A stretch of DNA of 64,000 bases from Octopus vulgaris. Taxonomy: Eukaryota. The translations under genes were made by a program, and so were the position numbers. Where the stretch lies: contig OX597816.1 of assembly GCA_951406725.2 (NCBI GenBank), positions 121,148,001 to 121,212,000 on the forward strand. The letters run 5' to 3'. The stretch's first letter is position 1; each line of letters starts with the position of its first letter. Below are positions 1 to 64,000 of the stretch, in pieces. The notes beneath the pieces were generated by a model, which saw only the letters and a program-made list of their open reading frames with translations, was not told the origin of the DNA and did not search any database.

Positions 1-212
1 GTGTGTGTACGTGAGTATGTGTGAGTGTGTGTGTATTTGTGTGTCTTTGTCCTAACCCCATCGCTTGACAACCGATGCTGGTGTGTTTACGTCCCCGTAA
101 CTTAGCGACTCGGCAAAAGAGACTTACAAAGAATAAGTCCCGGGGTAGATTTATTTGACTTAAGGCGGTGCTCTGGTATGGCCACAATCAAATGACTGAA
201 GCTGGTAAAAGA
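1..212 (+). mobile_element. SINE family A, 3' half
   Basis: Matches the 3' half of the full copy at 9981-10390 (tcgcttgacaaccgatgctggtgtgtttacgtccccgtaacttagc...aaatgactgaa). Confidence 0.85.
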
Positions 213-235
213 AAAAAAAAGAATATATATATATT

Positions 236-560
236 GCTGAGACCCCTTTTGGTCATGACTGTCCCTGGGATTGCACCTAGAAAGTTACCCACCGAGGCAC
301 AAGTTTGGACAATGTTCTTTATGGAAGACCAGCATTCCGGCCTCCCTGCTCTATGCCACAAATGTTATCCAAGATAAAGGCAAAGGCCAATATATCCTGG
401 CACCTGTAACGTCGCAACTCGTTTCTACAGCTAAGTGAACTGGAGCAATGTGAAATAGACTGTCTTGCTCAAGAACACAACACGCATCCCGGTCCGGGAG
501 TCGAACTCACAACCTCACGATCGTAAGCTCGGCGCTCTAACCAGTGAATCATGCGCCTTC
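236..560 (-). mobile_element. tRNA-derived SINE family D
   Basis: Minus-strand tRNA-like head near 560 (A box ...cactggttagagcg, B box gagttcgactccc). Body gtgttcttgagcaag...atttcacattgctccagttcact is shared with 3957-4203 and 15256-15430. Confidence 0.75.
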
Positions 561-582
561 ACATACACATATACACAGAGAC

Positions 583-583
<1 letters not shown>

Positions 584-660
<77 letters not shown>

Positions 661-665
661 CAAAG

Positions 666-738
<73 letters not shown>

Positions 739-1026
739 GATAGACATAGAAAGTGACTATATATGCATAAATGCTTGTACGTTTATATGCATATATAAAG
801 ATTAATGCTTGTGTTGAAAGACGCATACATACATATGTACATACATACACACACATACATACATACATACACACATACATACATGCATAGACACATACAT
901 ACATAATACATACGTACATACATAAATACATATATACATACATACAAACATACATACATTCATTCATACATACATACATACATACATACATACATACATA
1001 CATACATACATACATACATACATACA
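584..1026. repeat. Compound microsatellite (CA)n-(TA)n-(GATA)n-(CATA)n, representative of dozens across the window
   Basis: Directly visible. It produces the THTH, YIYI, YLSI and MYVC pseudo-ORFs. Confidence 0.97.
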
Positions 1027-1829
1027 GATCTACCGTAATGGACATTCCTTTCAAGATGGTCAACGGGATTTCAACATTTTACTATAGACTTCAACCACTT
1101 TCTCTTTCTCTAATCCGCACTTCCTGTCTCTCTTATTCTCTTTCTATCGATCGATTTATCTATTTGCTTAATGTATGTATATGTGTGTACGTGTGTGAAT
1201 GTGTATGCTTGTGTTCGTGCTTGTGTGTATATGTAAGCATGTATGAATTGATGTATGTATGCATGTATAAATGAATGCAGATCTTTCTCTTTAGCATGTT
1301 ACGTCCACAACACCTGGCATTCGGAAACATGAAAGTGGTTGTGGAATATACAGTTCGTATAATAACAGCTTTGTTGAAACATTCCAGGTCAAGCTCCTCT
1401 GTGTAGCCTGGTAAACAAGAATATATAAAAATACAAGCAACAGCATTAGTAAGAATAACCACATCCGGTAATGCGACTACGACATAAACATTAGTGGTAA
1501 GGCACACAGGAAAGAGGGAAAATCCATTTTAGACATGCTAAATGTATTTAAAATTTTCAGGGACATCTACTATCATTATGAAAGCATTATCCTGATCGAC
1601 ATGTCAGCATACTAACTCCTCCGAGTTCTGTCACTGAATAATGACAGACAAAATTCATGACACTGAAACGGTGCAAACAACCATTTAAAATTCCAGATTC
1701 CTACTAAATCCACAAGATAATTGCTCATTCCTCGATGGAGAAAAATGAGAGATTCTATATTGCTGAACAGATATACTCCATTCCTTTCTTCAATTTCATT
1801 GACTAGGCTGCAGTTACGCTACCATATAC

Positions 1830-2520
1830 TTTTCTCTCTGGCGCGAAATCCTCTTGCGATCAAACACTGCTAGAGACCTTGGAGTAACCGTTGATGACTT
1901 AGCTGGAGTGCTCGCATAAACAGCAAAATTGACGCGGACCGACGGTGTAAGGAATGCTCCTACCATTATCCTATTCTTCTCTACCTTCGCTCTTCCTCAC
2001 CTTGAATACTGGAGTCCGCTGTCGTCTCCCCAAACAAAACAATTTATTATAAAATTTAAAGCCGAGATAGTCACAACAAAAGAATTGTCAACGTACGAGG
2101 ACTTAATTACTGGGTTCGGCTCTTGAAGCCCAAACTCCAACTCGAACCCTCAGAAAAAGGCTACAGCTGCCATCCTCATTTGCACGAATTGTGCAGACTG
2201 AAGAAAAGAAGGAACTGCCATCTTCATCAGTGGTCTCCTTACTGAGGATGCAAAGGGTATATTATCAAGTGGTTCCTTGGAAACACCGAACTCAGTCATA
2301 AAGCAATCATAATTAACTAATAATCACTGACATGATCTGTGCGAAATAAAGCTAATGACCAAACTGCAAGCCACCTTAAGCATCTTCTCATTGTTTCCAA
2401 AGGTATCCCAAGAAAACCAACTTTTCCTCCAAACAATTTGTGAAACAGATTACTGATGGGCGAATTTAGCGATCGTTATATGGATTGGTCAACCAATTCT
2501 TTGAAATCTATTAATTGCAC
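1830..2520 (+). mobile_element. Degenerate CR1-group LINE, ORF2 C-terminal region
   Basis: Translates to RDLGVTVDD and FFSTFALPHLEYWSPLSSP, resembling the CR1 motifs RDLGV and RPHLEY..P.WSP, with frameshifts. Confidence 0.7.
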
Positions 2521-2880
2521 CTTTACCTCAATTAAAACCCCAGAAGAAAATAATTTAACATTTCGACTATTTGACTGTTATGGGTCATGCTCGAGTTATC
2601 AATGTACAAAGGTTTCTAACTTAGGAACAAGACCAGCAATTCTGCGGGGAGAGGGTTAAGCTTTTCAGTAGTAGTATCCCTATTTCAGTTTGGGAAACTT
2701 TTTCCAGTGCATGATACAGTACACAGTGACCTTTATATCTAGCATTCCTAACCCAAATCAAGCACCCTCATTTCGGTACGCGCATTTGACTATATGGATC
2801 TGCACAAAACAAACTGGGGAGCAATTATACATGACCTATCGTTTGTCGACCGGTCTTTCACACACACAAGCATAAACTAC

Positions 2881-2946
<66 letters not shown>

Positions 2947-3889
2947 ACATATACACATAAACACACATATACGCAAACAAAAATGCTTTTTCATGCATCA
3001 AAGCCACTTGACAGATGTTTGAGACTATGGTTACCAATATATGCCCAAACCACACCCGACACAGGACCTGTAAATAGAAATGGAAGTAGGATCCCTAGAG
3101 AAAAATATAATTATAGAAAATAAAAAGAGCTTAATTAGATGAAGAAAATAAGAAAACTATGCAACCCTCATCCATACACAACCACTGGGCCTGTGTGTGA
3201 TCGCTCAGAACAGCCAAGCTCTTCCCCAACGAATGGTATACATACATGCAAGGCCGTTCCATCTTAACAGCATTACAGGTTCCCGGGACAATTAAATGCT
3301 CTGGGGATAAATATTTTGACAGCAAGCAACAGCATATGTAAATTAGAACTGGGTCCCTAGACCTGTGTGAGGCCCCCTGGCAACTGTCCTGTGAGCCCAT
3401 GCCTTAAGGCAGCACTGCATACATGTAGTTCCTGATTTTCATTGTTACTGAGAATAAATGTGCAAGTCATCGTTTTGATTCTCACTGTTCACCGTGCAAA
3501 GAATGATTCATTATCGGCTGGCTTGTAATAACTGTTCGCTGAAATTATAGACAAGACCATCGGTTCTTTTTAGATTTATTGGTCGGGATACTTCAGACTA
3601 ACGAGACGCAATATACCTAAATGACGGTGTCCCACAATTCTTTGTGCTAATGAATCAAGTGCAATATGAACATAAGTAGTCGGGAAGGGAGAAGCTTTTC
3701 TCCCGTAACGAATACATCAGCAACTAGCATATTTACGTTCGAATCTGCTGGAACATATTAAACAAATAAGTCACCGTTTCAATTCCCGCTGATTACTGGG
3801 AAAATAACGATTTACTATTATTAAACATTTCCAAGAAAGATGGAAACGAAATGATTATTGCAATAAAATTTAAGCGTTTACATATATAT

Positions 3890-4360
3890 AGGCGCAGGTG
3901 TGGCTGTGTGGTGAGTATCTTGCTTCCCAATCACGTGGTTCCTGGTTCAGTTCCAGTTAAAGATAAAGTTTCCTTCTTGTATCATACTGACTCATAAGGG
4001 TCAGTTTCTCGGTTTCATGGCGTATATATTCCCCACCTGGATGGAATGCTGAACCATCACAGGATTACTCATTTTTGCCTGCTGAGTGGACTGGAGCAAC
4101 GTGAAATGAAGTGTTTTGCTCAAGAATACATCGTGTCGACCACTCCAGGAATAGAAACCACTATCTTACGATCATGAGTCCAACACCCTAACCACTAAGG
4201 CACTTCAGTTCCAGAGTGTGGCACCTTGAGCAAGTGTCCTCTACTACAGCATCAGGACCACCACAGCCTCGTGACCGGATCTGCTAGACGAAGACGGAAA
4301 GAGGTCTGTCGTATTTACCTACCTACATGTATGTGTGTGTGTGTGTGTTTGTGTCCATGT
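3890..4360 (+). mobile_element. SINE family A 5' part interrupted by an antisense SINE D (3957-4203)
   Basis: An 11-bp TSD ttcagttccag at 3946-3956 and 4204-4214 flanks the insert. Confidence 0.85.
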
Positions 4361-4369
4361 TCGGGCTAA

Positions 4370-4845
4370 ATTTGACATTCTGCATAAAAGGAAAGCCCGG
4401 TATCCCATCCAAAAATAAAAGTATTTTTAAAATCCCCAAGATATCAACCACATTTTACTCAAAGTAGCCACCCTCAGCTTCCATCACGACCTCAAGACAG
4501 CTCCTGGCTCATGTGTCCTTCACTGTGCCTCAGGGTAAATCTTCCAACACTTCCTTGATCTTAAGCACCACTTCACGGTTGGTATAGTTCTTAACCGCGC
4601 CCCACATATAGCTAAATAATGGAATCACAATCGGATGAATTAGGAGTCTAGAAATTGGGGCTGGTGAACTCGCAGAAATTCTCCGACAACCACTTCTGGT
4701 GACAAAGAGCCGAAACTTGTTGCCTTCCACCAGCAACCACTCTCTACCGAGGTTTTATCACACCTTCCAGCAGCTTCCCATAGCCGTCTGAATTGAGCCT
4801 AAGCTTCTGTTCAAAGTTGTGGAGATGAATCCCGGCGTGCGGATG
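4370..4845 (-). mobile_element. Tc1/mariner (maT/DD37D-like) transposase 3' remnant
   Basis: Minus strand gives LRLNSDGYGKLLEGVIKP, KWLSENFCEFTSPNF*TPNSSDC, YMWGAVKNYTNR and LEVVMEAEGGYFE*. Homologous to the element at 52896-54166. Confidence 0.85.
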
Positions 4846-5806
4846 CAATCAAAACCCTTGTCGTGTCCCTTACTGATGGTCACAGTTTCGCAATCCCTGT
4901 TGCAGCTCCCCATGTTTCATCTTACAGTCTTTACAGTGTTCCCAGAGCATTTATCAACTGTCAAAATATCGGCATTTTGACACACAGCACGAATCGTCAT
5001 GATAAAAGTAACTCTCCTAATAGTCAGATGGTTTCTAGTCCTCGATGTCACCAAACGTTTTCTTAACAACTTTAATCTGTACAACTTTGAATACTTAAAA
5101 AGTGAGAACAACACTGCCATTTAATACCACACAATTTCACTACAAGACGCGGTATGACAGTCAAGGCACTCCCGCCAGCAACATGTCAAGGCACAATATC
5201 TGTTTTAACAGAAATGCATAGGTGACAGGTGTAAATAACTGTGCAATACACTTTTATTTATATTTCTCACACCCAAAATAAAACCACTTTGGCATGAAAT
5301 ATTTTGCATATTTTCCCTTTATTAAAATTGCCGTTCATCTGAAGACTACAAGCAAAACATATTTCTATTTATATTCACAAATCTATACATATATGTGCAT
5401 TTATAGGTGTAACACAGGCGTCTTGGAAATTTTTAATGCGCTATTTTCTTAAAAATATATTCAATAAAAATTTTTATACTTTTTTTATGTAACAATATAT
5501 GCTCATATATAGAGCATATATTATTTGAAAGTCCAAATGGTGAGTATTAAAGCGAGCTTTAAATTCCTAAACAATACTCGCCTTGGGATCAGGAGTACAT
5601 GAATCAGTGTCTCACACAGGCTCAGCTTAAAACTAATATGATTGTACTCTACCTAACAGTATTGAGTAATTTTCTCAGCTTAATTGCAGTTCACACCAGT
5701 GTAATACAGCCATTTCTTTTACACGCACGCTCACACAACACACATTCACACATATACACACATACATATCTGCATATTCCTACTATTCCTATATACACGT
5801 ATCTAA

Positions 5807-5858
<52 letters not shown>

Positions 5859-5973
5859 TTATTAATATATCTGATTTGTGGTGAATTTATGGAAATAAAT
5901 CCCATAAAACTCATCAATTTAGTTAAAAATGGAGAAGACAAGTTGTTAAAATATATAAGAGGATTTTAATTCA

Positions 5974-6104
5974 TACAGACGATCGTTTGGTGCTCAGATA
6001 TAAAAATCATGCAAATTCATGATCGAATGGAATTAGATTAAATGAATTAAATGAATGAATGAATGAATGAATGAATTATATATATCAATGTACTCTTCAG
6101 TGCA
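5974..6104 (-). ncRNA. Hammerhead ribozyme, degenerate inverted copy
   Basis: Reverse complement of 6763-6881, but GAAA is changed to CAAA and stem II is disrupted. Confidence 0.65.
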
Positions 6105-6762
6105 GGAAGTATAAACAAAATATAATTTTAAAATTATAGGTATATTATATACTAAAGAAAGATATAATTTCTTTTATCCAGACCTATGGAAAGAAAAAGA
6201 GGTGTAGGGAGAGATAGACAAAGTGATAGCCCTATAGCCTTTCTGATTTATATTTAATACATACTAACGAATATTAGCTTTAATGCATACATAAGTCCCT
6301 ATTACACATCTTATTCGCTTTTTTATCCTTTTTACCTCTCTAACACTTGTTTACGTTAACTATATAGTATTATCTCTTTACATACTACCTCCCCATGATT
6401 AGCTTCATTCGCATGTTTAAAGTTTTTTAAAAAATACATCACACTACGTAATGTTTTCAACTGTCAGGTCATATCTTAATTCAAATATAGAAATGTCTTT
6501 CCATTGGACATTTCTGATGCAATTTTTTGCCCTACGCTACTTATTTGGAGCTTAAAATTCATAATCCCCTTACTCATCTATAGAGGAAACGTCTCTGATA
6601 CGTCTTTAGTTATATTTTCAAATAACCGTTATAGTTTTTAGTTATAGTTAATATCTAACTTGACTCATATCTCTTTCTCATAAGGATAAATATTAATCTC
6701 CTAGATTCTATTCTTCTGCTATTTCATTTCTCAAGTTCATTGTAAATTTTGTTTATACTTCC

Positions 6763-6881
6763 TGCACTGAAGAGTACATTCATATACATAATTAATTAAT
6801 TCATTTAATTAATTTAATCTAATCCAATTCGATCATGAATTTGCATGATTTTTATGTCTGTGTACGAAACGATCGTCTGCA
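6763..6881 (+). ncRNA. Type I hammerhead ribozyme (PLE pLTR type)
   Basis: tgca-CTGAAGA-gtaca...tgtac-GAAA-cgatc-GTC^tgca. Stem I tgca/tgca, stem II gtaca/tgtac with a long AT-rich loop, palindromic stem III ACGATCGT. Confidence 0.85.
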
Positions 6882-6978
6882 TGAAATATATATATTCTCT
6901 TATATATTTTAACAACTTGTCTTCTCCCTTTTTTAAACTAAATTGATGAGATTTATGAGATTTCTCTCCATAAATTCA

Positions 6979-7030
<52 letters not shown>

Positions 7031-8059
7031 GATAGATAGATAGACAAACAGACAGATAGATAGATGTGAGAATAGTAGGAATCTGCATATATGTATGTGT
7101 GCGTGTGTATGCATGTATGTGTGTGCGTGCACGTGTGTTTTGTGTGTGCGTGCGTGATGCGTGCGTGCGTGTAAAAAAATAGTTGTATTACACTGGTGTG
7201 AATTGCAATTAATCTGAGAATATTACTCAATACTGTTAGGTAGAGTACAATCATATTAGTTTTAAGCTGAGCCTGTGTGAGACACTGATTAATGTACTCC
7301 TGATCCTAAGACGAGTATTATTTAGGAATTTAAACTCACCTTTTGAACCGTCAAGATTTCCATTGAAAAAGAACTTAGAAAAAAATCATGTTCCATATAT
7401 GAGCATATGCTATTATATAAAAATAAAAAGTATAGAAATTTTTATTGAATATATTTTTAGGAAAATAGCACATTAAAAATGTCTAAGACGCCTATAAAGG
7501 CACATATATGTATAGATTTGTGAATATAAATAGAAATATGTTTTGCTTGTAATCTTCAGATGACGGGCAACTTTTAATAAAGGGAAAATATGCAATATAT
7601 TTCATATAAAGTGGTTTTATTTTGGGTATGGTTTATGATTAAGAAATATAAATAAAAGTCTATCGCCCATATATTTACCCCTTTCACCAATGTATTTCTT
7701 GTGAAACAGGTATTGTGCCTTGACATGTTGCTGATGGGAGTGCCTTGACTATCATATCGTATCTTGTAGTGAAATTGTGTGGTGTTAAATGGCAGTGTTG
7801 TTCTCACTTTTTAAGTATTCAAAGCTTGAGCATACAGATTAAAGTTGATGTTGAGAAAACGTTTGGTGACATTGAGGACTAGAAACCATCTGACTATTAG
7901 GAAAGTTACTTTTATCATGACGATTCGTGCTGTGTGTCAAAATGCCGACATTTTGACTGCTGATAAATGCTCTGGGAACACTGTAAAGACTGTAGGATGT
8001 AACATGGGGAGCTGCAACAGGGATTGCGAAACTGTGACCATCAGTAAGGGACACCATTA

Positions 8060-8491
8060 TTAGAGTTAATACTTTAGTGATTCAGAAAAATACATTTAAA
8101 AAAAAACAAAAAAAAAAACATTACAATACCTAGAAAGTAAAAAAATTATATAAAGTAATATATAAAAATATATCACGTGATCACGTGACCGACCAGACCA
8201 TCAGATGTTGTTACACATCGCTGGTCATAATGCGTTCGCATTGTTTTAGCCTTCGAATGATGCCACCCCGCTGGCTAAGCGAGCAGGCCAACAGACGAAA
8301 GAGTGAGAGAAAGAGTGGTGAAAGAGTACAGCAGGGATCACCACCCTCTGCCGGAGCCTCGTGGAGCTTTTAGGTGTTTTCGCTCAATAAACACACACAA
8401 CGCCCGGTCTGGGAATCGAAACCGCGATCCTACGACCGCGAGTCCGCTGCCCTAACCACTGTAATATATAAAAATATATAGATATATAAAA

Positions 8492-8541
<50 letters not shown>

Positions 8542-8785
8542 AGCATATAAAAAATATATAATATATATCATGTAAATAAAATAAAAGTTCATCGTTTAGA
8601 GATCTTATGAAATTATTATTCAAGTAAAAGAAGCCTTATAGTTAAAAAGGAAACCATATTTTAATATGGTTCCCTTTTTAACTATAAGGCTTCTCTTACT
8701 TGAATAATAATTTCATAAGATCTCTAAACGATGAACTTTTATTTTATTTACATGATATATATTATATATTTTTTATATGCTCCTA

Positions 8786-8816
<31 letters not shown>

Positions 8817-8945
8817 TATATATTTTTATATACTTATATATTTTTATATATTACTTTATATTATATTTTTACTTTCTAGGTATTGTAATGTTTTTTGGGT
8901 TTTTTTTTAATGTATTTTTCTGAATCGCTAAAGTATTAACTCTAA
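8060..8945. repeat. Near-perfect AT-rich palindrome (arms about 285 bp, 2-nt spacer at 8661-8662)
   Basis: Centre is accatatt-tt-aatatggt and ends are ttagagttaatactttag / ctaaagtattaactctaa. The left arm is interrupted by a SINE. Confidence 0.92.
8174..8460 (-). mobile_element. tRNA-derived SINE family C
   Basis: Homologous to 10400-10682. A 19-bp TSD gtaatatataaaaatatat lies at 8155-8173 and 8461-8479. Confidence 0.9.
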
Positions 8946-8977
8946 ACTGTGATGAAAAAAAATTTTTTTCTCGCACC

Positions 8978-9016
<39 letters not shown>

Positions 9017-9227
9017 GCTTGTATGCTTGTACAGATGAATTATGTTCCATCTTGTGGGATGTTTATATGTATATTCTATGATTAAATGTTCGAATTATGA
9101 AATGCTATGCGGATGACTTTGCATTTGTTTGTTCAATAACTTTAGTTTGATATTTTTGTCTCTTTCAATAGAGCACTTCTATAGCAGTCCTATTAATTTT
9201 TTTGTTCCTGACAAGAAACAATCACTG

Positions 9228-9292
<65 letters not shown>

Positions 9293-9344
9293 TACATACG
9301 TATATGTACATACTTATATTTATACGTATCTATATATATGTATA

Positions 9345-9960
9345 TGTATATGTCGGCACAGGACGTCACGAAACACGCATACAACAGAAATACGAAGTAT
9401 GAGTACATGGAATATGAACTATTTTTTTCGAACAACGAAAGACACAAATGGAAAACAAGACAAACAACATAAAGAACGTCCCTTCATCAGTTGTTGGCTG
9501 TTTTTTCTACTCTCGTATTTCGAGCATTTAACAAAAAGCTCCCGCGAAGCAAATTAAATAAAATTTGAGATTTTGCTGAAGGTCAAAATTGGTAACACAA
9601 ACAGGACAGTGAAAACAAACAGTAAGGAATGCTAAGCCTAAAGTAGGTTGTGGTGGCGAACGCGTAAATCAAGCTTGGCAATGGACAGACAAGAACACAT
9701 TTTCCTTGTTCCAATTACAAGGTGAGAAAGAAAGAAACACAAGTTAGGAGAAGTAACAAAGATGACCGATGCCACGTGAGCAAGGAGGGAGGAATGAGGG
9801 AGAGAGTGATAGAATAATAGGATAGAATAGTGGGAGAAGAGGATGTAAAAGAATAATAGAGAGAAAGCGAGAAAAACGAAAGAGTAAAAAGATCGTATAG
9901 AGTGCTCATCAGAATTAAGATAAAACTTATTTGGAAGAGTATGCGTGGCGTTCAGTCATA
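9345..9960 (-). mobile_element. Probable PLE pLTR/3' UTR remnant with permuted HHR-like motif
   Basis: Homologous to 34540-35190. Pyrimidine-rich leader followed by a structured GAAA...CTGATGA region on the minus strand. Confidence 0.5.
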
Positions 9961-9980
9961 TAATAATATAAATAATATTT

Positions 9981-10390
9981 GGAGTGGCTGTGTGGTAAGT
10001 AGCTTGCTTACGAACCACATGGTTCCGGGTTCAGTCCCACTGCGTGGCACCTTGGGCAAGTGTCTTCTACTATAGCCTCGGGCCGACCAAAGCCTTGTGA
10101 GTGGATTTGGTAGACGGAAACTGAAAGAAGCCCGTCGTATATATGTATATATATATATATTTGTATGTGTGTGTATATGTTTGTGTGTCTGTGTTTGTCA
10201 CCCCAACATCGCTTGACAACCGATGCTGATGTGTTTACCTCACCGTAACTTAGCGGTTCGGTAAAAGGAGCCCGATAGAATAAGTACTAGGCTTACAATG
10301 AATAAGTGCTGGGGTCGATTTGCTCGACTAAAGGCGGTGCTCAAGCATGGCCGCAGTCAAATGACTGAAACAAATAAGATAGTAAAATAG
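9981..10390 (+). mobile_element. SINE family A, full length (tRNA head, CORE-like segment, internal TA/TG microsatellite, LINE-like tail)
   Basis: A box tggctgtgtggtaag, B box ggttcagtccc, CORE-like ccttgggcaagtgtctt. More than ten copies or fragments occur in the window. Confidence 0.9.
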
Positions 10391-10399
10391 TAAATATAT

Positions 10400-10681
10400 C
10401 ACCGTGATCACCGTAACCGACCAGGCTATGAGATGTTGCTACACATTGTTTTAGCCTTCAAATGACGCCACCCCGCTGGCTAAGCGAGTAGGCCAACAGA
10501 TGAAAGAGAAAAAGTTGCGGCGAAAGAGTACAGCAGGGACCGCCACCACCCCCTTCCGGAGCCTCGTGGAGCTTTAGGTGATTTTGCTCAATAAACACTC
10601 TCAACGCCCGGTTTGGGAATCGAAACCGCGATCCTACAACCACGAGTCCGCTGCCCTAATCACTGGGCCATTGCGCCTCCA

Positions 10682-10682
<1 letters not shown>
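10400..10682 (-). mobile_element. tRNA-derived SINE family C
   Basis: Minus-strand head ggaggcgcaatggcccagtgattagggcagcgg...ggtttcgattccc. Second copy at 8174-8460. Confidence 0.88.
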
Positions 10683-10747
<65 letters not shown>

Positions 10748-10749
10748 TG

Positions 10750-11448
10750 TGTGGATATAATTCCAACCCATCATACAATCATAATAATAGGAATAGTATT
10801 AATAGTAACAGCATTAGTAGCAGCGAAAGTGTTAACAATGATAATATTAATAATAGTCGTGTTAATAACAATGGTAGTGTTGATGGTAACAACAATAACG
10901 GTATTATTGTCGGTGGTATTACTGGTTGTAATACCATTAATAATACTAATAATAATAGAAATAGTGTAGTTGTTAGCGCTAACAATAATAGTAACAACAA
11001 TCATAACAATAAAAACTTCGTTTCGATCTCGGAGGACAACCCCAACAGAATTAAATTTTTGTCTAGTAATTCTAAGATTAAGAATTCTATTTACCAGTGT
11101 AGAATTTCTTCCGGTACCGATGTCTTCTTCTATATAGGAGCGTCCACTTCCCAGTTATCCAAGAGAATTTCAAACTACTATTCAACGTTCAGGGATAGTA
11201 AAAAACGACATGGTACAGGGCTAAGTAAATTAGTTTGGCGTCTTAAAGACAACAATATAATTTTTAAGTCAGATTGGTTCATACTGTCTGTATCCTTTCC
11301 TTTTGATAAGGACAGGAGATTTTGTAACATTTGTAACTCTGAACTCTTCCATATTCTTTTCTCTAAGGTTCCCCTAGTAAACACCCTCATAGAAAAATCA
11401 TACAAATGTAAACACTGGCAGAAACACACTTTCTACTCATATAAATGA
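10750..11448 (+). pseudogene. PLE GIY-YIG endonuclease ORF with Asn-rich N-terminus and no reverse transcriptase
   Basis: SIYQC...FFYIGAST.QLSKR...F...TGLSKLVWRLK...W.I...CNICNSE...LVN...KCKH is the PLE GIY-YIG pattern with the C-terminal CxxC..E..N..CxH motif. The domain spans about 11083-11445 and is followed by an HHR. Confidence 0.82.
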
Positions 11449-11727
11449 TAACGATAGTCACTGTGGTTTGAACAATTAGCTTTACGTCCACCCCACTTCT
11501 ATAGAGAAATTCTTTCCTAAGCCTTCGAACATTCTTTCAATCAACGTACCCTACCCTCTCCACTTGTTCCCTACCTATTATTACTTTATCCCTTCTCTTC
11601 GTACTATCTATTTTTTACGTCAATTCTTCTAACGGTTTTTTAAAAAAGACACTCATTATCGCTTTGTTTACCATGTAGGCAATCATCGAAATTTTTGTTT
11701 GTCTTGTTGTCGAGAGAGGCTCCCTTT

Positions 11728-11809
11728 CTTTCCTGATGAGAAGATTGCATAATGCACCCTTTATTCCTTTGGAACGAAAACATGCTGTCTTCGAAACATG
11801 TGTCGAGAG
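11728..11809 (+). ncRNA. Type I hammerhead ribozyme in PLE 3' pLTR
   Basis: ctttc-CTGATGA-gaagattgcat...atgctgtcttc-GAAA-catgt-GTC^gagag. All three stems pair, and it lies 280 bp downstream of the GIY-YIG stop. Confidence 0.88.
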
Positions 11810-11856
11810 TAAAGGAATTTTGTTAACATCTTCGTTCGACTCCATTCTTTCATTTA

Positions 11857-11895
<39 letters not shown>

Positions 11896-11961
11896 GTGTT
11901 GTAATTTAACAGACAGGCTAATTCTCATGGTAGGTTAAAACATCAACTCTACGGCAGATAG

Positions 11962-12530
11962 TAGGCAGCGAGCTGGCAGACTCGTTTGCATGCCGGGCGA
12001 AATGCTTAGCGGTATCTCGTCTGCCGTTACGTTGTGAGTTCAAATTCCGCCGAGGTCGCCTTTACCTTTCATCCTTTCGGGGTCGATAAATTAAGTACCA
12101 GTTAAGCACTGGGGTCGATATAATCGACTTAATACCTATGTCTGTCCATGTTTGTCCCCTCTATGTTTAGCCCCTTGTGGGTAATAAAGAAATAGGTATC
12201 TCGTCTGCTGCTACGTTCTGAGTTCAAATTCCGCCGAGGTCGACTTTGCCTTTCATCCTTTCAGGGTCGATTAAATAAGTACCAGTTACGTACTGCGGTC
12301 GATATAATCAACTTAATCCGGTTGTCAGTTCTCGTTTGTCCCCTCTGTGTTAAGTCCCTTGTGGGTAGTAAAGAAATATGTATTTCTTCTGTTGCCATGT
12401 TCCGAGTGCAAATTCCGCCGAGGTTGACTTTGCCTTTCATCCTTTCGGGGTCGATTAAACAAGTACCAGTTACGTACTGGGATCGATGTAATCGACTTAA
12501 TCCATTTGTCTGTCCTTGTTTGTCCCTTCT
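11962..12530 (+). mobile_element. SINE family B tandem multimer (one full head plus two 5'-truncated units)
   Basis: Repeated gagttcaaattccgccgaggtcgactttgcctttcatcctttcggggtcgat...aagtaccagtt. The central segment resembles the Meta-SINE domain (from recall). Confidence 0.88.
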
Positions 12531-12768
12531 ATGTATGTATGTATGTATGTATGTATGTATGTATGTATGTATGTATGTATGTATGTATGCATGTATGCAT
12601 GTATGCATGTATGCATGTATGCATGTATGTATGTATGTATGTATGTATGTATGCATGCATGCATGTATGTACGTACATATGTACGTATGTACGTACGTAC
12701 GTATGTATGTATGTAAGTATGTATACATTTATATATATACATATATGTATACATATATGTATAAATGC

Positions 12769-12824
<56 letters not shown>

Positions 12825-13146
12825 GTGTTGTAATTTAACAGACAGGCTAATTTTCATGGTAGGTTAAAACATCAACTCTACGGCAGATAGTTAGCTCTCT
12901 CATTATGTATCGCAGACAATCAACGTATTCGGCAGGTTATCAGAGATGTCCTGCCTTAAGGAAGCAATGATCGAAGATGAATTCAAATTCAGAGAAAGAA
13001 ATAGTAAATGAATACAATGAAATAAAAAAAGATCAGAAAAAAATATATAAAATTAAAAAACGTGGTTTACCATAACGATTTGTTTACTGAAGTTTTTAAA
13101 TGAATAAAGCATATGCTAATAATGAAGAGAATATAGATGGGTGTAA

Positions 13147-13204
<58 letters not shown>

Positions 13205-13369
13205 TTGTATGTATATTTTATATACGTATGAATGGTGATGTACAGTGAATGGTATATGTAACATGATTATGAAACAGCTGTAAACTAATGAAATAAACAT
13301 CTATAATTTCACTTCATTTTTATCTAGTTAATTTACACACACTCACACTTAGATAAGTTTCGGCCAGAA

Positions 13370-14100
13370 TTGACCGACAGCATGAATAACTTAAAAGCAC
13401 CACCTGGAAAAGATATTCAACCATGTTTCATTTCACAGCCATACTTTGGGTACCTATCCCGTTAGAGTAAAGAGATATATCCGGGTATGGGTGATTTTTT
13501 TGCGGAATATGTTGAGTAATTCGACCAGGAACCGTTTGAATGTTATGGGTGTCATTTTGTCTTGGAATGACGTTAAAGAGAGCAAGTCCAGTTGACGTAA
13601 AATAGTTCTGCCTTAGTATTGGAATGTGCCGTGAGCGAGCGAGATTTTCTGAAAGGGCGGATGGCACGGGGACCAAGCCTTGGGGGAATTTTGAAGTTGA
13701 TTCCAACATCATTTGAGCAATGTTGATGGACTATTTTCATGTCATAAGAATGATATAGCACTTGCAACGGCGTTGGTGGGGGTGGGGAATAGCATTTGAG
13801 CTTGTCGAGCAGATATCAATAATCGATATTGTCATGTCATTTTTTCTCATCATTTTTTTTTTTTTACGTGATTGACCTTTAGGATGCTTTAATTTTTATA
13901 ATACTTTATTTCGTGTGGGGAAACCGTAGCGGCAACAGCATTCAAGGTGAAGATGGGAGAAGGTAGTGAAGAGAATGATGATATTAGGACTATCCTTAGG
14001 CTAGAAACTGCTTAGAATACAGAAGCACGTTGTATAGGCCATGTCAGCTTTGCTGTTCATGTAGGCACTTCAGCTTCAGTTGTTATCGACAACTAGTGTA
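13370..14100 (-). mobile_element. Degenerate CR1-group LINE 3' region
   Basis: Minus strand gives IIILFTTFSHLHLECCC, homologous to the 1830-2520 fragment, and YFTSTGLALFNVIP near the C-terminus. Confidence 0.65.
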
Positions 14101-14340
14101 AAATCTCTCGTGGAGTTTAATGCCACAAAGATTTCGCTAGAAGGAATCTTGTACAATCTTAAGTACCTCTTTTCCGAAGTGGTTTATTCTTTTTTTAGCT
14201 GCATAGTATCCATTTTCGCCCATAAGATAAGAGAAAAAATTCCAATTGGAGATATGTCCGGTCTCCTACTCTATTGACGAGCTTCAGAATCTTAGTCATA
14301 TGCAAAAGCCCTTATGTTGCTGTGTTTGATGACATCAACG

Positions 14341-14670
<330 letters not shown>

Positions 14671-14879
14671 ATGAAATGGATAAATAAATTATCTTGTTAC
14701 GGATTATTCAAAATTTAACCGATACCTGTGTAGCAAAAATCACACCAGAAAAGACACGGTTGAGGTTACGACCATGGGGTTTCGCCCCCGTGCTTTAGCG
14801 CGGATAATTGAAGTTTTATATATTTAGTGAAGGGAAGAAATGGAGCTGAACGAAGATTCTACAAAATTCCTTTTTATTA

Positions 14880-14961
14880 TTTTCTACACGTTTCAAAGGC
14901 TGCAAATTCCCAAATTCGGATTGAATAAGGAGACCATTCTGCAGCTTTCTCTTCAGGAAAA
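14880..14961 (-). ncRNA. Type I hammerhead ribozyme inside a 300-bp element (14819-15122) with about 35-bp inverted ends
   Basis: Minus strand ttttc-CTGAAGA-gaaagctgca...tgcagccttt-GAAA-cgt-GTA^gaaaa. Element ends are tatttagtgaagggaagaaatggagctgaacgaa / ttcgttcggctccatttcttcccttcactaaata. Confidence 0.87.
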
Positions 14962-15116
14962 TCCAGGAATTTAAAATCTCCCAAACGGATTGAATAAGGA
15001 GCAGCAAGCTTTTTTCGAACAAAACGCTCCCTAGGAGCCCATAGTAAAAATGGCACAAAACTGTCTCTCAATATGCGCTGACGTCAGATTCGTTCGGCTC
15101 CATTTCTTCCCTTCAC

Positions 15117-15242
<126 letters not shown>

Positions 15243-15255
15243 TATATATATATGT

Positions 15256-15430
15256 GGAGGCGCGTGGCTTAGTGGCTAGGCTGTCATCATCATGATCGAA
15301 AGATTGTGGTGTCGATTCCTGGACCGGTGACGCGTTGTGTTCTTGAGCAAAACACTTCATTTCACGTTGCTCCAGTCCACTCAGCTGGCAAAAATGAGTA
15401 ACGCTGTACTGGACTAGCGTCCCGTCCCGT
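15256..15430 (+). mobile_element. SINE family D 5' part
   Basis: Head ggaggcgcgtggcttagtggctagg...gtcgattcctggacc plus the shared family D body. Confidence 0.78.
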
Positions 15431-15469
15431 ACATCTATTAGTATTCGTATTTTTTTTTTCGTAAGCTCT

Positions 15470-15520
<51 letters not shown>

Positions 15521-15757
15521 GGACCATAATATGACTTAAACACCGCTTCATTAAATTATGTTCTGGGCCACTACTCGGTGAGATCCATCTAAGTATATCA
15601 AAGTTTTAAGTTTTACATATGTATATGTATATAGCCAATAGCAATTAATTGTATATTTGCGTATTTGCGGGCGTATTTTTGTATACATACACACATACAC
15701 GCCTGCACGTACACATGTACATACATACATACATACATACATACATACATACATACA

Positions 15758-15788
<31 letters not shown>

Positions 15789-16228
15789 GTAGGAGCGCAC
15801 GTACACATACCCTAGATGAAAGTAAGCTAAAACCACCAGAGTGATTTTAAAGCGGGGCGGATGTGGAAGTATAATGTGGTTTATGACTACGAATAAACAC
15901 AACACTCTGCTGACGGATAACACATGCAACCCAGCCGAGATTTGTTTTGATATGTTTGTGTACTAGGTAACTATGGCAACTAGCGAGCGGACTACAAAGC
16001 TGCTTCTTTTGACCGAAATTTCCTACAACTGCTCGGTGGTGTAACTAAAGACATTGCGTGTGGGTGTGTAAATGTGTATATGTCTCCGTATTATACTCAG
16101 CATTTATATAATGCTTGTAGACGTTCGTATGTATGCATGAGTGTGTGTGTGTGTGAGTTTGTGTGTGTGGATTTGTATGAATGTACATATTCACACTTGT
16201 ACACGCATACAAATATATATATATATAT

Positions 16229-16385
16229 AGGAGTGGCCGTGTGGTAAGTAGCTTGTTTTCCAACCACATGGTTCCGGGTTAGGTCCTACTGCGTGGCACC
16301 TTGGGCAAGTGTCTTCTACTATAGCCTCGGGCCGACCGAAGCACTGTGAGTGGATTTGGTAGACGGAAACTGAAAGAAGCCCGTC

Positions 16386-16432
<47 letters not shown>

Positions 16433-16637
16433 TGTGTGTGTTTGTCCCCCTAGCATTGCTTGACAACCGATGCTGGTGTGTTTATGTCCCCGTTACTTAG
16501 CGGTTCGGCAAAAGAGACCGATAGAATAAGTACTGGGCTTACAAAAGAATAAGTCCCGGGGTCGAGTTGCTCGATTAAAGGCGGTGCTCCAGCATGGCCG
16601 CAGTCAAATGACTGAAACAAGTAAAAGAGTAAAAGAG
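16229..16637 (+). mobile_element. SINE family A, full length
   Basis: Colinear with 9981-10390. Confidence 0.9.
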
Positions 16638-16664
16638 TATACACACACACACACACACACACGG

Positions 16665-16762
<98 letters not shown>

Positions 16763-17212
16763 CTATCTATCTCTATCTATCTATCTGGCACATATCGATG
16801 AACAAACTGACAAACAGACAAACAGACAGACAGATAGATAGATATATGTATGTATATAGACGTGTGTGTGTATGTTTGTATGCGTGTGTACGTGTGCGTT
16901 TGCAGACGCGTGCGTGGTGTGTTTTGTGAGTGATCACTCCTTCATAATTGCGCCAATACATACATACATATCATACATACTTACATACATACATATATAT
17001 ACATACATATCATACATACTTACATACATACATATATATACATACATACATATATATATATATATATTTCTCAGTTGATAAAATATGTTAAATAAATTAT
17101 GTTCTTTTCGTTTTTGTATACGAAGATCTTCAAGGTACTTTGTAGCAATGATCTGGTTAAATTTGTAAGAGTTAATTTTGAGCAACCCGATTATTATTTA
17201 CCTGGACACCGA

Positions 17213-17304
<92 letters not shown>

Positions 17305-17635
17305 ATGTATGTATGTATGTATATAAAATGAAAATTTGAAATAGAGTATGATTATCAGAAAAGTACGAAGAGAATATAAACACAAAATTCCTCTCGTTGG
17401 CTATGGAAACGAGAGTCCAGCGTAGTATCGGCATGTTTGAAGTCCACAGACTTTAAAATCCATGATACTATTCTTCTGGGTTCACACACACACACATAGA
17501 TACAAACACATGTGAGAGTATAATGTGAGTGCATGCATATGGGCTAGCATGGATGTCTGTGTCTGTCTATGTTTTTGCTTGTATATGTGTGTGTGTGTGC
17601 GTGCGTGTGTGTACTGCATATTTGCTTATACGCGG

Positions 17636-18067
17636 ACTCTTTTTACTCTTTACTCTTTTACTTGTTTCAGTCATTTGACTGTGGCCATGCTGGAGCATCG
17701 CCTTTAGTCGAGCAAATCGACCCCAGAACTTATTCTTTGTAAGCCTAGTACTTATTCCATCAATCTCTTTTGCCGAACCGCTGTGTTACGAGTACGTAAA
17801 CACACCAGCATCGGTTGTCAAGCGACGTTGGGGGCGGACATACATAAACACACAAACATACACACACATGCACACACACACACACACATATATATTTATA
17901 AATATATACGACGGGTTTCTTTCAGTTTTCGTCTACCAAATCCCCTTACAAGGCTTTGGTCAGCCCGAGGCTATAGTAGAATACACTTGCCCAAGGTGCC
18001 ACACAGTGGGACTGAACCCGAAACCATGTGGTTCGTAAGCAAGCTAATTACCACACAGCCACTCCTA
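17636..18067 (-). mobile_element. SINE family A, full length, antisense
   Basis: Reverse complement of 9981-10390. Confidence 0.9.
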
Positions 18068-18431
18068 CTCCTGTGAGATTTCACATAAAAATATGGATGT
18101 AGATATATATAGGTACCTATATATGCATAATTGTATTTGTGTACGAATTCATAGAATCTGTATAGAATTACCTATATATATATGCGGAGGCGTATGTTTT
18201 GGGTGTATCTCTGCGTGATTTGTTGTTGTCTAACTGCAGATGATCCCTGGTCATGCTAACATGTAAACAGTCAACCGATATACAATGTCTAATTATATTT
18301 CGCACAATGCTGTTGTCTGAGTATGTTGCAAACTCTCTATTGGCCAGTTTCTCTCTCTCCTTCCCTCTCTCGCTTTTAGCAGGCACATGCACAAACACAT
18401 ACATACATACATACATACGCACACACACACA

Positions 18432-18471
<40 letters not shown>

Positions 18472-18999
18472 AGAGATTTTCCTAAAATGAAATATAATTA
18501 CTATCTAAGAAAAACATTACCAATCTTTTGGAAGGTGTGCTTCAAATAAATGACAACGAAAGCGCTTACACACACTATGCAAATTTTCCGCCAAAAGGTT
18601 CGTGTTATTCTATTTTTCTAAAGAAGAAATCTTAAAAGAAAATCATTGGTTTTATTTGCAAATGGAATAAATTATGAAGACATCAATATTAATATCAATG
18701 AATTTAGGGTCCCTGAGAGGAAAAAAAGGTGGTTAGTGTAAGATTCGATATTCAGTATACCTATAGATACAGAACTGTTCTTACCACACAAACACGCCCG
18801 GAGAAGTCGTGTGCTGTGGTTTGGTGTTGTGTGAGTGGTGACCAAGATTTGTGGCAAGATATGAGCTAAGATCTCTATCAAGAACAAGGTTAGTTGATAT
18901 ATGAGTGGTGGTGAGAGAAAAGTCGGTCGAGATAAGTAATAGGTGAAAAAGAGGACAAAAGTAGCTATAGACATTAATACAGACGCACACTAAAACCAG

Positions 19000-19044
<45 letters not shown>

Positions 19045-19515
19045 TGTGTGTGTGTATGTGTATGGTGATAGTGGTGGGGTAGGACAATGAGCAAGCTGTC
19101 AGAAATAAAGAATTGCTTGGATATGAAAAAGACAAACAAAAAACAGAAAGCCAAGAACCTAGGAGTGGTCAGAATTGTAATGACACAAGTAGTTCGGAGA
19201 AGGAAAGGTAGAGTGTAGTAGCTTTTGGCAAGAGGTGTGGACAGGTTGTGATAGTTGTTTTTGATTTAGGTACAAGACCAGAAGTTGTGAGAGGAGAGTG
19301 GTAGTCGATAGCATCGACCCCCCACCCTATAATACTGGTACTTTTGTTTTGTGGGTCTCTAAAGCAGTGGTTCCCAACCAATTAACCTATGGACCTCTTT
19401 GGTTTCTACTTTCCTCGGGTGGGCCCTCAAAGCCGTTCAATGATTAAAAAATTCCTAATAATTAAATATTATCAGGAATTGTATTTAAAAAATAATTAAA
19501 ATATTTTGTGTATTG

Positions 19516-19885
19516 CAGGCGTGGCTGTATGGTAAGAAGCTTGCTTCCCAAACACATGGTTCCGGGTTCAGTCCCACTGCGTGGCACCTTGCGCAAGTGT
19601 CTCCTACTATAGCCTCGGGCCAACCAAACCCTTGTGAGTGGATTTGGTAGACGGAAACTGGAAAAAGCCTGGCGTACATATGTGTGTGTGTGTATTTGTG
19701 TCTGTGTTTGTCCCCGCCACTGTCGCTTTTTGGTGTGTTTACGTCCAAGTAACTTAGCAGTTTGGCAGTAGAGACCGATAGAATAAGTACTAGGCTTACA
19801 AAGAATAAGTCTTGGGGTCGATTTGTTCGACTAAATGCGGTGCTCCAGTATGGCTGCTGTCAAATGACTGAAACAAGTAAAAGAA
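19516..19885 (+). mobile_element. SINE family A inserted in a hAT-type MITE that starts at 19365
   Basis: Colinear with family A. The upstream cagtggttcccaacc is a MITE TIR. Confidence 0.82.
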
Positions 19886-20243
19886 TTGTAGACGTATAAA
19901 GCAATTTTAATAATAATGTTCTCTCATGTTTTTGTTTTTTTTTGTTTCGCTTCATACGGAAAAGCTTTAAATATTCGAAAGAAAAAAAACATTAAAGGAT
20001 TGTGAATGTAATATTTCACTGCTCTGTTTTTAACACTTTGTTTTTCACCCCTTCGACAAGTCGTAGTCAATCGGGGTCCATATGGCCCCTAGGGATTCAC
20101 ATAAGATTTTGTTAATATTTATAAGCCATAAATTGCTTTATACTTCTACAATTCGTACTGCCTCAGTCTACTCAGGCATAATAAGTTCCAGGGGTGTACT
20201 AATGCTCCAGCCCTTTCTCCCTTTCAGCTGCCATACCCTAGAT

Positions 20244-20557
20244 CAAGGTTTCTCAACCATGTTTTATCTATGCACCTCTTTGCCTACTATTTTATTCTGG
20301 TGGAGCCATTCGATGTTTAAAAACTTGTTTATCGAAACTGCTTTCAAAATTCCTATTTTGTTTTTCACACATCAACTTGCGTAGGTTGAACTATCTAAAA
20401 TCTTAGGGAAAGAACTCTTTCCTGCAATACATACTAAAACAGACATCTAAAGCAAATTTTTTTCAGTGGCCCTTAAAATACTATTGTGAATCCTTAATTT
20501 ACTATTTTGTTGCGTGGACCCCTTGAATCTTATAGGGACCCTAATTGAGAAGCACTG
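20244..20557. mobile_element. hAT (Charlie-like) MITE
   Basis: TIR caaggtttctcaa / ttgagaagcactg. 8-bp TSD ccctagat/ctctagat fits the NTCTAGAN target preference. Confidence 0.82.
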
Positions 20558-21063
20558 CTCTAGATGACCCATTATAACTAGGGTGAAAAAGGAGCGCGAG
20601 AGGTTATTTATGTTTACTGCAACAATAAAGGCACCGAAAATAATTGACGAAAACATCCTACATCGTACCATGCTACACTCGCTCGTAAGTGACGGCTGTT
20701 CATACTTTTCATTTGTACTTCCCTCAAATGTGTAGCCTTATGCCAATGTTAAATTTAGCGGTGAGATGACAAATTTGCTAATATCGGACAAAATACCTAG
20801 TGGTATTTAATTACTTCTTCTTACGTTCTGATAGCAAAACTTGCTTACAAACTTAGTTAAATGAATAACATCCAAGTACTGAAATCGTGTTATTTGGCTA
20901 AGTGTCTCAAATACATAATATAATAGCGAGTTGAAAACTTCGATTTACTGAAATTATCACAGCATGTTGAAGACAAGATTCTCCAAAGAGTTATTTAAAA
21001 GCAAGGCAAGTAACTCTGACAAGGGCAGTTGACTGAAATTTTGGAGGCATAAAGACGTTGAAA

Positions 21064-21102
21064 ACTAGTCATGTTTCGGTCTAATTAGATCTCTTCAGTC
21101 AT
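21064..21102 (-). ncRNA. Degenerate hammerhead ribozyme
   Basis: Minus strand atga-CTGAAGA-gatctaattagacc-GAAA-catgac. Cleavage triplet and stem I are mutated. Confidence 0.5.
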
Positions 21103-22147
21103 GCATTTAATATTCATTAAAAAAAAAAAGCAGGAAGACTTTTCAGAAAATAAAGACACAGATGAACCTAAGATCAGAACATGTTGCTTTTACCAGTTGT
21201 TTCTAAATACATCTGCTCCTAACTTCATTTTCTTTTAGCTTTCAAAAATTTCGATTTGCTATTATTACAGTTATCGCTCTGGATTGTTGGTTTTAGATTT
21301 AAACACACGAAGTTCTTTTTATATTTTAACTGTAAGGATAATATCTAATAATCTCAGTTAATCTAGGTTTCTCAACTCATTATATTACCTATGTGAGGCT
21401 CAACGGTATGGCTATATTTAGTATTTAAGAACAACCCAGTGAAATATTTTCCCTTCAGCTGTAATATTGACATTGACATAATCAGCGTCAGTATACAGCT
21501 CCGTTATCTATTGTTTTCAATACAGCACATTCATAAGGAATTTCAGGACGAATACCGCAGTTACTGGCCCATCAACTGTGTACATACATGAAGTATGATA
21601 TACAGATTGGTATTTTCCTTTAATACAACCTCGATTATATATACCAGATTTTATTTAGGCGTGCGGAGTGGGAGATGTCTGCTATTCGCAATACCAGAAA
21701 ATATTCAGTTTCGAATATCGGAGGCAACGAATTCTCGTCTAAGCTTGTGAATAGCTGCAAATATACTTCATTAAAAAAAGCCCCAAAAAGTCGAAATGCA
21801 TGTGACGTTCACACTGGTTGCTGTTGGAGCGACTTTTCGTCTTCCTCCATTATTTCTTATGTAAACCCATAGGATATATTATCTCCTGATGAATATCGCT
21901 GTAATTATCCTATCAAAGGTGCATATACATTAAGTGTGATACATTGGTGGGTACAAGCACGCACGCACGTACGCACGCACACACATACACACTCACGTAC
22001 GGATACTATTATATAATCATGCTTGTTTCTTTGCTGTTTTTGTCAAGCTAGTTATATATAAAATCAATTTAACATTAAACTGGAAGCTTATGCAAGACTG
22101 TTTTGTGGAGTAAATATTTATTAGCCTTTGCGAAAAAGAAATTGACA

Positions 22148-22187
22148 CGGATACCCAGGTTTCAGCTTGTTCACTTTCTTCAGACAT
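22148..22187 (-). ncRNA. Hammerhead ribozyme core downstream of a decayed GIY-YIG remnant (about 22440-22720, minus)
   Basis: CTGAAGA-a-agtgaacaagct-GAAA-cctgg-GTA, with a weak stem I. Upstream minus-strand peptides AWSHQ and KFNFCLT resemble PLE endonuclease motifs. Confidence 0.6.
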
Positions 22188-22753
22188 TAATACACTTTGT
22201 CTCTTTTTGGCTTTATATAGGCTGAAGAAGATTGTTATTGTGGTCGGTGAATCAATCAATGAGATATTAAATAGGTGTGGTGTCGGTAGACATGGAAAGT
22301 AATAAATGAGTAATAGAGGACGATAGTGGGGAAATAGGTTGATAGAAAGTTATGGTGAAGAGATTTATTTTGCTTTGATATTGGAATTTTATTGTTGTGT
22401 ATGAACCCACCCTGACATGAAAGAAAAGATGTAAACAGATGAGTTGTATTCAGGTCTCAACATTCTTTGCGTATAAAAATGGTTTTAGAGATATTTTAGA
22501 TTAATCAAGAAATGGTTAGTCACTATGTGTTGGTCAGACAGAAGTTGAATTTGGTATTGTTGTTATTAGCTTTCTATTAAAACATTTTAAGCTGGGTATT
22601 TAGGGACAGTTTGGTTTGATGAGACCATGCTTTAAATATTCATTGAGGTTTTCAAAACTCTTTCTATCTTTATTTATATTATACCCAGATATTTATGTTA
22701 TATGTGGACAATTACATAAATGTCACTGCATGTTGTTTTCTATACGTCTAGAT

Positions 22754-23096
22754 CAGTGGTTCTCAACTGGGGTTCATATGGCCCCTGATGATCCTTATAA
22801 GGTTTTTGGAGGTCCACGCAACAAAATAGTAAATTGGGTATCTACCATAGTATTTCTAAGGGCCTTGAAAAAATTGATTTAGATGTATTGATATTTTTTG
22901 CAAGAAACATGTTTCTTTCTCTAAAATTTTCCATAGTTCAACCTACACATGATAATGTGTGAAAAACAAAATAGAAATTTTGAAAGCAGTTTCAATAAGA
23001 CTAGTTTTTAAACATTAAATGACTGGGAGGAGGGGGTCCACCAGATAAAAGTAGTAATCAAAAGGGTCCATAGATAAAAGTGGTTGAGAACCCCTG
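22754..23096. mobile_element. hAT (Charlie-like) MITE
   Basis: TIR cagtggttctcaac / gttgagaacccctg. TSD gtctagat/atccagat. Confidence 0.85.
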
Positions 23097-23388
23097 ATCC
23101 AGATGAATAAGGAAGGAAGATTCATTTTCCATTCTTATATGTGTGTTTAGGGATATATATATATATACAATGTATAAAAATAGAAAGATACATGCATATC
23201 TACACATATACGTACTTATGTCCTTGCATACACATACAACCACACATACACATATTCAAACGCGCGCGCGTATATGGCTATGTAGCCGCGAGCAGACGCA
23301 AATATCATCTCGGTCCTTCTGTTCATGACCTAAGGATGTGTCAGCTGGAGGAGAGATAGGGTTTGAATTCCTTTTCAAATGACTAGAC

Positions 23389-23665
23389 CAGTGGTTCACC
23401 CCCATTTTTTTTTTATCTATGGACTACTTTGACTCCTATATTACTTGACTGGATCCTCATAACCATTCGATGTATAAACAATCCTATTTTATTTTTATAA
23501 TTAAATATTATTAAGAATTGTATAAAAAGAATTTGTTTAAAATATTTTGTGTATTGTAGAAGTAAAACCCAATTTATTGTAAATAAATTTTAACAATAGA
23601 ATCTTATATGGCCCTCCTCTCCCAACCCCGCCGAGAGTCATATGGACCCCGGCTGAAAACCACTG
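23389..23665. mobile_element. hAT-type MITE, related subfamily
   Basis: TIR cagtggtt / aaccactg. TSD-like gactagac/aagtagac. Confidence 0.75.
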
Positions 23666-23989
23666 AAGTAGACCAACGTGAAAAGATGTCTTGCTCTTAG
23701 ACCAAATGCGCCGACCGGTCTACGAATCCAACCCGCGACCCGGAGATCGTAAGTCCAATAGCCTAGCCACCATGCACAAACTTTAACACATACACTCATA
23801 CAAACACACATACGCACAAACACACACACACAAACATACACACCACTCTTACACAAACACGCACTTACACGTATTACTTTTACTTGTTTCAGTTTGGGGC
23901 TGTGGTCATATTGTGGCCTCACCATTATTGTGTGATCGCTTGTTTATTTTATTTCCATTGACGGATCTCACTCCGTGTTAGGTTTCATC

Positions 23990-24300
23990 GGATGACGGAG
24001 TTGGATAATGTTAACCTCATTTTAGTCTCTCCCAGTAGCTCATCACTAGCACCGAGGCTATCTTCTTAGCTTAATAGCGTTGGATAATAACCTCAGGTCT
24101 TCTCTGATAATTTGACGCTTTCTGTCGGCCATAATTGGGTGTAGTCCATAATACTGAGAATAAATGTTCCCCACTGGATCACATATACCCAGATGATGTC
24201 TAAATCGAGCTAACTAAACAGAATATATTTTGTTGATGAGATATAATTAAATTGAAACATTTCTGTTGCTTTAAAGCAGTAGGCTTCAAATACAACGTCC
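23990..24300 (-). mobile_element. CR1-group LINE remnant
   Basis: Minus strand gives TFILSIMDYTQLW and MSYWERLK. The DNA agtctctcccagtagctca is shared with the LINE at about 36966. Confidence 0.6.
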
Positions 24301-24536
24301 AGAAATTGCATTATCTTTAATTCTCCTCCCCATTTAGATTAGTATATTACTGTTTTTTTTACCTTCCTTGTTTATTGTTTTTAGTCAGATTTTAAACGCT
24401 TATAGAAGGGAGATTTATCTGCTCATTGCGTGGATATTCTTAGTTAATCGAGATACGTTATATAAACTATAACCCCACCCTAAAATTGGATTTATAGCTT
24501 TGAGTTCTTAGAAATAATTATCGTTATTTATGATCA

Positions 24537-24604
<68 letters not shown>

Positions 24605-24940
24605 TGTGTGTGTGTGCGAGTATATATATTTTTCAGAAAACGGTAAAATAGCTTCGCCATTCCTTAGTAGAGCCGTTGTACTACACTTTGACAATTCTTG
24701 ATAAATTGACATCTGAAGCAGCTGGAGATACGATAGTCTGACCAAAAGTACCGGCTATTGCAAGCAAAAGTAAATATTGGTAAAAACACATTTGGCCGAA
24801 TTTGGATATATGACAGTTTAACTTAATAGCAACGATATATATATATATATATATATACACGCACACACACACATGCGCGCATACCAGCACCGTAACCACT
24901 TGTACAACTTCTACTAATACTACTACAGGTAGTAGTACTG

Positions 24941-24992
<52 letters not shown>

Positions 24993-25651
24993 GTATAATT
25001 TTCCTTGTAGGGTACTGTAGTAGTAATAATAGAATATATCTTTGTAAATATATAAACATATATATATGCACATATACGCACAAACACACACATGTATGTG
25101 TGTATGTGTTTATAGTGAGGAAGAGAGAAGGAGAGAGAGAGAGAGAGAGAGAGAGAGTCCGAAAGAGACAGAGAGAACAAGAAAGAGAGACGTGAGAGGT
25201 GGGTTGCTAGAGAAAGGAAGGTTACAAGAAACACTTGTTTGATTGTTACCGCCTGCCACAGTGAAAATCACGTGACGCTGACTATCAACAAAAAGGCCGT
25301 CTGTTTTCCTTTTTATTTTCTATTTCATTTTCTTTTCTTCTATATATTTATTTCACTCGCAATATGAGGTCATTGTTAGGACGGGTCCATTGTTCATTAT
25401 ATTCGTGGAGGTAGGGCGGTAAATATTGTAACCAAAGATGCCTCACAACACAAATTTCAACTGTCGGTATTTTTGCCTTGGTCTCATAGTTCTTGTTTTT
25501 GTTTGTTATTGTTAGTTTTCTTGCTGCTGCTGCTACTGCTATTGCCGCCGTTGCTGCTATAGCTGTTGTTGACATTGTTGCTGTTGTAAGGTTATTATCA
25601 GCTTTGAATATATTTGTGGGTGGGTGGGTGGAATCAGCTAACTGATTAATG

Positions 25652-25769
<118 letters not shown>

Positions 25770-26116
25770 AAACAAAATAATGGTCATTCCTTTATTTGAC
25801 CAAATTTGGCTTACAGCTGTTTCCAGTATTCATTGTGGGTACATTATTGATAGGTATACTCAATTGGTGTAGTTATCAGTTGGTGTAAAAACCAGTTTAT
25901 CTGGAGTCCATCCACGAATTTACAATATAAAATTGCGATGAACAATAATCGGGGTCGCTGCCAAAGATTATCTGGAGTTCTTCACTAATTTCAGTAATAT
26001 TGTTAGCCTGACGTGCCAACAGAGGGCTTATGGAGTATTTTGCTCTTTCTTATAAGCACTTTCTCAGTATTCCCTAGTTGAAATTCGGCAGAATTAAACA
26101 CACACACACACACACC

Positions 26117-26640
26117 GTAGCTGCATCCTCGTTACACAAGAAAAGCCATCGCATAAAAGACTTACTGAAATGAGTTATTATTGATGCCGTGTGATGCCCT
26201 TATGTGACTTTTAAGCCCAGCCAAAGTTTTACACATTTTATTACATACTGTACAGCTGTGCTGGCTGACAGGAGAAACAGGCGTCACCGTATGCACTCTC
26301 TTAACATGTCTTTTCAGACCTCCAACTGAGAGGCACATCCTTCCACATTTTGCACATGTTCTGTTGTGAATTGTAATAACCACATCACTGTTTATCATGG
26401 GTCGATTCCTGTGAGATTTTTGATAGCTGACCAGGCCTGCACGACTCAAAAATCTTCACCCACAAACCACACACACAAAGAGCAACACTCCCTCATTCTC
26501 CACAGGTTCTTCCTTCTAAGCCCTCTCCTAATTCTCTCATACTTCACTCTCACCCTTTCAAACCCCAAACAACCACTATGCACTGTCTCCCTCCATCCAG
26601 GTCCTGTGTCTCCCTCTCCCAATCACCAACTGCAATTCTT
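26117..26640 (-). mobile_element. RTE-clade LINE 3' end encoding three C2H2-like fingers
   Basis: With frameshifts it reads IAVGDWERETQD..GWRETVHSGCLGFERVR (the RTE WE..A.DR..WR..G...FE motif), then LSRAGLVSYQKSH, CAKCGRMCLSVGGLKRHVKRVH and CTVCNKMCKTLAGLKSHIRASH. It ends in a (TG)n tail. Confidence 0.75.
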
Positions 26641-28343
26641 GTGTGTGTGTGTGTGTGTGTATGTGTAGATGTCAGGATGATTTCGGCCTTCATTAGGCTT
26701 ATCAACAGTAAACGCCTGACTGCTGGAAGTAGCAACAACCGCTCTGCTAGCGATATACATAGAATCACTGCCTAATCAGGGTCTGATTAGGTATCGCAAA
26801 TAGCCAGCCGATTATTAAAAAAATGATCAAAGCGATAGGAGCAATATTCATACTAAAGCGTAATATGCCACAAAATCCATATGAGAGGTTCTCTCATTGC
26901 GACTATCGCAGTATTCTGTGTTCTAACAGAACATCCACTTTTAAATGGGGCTAAATATTGCCTTTTGGTATTAATAATACTTCTGTCTCTTTTATTATTT
27001 TTTAATAAGACCACTAAAATAAAAGGTGGATATAACAGTACTCGACTACCACTGGCAGAGTAAAATAGTAATCTGTTGAAGCTGAAAATACTTCACAAAT
27101 TGTTGCATTGCACCCTACCTAAAGTAGGGTGGAATACAACAACACATGGACAGTAATAAAAAGCGCCTATCTATATATAATACGGATCTGCCCCGGGGAA
27201 GCCCTATGCATTTTGATGTATGGAGATCAAGCAGTAATGGGTGGGGGGTCAAACATAGACACAGCACACACATATAAAGACGCCTGACGTATATATATAC
27301 ACGACAAGGTTTTTATTTTAGTTTCCGTCTACAAAATCCACTCACAAGGATTTGGTCAACCCAAGGCTATAGTAGAAGACAGTTCTCCAAGGTCCCACGC
27401 AGTGGGATTGAACTTGGAATCATGTATTTGGGAAGCAAACTTCTTACCACACAGGCACGACCCCAACCCATATATATATATCAAACTTTATGTGGGTTAG
27501 ACATAGACTAAGAGTGTTTGTTAGTACTGTACATGTATCCGTATATAAATAGTTATATGTGATTGTATTGTATTTTATTTACGTCTTATTCTATTTAATT
27601 TTTTTTTTATCTATTTCTGTTTTTCATAAACAATTTGATTACATGCAAGAAGTGTACATATGTGCATATACAAATAGATATATGCATGTATTTTTTATTC
27701 TTAAATTTGCTTTCCTTTACTTCCGTCTTTAGAAATATTAAGTACGCATATAAGAAGTGTATGTGCCTATATAAATAGATATATTATTAACTTTTATCTT
27801 CTACTGTTTTCAGGCATTAGACTGCGACCATGATTGGACACTGCCTTGAAGAAGTTTTTTAGTCGAATGAATCTACTCCTGTGCATACTCTTTTACTCTT
27901 TACTCTCTCTTTTACTTGTTTCAGTCACTTGACTGCGGCCATGCTGGAGCACCGCCTTTAGTCGAGCAAATCGACCCCAGAACTTATTCTTTGTAAGCCT
28001 AATACAGTAGAAGGCACCTGCCCAAGGTGCCGAGGTTGGTCAGAGGCTATTGTCCAAGGGACCGAACCCGGAACCAAGCCTGTCGTATAATTTTGTTCCA
28101 ATTGATATATAATTGATATGTTTTGATTTGATGTGTTGATTTTATCAATTGCACCAAATTAAAAAAATTTCACTAAACTTTGAAATTTCCACATGTGCAG
28201 CCAACCAGTAAAGATCCAAGCTTTTTACTACACAGCACCCCTATACACACACACACACATTTCATTTTACTTTATTATACTATTTTTTCCTGGCTCTAAA
28301 ATAGTTGGAATGCATGTGAGCAATATATATGTGTAGATGAATA

Positions 28344-28387
<44 letters not shown>

Positions 28388-28522
28388 TTTGTATCTATAC
28401 GCATATCTATGTATAGATACTTGTGTGGACATATAAAAATATGCACACAACGTTGTATATAACTCAGACTTTTAACCCAACATATATTAATATAAACATC
28501 AAAGATAGTTAAGAAGCGTATA

Positions 28523-28575
<53 letters not shown>

Positions 28576-28658
28576 TAAATCCCCACCCACAAAAAAACAA
28601 GAAAAAAAGAAGAACAAACAAAAAACAACAACAACGCACGGGGAAGGAAAGAAAGATG

Positions 28659-28693
28659 GTTTAATGTTTCGAGCAAAGCTCTTCTTCAGAAAC
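28659..28693 (-). ncRNA. Minimal hammerhead ribozyme (no stem III loop)
   Basis: Minus strand gttt-CTGAAGA-a-gagctttgctc-GAAA-c-ATT^aaac. ATT is probably a CpG-decayed GTT. Confidence 0.72.
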
Positions 28694-29105
28694 AGAAGAA
28701 AGTCCAATAGAAAAAGGAGACGGAGAGAAAAAAATCGCCAACGATTCACATGTGGTTACACTTTGAAAAAATGTGTGTGTTTGTGTGTGTGTGTAAAATA
28801 ATATACACTACCTTGTAAGTAGGGATATGGAAGAATATGTATAAGGGACGGGTAACAATACCTACCAACTTACGTTTTCTAATTGTTTCAAAAAATCATA
28901 TAAAACTAGACGGTAATAAGTTAACTTTAAACAGAGGCTCGTGGGGCTAGTTCTTATTTTTGCGAGAGACGGAGGGTAGTTTAAATCCTTAACAGAAAAT
29001 AGGAAAACAATTGATATGTACTGAAACGATCAGTCTTCACCACTTTATCACTTGATTATCACTAAATAATTTTATTCTTCATTTTATTTTTCAGTCTGTT
29101 TACAA

Positions 29106-29479
29106 CAGTGGTTCCCGACCGGGATCCCTTTGGCCCCTGAGGATCCATGTAAGATTTTTTTTTTTTTCTTTTGGTGGGGAGGGTCCAGTCAACAAAACAG
29201 TAAATTGGGGATCCACAATAGCATTTTAAGGGCCCCTGAAAAAGCTTTACTTTAGATGTATTTATTGCTGTATACTGAAGAAAAAATAGCTAGGTTTCTT
29301 TCCCTAACATTTTACATTGTTCAACCTACACAAATGGATGAGAGAATAACAAAATAGAAATTTTGAAGGAAGTTTCTATAAAACTAGTTTTTAAATATCG
29401 AATGGCTATGGGGTCCACCAGAATAAAATAGTACTCAATCAAAGGGGTCCATTGACAAAAAAATGGTTGGAAACCCCTG
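29106..29479. mobile_element. hAT-type MITE
   Basis: TIR cagtggttccc / ggaaacccctg. Internal sequence is colinear with 22754-23096. Confidence 0.82.
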
Positions 29480-29733
29480 GTTTTGAACTTTCTTCCATAT
29501 AATCTAACCATTAAGTTAGAATGGTAATTCGTAGTCAACCCGACCCTTTTATTCTCTTTTGTCTGTTTCTTTATTTCTGTATTTTGCATTTTGACTGATT
29601 GCATTTTGTCTGTCACTATATCTATGGGTTTAGTTTTGACTGCAAACTGCTGAAAATGACGCATCACTTTGGGTACGCATTATCACACTGAGTGGAAATG
29701 ACGAGAGGATGTAACGAAGGACTTATTTAAACA

Positions 29734-29839
29734 GTCGCCGGAAGAGGCGCATTTTACATCTTGGATGTACGATAATGATTACGCAACAACTCACCAATGT
29801 ACTAAAGATGTAAAAATGTGTCGAAACAAGTGTAGTGGT
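29734..29839 (+). ncRNA. Hammerhead ribozyme with long stem II and a U4G core substitution
   Basis: gtcgc-CGGAAGA-ggcgcattttacatctt...aagatgtaaaaatgtgtc-GAAA-caagt-GTA^gtggt. Confidence 0.7.
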
Positions 29840-30028
29840 TTTAAATAAAGAAATTCGTTCATTCCATTTTCTATAATTATCTATTTGCATTAAGTCTACG
29901 GATATTGAAGAATTTCTGATGTACATCCAGTAGCAGGAGCATTTCCTCTGCATGATGACATCAGGTAGCCAATAACTATGGACGGGCTTTGCATAGCATA
30001 CAAGATTTTTACTCGAATCTTATTTAAC

Positions 30029-30059
<31 letters not shown>

Positions 30060-30477
30060 ACATAGTCTCACACTCACACTCGCGCGCATGCTTACGCACA
30101 CATACAAAAAAAAGGTATTAGTAGTGTTTAATACATTTAAGTATTTTAAGACAGTTGTTTCAAAACATTTAACTGTCCACTTGTGAAGGGTCACCACCGC
30201 ACTTTCCTCAATGAATCAATCATTTAGGGCCCCCAGCTTGACGTTTAACCCAGCAGGTTACTTCAGTTCTTTTGAGTACAGGAGGTAGCATTTCCGTTAA
30301 ATTGATGTTTATCTATATGTTGTTTTGAAAAGACTTCATGCCACCCACTCTCGCCCTGTCTTTCTGCCTGTCGCTCTTTCTCTTCTCACACTTTCTTTAC
30401 ATCTTTATGTCTCTGTTTTTCTCTCTCTTTCTCTGTTTGTGTTTGAGTGTGTGCGTGTGTGTGTGTGTGTGAGAGAG

Positions 30478-30520
<43 letters not shown>

Positions 30521-31679
30521 TTACACACATACAGACGTATACATGTGCCCGTGCATATTATATGTATGGATGTACATGAACAGGTGTGAATGTATTATAC
30601 GTATGTATGGATGTGTGTGTGTGTGCGTGCGTGTTAGCGTGTGGATGTATATGTATACAATTTCCGACCTCTCTTTCCCTCTCTGTCTCTATCTCTGTCT
30701 GTTTCTCTTTCTCTTTCTCTCTTTTTCTCTCCTTTTCCCCCATCGCCCTTTGCTCTGGACAACTTTTCAGGATCATTTACCTACAAAATAAAAAATAACA
30801 ATATAAAGCCATAATATGGGAAATGCTGCAGGGTAACTTATCATGATTAAAGATGAAGAAAGTTAATTTTATGAAACCGACCGAAGCTGAGAGATAAAGA
30901 AGATAACTGTCTACTACAGGCTATAAAGTAAGGCACAACAACAACAACAATAATAATAATCATCCTTTCAGATCTTATCGGTTTTGCTGCCAGCATTTCA
31001 AAAATTAAAGTTTACCGAAAATTTTAAAATTTGGCACAATGATATACTTGCCCAAATTGAATTACAGGAGTTATTTCATTTTTTTTTTCCAGAAAAATGT
31101 TTTAAAAAAGTTATAGAGGTTTATAGTTTGATCGTTTTCACCCAGTCAGGAAGCAGGATTTGGAAGCTGTCATTTTGTGCGTGACTGCACATTTTTTTGT
31201 TGTCACCATCCTGAAAATTGCACGTGTTGTCAATATTTGTAAACAAAACGTGTTATGTCTCCGGTAATTTTCTTTAATGTAAATAAATGTTTATGTTAAT
31301 TTAAAAGATTTATCCAAAAAAATTTATTTAGATATTATTTTTAGCACACAACACAACCACCTCCATGCTCAATGAAACAAAAAACAAACGAGTAAACAAA
31401 CATTTAAACATCCAATATGCATTTGAAGCAAATGCGGTAAACAACACGTTGCATGCGATAAACACATTACAATTTTTAACAGAAATATTTGGAAGGATTA
31501 GATGTAAGTTCCTCGGCAATTTTCTTTCACGTAAATAAATGTGTGTTAATTAAAAAAAATTGCCAGTAATATCTTATAAAATGACAATATTCCAGAAGAT
31601 GTACATGTCTATATATGAAAATAAGAGTGAGCAAAATATGCTTAAAAACCAAGCATTTAAGCATTAAAAAAAAACAAAA

Positions 31680-33255
31680 GGCGCAGGAGTGGCTGTGTGG
31701 TAAGTAGCTTGTCTACCAACCACATGGTTCCGGGTTCAATCCCACTGCGTGGCATCTTGGGCAAGTGTCTTCTGCTATAGCCCCGGGCCGACCAATGCCT
31801 TGTGAGTGGATTTGGTAGACGGAAACTGAAAGAAGCCTGTCGTATATATGTATATATATATATGTATGTGTGTGTGTGTCTGTGTTTGTCCCCCTAGCAT
31901 TGCTTGACAACCGATGCTGGTGTGTGTTTACGTCCCCGTCACTTAGCGGTTCGGGGATCTTTTCTATTCTGAAGCCAGGACCACAGATCTTTCTACTTAA
32001 CTAAATAATCTGAAACTTCGTATGCTGATAGAGTCTAGCAAAACAAGACACAGGTTGGAACTAGTTTATTTGAGAAAAATCTATTTTATGACTTTAATCG
32101 TAGATTAAAACTGCGAATTTTAACCAATCAGATTGTTTGTTTTCATGTGTAAAACTTGACTGCATTCTATTAGTGTGACGTAGAAAGCGCTTTTGTGACG
32201 TACTAACGTTCGGAAAACTGTAAACAAACACGGCAGACGAAATACGGCTACGCATTTCGCCCGGCGTGCTAACGTTTCTGCCAGCTCTTTGCTTTTTTAA
32301 TATTAAATTTCGGCGAAGTTTCGCTTGTCGTAGCACAAGTTTTCCGTCGATTTCCGTAAAAAACTTTTATTTTTTTACATAAGTAATGAGAGCGAAAGAG
32401 ACTAAGAGGAAGCGATTTTATGACGAGGGAAGTTTGTCTTTGAAGTTACCGTCTAGGGGAAGCATTGATGTACATGTGTGTGTGTGTGTGTGTTTGATGG
32501 GGTGTGGGAGACAGTATGTTGTGTAAGTGAAGTGCTTCTGTTAGTGTGTGTGAAGAGACAGAGAGAGTAATGTGTGAAAGAGAGAGATAACTGAAATTTT
32601 TTACTCGGTGTATGTGTATATGTATGTCTGCATGTATGTGTGTGTGTGTATGTATCTATGTATGTATGGCCAATTCATCGTAATTACGATTACGATGAAT
32701 CGGCTATACATACATACACACACACACATACATACACACACAAACATACTTACACATACATACACACACACATACATGCAGACATACAGAATGGAAACAT
32801 TTTCAATTTAATACATGTGGCTTATTAACTAGTTTTAAATATTGTTATTAGAAGGTGGCTGACTTGTTTACATTTAAGATGTTAAATACGTCACGAAATT
32901 GGTGGTCGAGACGGAGTAAATAAAATAAAGCCGAATGACGGAATATCATTGGTTAAAATTCTAATTATTAAACAACGTTAAACTTAGAAGTTACAATTCC
33001 GTTTTCATTCTGGTTTACAATTAAGTTTACTTTTGACACATTCTACCAGTATACGAAGTTTCAAATTGTTTGGTTCAGTAGGAAAAATTTGAAAAAACTG
33101 GCCTCAAAATAGAAAAGATCCCGGTTCGGCAAAAGAGACCGATAGAATAAGTACTGAGCTTACAAAAGAATAAGTCCCGGGGTCGAGTTGCTCGATTAAA
33201 GGCAGTGCTCCAGCATGGCCGCAGTCAAATGACTGAAACAAGTAAAAGAGAGTAA
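31680..33255 (+). mobile_element. SINE family A split by a MITE
   Basis: The 5' part 31680-31954 and the 3' part 33122-33255 rejoin at cggttcgg. Confidence 0.9.
31955..33121. mobile_element. Non-autonomous TIR transposon (Merlin-like: GG start, 8-bp TSD)
   Basis: TIR ggatcttttctatt / aatagaaaagatcc. Perfect TSD cggttcgg at 31947-31954 and 33122-33129. Confidence 0.85.
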
Positions 33256-33529
33256 AACATTTAACTTTCGGTTTTAATTTTTAAAATATCCTACTCTGTT
33301 TTCAATGTTTCCAGAACAGAAACGAAGTTACTGGAGCTTGCTACCATAATCACACAGAACACAGCGTCAAATTTGTCAACACGTGCTTCCTCACAGATAA
33401 AAGACTTCAAAGACTGCTCGAATTCGCTTGTTACTATTGCAACAGGCACGTTGAAAGACAAAAGAGTTCTCATGCTCGGCTTCTTACTATTGAAACAGGC
33501 ATGAATGTGTCTATGGCTTATGATTGGCT

Positions 33530-33930
33530 AAAATTATCAAAATGTTCAAACTTTAATTGCTAATAACTCTTTATTTATTGATTTATAGCGAAAATTACTT
33601 TCACGTCATTAATTAGCCTATAAAAGTGTATCATTACTCTGAATATGAAATGGATTTAAACAGAATTGATGCTGGCAGCCAAACCAATAAGATTCAGCCT
33701 TTCTACTAAAGGCACAAGGCTTGAAATTCCGGGGGCAGGGGACCAGTCGATTACAATGTTCAAGTCTAGTTGGTTTGGCTGCCAGCATCAATTTCTGTTC
33801 GAATCGATTTCATATTCAGTGTAATGATACACTTTTATAGACTAATGAATGACGTGAAAATCATTTGCGCTATAAATCAATAAATACAGAGTTATTAGCA
33901 ATTAAAGTTTGAAAATCTTGGGTAATTTTT
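33530..33930. repeat. Inverted duplication of the transposon right end (arms about 33530-33687 and 33770-33930)
   Basis: gatgctggcagccaaaccaa / ttggtttggctgccagcatc, plus about 140 bp of further complementarity. Confidence 0.88.
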
Positions 33931-34416
33931 TGATTGATTGATTGATTGATATTGATGTATGCAGGTATAGCTGTATGGTTAAAAATCTTGCTTTGCAATC
34001 TTGTGGTTTCGGATTTAGTTCCACTGCACAATGCCTAGGGCAATTTTCTTTCACTAGAGCTTTATTCCGGACAATGCTTTGTGAATGATTTAGGCTTTAG
34101 CAAAAAACTTTCCCCGCATCATGATCTGAATTGTCAGATTTTCATCTCTCTACCCAGAAGGCAGAGGCCAGATCAATTCAATGTTTATTTGCTTCCATTA
34201 CTGGTTGCATATTCTGGTGAAGTACATCTACCAAGATTCTGAAGTAAATCCCATCCCCCAGAAACAGCTGTCGGACTTGTAACACCATACATTCTCCCCT
34301 TTATTTTTCTGTGTCTTTGGTACTCTGTGTAAGTTTGGTCTGTTAATATATAAATATCTATGTATTTATAACTGAATATTCATCGTCTGAAAATGTGTCT
34401 TTGCATTCTCTCTATT

Positions 34417-34462
<46 letters not shown>

Positions 34463-34539
34463 AATAAAATAGAACATATGCATATATATAAACATATATG
34501 TACGTACCTACCTCTACATGTACATATACACGCATATAT

Positions 34540-35190
34540 GTGTACAGGACACCAAAAAGACGTCGAACACATAGAGAGACGAAAAACATAGACACAAACC
34601 AAGGGACAAGACAAGCAAAAAAAAGAGAGATACAAGACAATAAGCACAACGAAAAATCCCCTTCTTCAGTCGCTAAGGTTTCATCTACTAAACGTTTCGA
34701 AGGATAAAAGCGAGACGTATACTTCGAAGAAAACTTCCTTCCTGCGAAAAGCAAATCAATTAAAATTCTGAGATCTTTTCGCAGAGGGGTAAAAAAAGCA
34801 AGACGGTAACGACAGTACAAACATATAAACAGTAAAAAATATATATATAAACAGTGGAAAAATAAATATATAACAGTGAGAGACAGGACAAGGAGAACAA
34901 GATAAGAAGGGCTGTTAACGCCAGACGAAAAAAGTATTGCAAACGCTGGATTATAGTGGACGACGAGAGAGAAAGATGTCGACCAGTAGCCTTAGAAGGC
35001 GGGCGAGAAAAGACAGGATAGCAGTTACGACGGAAGTATCGTCGCAGATGGACGACGGGAATGGGGGAGGAGGAGCAAGAGGAAGAGAGAGAAGAAGGGG
35101 AATGGTGCGAGGAGACCATGAAGAACGGTGAGGGGGAGAGAGAGAGGAAGAGACAAGTTAAGTGAGGGAAAAAAAGACGAAAAAGGGAAT
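34540..35190 (-). mobile_element. Probable PLE pLTR/3' UTR remnant with permuted HHR-like motif
   Basis: Homologous to 9345-9960 (shared atctca.aatttta.tt.atttgct..tcgc.g and GAAA...CTGANGAaggg). Confidence 0.5.
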
Positions 35191-35192
35191 GG

Positions 35193-35236
<44 letters not shown>

Positions 35237-35330
35237 ATATCGAACCAAAGCAGTTTTTTTTGTTTATATGCATCATTGTCTCTCTCTGTCTCTATCAATC
35301 TCGCCCTCTCTCTTCCTCCTCCTCCTCCTC

Positions 35331-35367
<37 letters not shown>

Positions 35368-35379
35368 CATACATACATA

Positions 35380-35414
<35 letters not shown>

Positions 35415-36049
35415 GCGTACACACACGCACGCACACGCACGCACACACACACAGATACATACGCATAAATACTCATGCACACATACACGCCTGTAAATTT
35501 TTTATTTAAGTCTGTGCGGCTGTTAATTTTTATTTACTCTTTTTTTCCTGTTCTATTTATAAATCTAGATAAACATCGAGACATTTATGTTTTTGCTTTA
35601 CCATATTACACTTCACGCATAAACGCAAGTGCATATAAGCGTATACGCACAAAATATGAAACTGCATAGATATATATATAGTCACGAAAAAAGAACCGTA
35701 ACAATGGATATAAAGTAAGAAAAAAAACAAGACAAAGCACACTCAAGCAACAACAACAACAACAACAACAACAACGAATCAAACAGTTAACTATTAATGT
35801 TATCGTCGTTTCTATGTCAGGTTCACGTTCAGATAAAATACTATTCAACATAAGAAATAGGATGGTTGCTCATTCTAAATTTGTTTAAGATGAGTTGATA
35901 ATAGATAGCACGTCCTGACCTAGCTTCACCAACCCTGGACACAACTTGAGGCATATAAGGTTACCTGGTCTTTCAACACTCTGATTGGGTAACATATAAC
36001 TTCGTGACTTAGTTTTCTCATTTCAGATATATCATTATTGTTGTTGTTG

Positions 36050-36120
<71 letters not shown>

Positions 36121-36461
36121 TTTTTTTTTGTCTGCGTATTCAAATAAGACTTTAAGGCTTTAAAGATATTAGTCGTCTCATCATCTATTTCAATATTGTT
36201 TATTTCTGTATTTCGTTTGTAGGCCATCGACTTGTTTGAAGAGTTTTTCATTTCATGACATACCCGATTCTTGTTTTTTCGTATCTACATGTGTGTGTGT
36301 GGTGGTGGTGGTGGTGGTGGTAGTGGTATTGTGTGTGTATGTATTGTGTATGTATATGTGTGTGTATATATGTGTATGTATATGCATGTATATTTATATA
36401 TATACACACATACACACATATATATTTATATATACACACACATATATGTGTTTTATATATA

Positions 36462-36500
<39 letters not shown>

Positions 36501-36505
<5 letters not shown>

Positions 36506-38130
36506 TCCTATATGCGCTTCAACCCAGGGACAGTGGCCATGCTGGGGCACCGCCAGTATTGTTACCTTTTCAATGGCCATTCTTTTGGGACTGACTTTTG
36601 GTGAAGAAAGAAGTTCGATAGTGTTGCCCTCTTTTGAGTTTCTTGCTGTGATGCGGGTTCATCAGGGACCTTGTAGAGCAAAAGGTCAAGTTGTTTCTTG
36701 AAAACACCTAGCCCTACTCCATGAAGATCTCTCTGATATTTTGGCAGATAGGAAATAGCTGTGGGCCTTTGAATCACAAGCTATTTCAGTCCTCACTCTA
36801 GAGGTGATGCGTGGGACCTTTAGAACAGTGCAGTGACATCCAATTCAAAGGCTAGTATAACTCTCGATGCCAAAGTATGGTGGAAACCCTTCTAGGATCT
36901 TCCATATGTATATCACTATAAAGCTCTCCCGTCTTCGCTCCAGGGAGTAGAGCTGTAACTCTGACAGTCTCTCCCAGTAGCTCAGCTGTTCCAATGATGC
37001 CATCTTCCTGATGTAGAAGCGTCGAACTGCCTCAAATTTTGCTATAAATTTAGCAGCAATCCAGACGGTTGAGAATAAATGTCCTCCATAGAACCAGAAT
37101 AGATTCCTAGTAGTCTTGCTCTATAAGATCTCGGAGTCCTTCCTGCTGTTCGCCTGCACATTATCACCATCTAGATGATATGTATATAAAACGATGAGTT
37201 TCATATAAATCCCCAGATCACGCACTGTGATCTGGGAATTGATATGAAACCCTGGGATTGTCACTTTATTTCCAAAGTATCTTTGTTGCAGCATGCTAGT
37301 GCATGCAAGCTGACAGAGGAGGGCTTGGAGTTTCCCTGCATTAAATTGCTTGTTGTTTTCTTCAGCCCATTTATATATGACATCTAAGTTTTTCAGAAGA
37401 AGATTAACATCGAAAAGTTCCTTGACTGCGTGTACTACTATTGCGTCGTCGGCATAGCTAATAAGTGCGGTTGCCTGTGTAACTAATGGCATGCCCAAAA
37501 AGAGCCACCATAAACAGCAGTGGCCTCAACACAGTTCCCTGAGGCATTCCATTCGCTATTACTATCTCCTTGGAGAGGGCCCTATTGACTACCACAGCCT
37601 GGTTTCTGCCTGTTAAGTCATGTAACCACTCTTCCAGTTTTTCGAATATGCCGTGTCTTCGCAGCTTGTGACATATCCCATGGTCAACTTTATCAAAGAC
37701 CTTTGCAAAATCGAGATATATTACATACACGTTTGAGCGATTGACTAGTTGTATCATCACCCATTCATAATGCTGCAGAAGCTGTGTAAGGAAGCTTCTT
37801 CCTGAGTGGAAGCCATACTAGGTGTCAGGGAACAAGTCGTTATCTTCTAGGAACGTGATCAACTTCCTCTGACTATGCATTCCATGACTTTGCTGACATG
37901 TGAGATTATAGAGATAAGCCTATAGTGTTTAGCAACCACTCTGCTACTTCCTTTATGGATGGGCATCTGGAAGCTTTGGAAGCTGGTCTGTAATCGTTTT
38001 GCTAGAGCCCCTTTGCATTTCTTTAGGAAGATTGCGAGAAATTCATCAGGGCCTGTGGCTAAATTTAAGCTCATTTTGTCAATGGCTCATATTACTTCAG
38101 TTTCCTCTATTCCGATGTAGTTCTTTGGCA
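36501..38130 (-). mobile_element. CR1-group LINE, 5'-truncated, reverse transcriptase pseudogene
   Basis: Minus strand gives ATGPDEF, YRLISIISHVSKVME, VIYLDFAKVFDKVDH, GMPQGTVLRPLLF, SYADD, VRDLGI, LSYWERL and FKKQLD, with several frameshifts. Confidence 0.95.
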
Positions 38131-38294
38131 CCACAGCTCTCAGTCTATTCGTTTATTCATTTATCTGCTTATTACTCAGTCTGTCTGTATATCTGTATGC
38201 ATTTTTTTCTCTTTCTGACTTATAATTAATTTTGAGCGATCACCTAATTGGTTTGCATCTGTGAATATATGTAAGTACGTATGCATAATAAAGA

Positions 38295-38568
38295 ACGACT
38301 CTCCCGTCGTTAGACGACGTATGAGATTTAGACAGTTTCTTATCGAACAACCACACAGAGGATTTGCTTATAGTGATCAAATGTTTGTAAAGACATAAGA
38401 TCACTCCCTCCATGAAATCGACATTACCTGTACGGGTGCAACGGGGTACCATTTGTCAGATGCCGAAGTGATCGCAGAAGCAAGTTGAAATGGAGTGCTT
38501 TGCTCAAGAACACAACGTAACGCCTGGGCTGGGAATCGAACCGACAATCTTGCACTGAACCATGCGCC

Positions 38569-38570
<2 letters not shown>
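38295..38570 (-). mobile_element. tRNA-derived SINE, family D-like head with a different tail (similar copy about 50340-50590)
   Basis: Minus-strand head gaaggcgcatggttcagtg...ggttcgattcccag followed by gtgttcttgagcaaagcact. Confidence 0.65.
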
Positions 38571-38628
<58 letters not shown>

Positions 38629-40679
38629 CGCACACACACATGTACGTATATATATATACTTATATATGTGTACGTATATATTCGTATATATATATGTACG
38701 TATGTATGTATGCATGTGTGTATGTATAGATGTGTCTATGTGTGCATGTGTGTATGTGTGTATGTATGTATGTATGTATGTATGTATGTATGTATGTATG
38801 AATGTCTTCCGTCTGTTTTACAAGGCCTGAAACTTTGCAGGAGAACGGGAGAAGGCTAATCAATTACATCAACCTCCCCCAACCCCAGGGGCTGAACTGG
38901 TACTTATTTTATCCACATGAAAAGATAATGTCTCTCTAACACTTTCTATCATATCTGTTCGCTCTACATTATCTGTTTCTTATCTGTCTCTCTCTAAGTC
39001 TCTGCGTGGTTATCTTTTCAACTATCTATCTTCTTTGCTACCTGCCTGCATGCCCTGTCATCCTGCCCGTCTATTTGACGCTTTTCATCTACCCGCACAT
39101 ATTCAAATTTAATTTTTGTTTTGTGTTTCCCTGAATTTAATAAATTATTCCATTCTCAATTAGCTATTCAAACTCTATACCTCTTTTATCCTTTACGCTG
39201 TTCTCTACGATTTCGTAGAGGAAGACTACCACGCAGATAGATGTATGCATGCATATTTCTATGTATGTATGTATGTATGTATGTATGTATGTATGTATGT
39301 ATGTATGTATGTATGTATGTATGTATGTATGCATGCATGTATGCATGCATGTATGTATGTGTGTGTATGTGTGTGTACGCATGTGCAGATGCGCATTATG
39401 CATTCCTTTATTCCATGTCGGAGCACCGCCATTATAAGTTCGTGTGCATATGCTTGTAAATTATATACTTCAAAATTTATTCAAAATTTCCTGAGTTACA
39501 TATAAAGACGTACACGCACACTCATTTGTGTGTGTGTATGTGTGAGTGTGTGTGTGTGTGTGTGTGTGTCCGTGTCCGTGTCCAAAGCATACAACCATTA
39601 CTCGCTATTGTCTCTCCCTTGCTAATATTCAACCACATTCCTTCATCTTTCATTGATCGTCGCCATCTCAACAAAATGTTTCGTTGACAGCATAATAAAC
39701 GAATTACGTGTAATTGAGAAGAAATTATTAGATTTCTGCACTTTCATTGTCTTTTTTCTTCTTTTTTTTTGTGAACTGTGATGTTATTATTACTTTCCTT
39801 TCTTTCTTTTATTCATTTACTTCTCGCTTCCCTTTATTCTTTTCCTTTTTTTCTCTTGCCATGTTTTTCTCCTTCGTTCGTATTTACTCGGAATGCGATG
39901 TGGCAAACCGCCAAGATAATGGAGCTTTTCAAGTAGATCGGCCGCACTTTCAAAATGTCGACCATTTTGCGATGAGTTTTTTTTTTTGTTTTGATTTACC
40001 CGGATGCTGAAGGGAATATTGCTCACACATGTCTCCGGGAATTAACCTGTAATATGTTGCTGTTGTTGCCGTGGTTTTTGTTTTTGTTGTTGTTGTTGAT
40101 CTTTAATCCCAAGATGGTATCTGAACAAGCAAGACTTATCATTAACTCTTCTGTTACGATGTTTCTGCTGAAATATTCTGCCTTTCTCTCAATTAATAGT
40201 TCTTTCTACAATAGTCACAAGGCCCAAACTTTCCAGGAGAACGGGAGAAGGCTAATCAATTACATCAACCTGGTACTTATTTTATCCACACGAAAAGATA
40301 AAGTCGACTTCAGCGGAATATGAACCCAGAACGTAAAACCAGAAGAAATGTCGTTCATCAGTTTGTCTAGTACGTTAACATTTCTACCAGCTCGCCATCT
40401 TTTTGTTTCGATTAACACTGTTTCTAATAGTTATTTAAATTTTTTGCCACAAGGGCAGCTTGCAGGGAGATGGGGATGAGTCAATTACATTGTCCCCAGT
40501 ACACCCCGAAAGGATGAAAGGCAAAGTCAACCTCGGCGGAATTTGAACTCAGAACGTAGCGACAGGCGAAATACTGCTAAGCATTTCGTTCAGCGCACTA
40601 ACGATTCTGTCAGCTTTGACAGTGTTTCAAATAATGATGAATCTAGTAAACTAACTTTGTCATTATTAATAAGGTGTTT

Positions 40680-41530
40680 AAGGCAGCAAGTTGGAAGAGT
40701 CGTTGGCGCGCCGGGCGAAATGCTTAGCGGTATTTCGTCTGCTGCTACGTTCTGAGTTCAAATTCCGCCGAGGTCGACTTTGCCTTTCATCCTTTCGGGG
40801 TCGATTAAATAAGTACCAGTTACGCACTGGTGTCGATGTAATCGACTTAATCCGTTTGCCTGTCCTTGTTTGTCACCTCTGTGTTTAGCCCCTTGTGGGT
40901 AGTAAAGAAATATGTATTTCGTCTACAGCTACGTTTTAAGTTCTGCTGAGGTCGACATTGCCTTTCATCCTTTTGGGTTCGATGAAATAAGTACCAGTTA
41001 CGCACTAGGGTCGATGTAATCGACTAGCCCCCTCTCCAAAAATTTTCAAGGCCTTGTGCCTACAGTAGAAATAATCATTAATCAGGTGTTTATGGCGGCG
41101 AGCTGGAAGAATCGTTAGCACGCTGGACGAAATGCTTAGCTGTATTTCGCCCGTTGGTACATTCTGAGTTCAAATTTCGCCGAGGTCGACTTTACCTTTC
41201 ATCCATTAGGGGTACCAGTTAAACACTGGGTTCGATGTAATCGACTCATCTCCTCTCCACCAAAATATTGCTGCCCTTGTGGCAAAATTTGAAATCATTA
41301 TTAATTAGGTGTTTAAGGCGGCGGGCTAACAGAATAGTTAGCACACCAGGTGAAATAGTTAATGTCATTTTGTCCACCTTTACATTCTGTGGTCAAATTC
41401 CGCCGAGGTCGACTTTGCCTTTCATTCTTTCGGGGGTTGATTAAATAAGTACCAATTACGCACTGGGAGCGATGTAATCGACTTACCTTCACCCACCAAA
41501 TTTCAGGTCTTGTGCCTTTAGTAGAAAGGG
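40680..41530 (+). mobile_element. Head-to-tail array of SINE B copies
   Basis: Three headed units plus one internal truncated unit, separated by the linker taatNaggtgttta. Confidence 0.88.
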
Positions 41531-41790
41531 TTACTAATGAGGTGTTTAAACTTAGATCTCTTTAAAATAAGAAATTTGTATCATAGAACAAAAAGCTGTT
41601 CCAGGTGATTGATCTCAAAAGAGTGAAGTCGTAAGTCGTTCACTGTCTGATCATAGATTTCTTATAATTTTTGTATTCATTTATTTTATAAAATTGTTCT
41701 CCAGTGTTGCTTTCTTGTTCAATGATTGCGCTTTGCTGATAGTTACTTGGGTCATGGACATCTCTAAGAATTTAGACTACATAATAGACG

Positions 41791-41876
<86 letters not shown>

Positions 41877-42679
41877 CCCTACACATTCAAATATTATATT
41901 TGTTGCTGGCTTGCTTAGTTCCGTCCAGTTTGGTCCCGAATGCGCAGATTTTATTTTTCAAGATGGCAAGGTGTTATGTGAAGGAGATTGGTTTCTTTGT
42001 TTTAATGACATAATAAACTATCGTTTTCCCAGGTGCTACGCTGTGGGACTGAATCCGGAACCATGTGCTTTGAAAGCTAACGTTTTACCAAGCAGCTACA
42101 CCTGCACCTCAAGAGAGAAGCCCGTCGTATATATGTATATGTATATATATATATCTGTATGTCTTTGTGTCTGTGTTTGTCCCCCACCACCGCTTGATAA
42201 CCGGTGTTGGTGTGTTTGTGTCCCTGTAACTTGGCAGTTCGTCAAGAGTTATCGATAGAACAAGTACCAGGCTTGAAGAAAAAGTACTGGGGTCGATTCA
42301 TTCGACTAAGAATTGTTCAAGGTGGTGTCCTCGCATGACCGCAGTCTAATGACTGAAACAAGTAAAAGACAACCGATAGAAGACATAAATACATAAACGA
42401 ATACACAAGCACAAACATAAGACAAATCAGCTAAGAAAAATAACTCAGAGTGGTCAGCAGCATGCATATAAACAATATACAAGTATATAAAATGCTTCAT
42501 AAAGTTTTGGTTTTTTTTATACCTATTGCTGCCTCCAGGAGATGCATCACAATTATCAAACGTCAACTGAGAGCTGTTCTATACGAGAAGCGGAGATTAT
42601 CTCAAGAGTCAATAATTCTCCAAAGTTGACATGCAATTAAGAAAAAGAACAAGACTATTTGCCCAGAGATAACAGGATA

Positions 42680-42724
42680 GTCATGGACACGTGTTTCTAC
42701 CTCAATAGGTGTCATCAGTGTGAC
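42680..42724 (-). ncRNA. Hammerhead ribozyme downstream of a PLE endonuclease remnant (42737-42920)
   Basis: gtcaca-CTGATGA-cacctattgaggta-GAAA-cacgt-GTC^catgac with a palindromic stem III. The upstream ORF contains YIWYLK, matching the PLE YIW.LK motif. Confidence 0.75.
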
Positions 42725-43398
42725 AGTTGCTCAATCCTATCTCCAGTAGCCAAGGGACATGGGCATGGACAAAAGGTGTAGAACGCATTTATTTGTGTTC
42801 TTATACAAGTTATTTGTATAATTTAGATAAGTAATTTTGTATAATCTAATTAAAAATGAGCTCAGAGTGTCCAGTGGCATGTATGTGGAGAGCATACACA
42901 AGTACAAGTACTTCAAATACCATATATATTGCGGTCTGAGTTTCAAACATCACGCGGGCCAACTTTGTCTTTCTTTCTTTCGGAGTCAATAGATATAGTA
43001 CCAGTCGTGTACTGCGGTCGAGTGTTCTCTGTCTGTCTACATGCATCTCAGTCTGTTTGCCTCTGTGTGTGTGTGTCTCTCTCTCTTTCTCTCTCTCTCT
43101 TTCCCTCCTTCCCTTTCAGTCTCTTCTTTAAAGAAATCGGATGTGTTTAAACCTGGAAGTAAATTCATTCTACCAAGTCTAAAAATATCCAAGACGCACC
43201 GTATGTGAGGACGGCGCCCCTACAGCTCCATTAGGAATTGAGGACATATGGCAAGTTATAATACAAATACCCATAAACACACATACACACACTTATACGC
43301 CACATGTGCATATATATATGTATACATATACATACATAATATATATATATATACAGAAAGAGAGGGGGAGAAAGATGTGTATGAAAGAAATGTATATA

Positions 43399-43462
<64 letters not shown>

Positions 43463-43486
43463 TCCACATATTTATAGACATACACG

Positions 43487-43531
<45 letters not shown>

Positions 43532-44040
43532 TCACACACACTCACATGCTCCACTTTAGTTTTAAGAGTTGTGCATACATGCAATTAATGTAGACTAACT
43601 CACTTATGTTTGTCAGTCAGGCAGGCAGGTAGACTGTTAGTCGCAGTAACTTCACTTCAATTATATATATCATGAATAAAAACAACAAGAACAACAGCAA
43701 CAGCCGCAGCAGCAACAACAATAACAACAACAACAACAACAACAATAACAAACTAACAGACTAAAAGAAGCAACCCTGCAAGCAAAACCAAGGCTGTAAA
43801 ACAAGCCAAGTAAAGATATGCGAACAAATCAACAGGCCATTTTATAATGAATGTTGAGCTAAGGTCACTGAGGAAAAGTCTAACAAGGCGTTTTTTTTTT
43901 CTTTGAAAGTAAACTCCCGTTTCTTTAGCTGCATTGTTGTTGTATAACCTCTGGTTACACAACCACCTATGATTGAGTAGACAGATATTCAAAGGTTGTT
44001 TCTGTTTAAAGGTATTTTTTGTTTGAGAGTACTAAATTCA

Positions 44041-44375
44041 ACATGTGTTATGAATAAAATGCATAATGCGATCACTTGTCATGTCCATATGAATCTTGCT
44101 GTCGGTGTATGCCTCGTAGTTAAACGACCACTTTTGAATGGCCTAGACTTAGAAGCACGCTAACTTGTTTCGTCATTTTTTAAGAATCATCAGGCATTTT
44201 ATTTTATTTTTATTTTATTCATAACGTGTTATGAATGAAATATATATACGATCACTTGTCGTGTCCACATGAGTCTTGCTGTCGTTGTATGCATCCTGGT
44301 TAATTGACAAGGTCTGAGTTCCTTAAGCTTAGGATCATGTTCACTTCTTTCGTCTTTCTTAAGAATCATCAGGGA
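44041..44375 (-). repeat. Two tandem units of about 180 bp, each with a degenerate HHR
   Basis: Units begin at about 44041 and 44223. Minus strand has CTGATGA-ttcttaaaaaatgac-GAAAC and CTGATGA-ttcttaagaaagac-GAAAG. Confidence 0.7.
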
Positions 44376-44519
44376 TTAATTAAATCTGCCTTACAAACAA
44401 TCGACAGAAGGAAGCCAATAATTACTTATCAAACATGTAAATAAGATTGTAACACAAGGCTCACCCACACACACCCACACAAACACACACACACACGCTC
44501 ACACACACACACACACACA

Positions 44520-45005
44520 TATTGGTTTCAAATTTTGATACATAGCCAGCAATTTCGGGGGAGGGGTAAGTCGATTACCTTGGCCCCAGTACTCAACTGG
44601 TACTTATTTTATCGACCCCGTAAGGATGAAAGGCAAATACAACCCTGGCGGAATTTGAAATCAAAATGTAAAGACGGACGAAATGCCGCTAAGCGTTTTG
44701 CTCGACGTGCTAACGATTCTGCTAGCTCGCTGCCCCAAGGTACATATATATACTGGTGAAAGTTTAACGTTTAACTACAATACAAAACTTAAGGCAGCTA
44801 GCTGGCAGAATCGTTAGTACTCTTGACAAATGCTTAGCAACATTTCGTCTGTCTGTAGGTTCTGAGTTCAAGTTCCGTCGTGGTCGACTTTACTTTTCAT
44901 CCTTTCGGGGTCAATAAAATAAGTACCAGTTGAGATCTGTGGTCGATGTAATAGACCATCCTACTTCTACAAAATTTCAAACTTTGTAATTGTAATAGAA
45001 AGGAT
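44520..45005. mobile_element. Two divergent SINE B copies (44520-44735 minus, 44790-45005 plus)
   Basis: Family B consensus. The plus copy is flanked by ttaactacaataca duplicates. Confidence 0.8.
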
Positions 45006-45165
45006 TTTTAACTACAATACAGGATGGATTTTGAATAAATATGTATACGAAGGTTATATCGATATGCTTAATAAATAAATGTATATTTAAACATATTTAG
45101 TCTAAGTGCGAAAGTAAGTCTCATGGTCAAAATACATGAGCATTCGGCATCTTACAATGAGATAC

Positions 45166-45208
45166 AAACTGACTAGTTTCGTCTTTCAGAAAAAATTCAT
45201 CAGAGATC
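45166..45208 (-). ncRNA. Minimal hammerhead ribozyme
   Basis: ct-CTGATGA-attttttctgaaagac-GAAA-cta-GTC^ag with palindromic stem III ACTAGT. Confidence 0.68.
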
Positions 45209-45960
45209 GTTTACATCTGACTTCCAGGTTGCCAGAAATAAGTAGTATAGACCACTCAGAAAATCACTCAATCTACAAAGAGAGAAGGAAAGGGGTAGAG
45301 TGCAGCTTACAAGTACTTTTGCAAAATACGTTGAACTGCTTTTGCTCAGTGAGGCTAAACGTATGTTTATTTAAAGTACATTTTATTAAAAATACATGCT
45401 TATTAAAAGTACGGAAGTAAATATATCTACAAACTTATCCTCACATGCTGTGTCAGTACTCTTTTACACTTTTGTTCTATTCATTGGACTGCGGTCATGT
45501 TGGAGCACTGCCTTGAAGGGTTGTAATAGAACAAACCGACGTCATGCGAATTTTTAAAAGCCTGGTACTAATTCTATCAGTCTCTTTGTCGAACTATGGA
45601 GATATAAACAAGTCAACACTGGTTGCCAAACGCGCACAAACACACATGTAAATGTCAAACAATGAGTATGGGTGCTCAACAACGCATTGGTAGATAAAGG
45701 ATAAAGTTTCTTTATTTGTGTATTAAGGCTACCATTGGTTTCATGTTAAGAAAATATCTTATCTTAATTTTCAAGCCGATCACATGGAGGTGTTGTGTCA
45801 ACATGTACCTCCTTATGACAATGTAACCTTTAATCTAATCAAGATACCCTTGGTCTGAAGAGTTGGTATACATCTCACTTGGATTTTACCAATTCTGAGG
45901 TTCCGCTCGCTATGATACATATGTAGCCCGGATCTTTCCTATTCCATTCCGTAACTCTTG

Positions 45961-46072
<112 letters not shown>

Positions 46073-46461
46073 CGTGTGTGTTTGCATGTGTACATATAAA
46101 CTTCTACACAGTTTCTGTCAACAAATTTCATTCACAAGGCATTGACTGGTCCGAGGAGTAGGAGACATTTGCCTAAGGTGGCACGCAGTGGGAATGAACC
46201 CAAAGCCACGCGTTTGCGAAGTAAAATTCTTATCTTCATAGCCATGCCTGTCGCTGAAGAAATTAGTGGTAGCCACCGGTTGCCGAAACTCAGGAGTATT
46301 TGAGTTAACTAATACGCCATGACAGTAAATGTACTTGTGTGAAAATGAATAAAAACAGTACCTGTTGATCATCATTAAACATTCTCTCGTTTTCTCTCTT
46401 CCTTCACCCATTTCGGTCTCTTTCTGTCTGAATTTATCTTGCTCTCCCTTTAAAATGGATT

Positions 46462-47182
46462 TTAACAGTTGGAAGAAGGCAATCTGGGTCAAATGTTTCT
46501 TTTGGCTGTCTCCACACGTATAGTCGGCCGGTGATCAGAATAAGATAAAGGATGACTCGTCAGAGAAAATAACATTCTTCCACTGCTCTAGGGACCAATT
46601 CTGTAGGTTTTTACTCCACTCTAAACGCTTTGCAACGTTTGTTTTTGAAAGTAGTGGTTTTCTGATTGCAGTCCTCCCTTGAAATCCGGCTTTGTGCAGC
46701 TCCCGGTGAACAGTTCTTGTGGAAACTGGGTTCTCGAGGTGGTTATTAAGCTCTGCAGTGATTTTGGGTACTGCACTTTAGCGATCCTTTGTAAGAATTC
46801 GCGTAAGTGTCCAACGGTCCCTATTTGAAAGTTTTGGTTTTCTTCCGGAGTTTTGTTTCGAAGAGGAGATTTTTTTCCTCTTTCTCAAAGGCAGTCATTA
46901 CTTTCGAGACAGTACTTGATACACCGAACATTTCGGCTGTTTTCGTTACGCTAGCGCCTGCCATACAAACACCAACAATTTGACCTCTTTGAAAGTCTGA
47001 TAGATCTGTCATTTTAATGAATTCTAATTACCTTTTTCTGATGATATCTGAAAAGAAACAGCAAATTCAACAAAACATATTAAGCAACACTAATAACAAA
47101 TAAAAAAAACATAAAAATAAACAAGCTTTTGACGGTTTTATAGATATTAACACTAGGTGTTTCCATTATTTTGCCCAACCCC

Positions 47183-47184
<2 letters not shown>
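46462..47184 (-). mobile_element. Tc1-family transposon, 5' half with decayed transposase
   Basis: Minus strand gives MTDLSDFQRGQIVG..MAGASVTKTAEMFGVS and KNVIFSDESSF...VWRQPKETFDPDCLLPTVK. A terminus TA-ctggggttgggcaaaataatggaaac is present. Confidence 0.9.
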
Positions 47185-47236
<52 letters not shown>

Positions 47237-49038
47237 TACATACATACATACATACATACATACATACATACATACATACATACATGCATAATATATATAT
47301 ATATACATATATATTACTTACGTTGGTCAATAACCGATAAATGAGAAAGGAGTGTTCAGTTCCTGTTGATAAGTGTATGATTTTTCCCCCATTAAAACTG
47401 AAACCGGATGCTTTTCTCACGACTCGAGTTTCACGCCAGGGTTTCGTCCACTCCTAGACAATCAGTGCTGTTTGTTTGAGTCCCCGTAACTTAGCGTTTC
47501 GGTAAAAGAGACCGATGGAGTAAATACAAAACTTAGAAAGGTAGGCACTTAGGTCCACCTATTCGGCTAAAACCCTTCAGAACGGTAACCCCAGCATGGC
47601 TAGAGTCCAATGATTGAAAGAAATGAGATAAAAGATATACACATACATATACATTTAGATATACATACAGATAAACTCGCACGATAAATTTAATGTAGTT
47701 AGTCTGCAATTCATAAGCGCCTACGCTTCAGAAAATATTTACATTTGTCTGTTACAAGAGATTTTTTTTTCCGTCTTATATATTCACCAATACACTAACT
47801 TCTGACAAAATGTTTTTCAAGTTAACAATATGAATATCATTTATCTTCACTTTTGATCCAAATCTAAGTGGGCACTCATAACTTCAATCACTATTTTCTA
47901 CAGGTACAGAAAGATAACGAATGAAAGAAGCACTCTGTCGTTGCCGTGAACTGTGTCATTGGATTCGGCTGTACCATATTTTAAAGATATAAAAATAGAA
48001 AAGCTTTAATCGTTTTACTGTGGAAATCAGATATTTACATTCAAAATTTCGTTGCACTTAATTGCGGAAAGCATTTTTATGCTCCAGTCTATCTTTTGCT
48101 GAAGAATGACATGCCTTCTGTTGAGAAATACTAAGTTTGTTGAGCCAAAGGACTTGCAGAAAATACGAAAATATCACTTCTATTTCATGTTTTGTTTTTG
48201 TAAAGATTTAACATCACCATCAGTATGACCAAGAAATTTAATTTCGCACTTAAAGAGTTAAGAAAATACTTCGTGTGGGAGGAAGATAGCATGAAGAAGG
48301 AACTATCTGAAAGTGTTAAACTGGTACTCGCTCACAGTGTAGAGTTACCCCGGTTTTGCAATACTCAAGACATTTATCCTGTCTTTAGCCGTTCACTATT
48401 AAAATAAAAAATAGATACCCAGAAGACAGTAAAACATCAGGCTAGATAGATATGTTCTAACTTGAAATTCCCACGACACCGACTTTGTTTTTTTTATCCA
48501 TTCCGGGCCGGTGATGCATGAATTGATCTTAACATCATGATACTTGATATTTCGATGTCTATACCACTAAGTTTTAGGGATTTTAGAATAGTTTTGACCA
48601 CTGGTGAAGCAATTTAGCTCCACTGTCGGCCAGCTATGAATTCTTATTTATCTTGGATCTCATAAAATTGTGTTTTCTCTCGTTTTATTTAGTTTATTTT
48701 ATCTTTGTATTCGTCTGAGGGTCTCTATTTTCTTTGTTTACTGTAAACGTTCTCATATATTAAGATGTTCATTTTACCGACTTGTTTGTTTTACTTGTTC
48801 CTCGCCTTCCTGCTTTCATAACCCTTTTAAGAGGACTAAAATCTGAACGACATGGTAGCACGTAGGCTTACCGATTTGAGGACACCCTGTTTGTATTCTG
48901 TCGCTGGTACTACACTGTTGGTCTAGGCACGTATTTCACTGAATTCCACTAGTACAAACGAAAAGACATTGCGTACAATTAAAAAAAATCGTAAAATATA
49001 AGTTCGTATGCCTTGGAAAGAGAGATTTCTGGCGATTC

Positions 49039-49074
<36 letters not shown>

Positions 49075-49229
49075 TTGTTGTAAGGCTGTGAATAAAGTGA
49101 GGAGTACCATCACTAGTATCCTCGAATTTCCCTTTTAATGTCACAAAGAGTAAATATCAACATATATTTCTACCTTTAAAAAAATTTATGGAAATTATTT
49201 TTTAAAAATAGATAAAATGAACAAACAAG

Positions 49230-49950
49230 TATTAGTAGCGAATTGACCCACAAATTTAAAAACGCTTCATCAGCAAACTGCTGAATCTTCATAAACTCTT
49301 CTAGATAGTCCTTGATCATATACTGTCTTGTTCTGTTCATAGCCTTGAACTAGCTTTCTATACGCTTTGGATTTACGACATTTATTGAATAGTTAAGAAT
49401 GTTATGACTATTTCCCAATTCGTCGTTGTAAGTTGTTTCCATGTTCAACAAATGATGAATCCTGGGGCACTGTTGTGTAATAATCCAAATGACAGCCTCA
49501 ACGTGAAAATTAAAAGTCTTCTGCTTTTAATAAGTTCGCAGCCTCCGGAGACCATTATCTCTCTTATGATTCTCCCGACGTAACTTTTGCGGCACGAAAA
49601 CTAACATTCGTTAATTTTGGCTGTAATTTCTGCTCCGTTTAATTGCCCAAGATATTAGTGGAAGTATTCAAGAACTACATGCTGGCAGACTTAATTCCAA
49701 TCAACGACCGGCAGATTGCTCTTAATTTCTACTTCATGTATGATTCATTTTCCAGGACAACCTCTCGATTTATCTTGAATCTGAACATCAGAAACAGAAT
49801 AGATCAAACATTTATCAATGTTTTACGTGAGTCTTTTAAAAATAATTACCAATCTAGTGTTAGCATCAACCCTGCAGTTCTTGTTTTAGATGAAAATGAG
49901 AAAGCGTTTGATCTTTATCCTTGTTGATATTGAAGTAATTTTTCTAATAA
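49230..49950 (-). mobile_element. Merlin (IS1016/ISXO2-like) transposase remnant
   Basis: Minus strand gives VVDWN*VCQHVVLEYF...QLNGAEITAKINEC*FSCRKSYVGRIIREIMVSGGCE, LNYSINVVNP and DYLEEFM. These parallel the Merlin motifs VDW..FCR, GG.G..VEIDES, RK..GR, WVFGG, VNHS.NFVDP and YL.EF. Confidence 0.75.
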
Positions 49951-50591
49951 AACTTTATACCTATTTTAGGTGGGCGTAAAATGAATGTGAGCAATTAGTG
50001 ACAGACGAACCTATTAACGCTATTATTGTGTTTTAATTAACCAAAGAATTATAATGATTTATATACCGAAACACCAAAGTGTCACAAAGTACAATGGTTT
50101 GAATTTGTTAAAAGAATAAATGAGAAAAATGAAAAAGGGAGTTCAGCAGAGAGGAAAGAACATAGAGAAAATTAAGAAAAAAGTTATGGAAAAAGGGAGA
50201 AAAATTAGAGAAACACTTGAAAAAAGTAATTCCAGTAAAATACTAATAAGAAATAAGAACTAAATTATTATACTGGTCAATACTGAGGAAAAGTCCGGGG
50301 AGGTAGACAATTGATAGCAAATCCGAGAAGATAAAATTATATTTGACGGATTCTCCTGTCGTTTATGACGGTTGGGAGTACTACAGCATCTTGGTGAACA
50401 ATCTGCCTTGTTGATTTGTTTATAGTGACCAAATAATTGCGTTGTATATTAGCTTAAATCGGCGTTATATGTATAGGCATACAGTGCACGATCACTTCGA
50501 TCCGTCAGACGTTGATGTTGTCACAGAGCAACATGAAGTGAAGCGTTTTGCTCGAGAACACAACCCACTAGCGCAACCCGCTAACTACAAT

Positions 50592-50646
<55 letters not shown>

Positions 50647-50768
50647 ACGGTATACGCAAGTTAGGCAGAATTCTATTCAAATAACCGCCACCATATATAT
50701 CAAATACTACGGTAACTGGAGTATCAACAGGGGTCATACATTAAGTGTGATACAGACCCCCCTCTCTT

Positions 50769-50831
<63 letters not shown>

Positions 50832-50834
<3 letters not shown>

Positions 50835-51330
50835 TATTATAAAAGGCAGATTTTATCTGCCTCCCTTTGGGAGTTATAGAAATCTACAATATAGGATTTC
50901 TTCAATTACAATTTACCTAGCATTTTTGAGAGTACAATGCATCGCGTCATGCCAGGTCCAGTTTTTAAAATTTAAACTCCAATTAAGCAAAATTTACAGA
51001 AAACTCACATTCTGGTGTGTGTGTCAAATGCTTTTCTTAGTCTGGTTTACACCACACGCAAACGCACACACAGTGGGCAACGAATAAAATGAAACTAATT
51101 CACTTACTGTAGTGAGTGATTCTTTCACTCTGCCTCCCACTTCCTCTTTCCACACATAGACACGCAAATATATAAATAAAATTGTAAGCTAACGTGCGTG
51201 TGTGTGAGTGTGTGTGTGTGTGTGTGCGCGTGTGTGTGTGTGTGTGTGAGGGTGCGTGTGTGTGTGTGTGTGTGTGTGCGTGAGTGTGTGACAGGAAAGT
51301 TTTTTACGACGAATATAACACCTATATCCA
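50832..51330 (+). mobile_element. Probable non-autonomous Helitron 5' portion
   Basis: Starts A|TCTTATTATAAAAG, similar to the start at 52398. No clear CTAG 3' end was seen. Confidence 0.45.
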
Positions 51331-51342
51331 AGTAGCAGAAAG

Positions 51343-51607
51343 ATAAGACAGTAAGGTGTGATTTGAGGGAGATTTGGCTGCTATTTCTACCATGTCTAGC
51401 TGCCATGTAGGGGTCTCCCTCATAGGCTCATACATACATATATACATAGATAAGACAGTAAGGTGTGATTTGGGGGAAATTTGGCTGCTATTTCTACCAG
51501 GTCTAGCTACCATGTAGAGGTCCCCCTCATTGGCTCATATATATATACATACATAAGACAGTAAGGTGTGATTTGAGGGAGATTTGGCTGCTATTTCTAC
51601 CAGGTCT
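51343..51607. repeat. Tandem repeat, unit about 105 bp, about 2.5 copies
   Basis: taagacagtaaggtgtgatttgagggagatttggctgctatttctacca occurs three times. A related antisense sequence lies at about 56295-56330. Confidence 0.9.
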
Positions 51608-51976
51608 GTTAGGCCTTCTCATGTAAACTCAAGCTTTCTCATGCCTTGAACATAAGACCAAAGCAGAGAATGTATTCTTTTATTCTTCTGCTTTTTCCAG
51701 CCATTGGTCTGTGGCCATGCTGGGGCAATGCCTTGAAGAATTGTAGTTTAATGAATCAAATCCAGTTTTATTTTTGTAAGCATTGTACTTATTCTATCTG
51801 TTTCCTTTGTCAAACCACTAGGTGACAGGGATGTAAACAAACCAACATTCGTTGTCAAGCAGTGGTGGAGGACAATCACAAGCACAGACACGCACACACA
51901 CACACATACATGCATACACATATACACACATACATACATACATACATATATATATATATGTGTGTGTATATATATA

Positions 51977-52296
51977 TTGCAGCGTGGAAGGTGTTTGTAA
52001 GCCATTTAAGAAACACACAAAAACCGTTACATTCACTTCAACATTTAAATTTAATTTGCCAAAATATTTTCGTCGCTTTGAGACCGCGACCTGTTCACTG
52101 ACAAAAATATCGTGCTAACAGGTCGCGGTCTCAAAGCGACGAAAATATTTTGACAAATTAAATTTAAATGTTGAAGTGAATCTAACGGTTTTTGTGTTTC
52201 TTAAATGGCTTATAAACACCTTCAACGCTGCAACTGTTTTCGTTCCAGCACACGATCTCAGATCAAGTCACTTGCTATGCAAGTACATCTCTGTAA
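51977..52296. mobile_element. PLE pLTR fold-back (arms 51977-52095 and 52117-52233)
   Basis: Near-perfect inverted repeat of about 118 bp with a 21-nt spacer. Same family as 14476-14605. Confidence 0.8.
52055..52105 (-). ncRNA. Hammerhead ribozyme variant with a G3-C8 core pair
   Basis: tttgtca-GTGAACA-g-gtcgc-ggtctcaaa-gcgac-GAAA-ata-TTT^tggcaaa. Confidence 0.72.
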
Positions 52297-52397
52297 CTAT
52301 ATATATATTTATATATATATATATATATGTATATTGGTAAAAACAGTAAGATAACAAAAGAAAGAAAGAGACCTCAATATTACGTAAATAGAGGAAA

Positions 52398-52794
52398 TCT
52401 TTATATATAAAAGTGAGGTTGTGTGTCTGTCTCCTACGATTTAGATTCCTAACTACTCCCACATTTTGCGGTGCAGTTTAACCAAAACCGGGTATCTTAT
52501 AGTCGTGATTCATATCGAGACCGTCTGGGTATTAGCGCGCGTCTACGATGAGTCTACGATTAAAAAAAAAATTTACCATCAATTTTTTCCCATTTTTAAT
52601 CCATTTTTGACATATATAAGGGAAGTAACTCTCTTAAATTTATTTTTAAATCTCAGAACGTAAAAAGCTACAGTAACACCCCCTCCCCCTTTGTGGTTAG
52701 CCATATTGAGATGGCTATTATACTTTACATCTCTAAAAATGCTTATATAATTATTTCCCTTACAAATCCGAGCAACGCCGGGCGATGCTGCTAG
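52398..52794 (+). mobile_element. Non-autonomous Helitron
   Basis: 5' A|TCTTTATATATAAAAG, 3' hairpin ccgagcaacgccggg, CTAG|T terminus and no TSD. Confidence 0.85.
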
Positions 52795-52895
52795 TATATA
52801 TATATGTATGTATGTATGTATATGCATGTATGTATTTGCACATATGTATATAAATATATATTTTATATATATATATACACACACACATATATATA

Positions 52896-54166
52896 CAGGG
52901 TGCGATGGGTAAATTATCGCCATTTTATATTTATATTTTCGCGCATGTGCATTTTTGATTTTGTCGACTACACAGTATAGTAGGGTCAGTTAGGCACCGT
53001 CTGTGAGAAAAACAGCACCATGAGGCAATTCACTCTGCCAGAAATTTGGAAACGACATGCTTTACTTCTTGGCATTCGCGCCGGAAGCTTCAATGCAAAC
53101 ATTTCAAAGTGTTTGGGTGTCAATCTGAGGACAGTGAAGAAGATTCGGAAAGAGTTGAATGCGTTTAATGGTGATTACGAAGGTACGGCAGCTCGGAAAA
53201 AAAGAACTCCTGAATTTGTTGGTGAGATCTAGGCCATGTTTGACAACGATCCCTCCAAGTCAATTTAGGTCAATCGCCAGAGACATAGGAATGTTTGAGT
53301 TTCTTATCAGGCAGGTAGTGCATGAAGACATTTGGTATTCCTCATACAAGATGATAAAGGGCCAGTTTTTATCCCAAGCCATCAAGGACAACAGGAAAGA
53401 CCGCGCTCCGAAGCTTTTGAGCAAACTCAAGTATCCCCTCCAACCGAACATGCTTTGGTTTTTCTCAAATGAGAAAAATTTCTGCCAGGATCAGATGGTG
53501 AACACGTAGAACAACCGTTGACTTGCCGTGTTCCCAAAACATGTACCGAGAGTGATAAAAATCAAACATCCCGTCAACATCATGTTGTTTGGAGTGATCA
53601 CTAGTGATGGCGACGTTATGCCTTCATTCATCTTCCCACACGGCCTCACACTCAACTCGGAGGCCCACATCAAGTGCTTGGAGGAGGTAGTGCTGCTCTG
53701 GGTCAAGAGAGTGGCTGCACGAAGGCTTTATGTCTGACAACAGGACTCTGAACCATGTCACACAAGCAGGAGGATCCAGATATGGCTGTCAGACAATTTC
53801 TGTGACCACATCACCCCTAACATTTGGTCACCTAACTCCCCAGACTGCAGCCCCCTTGATTATTATATGTGGGACACAGTTGAGCGAGAGACTAACAAAA
53901 CTTGTAACACCTAAGATGAACTGAAGGCAAGGATTATGGCAGCATTCGCCAACTTAAAGAAGGAGATCGTCCAGAAGAGTTGCAGGAGATTCCGAAGTCG
54001 TCTTGCAGCCATAGCTGAAGCCAATGGCGATTTTATTGAATAAATTTACTCCTTAGTATTTCAAGATATTTTTATGTAATTTTGGTAAATTTATCTGTTA
54101 AAGTGAGATGTCAGTGTTATTTTAATTTTTGAGTAATTTAGATGACAATTCATTTACTGCACCCTG
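52896..54166 (+). mobile_element. maT (DD37D) Tc1/mariner transposon, near full length, transposase pseudogene 53020-54043
   Basis: Ends are TA-cagggtgc...gcaccctg-TA. Translates to WFFSNEKNF, MLFGVITSDG and QQD-(37 aa)-D in WSPNSPDCSPLDYYMW, with stops and frameshifts. Confidence 0.95.
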
Positions 54167-54383
54167 TATACGCACAAACACACACACACACACACACACA
54201 CAAACAAACACGCACACACACACATACACACACACAAAAACACACACACACATACACACGCCCTCGCACGCACACACACATACACACGCCCTCGCACGCA
54301 CACACACACACATACGTACATACATATGTGTGTGTATGTATGTATGTATGTATGTATGCATGTATGTATGTACATGAATACAT

Positions 54384-54481
<98 letters not shown>

Positions 54482-55154
54482 GTGCATGCATACGTTTGCA
54501 TATTCGGGCAGTGGATTGGCTCAAGAGCATCAAAATAGTTTTAAATGACATATCATTGTCAACAGTAGAAATCAAATAGCTTTTGTTGGCAGCATTAGTG
54601 ACGCAGCATAGGAAATATCATGTGATATTTTGTTTAGTTCATTTATATTTGAATTCAAATCCAGTCTGCATCGCATTTTTATTTTATTCATCCGATTTTG
54701 ATTAAATAAAATATAACTCAATTGGGGTCAAGAAAACCGACTATACCATTCCTCCTACCAAATGGGTACGCTTCTGTCGATATTTAAACTAAGTAAATAC
54801 AATCACTTACTGTCTTATAGTCCCGACTATATCTATCATCCTCACAGAATGGAAATATTTCATCTGTGTAGGTAGAAAATTCGTATATTTTCAGCAGAAT
54901 TAGAAATATGAGATAGTAATATCAAAAGCAGTAACAAAAATACAAATGTTTTTGACTTGACTCGAGATCGAAAAAGTGTCGCTGTGACAACCATGAGTGA
55001 CCTACTAATTGCTTTACAATCTTCAGTCAATTAAATGTTTCGTCAGCATATAAAGGGCCCTATAGGAATTCTGTAAGATGAGTAGTCCAACGCTCTACCA
55101 TTCTGGGGTCATGACACTACCCCTTCTTTCTTTTATATTACGTACTGAAATAAT

Positions 55155-55600
55155 TTACGGTGACGAGTTGGCCGAATCGTTAGCACGCAGGATAAAATGC
55201 TCAGCAGTATTTCATCCGCCTTTGCGTTCTGAGTTCAAATTCCGCCGAGGTTGATAAAATAAGTACTAGTTAAGTACTAGGGGCCGATATGTTCGATTAG
55301 ACCCCTGCCCATAAAATTTCGAACCTTGTGCCTATAGTAGAAAGCACATAGTGGAATAAGAGGAAGGCAGCGAATTGTCCGAGGCATTACGGCGTCGGAC
55401 TGAATGTGGTATTTGTTTCGACTCTCTCCACTCTGAGTTCAAATCATGCCGAGGTCATGTTTACCGTTCATCCTTTCGAGGTCGATGAAAGAGTTGCAAT
55501 CCAAAGTGATGGATAGATAGAAGAAGGAAAATGTCAGACTGAGTGCCTTGTAGTATTTATTTGCTCCGATTCTTTGCATTCTGAGTTCAAATCCTGCCTC
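55155..55600 (+). mobile_element. Decayed SINE B cluster
   Basis: Three ctgagttcaaat B-box segments with family B flanks. Confidence 0.7.
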
Positions 55601-56849
55601 GATATACATGAGAGGATGACTTAAATCATCACACTAGTTAACACCACCACCCGGAACTTTGTATGCCTTTAGTGGAGTTCACTCTCTTACAAGCATTCGG
55701 TATAGGTCACCAGTTTGAAGACACCTTCTTCCTACTTTCTTCTCATCAGTGTCAGAGGCCCTGTTACGGATCATGAGCAGTGCTTTCACTCCTGATTAAA
55801 AGATTTAAATAAATAATTAAAAATCACAGCTTAAACATCTTTGATCATAGATCTGCTCGATCAGAGCTGACCCTGGGTTAAATAGTGCTCATACAAACTA
55901 TAGAAAGTGAGACACGTACGTTTACATTTACAAACATGTCTAAGCAGATAAAACTAAGTATATATTTGTCTGGTAAAGAAAAAAACTTGTTGCATGTACA
56001 CTGAAAACTCAGCAACAGCGTATGTTGCACTGAGAATAAAGACTGTTGAATATTGGTAATAAATTAGTGTTAACTATTGGGAATGAAACTAAACTCTTTT
56101 TATTGTAACAGTAACAATCTCTAATGCAAATTCATTTCACCATAAAATTAATTTTACAGCTGTTTTAATGCTTTGTACCAAAGAGAGTTAACTTTTAATG
56201 TCTTTGTCAAGGTTATTCAGATTGAAGTTTCACATAGATTTATTATTACTAAAATAAACGAGACAGAAGTGGAGACTATGTTGTTGCTGGTCCTGCTGGA
56301 AATAGCAGCTAAATCTTCACCGAATCACACTCTACAACCCCCCCCCCCCAAAGACATGTTGATCAATGTGGTTATTGGTTCCCTGGACATAGGAAATAAA
56401 AGGATATGGTTAAGGTTAGAATACCCTTTGATTATAGATCTCTCGATCAGGTCTGACCTAGGGTTAAACAACGATAACAACAGCCATGTTGATTATTCTA
56501 AAGGCGGTGATCTGGCAAACTCGTTAGCATGCCTGGCAAAATGCTTAGTGGCATTTCGTCCGTCTTTACGTTCTGAGTTCACATTCTGTCGAGGTTGATT
56601 TTGCCTTTCATCCTTTCGTGTATCAATAAAACAAGTATCAGTTGAGTACTGGGTTGACTTGCCCTTCCTCCGAAATTGCTGGCCTTGTGCCAAAATTTGG
56701 AACCAATATTAATTATTATTGGGAGCGTAATTGTTATAATAATTACTTCTGCCATAGGCACAAGACTGCATAAGTTTGGAGGAGTATAGTATCCCTACTC
56801 TACGTAATTTATGGTTTTACGACAATGAGATAAAATATCCCTCATCGTC

Positions 56850-58210
56850 AAGAAACTCTGGATTAAAGTGAGTAAGTGGACAGACTTAATAAAGATAGAG
56901 TAGGAGAGATATAGCAGTCAATGTACTGGTGACGAGAACGATCCTTGAAAATTTCTTCAATTCATAACTCATGCTCATGATGATTCTTAAGCAGCTCTAT
57001 AGAGTTAGTTGTAAGCGGTATGATGGTATGGTAACAAATCTACCATTAAATATTTGACGAGTCGCAGGGACGCGTGGTTTCAGATTTGAAAGTGATAGAT
57101 GTGCTTTCCAGGAGTTGTTTGCCCAACTATTTTGTGAGAACAGTGAGCTGGAGACGAAAGATGTTTGTGCTTTATCTCATCGGTTTGCCACTCATATCAT
57201 TAGAGGATGAAAGTGGTATGAAAAGTCGACAACATCATCTGAAATATTAGATAAACTAGACAGCAAGCTGAGCGAGAGAAAAATCAACAAAATTTGATGT
57301 CCCTGCATCGCTTCAGTGATGTCTTACTATCTTAAACCGTAACTTATCCCACAGAATACTTAACATTATGGGAACGAATGCTTTTCGCTCTAAACAGAAG
57401 GACCAGCTGTTAGCAAAATACATAGTAAGTATGGATGCCGTTTATCAAGCATGCATTCCCATATCTCATATCTTTAACCGATCTGTAGTCGTGGGTCAAA
57501 TTCACCCCAGGATAGATGTATTGCCAGGCGCTTGCAGGCGCTACCAATGAGCAATGTGGTCGATGGGATGTCAGTTCTTATATTCTGTTATGGAGGGATA
57601 TGAATGACAACGTCCTTGGAAATACCCTGGGCATTGATAAGAATGTTTCCTCAGAATCTCAGGCTAGGGATTTTCAATAGTTTCCAAAAACCCTTGGCCA
57701 GGAAGGTAGAAATTTTTCAAGTGCAATCGTACGTTTAGCAGTCATGTTCATGTTGAGAACGAATGCGAACGAGGAAACTATCTTCTACGCATTTAGTAAA
57801 TTTCCACGGTTTGTTGACCTATGGTGTTATGGAGAATAAGTTCTTTTTATTACGTGTACTACGGTTTGTCACTGAGTCCTTTTGTGAAACTCGTCCAGTT
57901 AGTTATATTTCTTCAACAAGGAAGGATAGAAAATTTTCCTTTGTCTTGTAATTTTAGTAAAACAGGTGGACGAGGTTGAAAGGACAGAGGTCATGGTCTT
58001 TACCGACCGACAGAAATCTAATTAAGTACTATTCGAAGCGGAAGGTTGAAGGCGGAGAAAAAAGTGCTTTCATCCAGCAAATTTTATGAAAGGTGGAGAG
58101 AACGCACTTTTGGCTTTGATGAGGACCGGTCGTTTGATTTCACCTGGGACTTGAAGCTGAAAAAGACCATACATAGGAGCTGGTCGCGGCATTTGGTTGC
58201 CATTCTGGGG
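56850..58210 (-). mobile_element. Heavily decayed LINE ORF2 (endonuclease-to-RT linker), tentative
   Basis: Complex non-simple sequence with only scattered LINE-like peptides on the minus strand and no intact motif. Confidence 0.35.
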
Positions 58211-58689
58211 AATTTATGTTTGATTATATTTCATATAACTTTGCAGACATGTGTGTGTGTGTTTGTCTGCGTACATGTGCGCGCGCGTGCGTGTGTGTGT
58301 GCATGTATATGCAAATATATATTTGTTTACTACCCACAAGGGGCTAAACATAGAGGAATTTGAACTCAGAGCGTAACGGCAGACGAAATACGGCTACGCA
58401 TTTCTCCCGGTGTGCTAACGTGTCTGCCAGCTCGCCGCCTTTGTATATGCAAATATATGTGTGTGTGTGTGTGTGATGTGTGTGAAATATACTCACATAT
58501 ATAGAAATTATTTATGTGCGTGTTAGTGTGAAACCTAAATTCACATCTAAAAGTGTGAATTTAGGTTTTGTGTTTTGAAATACCTTTTTCATTTGGATTA
58601 ATTTTTATACAGCCATAAAAGTTTTGTCTTTACTGTTGGATTTGAATGTCTTGTAGTTTAGTTAACCGCGTGGCAAATAATGTAATCCC

Positions 58690-58744
<55 letters not shown>

Positions 58745-59302
58745 GAGTGAGAGAGCACAGTGCATGCCATAAAAATGGCACTGGGGTAAAATATACAAAG
58801 TCCAGTATACCTATCATGACTGCCCGTCTGATAAGGGTACACCAGGCACATGCATCACAACTATATGTGCGCGACATGGTAATCTCATATCAAGATAAAC
58901 AGCGCATGACCTTGCAGGTAGGGCCCAGTTAGAATTTTCTTCTAGTCGAGTAACCCATCCTGCTCAAAAGGTTCTTGAATAAGGGTTATATAAGAATGTT
59001 GAACGAAACACCCATGTTTCCAGAGGGGAATTATTCAAACCCCAAAGAATCCCTCTCAACACATGACTATGATGCTCCCCCACTACTTCTGCTCGTGATC
59101 TCGTGATCAGTAATGCACATATCGTCAGCTACTAAGGGACATGCTCAAGGTCAAATAACTGACAAGCAAATCTGTGGTATTGAGCAGAATAGTTGTGGTA
59201 GCTCATCTTTTATACCAAGACAAAATAATATACATGATAACACTTCCAATCAGTTAAGATCAGAAGCCATGAGAGCCACTGCCTGGTACTGCATCAGGGC
59301 AT
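58745..59302 (-). mobile_element. Non-coding retroposon of about 560 bp embedded in an (AAT)n microsatellite
   Basis: Sharp boundaries against (ATT)n/(ATC)n on both sides. The minus strand ends ctctctcactc-(aat)n and no tRNA head was seen. Confidence 0.6.
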
Positions 59303-59363
59303 GGTACTGCTATCATCATCATCATCATTATTATTATTTTTATTATTATTATCATCATCATCA

Positions 59364-59430
<67 letters not shown>

Positions 59431-59819
59431 AACTGAGCTGGCAGAATAGTTAGTACGCCGGACAAATGCTTAGCTGTATTTCTTCCGGCTTCCCGTTCTG
59501 AGTTCAAATTCCGCCGAGGTTTACTTTGCTGTTCATTCTTTCGCGGTCGATGAAATAAGTATCAATCAAGCACTGGAATCGATGTAATTCGACTCTTCTT
59601 CCTTTTCCTTTTTCTGTCTCTGTCATTTGCATCTCCTCCTCCATTTCTCCATTTCTCGTCTCACTTTCTCTCAACTATCTTCCTCACCCCACCCTATCTG
59701 CAACTTCAACACCACCACCACCACAACCACCACTACAACCGTCCTTGCCACCACTACAATCACCACAACCACTACATCGATCACAACCACAACCATCACC
59801 ATCGCCACCAACTACCCAC

Positions 59820-60700
59820 ATTGGTCTCAATTTTTGGCTCAAGGTCAGCAATTTTTGGAGGGCGGTGATTTCATCGACCCCAGTATGCAACTGGTACTTA
59901 TTTTATCGATCCCGGAAAGATGAAACGCAATGTCGACCTCGGCAGAATTTGAACACTGAACGTAAAGACAGACGAAATGGCGCTAAGTATTTTGCCCGGC
60001 GCACTAAAACGCTTCTGCCAGCTCTCCACCTTCCCAACTACGAATATTGGTTTCAAATTTTGGCACAAGTGGGGGGGGGGGGGGCTAAGTCGATTACATG
60101 CATCCACCCGAGTTCAACTGGTACTTATTTTATCGATTCCAAAGGATGAAAACAAAGTCGACCTCGGCAGAATTTGAACACTGAAGACAGACGAAATGCT
60201 GCTAAATATTTTGCTGGGTGCACTAACGATTCTGTCAGCTCAGCGACTTACCAATTACCAATATTGGTTCCAAATTTTAGTTCAAGGCCAGCAATTTCGA
60301 AGGAAAGGATGAAGTCGATCACATCGATCCCCCAGTACTCAACTGGTACTTAATTTATCATCTCTGAAAGGACGAAAAGGCAAACTCGACCTCGGGGGAA
60401 TTTGAACTCAGAACGTAAAGATGGACGAAATGCTGCTAAGATTTTACTCGGCGTGCTAACAATTCTTATTTCTTTATTGCCCACAAGGGGCTAAACATAG
60501 AGGGGACAAACAAGGACAGACAAAGGTATTAAGTCGATTACGTCGACCTCTGTGCGCAACTGGTACTTAATTTATGGACCCCGAAGGGATGAAAGGCAAA
60601 GTCGACCTCGGCGGAATTTGAACTCAGAACATAACAGCAGACGAAATACTGCTAAGCATTTCGCCCGGCGTGCTAACGTTTCTGGCAGCTCGCCGCCTTA
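59820..60700 (-). mobile_element. Head-to-tail array of four SINE B units
   Basis: Repeated family B reverse complement with the linker ccaactaccaatat. Confidence 0.88.
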
Positions 60701-60754
60701 CCAACTACCAATATCGCCAATATCTCTGCCACTCTCATATTACCGCCGCTGTCT

Positions 60755-61410
60755 CCCCACCATCACCACCACCACCACCAACAACAACAACAACTACTAC
60801 TACTACCCCCATTACCTTCACCATTTCCACCTGACCCACCATTACCACTACTCACCACAACAACAACCACTGCCGTTGCCGCTGCCACAACCACTACAAC
60901 CACTACCGCTATCGCCACCAATACTATTAAGATCAACACTACCACAACCGCAACTACCACCACAAACACCGACAGCAACACCATCTACCACAATCCTTAC
61001 CATCTTCACCAAGTCCACCACCATCACAACCGCCATCACAACCACCATCATCATCACCAGCACCACCAACATCAACAACAGCAACATTACCCATCCCTGT
61101 TACAACAACCACCGCCACCATCACCACCATCACTATCACCACTACCATCACCACCACCACCACTAACAACACCAACACCAACATCACCACCGACACACTA
61201 CCCCTCCTCATTACAACCACGACCACCACCATCACAACCACCACTACAATCGTAACCACCACCACCATCACGACCGCGGCCGCTGCCACCACCACCACCA
61301 CCACCACCACCACCACCACCACCACCACCACCACCACCATCACCATCACCACCACCATCACCATCAACACCACCACCACCACCACCACCAATAACAACAA
61401 CAACAACCAT
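60755..61410. repeat. Degenerate (CAC/CAA)n trinucleotide low-complexity tract
   Basis: Directly visible. It generates poly-T/H/V/G ORFs. Confidence 0.92.
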
Positions 61411-61589
61411 TACACTTCTTCCACTCACCATCTGTAAAGTTTCTACCATATAAACTGAACGACGAGGGAATTGTTCCTGGCAATATGAAACTTAAGAGAT
61501 TTTCTCCAAATCTCACCGTTAACATTTCTTGTACCATATATATATATTATATATGTGTGTATGTCTGTGCGTGTGTTTGTGCGTGTGTG

Positions 61590-61624
<35 letters not shown>

Positions 61625-62133
61625 GCGTGTGTATATACACACACACACACACACACACATGTTTGTTTATCATTTATTCATTCCCATCTCAGAGGTTTGA
61701 CATTCGACCTTTCCTTCTATCACGTTTTCAATGTCTTGCTCTCTTGCTCCCATGGTAAACACACACTCATACACACACATTAGCATACACATGCACACAC
61801 ATACACATTCATATATGCGCACACATGCATGCACTATAACATGCATATACGTGTATGTCTGTATACAAGGATATGCATATGTGTGTTTGTGTGTAGGTGT
61901 GTGTGTGTGTATGCATAGGCATATATACATGCATATATACACGTCACACCCACCTAAACACAAACACACACACATACATAATAAATACATATACACACAC
62001 AAGAACTAAAATACTAACCATCATCATTCCTGAAATCGATAAAAAAAAAAAACACCGATAAGCCGGAATTAATGGTGGTGGTAGTGAAACGAAGTGATGA
62101 TTGCAATAGTCGTGTTGATGAGAGCAGCATCAC

Positions 62134-62169
<36 letters not shown>

Positions 62170-62382
62170 CGCTGGCGGCGGCAGTGGTAGTGGTGGTGGT
62201 AGTGGTGGTAGTGGTTGTCGTAGTAGTAATTGCATGAGTAGTAGTATTGGTGTCAGCTTCGAGGCTGGTTGTGGTTATGTTGGTGCTAGTGGTGACGGTA
62301 GTTGTGAGGAAGGGTAGTCTAACCAGTAGTTCTAGTACTTTATATACATATACATACACACACACGCATATATGTATGTATG

Positions 62383-62441
<59 letters not shown>

Positions 62442-62473
62442 TCACAAGCATCTATACATACATGCATGCATGC

Positions 62474-62532
<59 letters not shown>

Positions 62533-63502
62533 GATATATACTTGTCAACATTAAATACTGTTCCCTGGGAAAACCATTGGTCTGTCATTCCCAACCTTGT
62601 GCATCCACAGGTGGTGCATGGTTTACTAGCAAGTAATTGAAATATGTAATCGCGAACCCACTGATCAAGTCTCTCCGGGGCACGCTGCTTTAACTCTTAT
62701 CCTAATAGTACATAGAATAGCATAGCTGAATTTGCCTTTCCAAATGCTAGATCTTTTCGTTCTTGTTTTTGTTTTGTTTTTGTTTAAGGCAGCGGATAAT
62801 ACTTCAACACTGATCTGACTGAATTCCCTATAAATGTCTTCACTTCCCTATGGCTTCAATCTTCAATATCTGCTAACAGTCAGTAGAGTTCTGCTGCTGC
62901 TGCTGCTACTACTGTTGGTCATAGGAACACTCGTCTTAGGTTTCGTCCAAAAGAAGACTATTGGGCTAATTAATATTGGCAGATTCGCTCACTTCTTAAC
63001 ACGTTCCAACCACGAGACCCACTTATACAACTGGTACTACAACGGCATCATACTCATCTAAAGATTTAAGCTATCAAGCGCAGCAGTATATGTTTGCTGC
63101 CATGGAATATTTATCATCCCCCTTTTCAACAGTCCCGCTGTAACTCACTCGTTCTTCATACTTCATATTTCAAAGTAAGCACGATGTTGAAATATTTATC
63201 TCTTGAGTCCCCACCCCTTCCACCAAACATCACCACCACCTCACATCTGGAGTTACCCAACCCCACCTCACGATTTACACGCTTGAATCGATCTTCAAAG
63301 TTTCCAATCAAATCTCAAAAATTATTAATTTCACCATTCTAGGATTCCACTCTCTTTATCTGATAAATTATAAAAAAAAAAAAAAGGAATGCCTTCGCGT
63401 TCTATATTCAAATCCTATCCAAGCCGAACTTTGACCTTCATCTTTTGGCGTCGATAAAATATAGTTCCAGTCAAATACTGGGGTCGATGTAATCTGTAAA
63501 TC

Positions 63503-63573
<71 letters not shown>

Positions 63574-64000
63574 CTTCCATATACCTAAAATTAGAAATCA
63601 AGTTAAATAACAGAAAAAAAAAGAAAAGAAAAGCCAAAAAACATTTATGGCCCTCTCTACCTCTTTCCCCCGAACAAACGAGCCACTTAGAATATACTTT
63701 ACTATCTATTTTTCTAAATCTAAATCCAAATCTTATATTGGTTGATCTAGCTTTTTACACTTCCGGTGTTGATAACATAAACCACACAGCATGACATCCC
63801 ACAGAGCAATGATGGCCAGCTTATATGAGTTCCAAGATAGTCAACCGACAGGATATGGCAGTTTATTTCATGTAACTGATGCTTGTTTTCATACCGTAAG
63901 TCACTTTACTTCTCAACAATGTAGCCCCGTATACTTAGCTGCAAATAGGTTCCGCTAGCAGTACTGAAGTATTTCGTAAGGCTTGCAGTTCCGAGTCCTT

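Follow-up and report, generated by a model that had tools for sequence, protein, structure and literature searches.

A putative self-cleaving hammerhead of non-circular strand order, with a divided stem II, near the 3' end of an Octopus vulgaris retroelement

Background

Non-circularly permuted hammerheads of type SGC have been reported from metatranscriptomes only, and they cleave in vitro (Eckert et al. 2023, PMC10085705). In the HRIMA-1 ribozymes of this type, the cleavage strand (block S), the GAAA block (G) and the CUGAnGA block (C) follow each other in the order S-G-C with a complete core, about 3 nt link stems I' and II', and a bridging helix, one nucleotide past the stem II strand, joins the distal ends of stems I and II; the published alignment has one extra nucleotide past CUGAUGA. 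The scheme of six permutations in the same paper assumes that the CUGAnGA block is interrupted by no more than 1-2 nt, and its type CSG was known from two sequences. For alternative permutations, the parts of a November 2026 paper drawn on here (PMC13725137) cite only Eckert and co-workers and one other source.

Hammerheads of type I, nested in the order C-G-S, are found in Penelope-like elements (PLEs) and retrozymes, one per non-coding tandem unit and near its 3' end (bioRxiv 10.64898/2026.07.22.740005). Partial tandems and 5' truncation are the anatomy of Penelope-like insertions (Craig et al. 2021, PMC8557442) and likewise of non-LTR retrozymes (bioRxiv 10.64898/2026.07.22.740005). The PLEs named Naiads target (TA)n and are described by Craig and co-workers as being without canonical hammerheads, some of them marked only 'HHR_core' or 'HHR_half_core' (PMC8557442).

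The window treated here, the whole 64,000-nt stretch of Octopus vulgaris DNA that was analysed, comes from a genome of 2.8 Gb rich in microsatellites. It holds an RNA motif that is probably a self-cleaving hammerhead of non-circular strand order, which would receive the 5' strand of its stem II through a four-way junction and travel in an element of about 840 bp, itself likely copied by a PLE. This explanation rests on sequence and covariation, namely on the order of the parts, the six helices, the constant place of an NUH triplet, the number and structure of the copies and an occurrence of the fold 3' of reverse transcriptase (RT) remnants of Naiads.

Results and Discussion

Parts and strand order

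All elements that an earlier note had listed on the minus strand are present at 34791-34656, each in its place, and a second copy lies at 9478-9584 (Table 1). The sequence bears out that GAAA precedes CUGAnGA and that CCCCU and AGGGG close the unit; the spacer between the two core motifs, given as about 22 nt, had been counted from GAAACGT and measures 25 nt when counted after GAAA. Stem I, which was said not to be evident, is there: the strand UACGU-C-UCGCU pairs with GAA-ACGU as stem III and with the AGCGA before CUGAAGA as stem I. Because this cleavage-site strand sits within the loop of the GAAGGA/UCCUUC helix, the second helix of the note, both stems and the GUC triplet had been overlooked.

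From 5' to 3' the parts are Pa, the Pb hairpin, the 5' strand of stem II, an A, P4, an internal loop, stem III', the NUH triplet, stem I', 2-4 nt, stem II', GAAA, stem III, the internal loop again, P4', stem I, CUGAnGA and Pa'. Read from the sequence, the block order cleavage strand-GAAA-CUGAnGA is S-G-C, that of a non-circularly permuted, pseudoknotted hammerhead. The strands are neither circular nor nested in order, so that the motif is rightly kept apart from types I, II and III. The suggestion that it may be an undescribed hammerhead derivative holds for the split stem II and for the host, but not for the non-circular order as such, since the related permutation SGC was reported in 2023 from metatranscriptomes.

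Table 1. Features of the motif and its carrier element in the window; percentages are paired cells in the 49-row alignment
Feature	Position	Strand	Evidence or remark
Pa 5' strand CCCCU, closes the ribozyme	34785..34789	-	helix 85.2% paired
Pb hairpin, third arm of the four-way junction	34742..34784	-	folding; 92.8% paired, 3 of 4 pairs with double-sided change
Stem II 5' strand GAAGGA, detached from CUGAnGA	34736..34741	-	95.9% paired, 3 of 5 pairs with double-sided change
Predicted G10.1	34741	-	in stem II 5' strand
P4 5' strand, equivalent of the type SGC stem I-II bridging helix	34726..34734	-	80.7% paired; in the alignment its register varies from subfamily to subfamily
Cleavage strand (block S): stem III' UACGU and stem I' UCGCU	34709..34719	-	stem III 91.8% and stem I 96.7% paired, each with 4 of 5 pairs with double-sided change
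Predicted cut site	between 34714 (C17) and 34713	-	triplet GUC
Block G: stem II 3' strand UCCUUC, GAAA, stem III strand	34691..34704	-	
UCCUUC	34704-34699	-	
GAAA	34698-34695	-	
AGUA side of purine-rich internal loop (opposite GAA) and P4 3' strand	34678..34690	-	
Block C without stem II strand: stem I strand AGCGA and CUGAAGA	34663..34674	-	
Stem I, UCGCU with AGCGA	34713-34709 with 34674-34670	-	
CUGAAGA	34669-34663	-	
Pa 3' strand AGGGG	34658..34662	-	
Older subfamily copy, broken	9478..9584	-	23 nt shorter than intact relative
Retroelement copy, non-coding tandem-repeat, 5'-truncated (746 of about 840 nt)	34451..35196	-	3' end at ...TATTAACAT

The second copy, which the earlier note had called a homologue, is indeed one; in comparison with an intact relative, it has lost the 5' strand of P4, stem III' and the cleavage triplet, and with them the cleavage strand. 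In the subfamily of the first copy, stem III has a U-U pair at the fifth position and the internal loop is altered. Nested folding gives weak z-scores for both copies (-1.65 and -0.30, respectively), as one would expect of a pseudoknot. By eye, sister subfamilies share with the window copy a pyrimidine run some 8-12 nt past AGGGG (in the region 34657-34645), and this run could compete with the fold by forming a hairpin over A9.

Pairing and covariation

The pattern TCGAAA-N18-34-CTGAWGAAGGG matches the genome 8,639 times, against 5 matches of the reversed control, and among the 100 places listed the spacer from GAAA to CUGA mostly measures 25-26 nt; the arrangement of GAAA and CUGAnGA is not due to chance. 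From 90 of these first 100 places (those skipped were mostly repeats of the window subfamily) I obtained 92 matches. After removal of a near-duplicate and of seven copies that had internal deletions or indels, the 57 full-length copies yield an alignment of 49 rows. The earlier note had proposed to look for covariation among genomic copies, and in this alignment all six helices covary across subfamilies. Stem III reads CGCA/UGCG, CACG/CGUG, UACG/CGUA or UGAG/CUCA in other subfamilies and stem I GGCGA/UCGCC, GACAG/CUGUC, GACAA/UUGUC or AACAA/UUGUU, while stem II alternates between GAAGG/CCUUC, GAGCA/UGCUC and GAACG/CGUUC.

Stems III and I together score at least 8 out of 10 in 44 of the 57 native full-length copies, compared to 91 of 1,612 swaps between subfamilies and to none of the chance pattern matches in viral loci (0/80 and 0/158). 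With a script that demanded only a U followed by A, C or U and left pairing and distance free, the triplets found are GUU (14), GUA (10), GUC (9), AUA (8), AUC (2) and UUA (1), all of them 13-17 nt 5' of GAAA. The NUH triplet is present between stems III and I, and A15.1-U16.1 is a U-A pair in 46 of 49 rows. The CUGAnGA and GAAA core is intact in 51-52 of 52 window-subfamily copies, which were anchored downstream of it.

The structure of six helices has 33 pairs, and 89.5% of its 1,587 cells are paired, compared to 40-47% in slid controls. Double-sided changes number 248 against 89 in shuffles, none of 500 shuffles being as high, although these counts overstate independence, as the 49 rows come down to some six related subfamilies and themselves served for drawing the structure, and as the pattern fixes the core letters. 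Of five measures, the two that count pairs failed to beat the shuffles (73/500 and 162/500). Core motifs, NUH triplet and stems I, II and III with covariation are thus all found, as in a hammerhead, and the sequence comparisons support the view that the motif is a hammerhead derivative near the 3' end of a retroelement.

That a chance array of short motifs was merely carried along in a passively amplified repeat seems extremely improbable. The weak z-scores of nested folding would be in line with such an array, and copies of one subfamily are not independent, but the subfamilies, a second family and Naiads of other phyla have different helix letters and one pairing map, and compensatory changes across families contradict it.

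The split stem II

The motif shares with the HRIMA-1 ribozymes the S-G-C order, the short linker of about 3 nt between stems I' and II', the complete core and a bridging helix, P4, which likewise lies one nucleotide past the stem II strand (PMC10085705). It differs in that block C is split, with the 5' strand of stem II upstream of block S and with Pa and Pb at the step A9/10.1, and in that both strands of stem III run on into the bridging helix. The uninterrupted block C of type SGC is not found, the upstream strand pairing better than the direct one. Stem II with the upstream strand is paired in 95.9% of cells and has -6.8 kcal/mol, plus -8.5 for Pa; the direct alternative reaches 75.5% and -2.6 kcal/mol, and its fifth pair is broken in 48 of 49 rows.

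In the predicted fold, Pa comes directly after A9, and the place of the single base that bulges out in the published ribozymes is taken by Pa and Pb, which would give a four-way junction, drawn without unpaired bases in the window copy. I know of no hammerhead with two helices inserted after A9 that has been tested. The split form falls outside the scheme of six permutations, as that scheme allows an interruption of only 1-2 nt in the CUGAnGA block; with two helices at the A9/10.1 step of the core, the limit of six would be broken.

Alternatively, the motif may be an ordinary type SGC ribozyme with an off-switch, in which the active stem II forms directly, GGGG after CUGAnGA-A pairing with CUUC, and Pa, Pb and the upstream GAAGGA constitute an inhibitory alternative fold. 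Published HRIMA-1 ribozymes do use the +1 register (PMC10085705), and the four direct pairs are mostly kept, the C-G pair in 49 of 49 rows, with a double-sided change at one position. Against this, there are only 4 bp, of which one or two are G-U, the energies given above favour the upstream strand, and the fifth position is unpaired in 48 of 49 rows. Moreover, P4 lies one conserved A past the upstream strand, as the bridging helix follows the stem II strand in HRIMA-1, and by eye direct pairing is impossible in published Naiads from Acropora and Clytia. I regard the off-switch as improbable; judged from the sequence, weak direct pairing in the window family is possible all the same. Two simpler readings were dropped, namely a minimal dimer with palindromic stem III (GAAACGUU) and a plain type II closure, because the palindrome is not conserved in sister subfamilies and the pairing partners for stems I and III lie upstream.

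In the preferred fold, with its divided stem II, P4 and stem III would form one long hairpin, of which the 5' flank would pair into the hairpin loop as stem II and the 3' flank as stem I, and Pa would join both flanks; A9 would then be succeeded by Pa and Pb, compared to one bulged nucleotide in published SGC ribozymes. Both ends of the RNA would leave through one helix beside the core, a geometry that is possibly useful for ribozyme engineering. Reading the internal loop between P4 and stem III as a K-turn was rejected, as it fits one subfamily only, AGUA/GAA being more general; the latter resembles a bulged-G or loop E motif.

The same pairings could also be active only between two copies, for instance with the next unit of a tandem transcript as partner, a junction module (Pa, Pb, the 5' strand of stem II, stem I and CUGAnGA) docking on a loop with the cut site, I', II' and GAAA. 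Such a head-to-tail dimer is compatible with the preferred explanation. A monomer requires the P4-III hairpin to bend back on itself, and in the Acropora Naiads a stem III of 13 bp joins P4 on one strand without a linker (by eye). Minimal PLE hammerheads reportedly work as dimers. On the other hand, links of 0 nt between stem III and bridging helix exist among published SGC ribozymes, and SGC constructs cleave during transcription (PMC10085705). In the octopus copies, an internal loop of 4-5 nt on each strand could act as a hinge. The dimer is a possibility to which I give perhaps one chance in a few.

The carrier element

The note's idea of an RNA at a retroelement end is supported, the motif being near the 3' end of a non-coding tandem retroelement. 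The window copy, read from 35196 to 34451, is bounded by (TA)n on either side. Its best 40 matches are 99-100% identical over 211 nt, which, as far as sequence identity can tell, makes the window subfamily young and recently spread. Relatives have a common 3' end, variable 5' truncation and frequent partial tandems. An anchor for the window subfamily has 736 exact matches, with a tandem spacing of 832-886 nt and arrays of up to five anchored units among the first 100 places listed; two sister-subfamily anchors match exactly 757 and 783 times.

As in the non-LTR retrozymes and non-autonomous PLEs, the units are non-coding, in tandem and each furnished with a hammerhead. Like PLE and retrozyme type I hammerheads, this one occurs once per non-coding tandem unit, near its 3' end, and like retrozymes the element is likely mobilised by a PLE in trans (bioRxiv 10.64898/2026.07.22.740005). 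In contrast to the nested C-G-S hammerheads described there, the octopus form is a pseudoknot, which neither type I descriptors nor Rfam detect. Searched against Rfam, the element gave no hammerhead up to E 10, nor was there a hammerhead among the 150 of 315 matches listed for the whole window, which are driven by microsatellites and belong nearly all to miRNA families. As Rfam models miss the form, counts of ribozymes and retrozymes in invertebrates are probably too low. The octopus unit, at about 840 nt, exceeds most retrozymes in length.

Among the long open frames listed in the unit, which are of low complexity, signs of an RT or endonuclease are absent. The element has the (TA)n insertion bias and the 5'-truncated tandem and inverted copies of Naiads, whose targeting, copy structure and 3' ribozyme architecture it shares (PMC8557442). 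In distinction from Naiads, the window element is without RT or endonuclease and has no detectable similarity to the Naiad loci fetched; a Naiad-type ORF (N-terminal GIY-YIG, CxC, RT) was not found in the unit. The (TA)n bias is not diagnostic of Naiads, because a PLE with C-terminal endonuclease in this genome shows the same. By its sequence the element would be at most a non-autonomous relative of Naiad PLEs, and its anatomy makes copying by a Penelope-like retrotransposon likely. Assembled contigs of four runs cover the element in part, and such contigs carry no information on strand, ends or circles.

Elsewhere in the window, 4863-5719 and 7173-8054 form long inverted repeats with arms 86-96% complementary, 8464-8859 is a palindrome of 400 bp, and an abundant SINE-like dispersed repeat, 78-88% identical, recurs at 9981-10300, 16212-16544, 17737-18065, 19518-19801 and 31686-31954.

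Cutting and the 5' ends of copies

Type SGC ribozymes with an equal 3-nt linker between I' and II' and a bridging helix cleave in vitro (PMC10085705). Sixty copies of two sister subfamilies were collected with anchors that lie 53 and 79 nt downstream of the predicted cut. Of these, 19 begin 0 to +22 nt past it, where 1.8 are expected from the rate on either side; this interval was picked after the data were seen, and two inverted pairs entered as two copies each. Within the GGCGA subfamily, 11 of 30 5' ends lie at +2 to +22, two further downstream and none at -1 to -77. A core-anchored sample, which overlaps the 60 copies, has 28 of 91 5' ends (the 92 matches minus one without relative) at most 19 nt upstream of GAAA. 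No pile-up is seen in the window subfamily, where 5' ends are scattered across the whole unit and 3 of 63 arrays begin at 0 to +22, with about 1.7 expected if uniform. Circular or uncut RNA as template would agree with the scatter, and so would a less active ribozyme, stem III of this subfamily having its U-U pair.

These ends bear on another alternative, a structured RNA derived from a hammerhead that does not cut and serves as a signal for RT binding or template positioning, the pile-up reflecting RT stalling in the knot. The window subfamily has spread recently without a pile-up, in agreement with such an RNA. However, every group seen has retained an NUH triplet between stems III and I, which themselves covary, and stalling across the structure would not leave the GGCGA pattern of 5' ends. 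This alternative, too, appears rather implausible.

In the proposed cycle, the T-rich strand would be transcribed, and cutting after GUC (34714) would free unit-length RNA from tandem transcripts; as with non-LTR retrozymes, ligation could then turn this RNA into circles. The RT-endonuclease of a Penelope-like element would act in trans and prime at nicked (TA)n, some 260 nt to the 3' side of the cut. Copying of cut linear RNA would end near the cut, while copying of a circle or an uncut multimer would produce tandem arrays and scattered 5' ends.

The link with Naiads

By eye, 9 of the 54 Naiad consensuses in the PMC8557442 supplement show the split SGC fold close to their 3' end: one is from the ctenophore Beroe, one stands in the Clytia section of the file, three come from the cnidarian Acropora, two are unlabelled (part 12) and two are from Octopus. 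In the Acropora Naiads, Pa has 8 bp, P4 10 bp, stem III 13 bp and stem I 6 bp, and Pb and stem II pair too. Another 8 Naiads show, again by eye, the order CSG with a bridging helix and are of nematode origin by header or file position; those in File S5 come from Pristionchus, Nippostrongylus, Haemonchus, Heligmosomoides and Ascaris, some of them placed by file position. The sum of 17 of 54 is a floor, as the keyword search skips motifs split by line ends. Among the hemichordate Naiad ends inspected there was no clear case.

A short motif taken from the published Octopus consensus has 349 exact matches in the genome, compared to none for the control, and the Naiad form occurs 0.96-1.4 kb downstream of the RT, on the same strand, in 8 of the 30 best RT loci; one locus (L341) is a decayed copy that comprises GIY-YIG, RT and ribozyme. 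The Naiads of this genome are decayed, as is also stated in PMC8557442, and five regions upstream of Naiad ribozymes hold no ORF. In the loci fetched, the element shows no similarity to coding or untranslated regions of Naiads or other PLEs beyond neighbouring independent insertions and simple repeats. A Naiad-like RT locus was rejected as parent, since the one of 50 (L376) with a window-type ribozyme downstream has it as a separate truncated insertion. A second non-coding family (L066, L067, L075, L001, L371) has the same split SGC pairing map with unrelated helix sequences, and in some of its copies Pa shows U-U mismatches where it meets the junction.

Intact PLEs of this genome have ORFs of 891-934 aa with a C-terminal GIY-YIG and (TA)n ends (L181-L185, for example G000:C1:204941000-204947500), and 16,105 first-look candidates were found for their endonuclease. 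By eye, the hammerhead in their 3' UTR is an ordinary one of type I, its stem II being long and its stem III palindromic. As parent this PLE was rejected as well, copies in SGC order being present in 2 of 30 endonuclease loci, both apparently as separate insertions; it is a candidate helper in trans.

A Naiad 3' end is the probable ancestor of the ribozyme design. It is also rather likely that Naiads and their passengers carry an active seventh permutation, from ctenophores to octopus, and that nematode Naiads carry type CSG, hitherto represented by two metagenomic sequences. In a literature search that covered few subscription papers, no description was found of the split form or of a permuted hammerhead in Naiads; new here are the split stem II and the animal retroelement host, the SGC-type order being already known. 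If this is true, non-circular RNA permutations would be abundant in animal genomes, with about 10^4 copies in that of the window, and such RNAs would have a place in animal genomes and not just on anonymous metatranscriptome contigs. It could also answer why Naiads, dominant in many invertebrate genomes, seemed to be without the ribozyme of PLEs.

Finally, CUGAnGA followed by CGAAA in type I order, with short spacers resembling stem II, occurs on the minus strand of the window at 45203-45177, 44372-44348, 44193-44168, 28689-28667 and 21098-21074; by their sequence, these five motifs are possibly decayed minimal PLE hammerheads.
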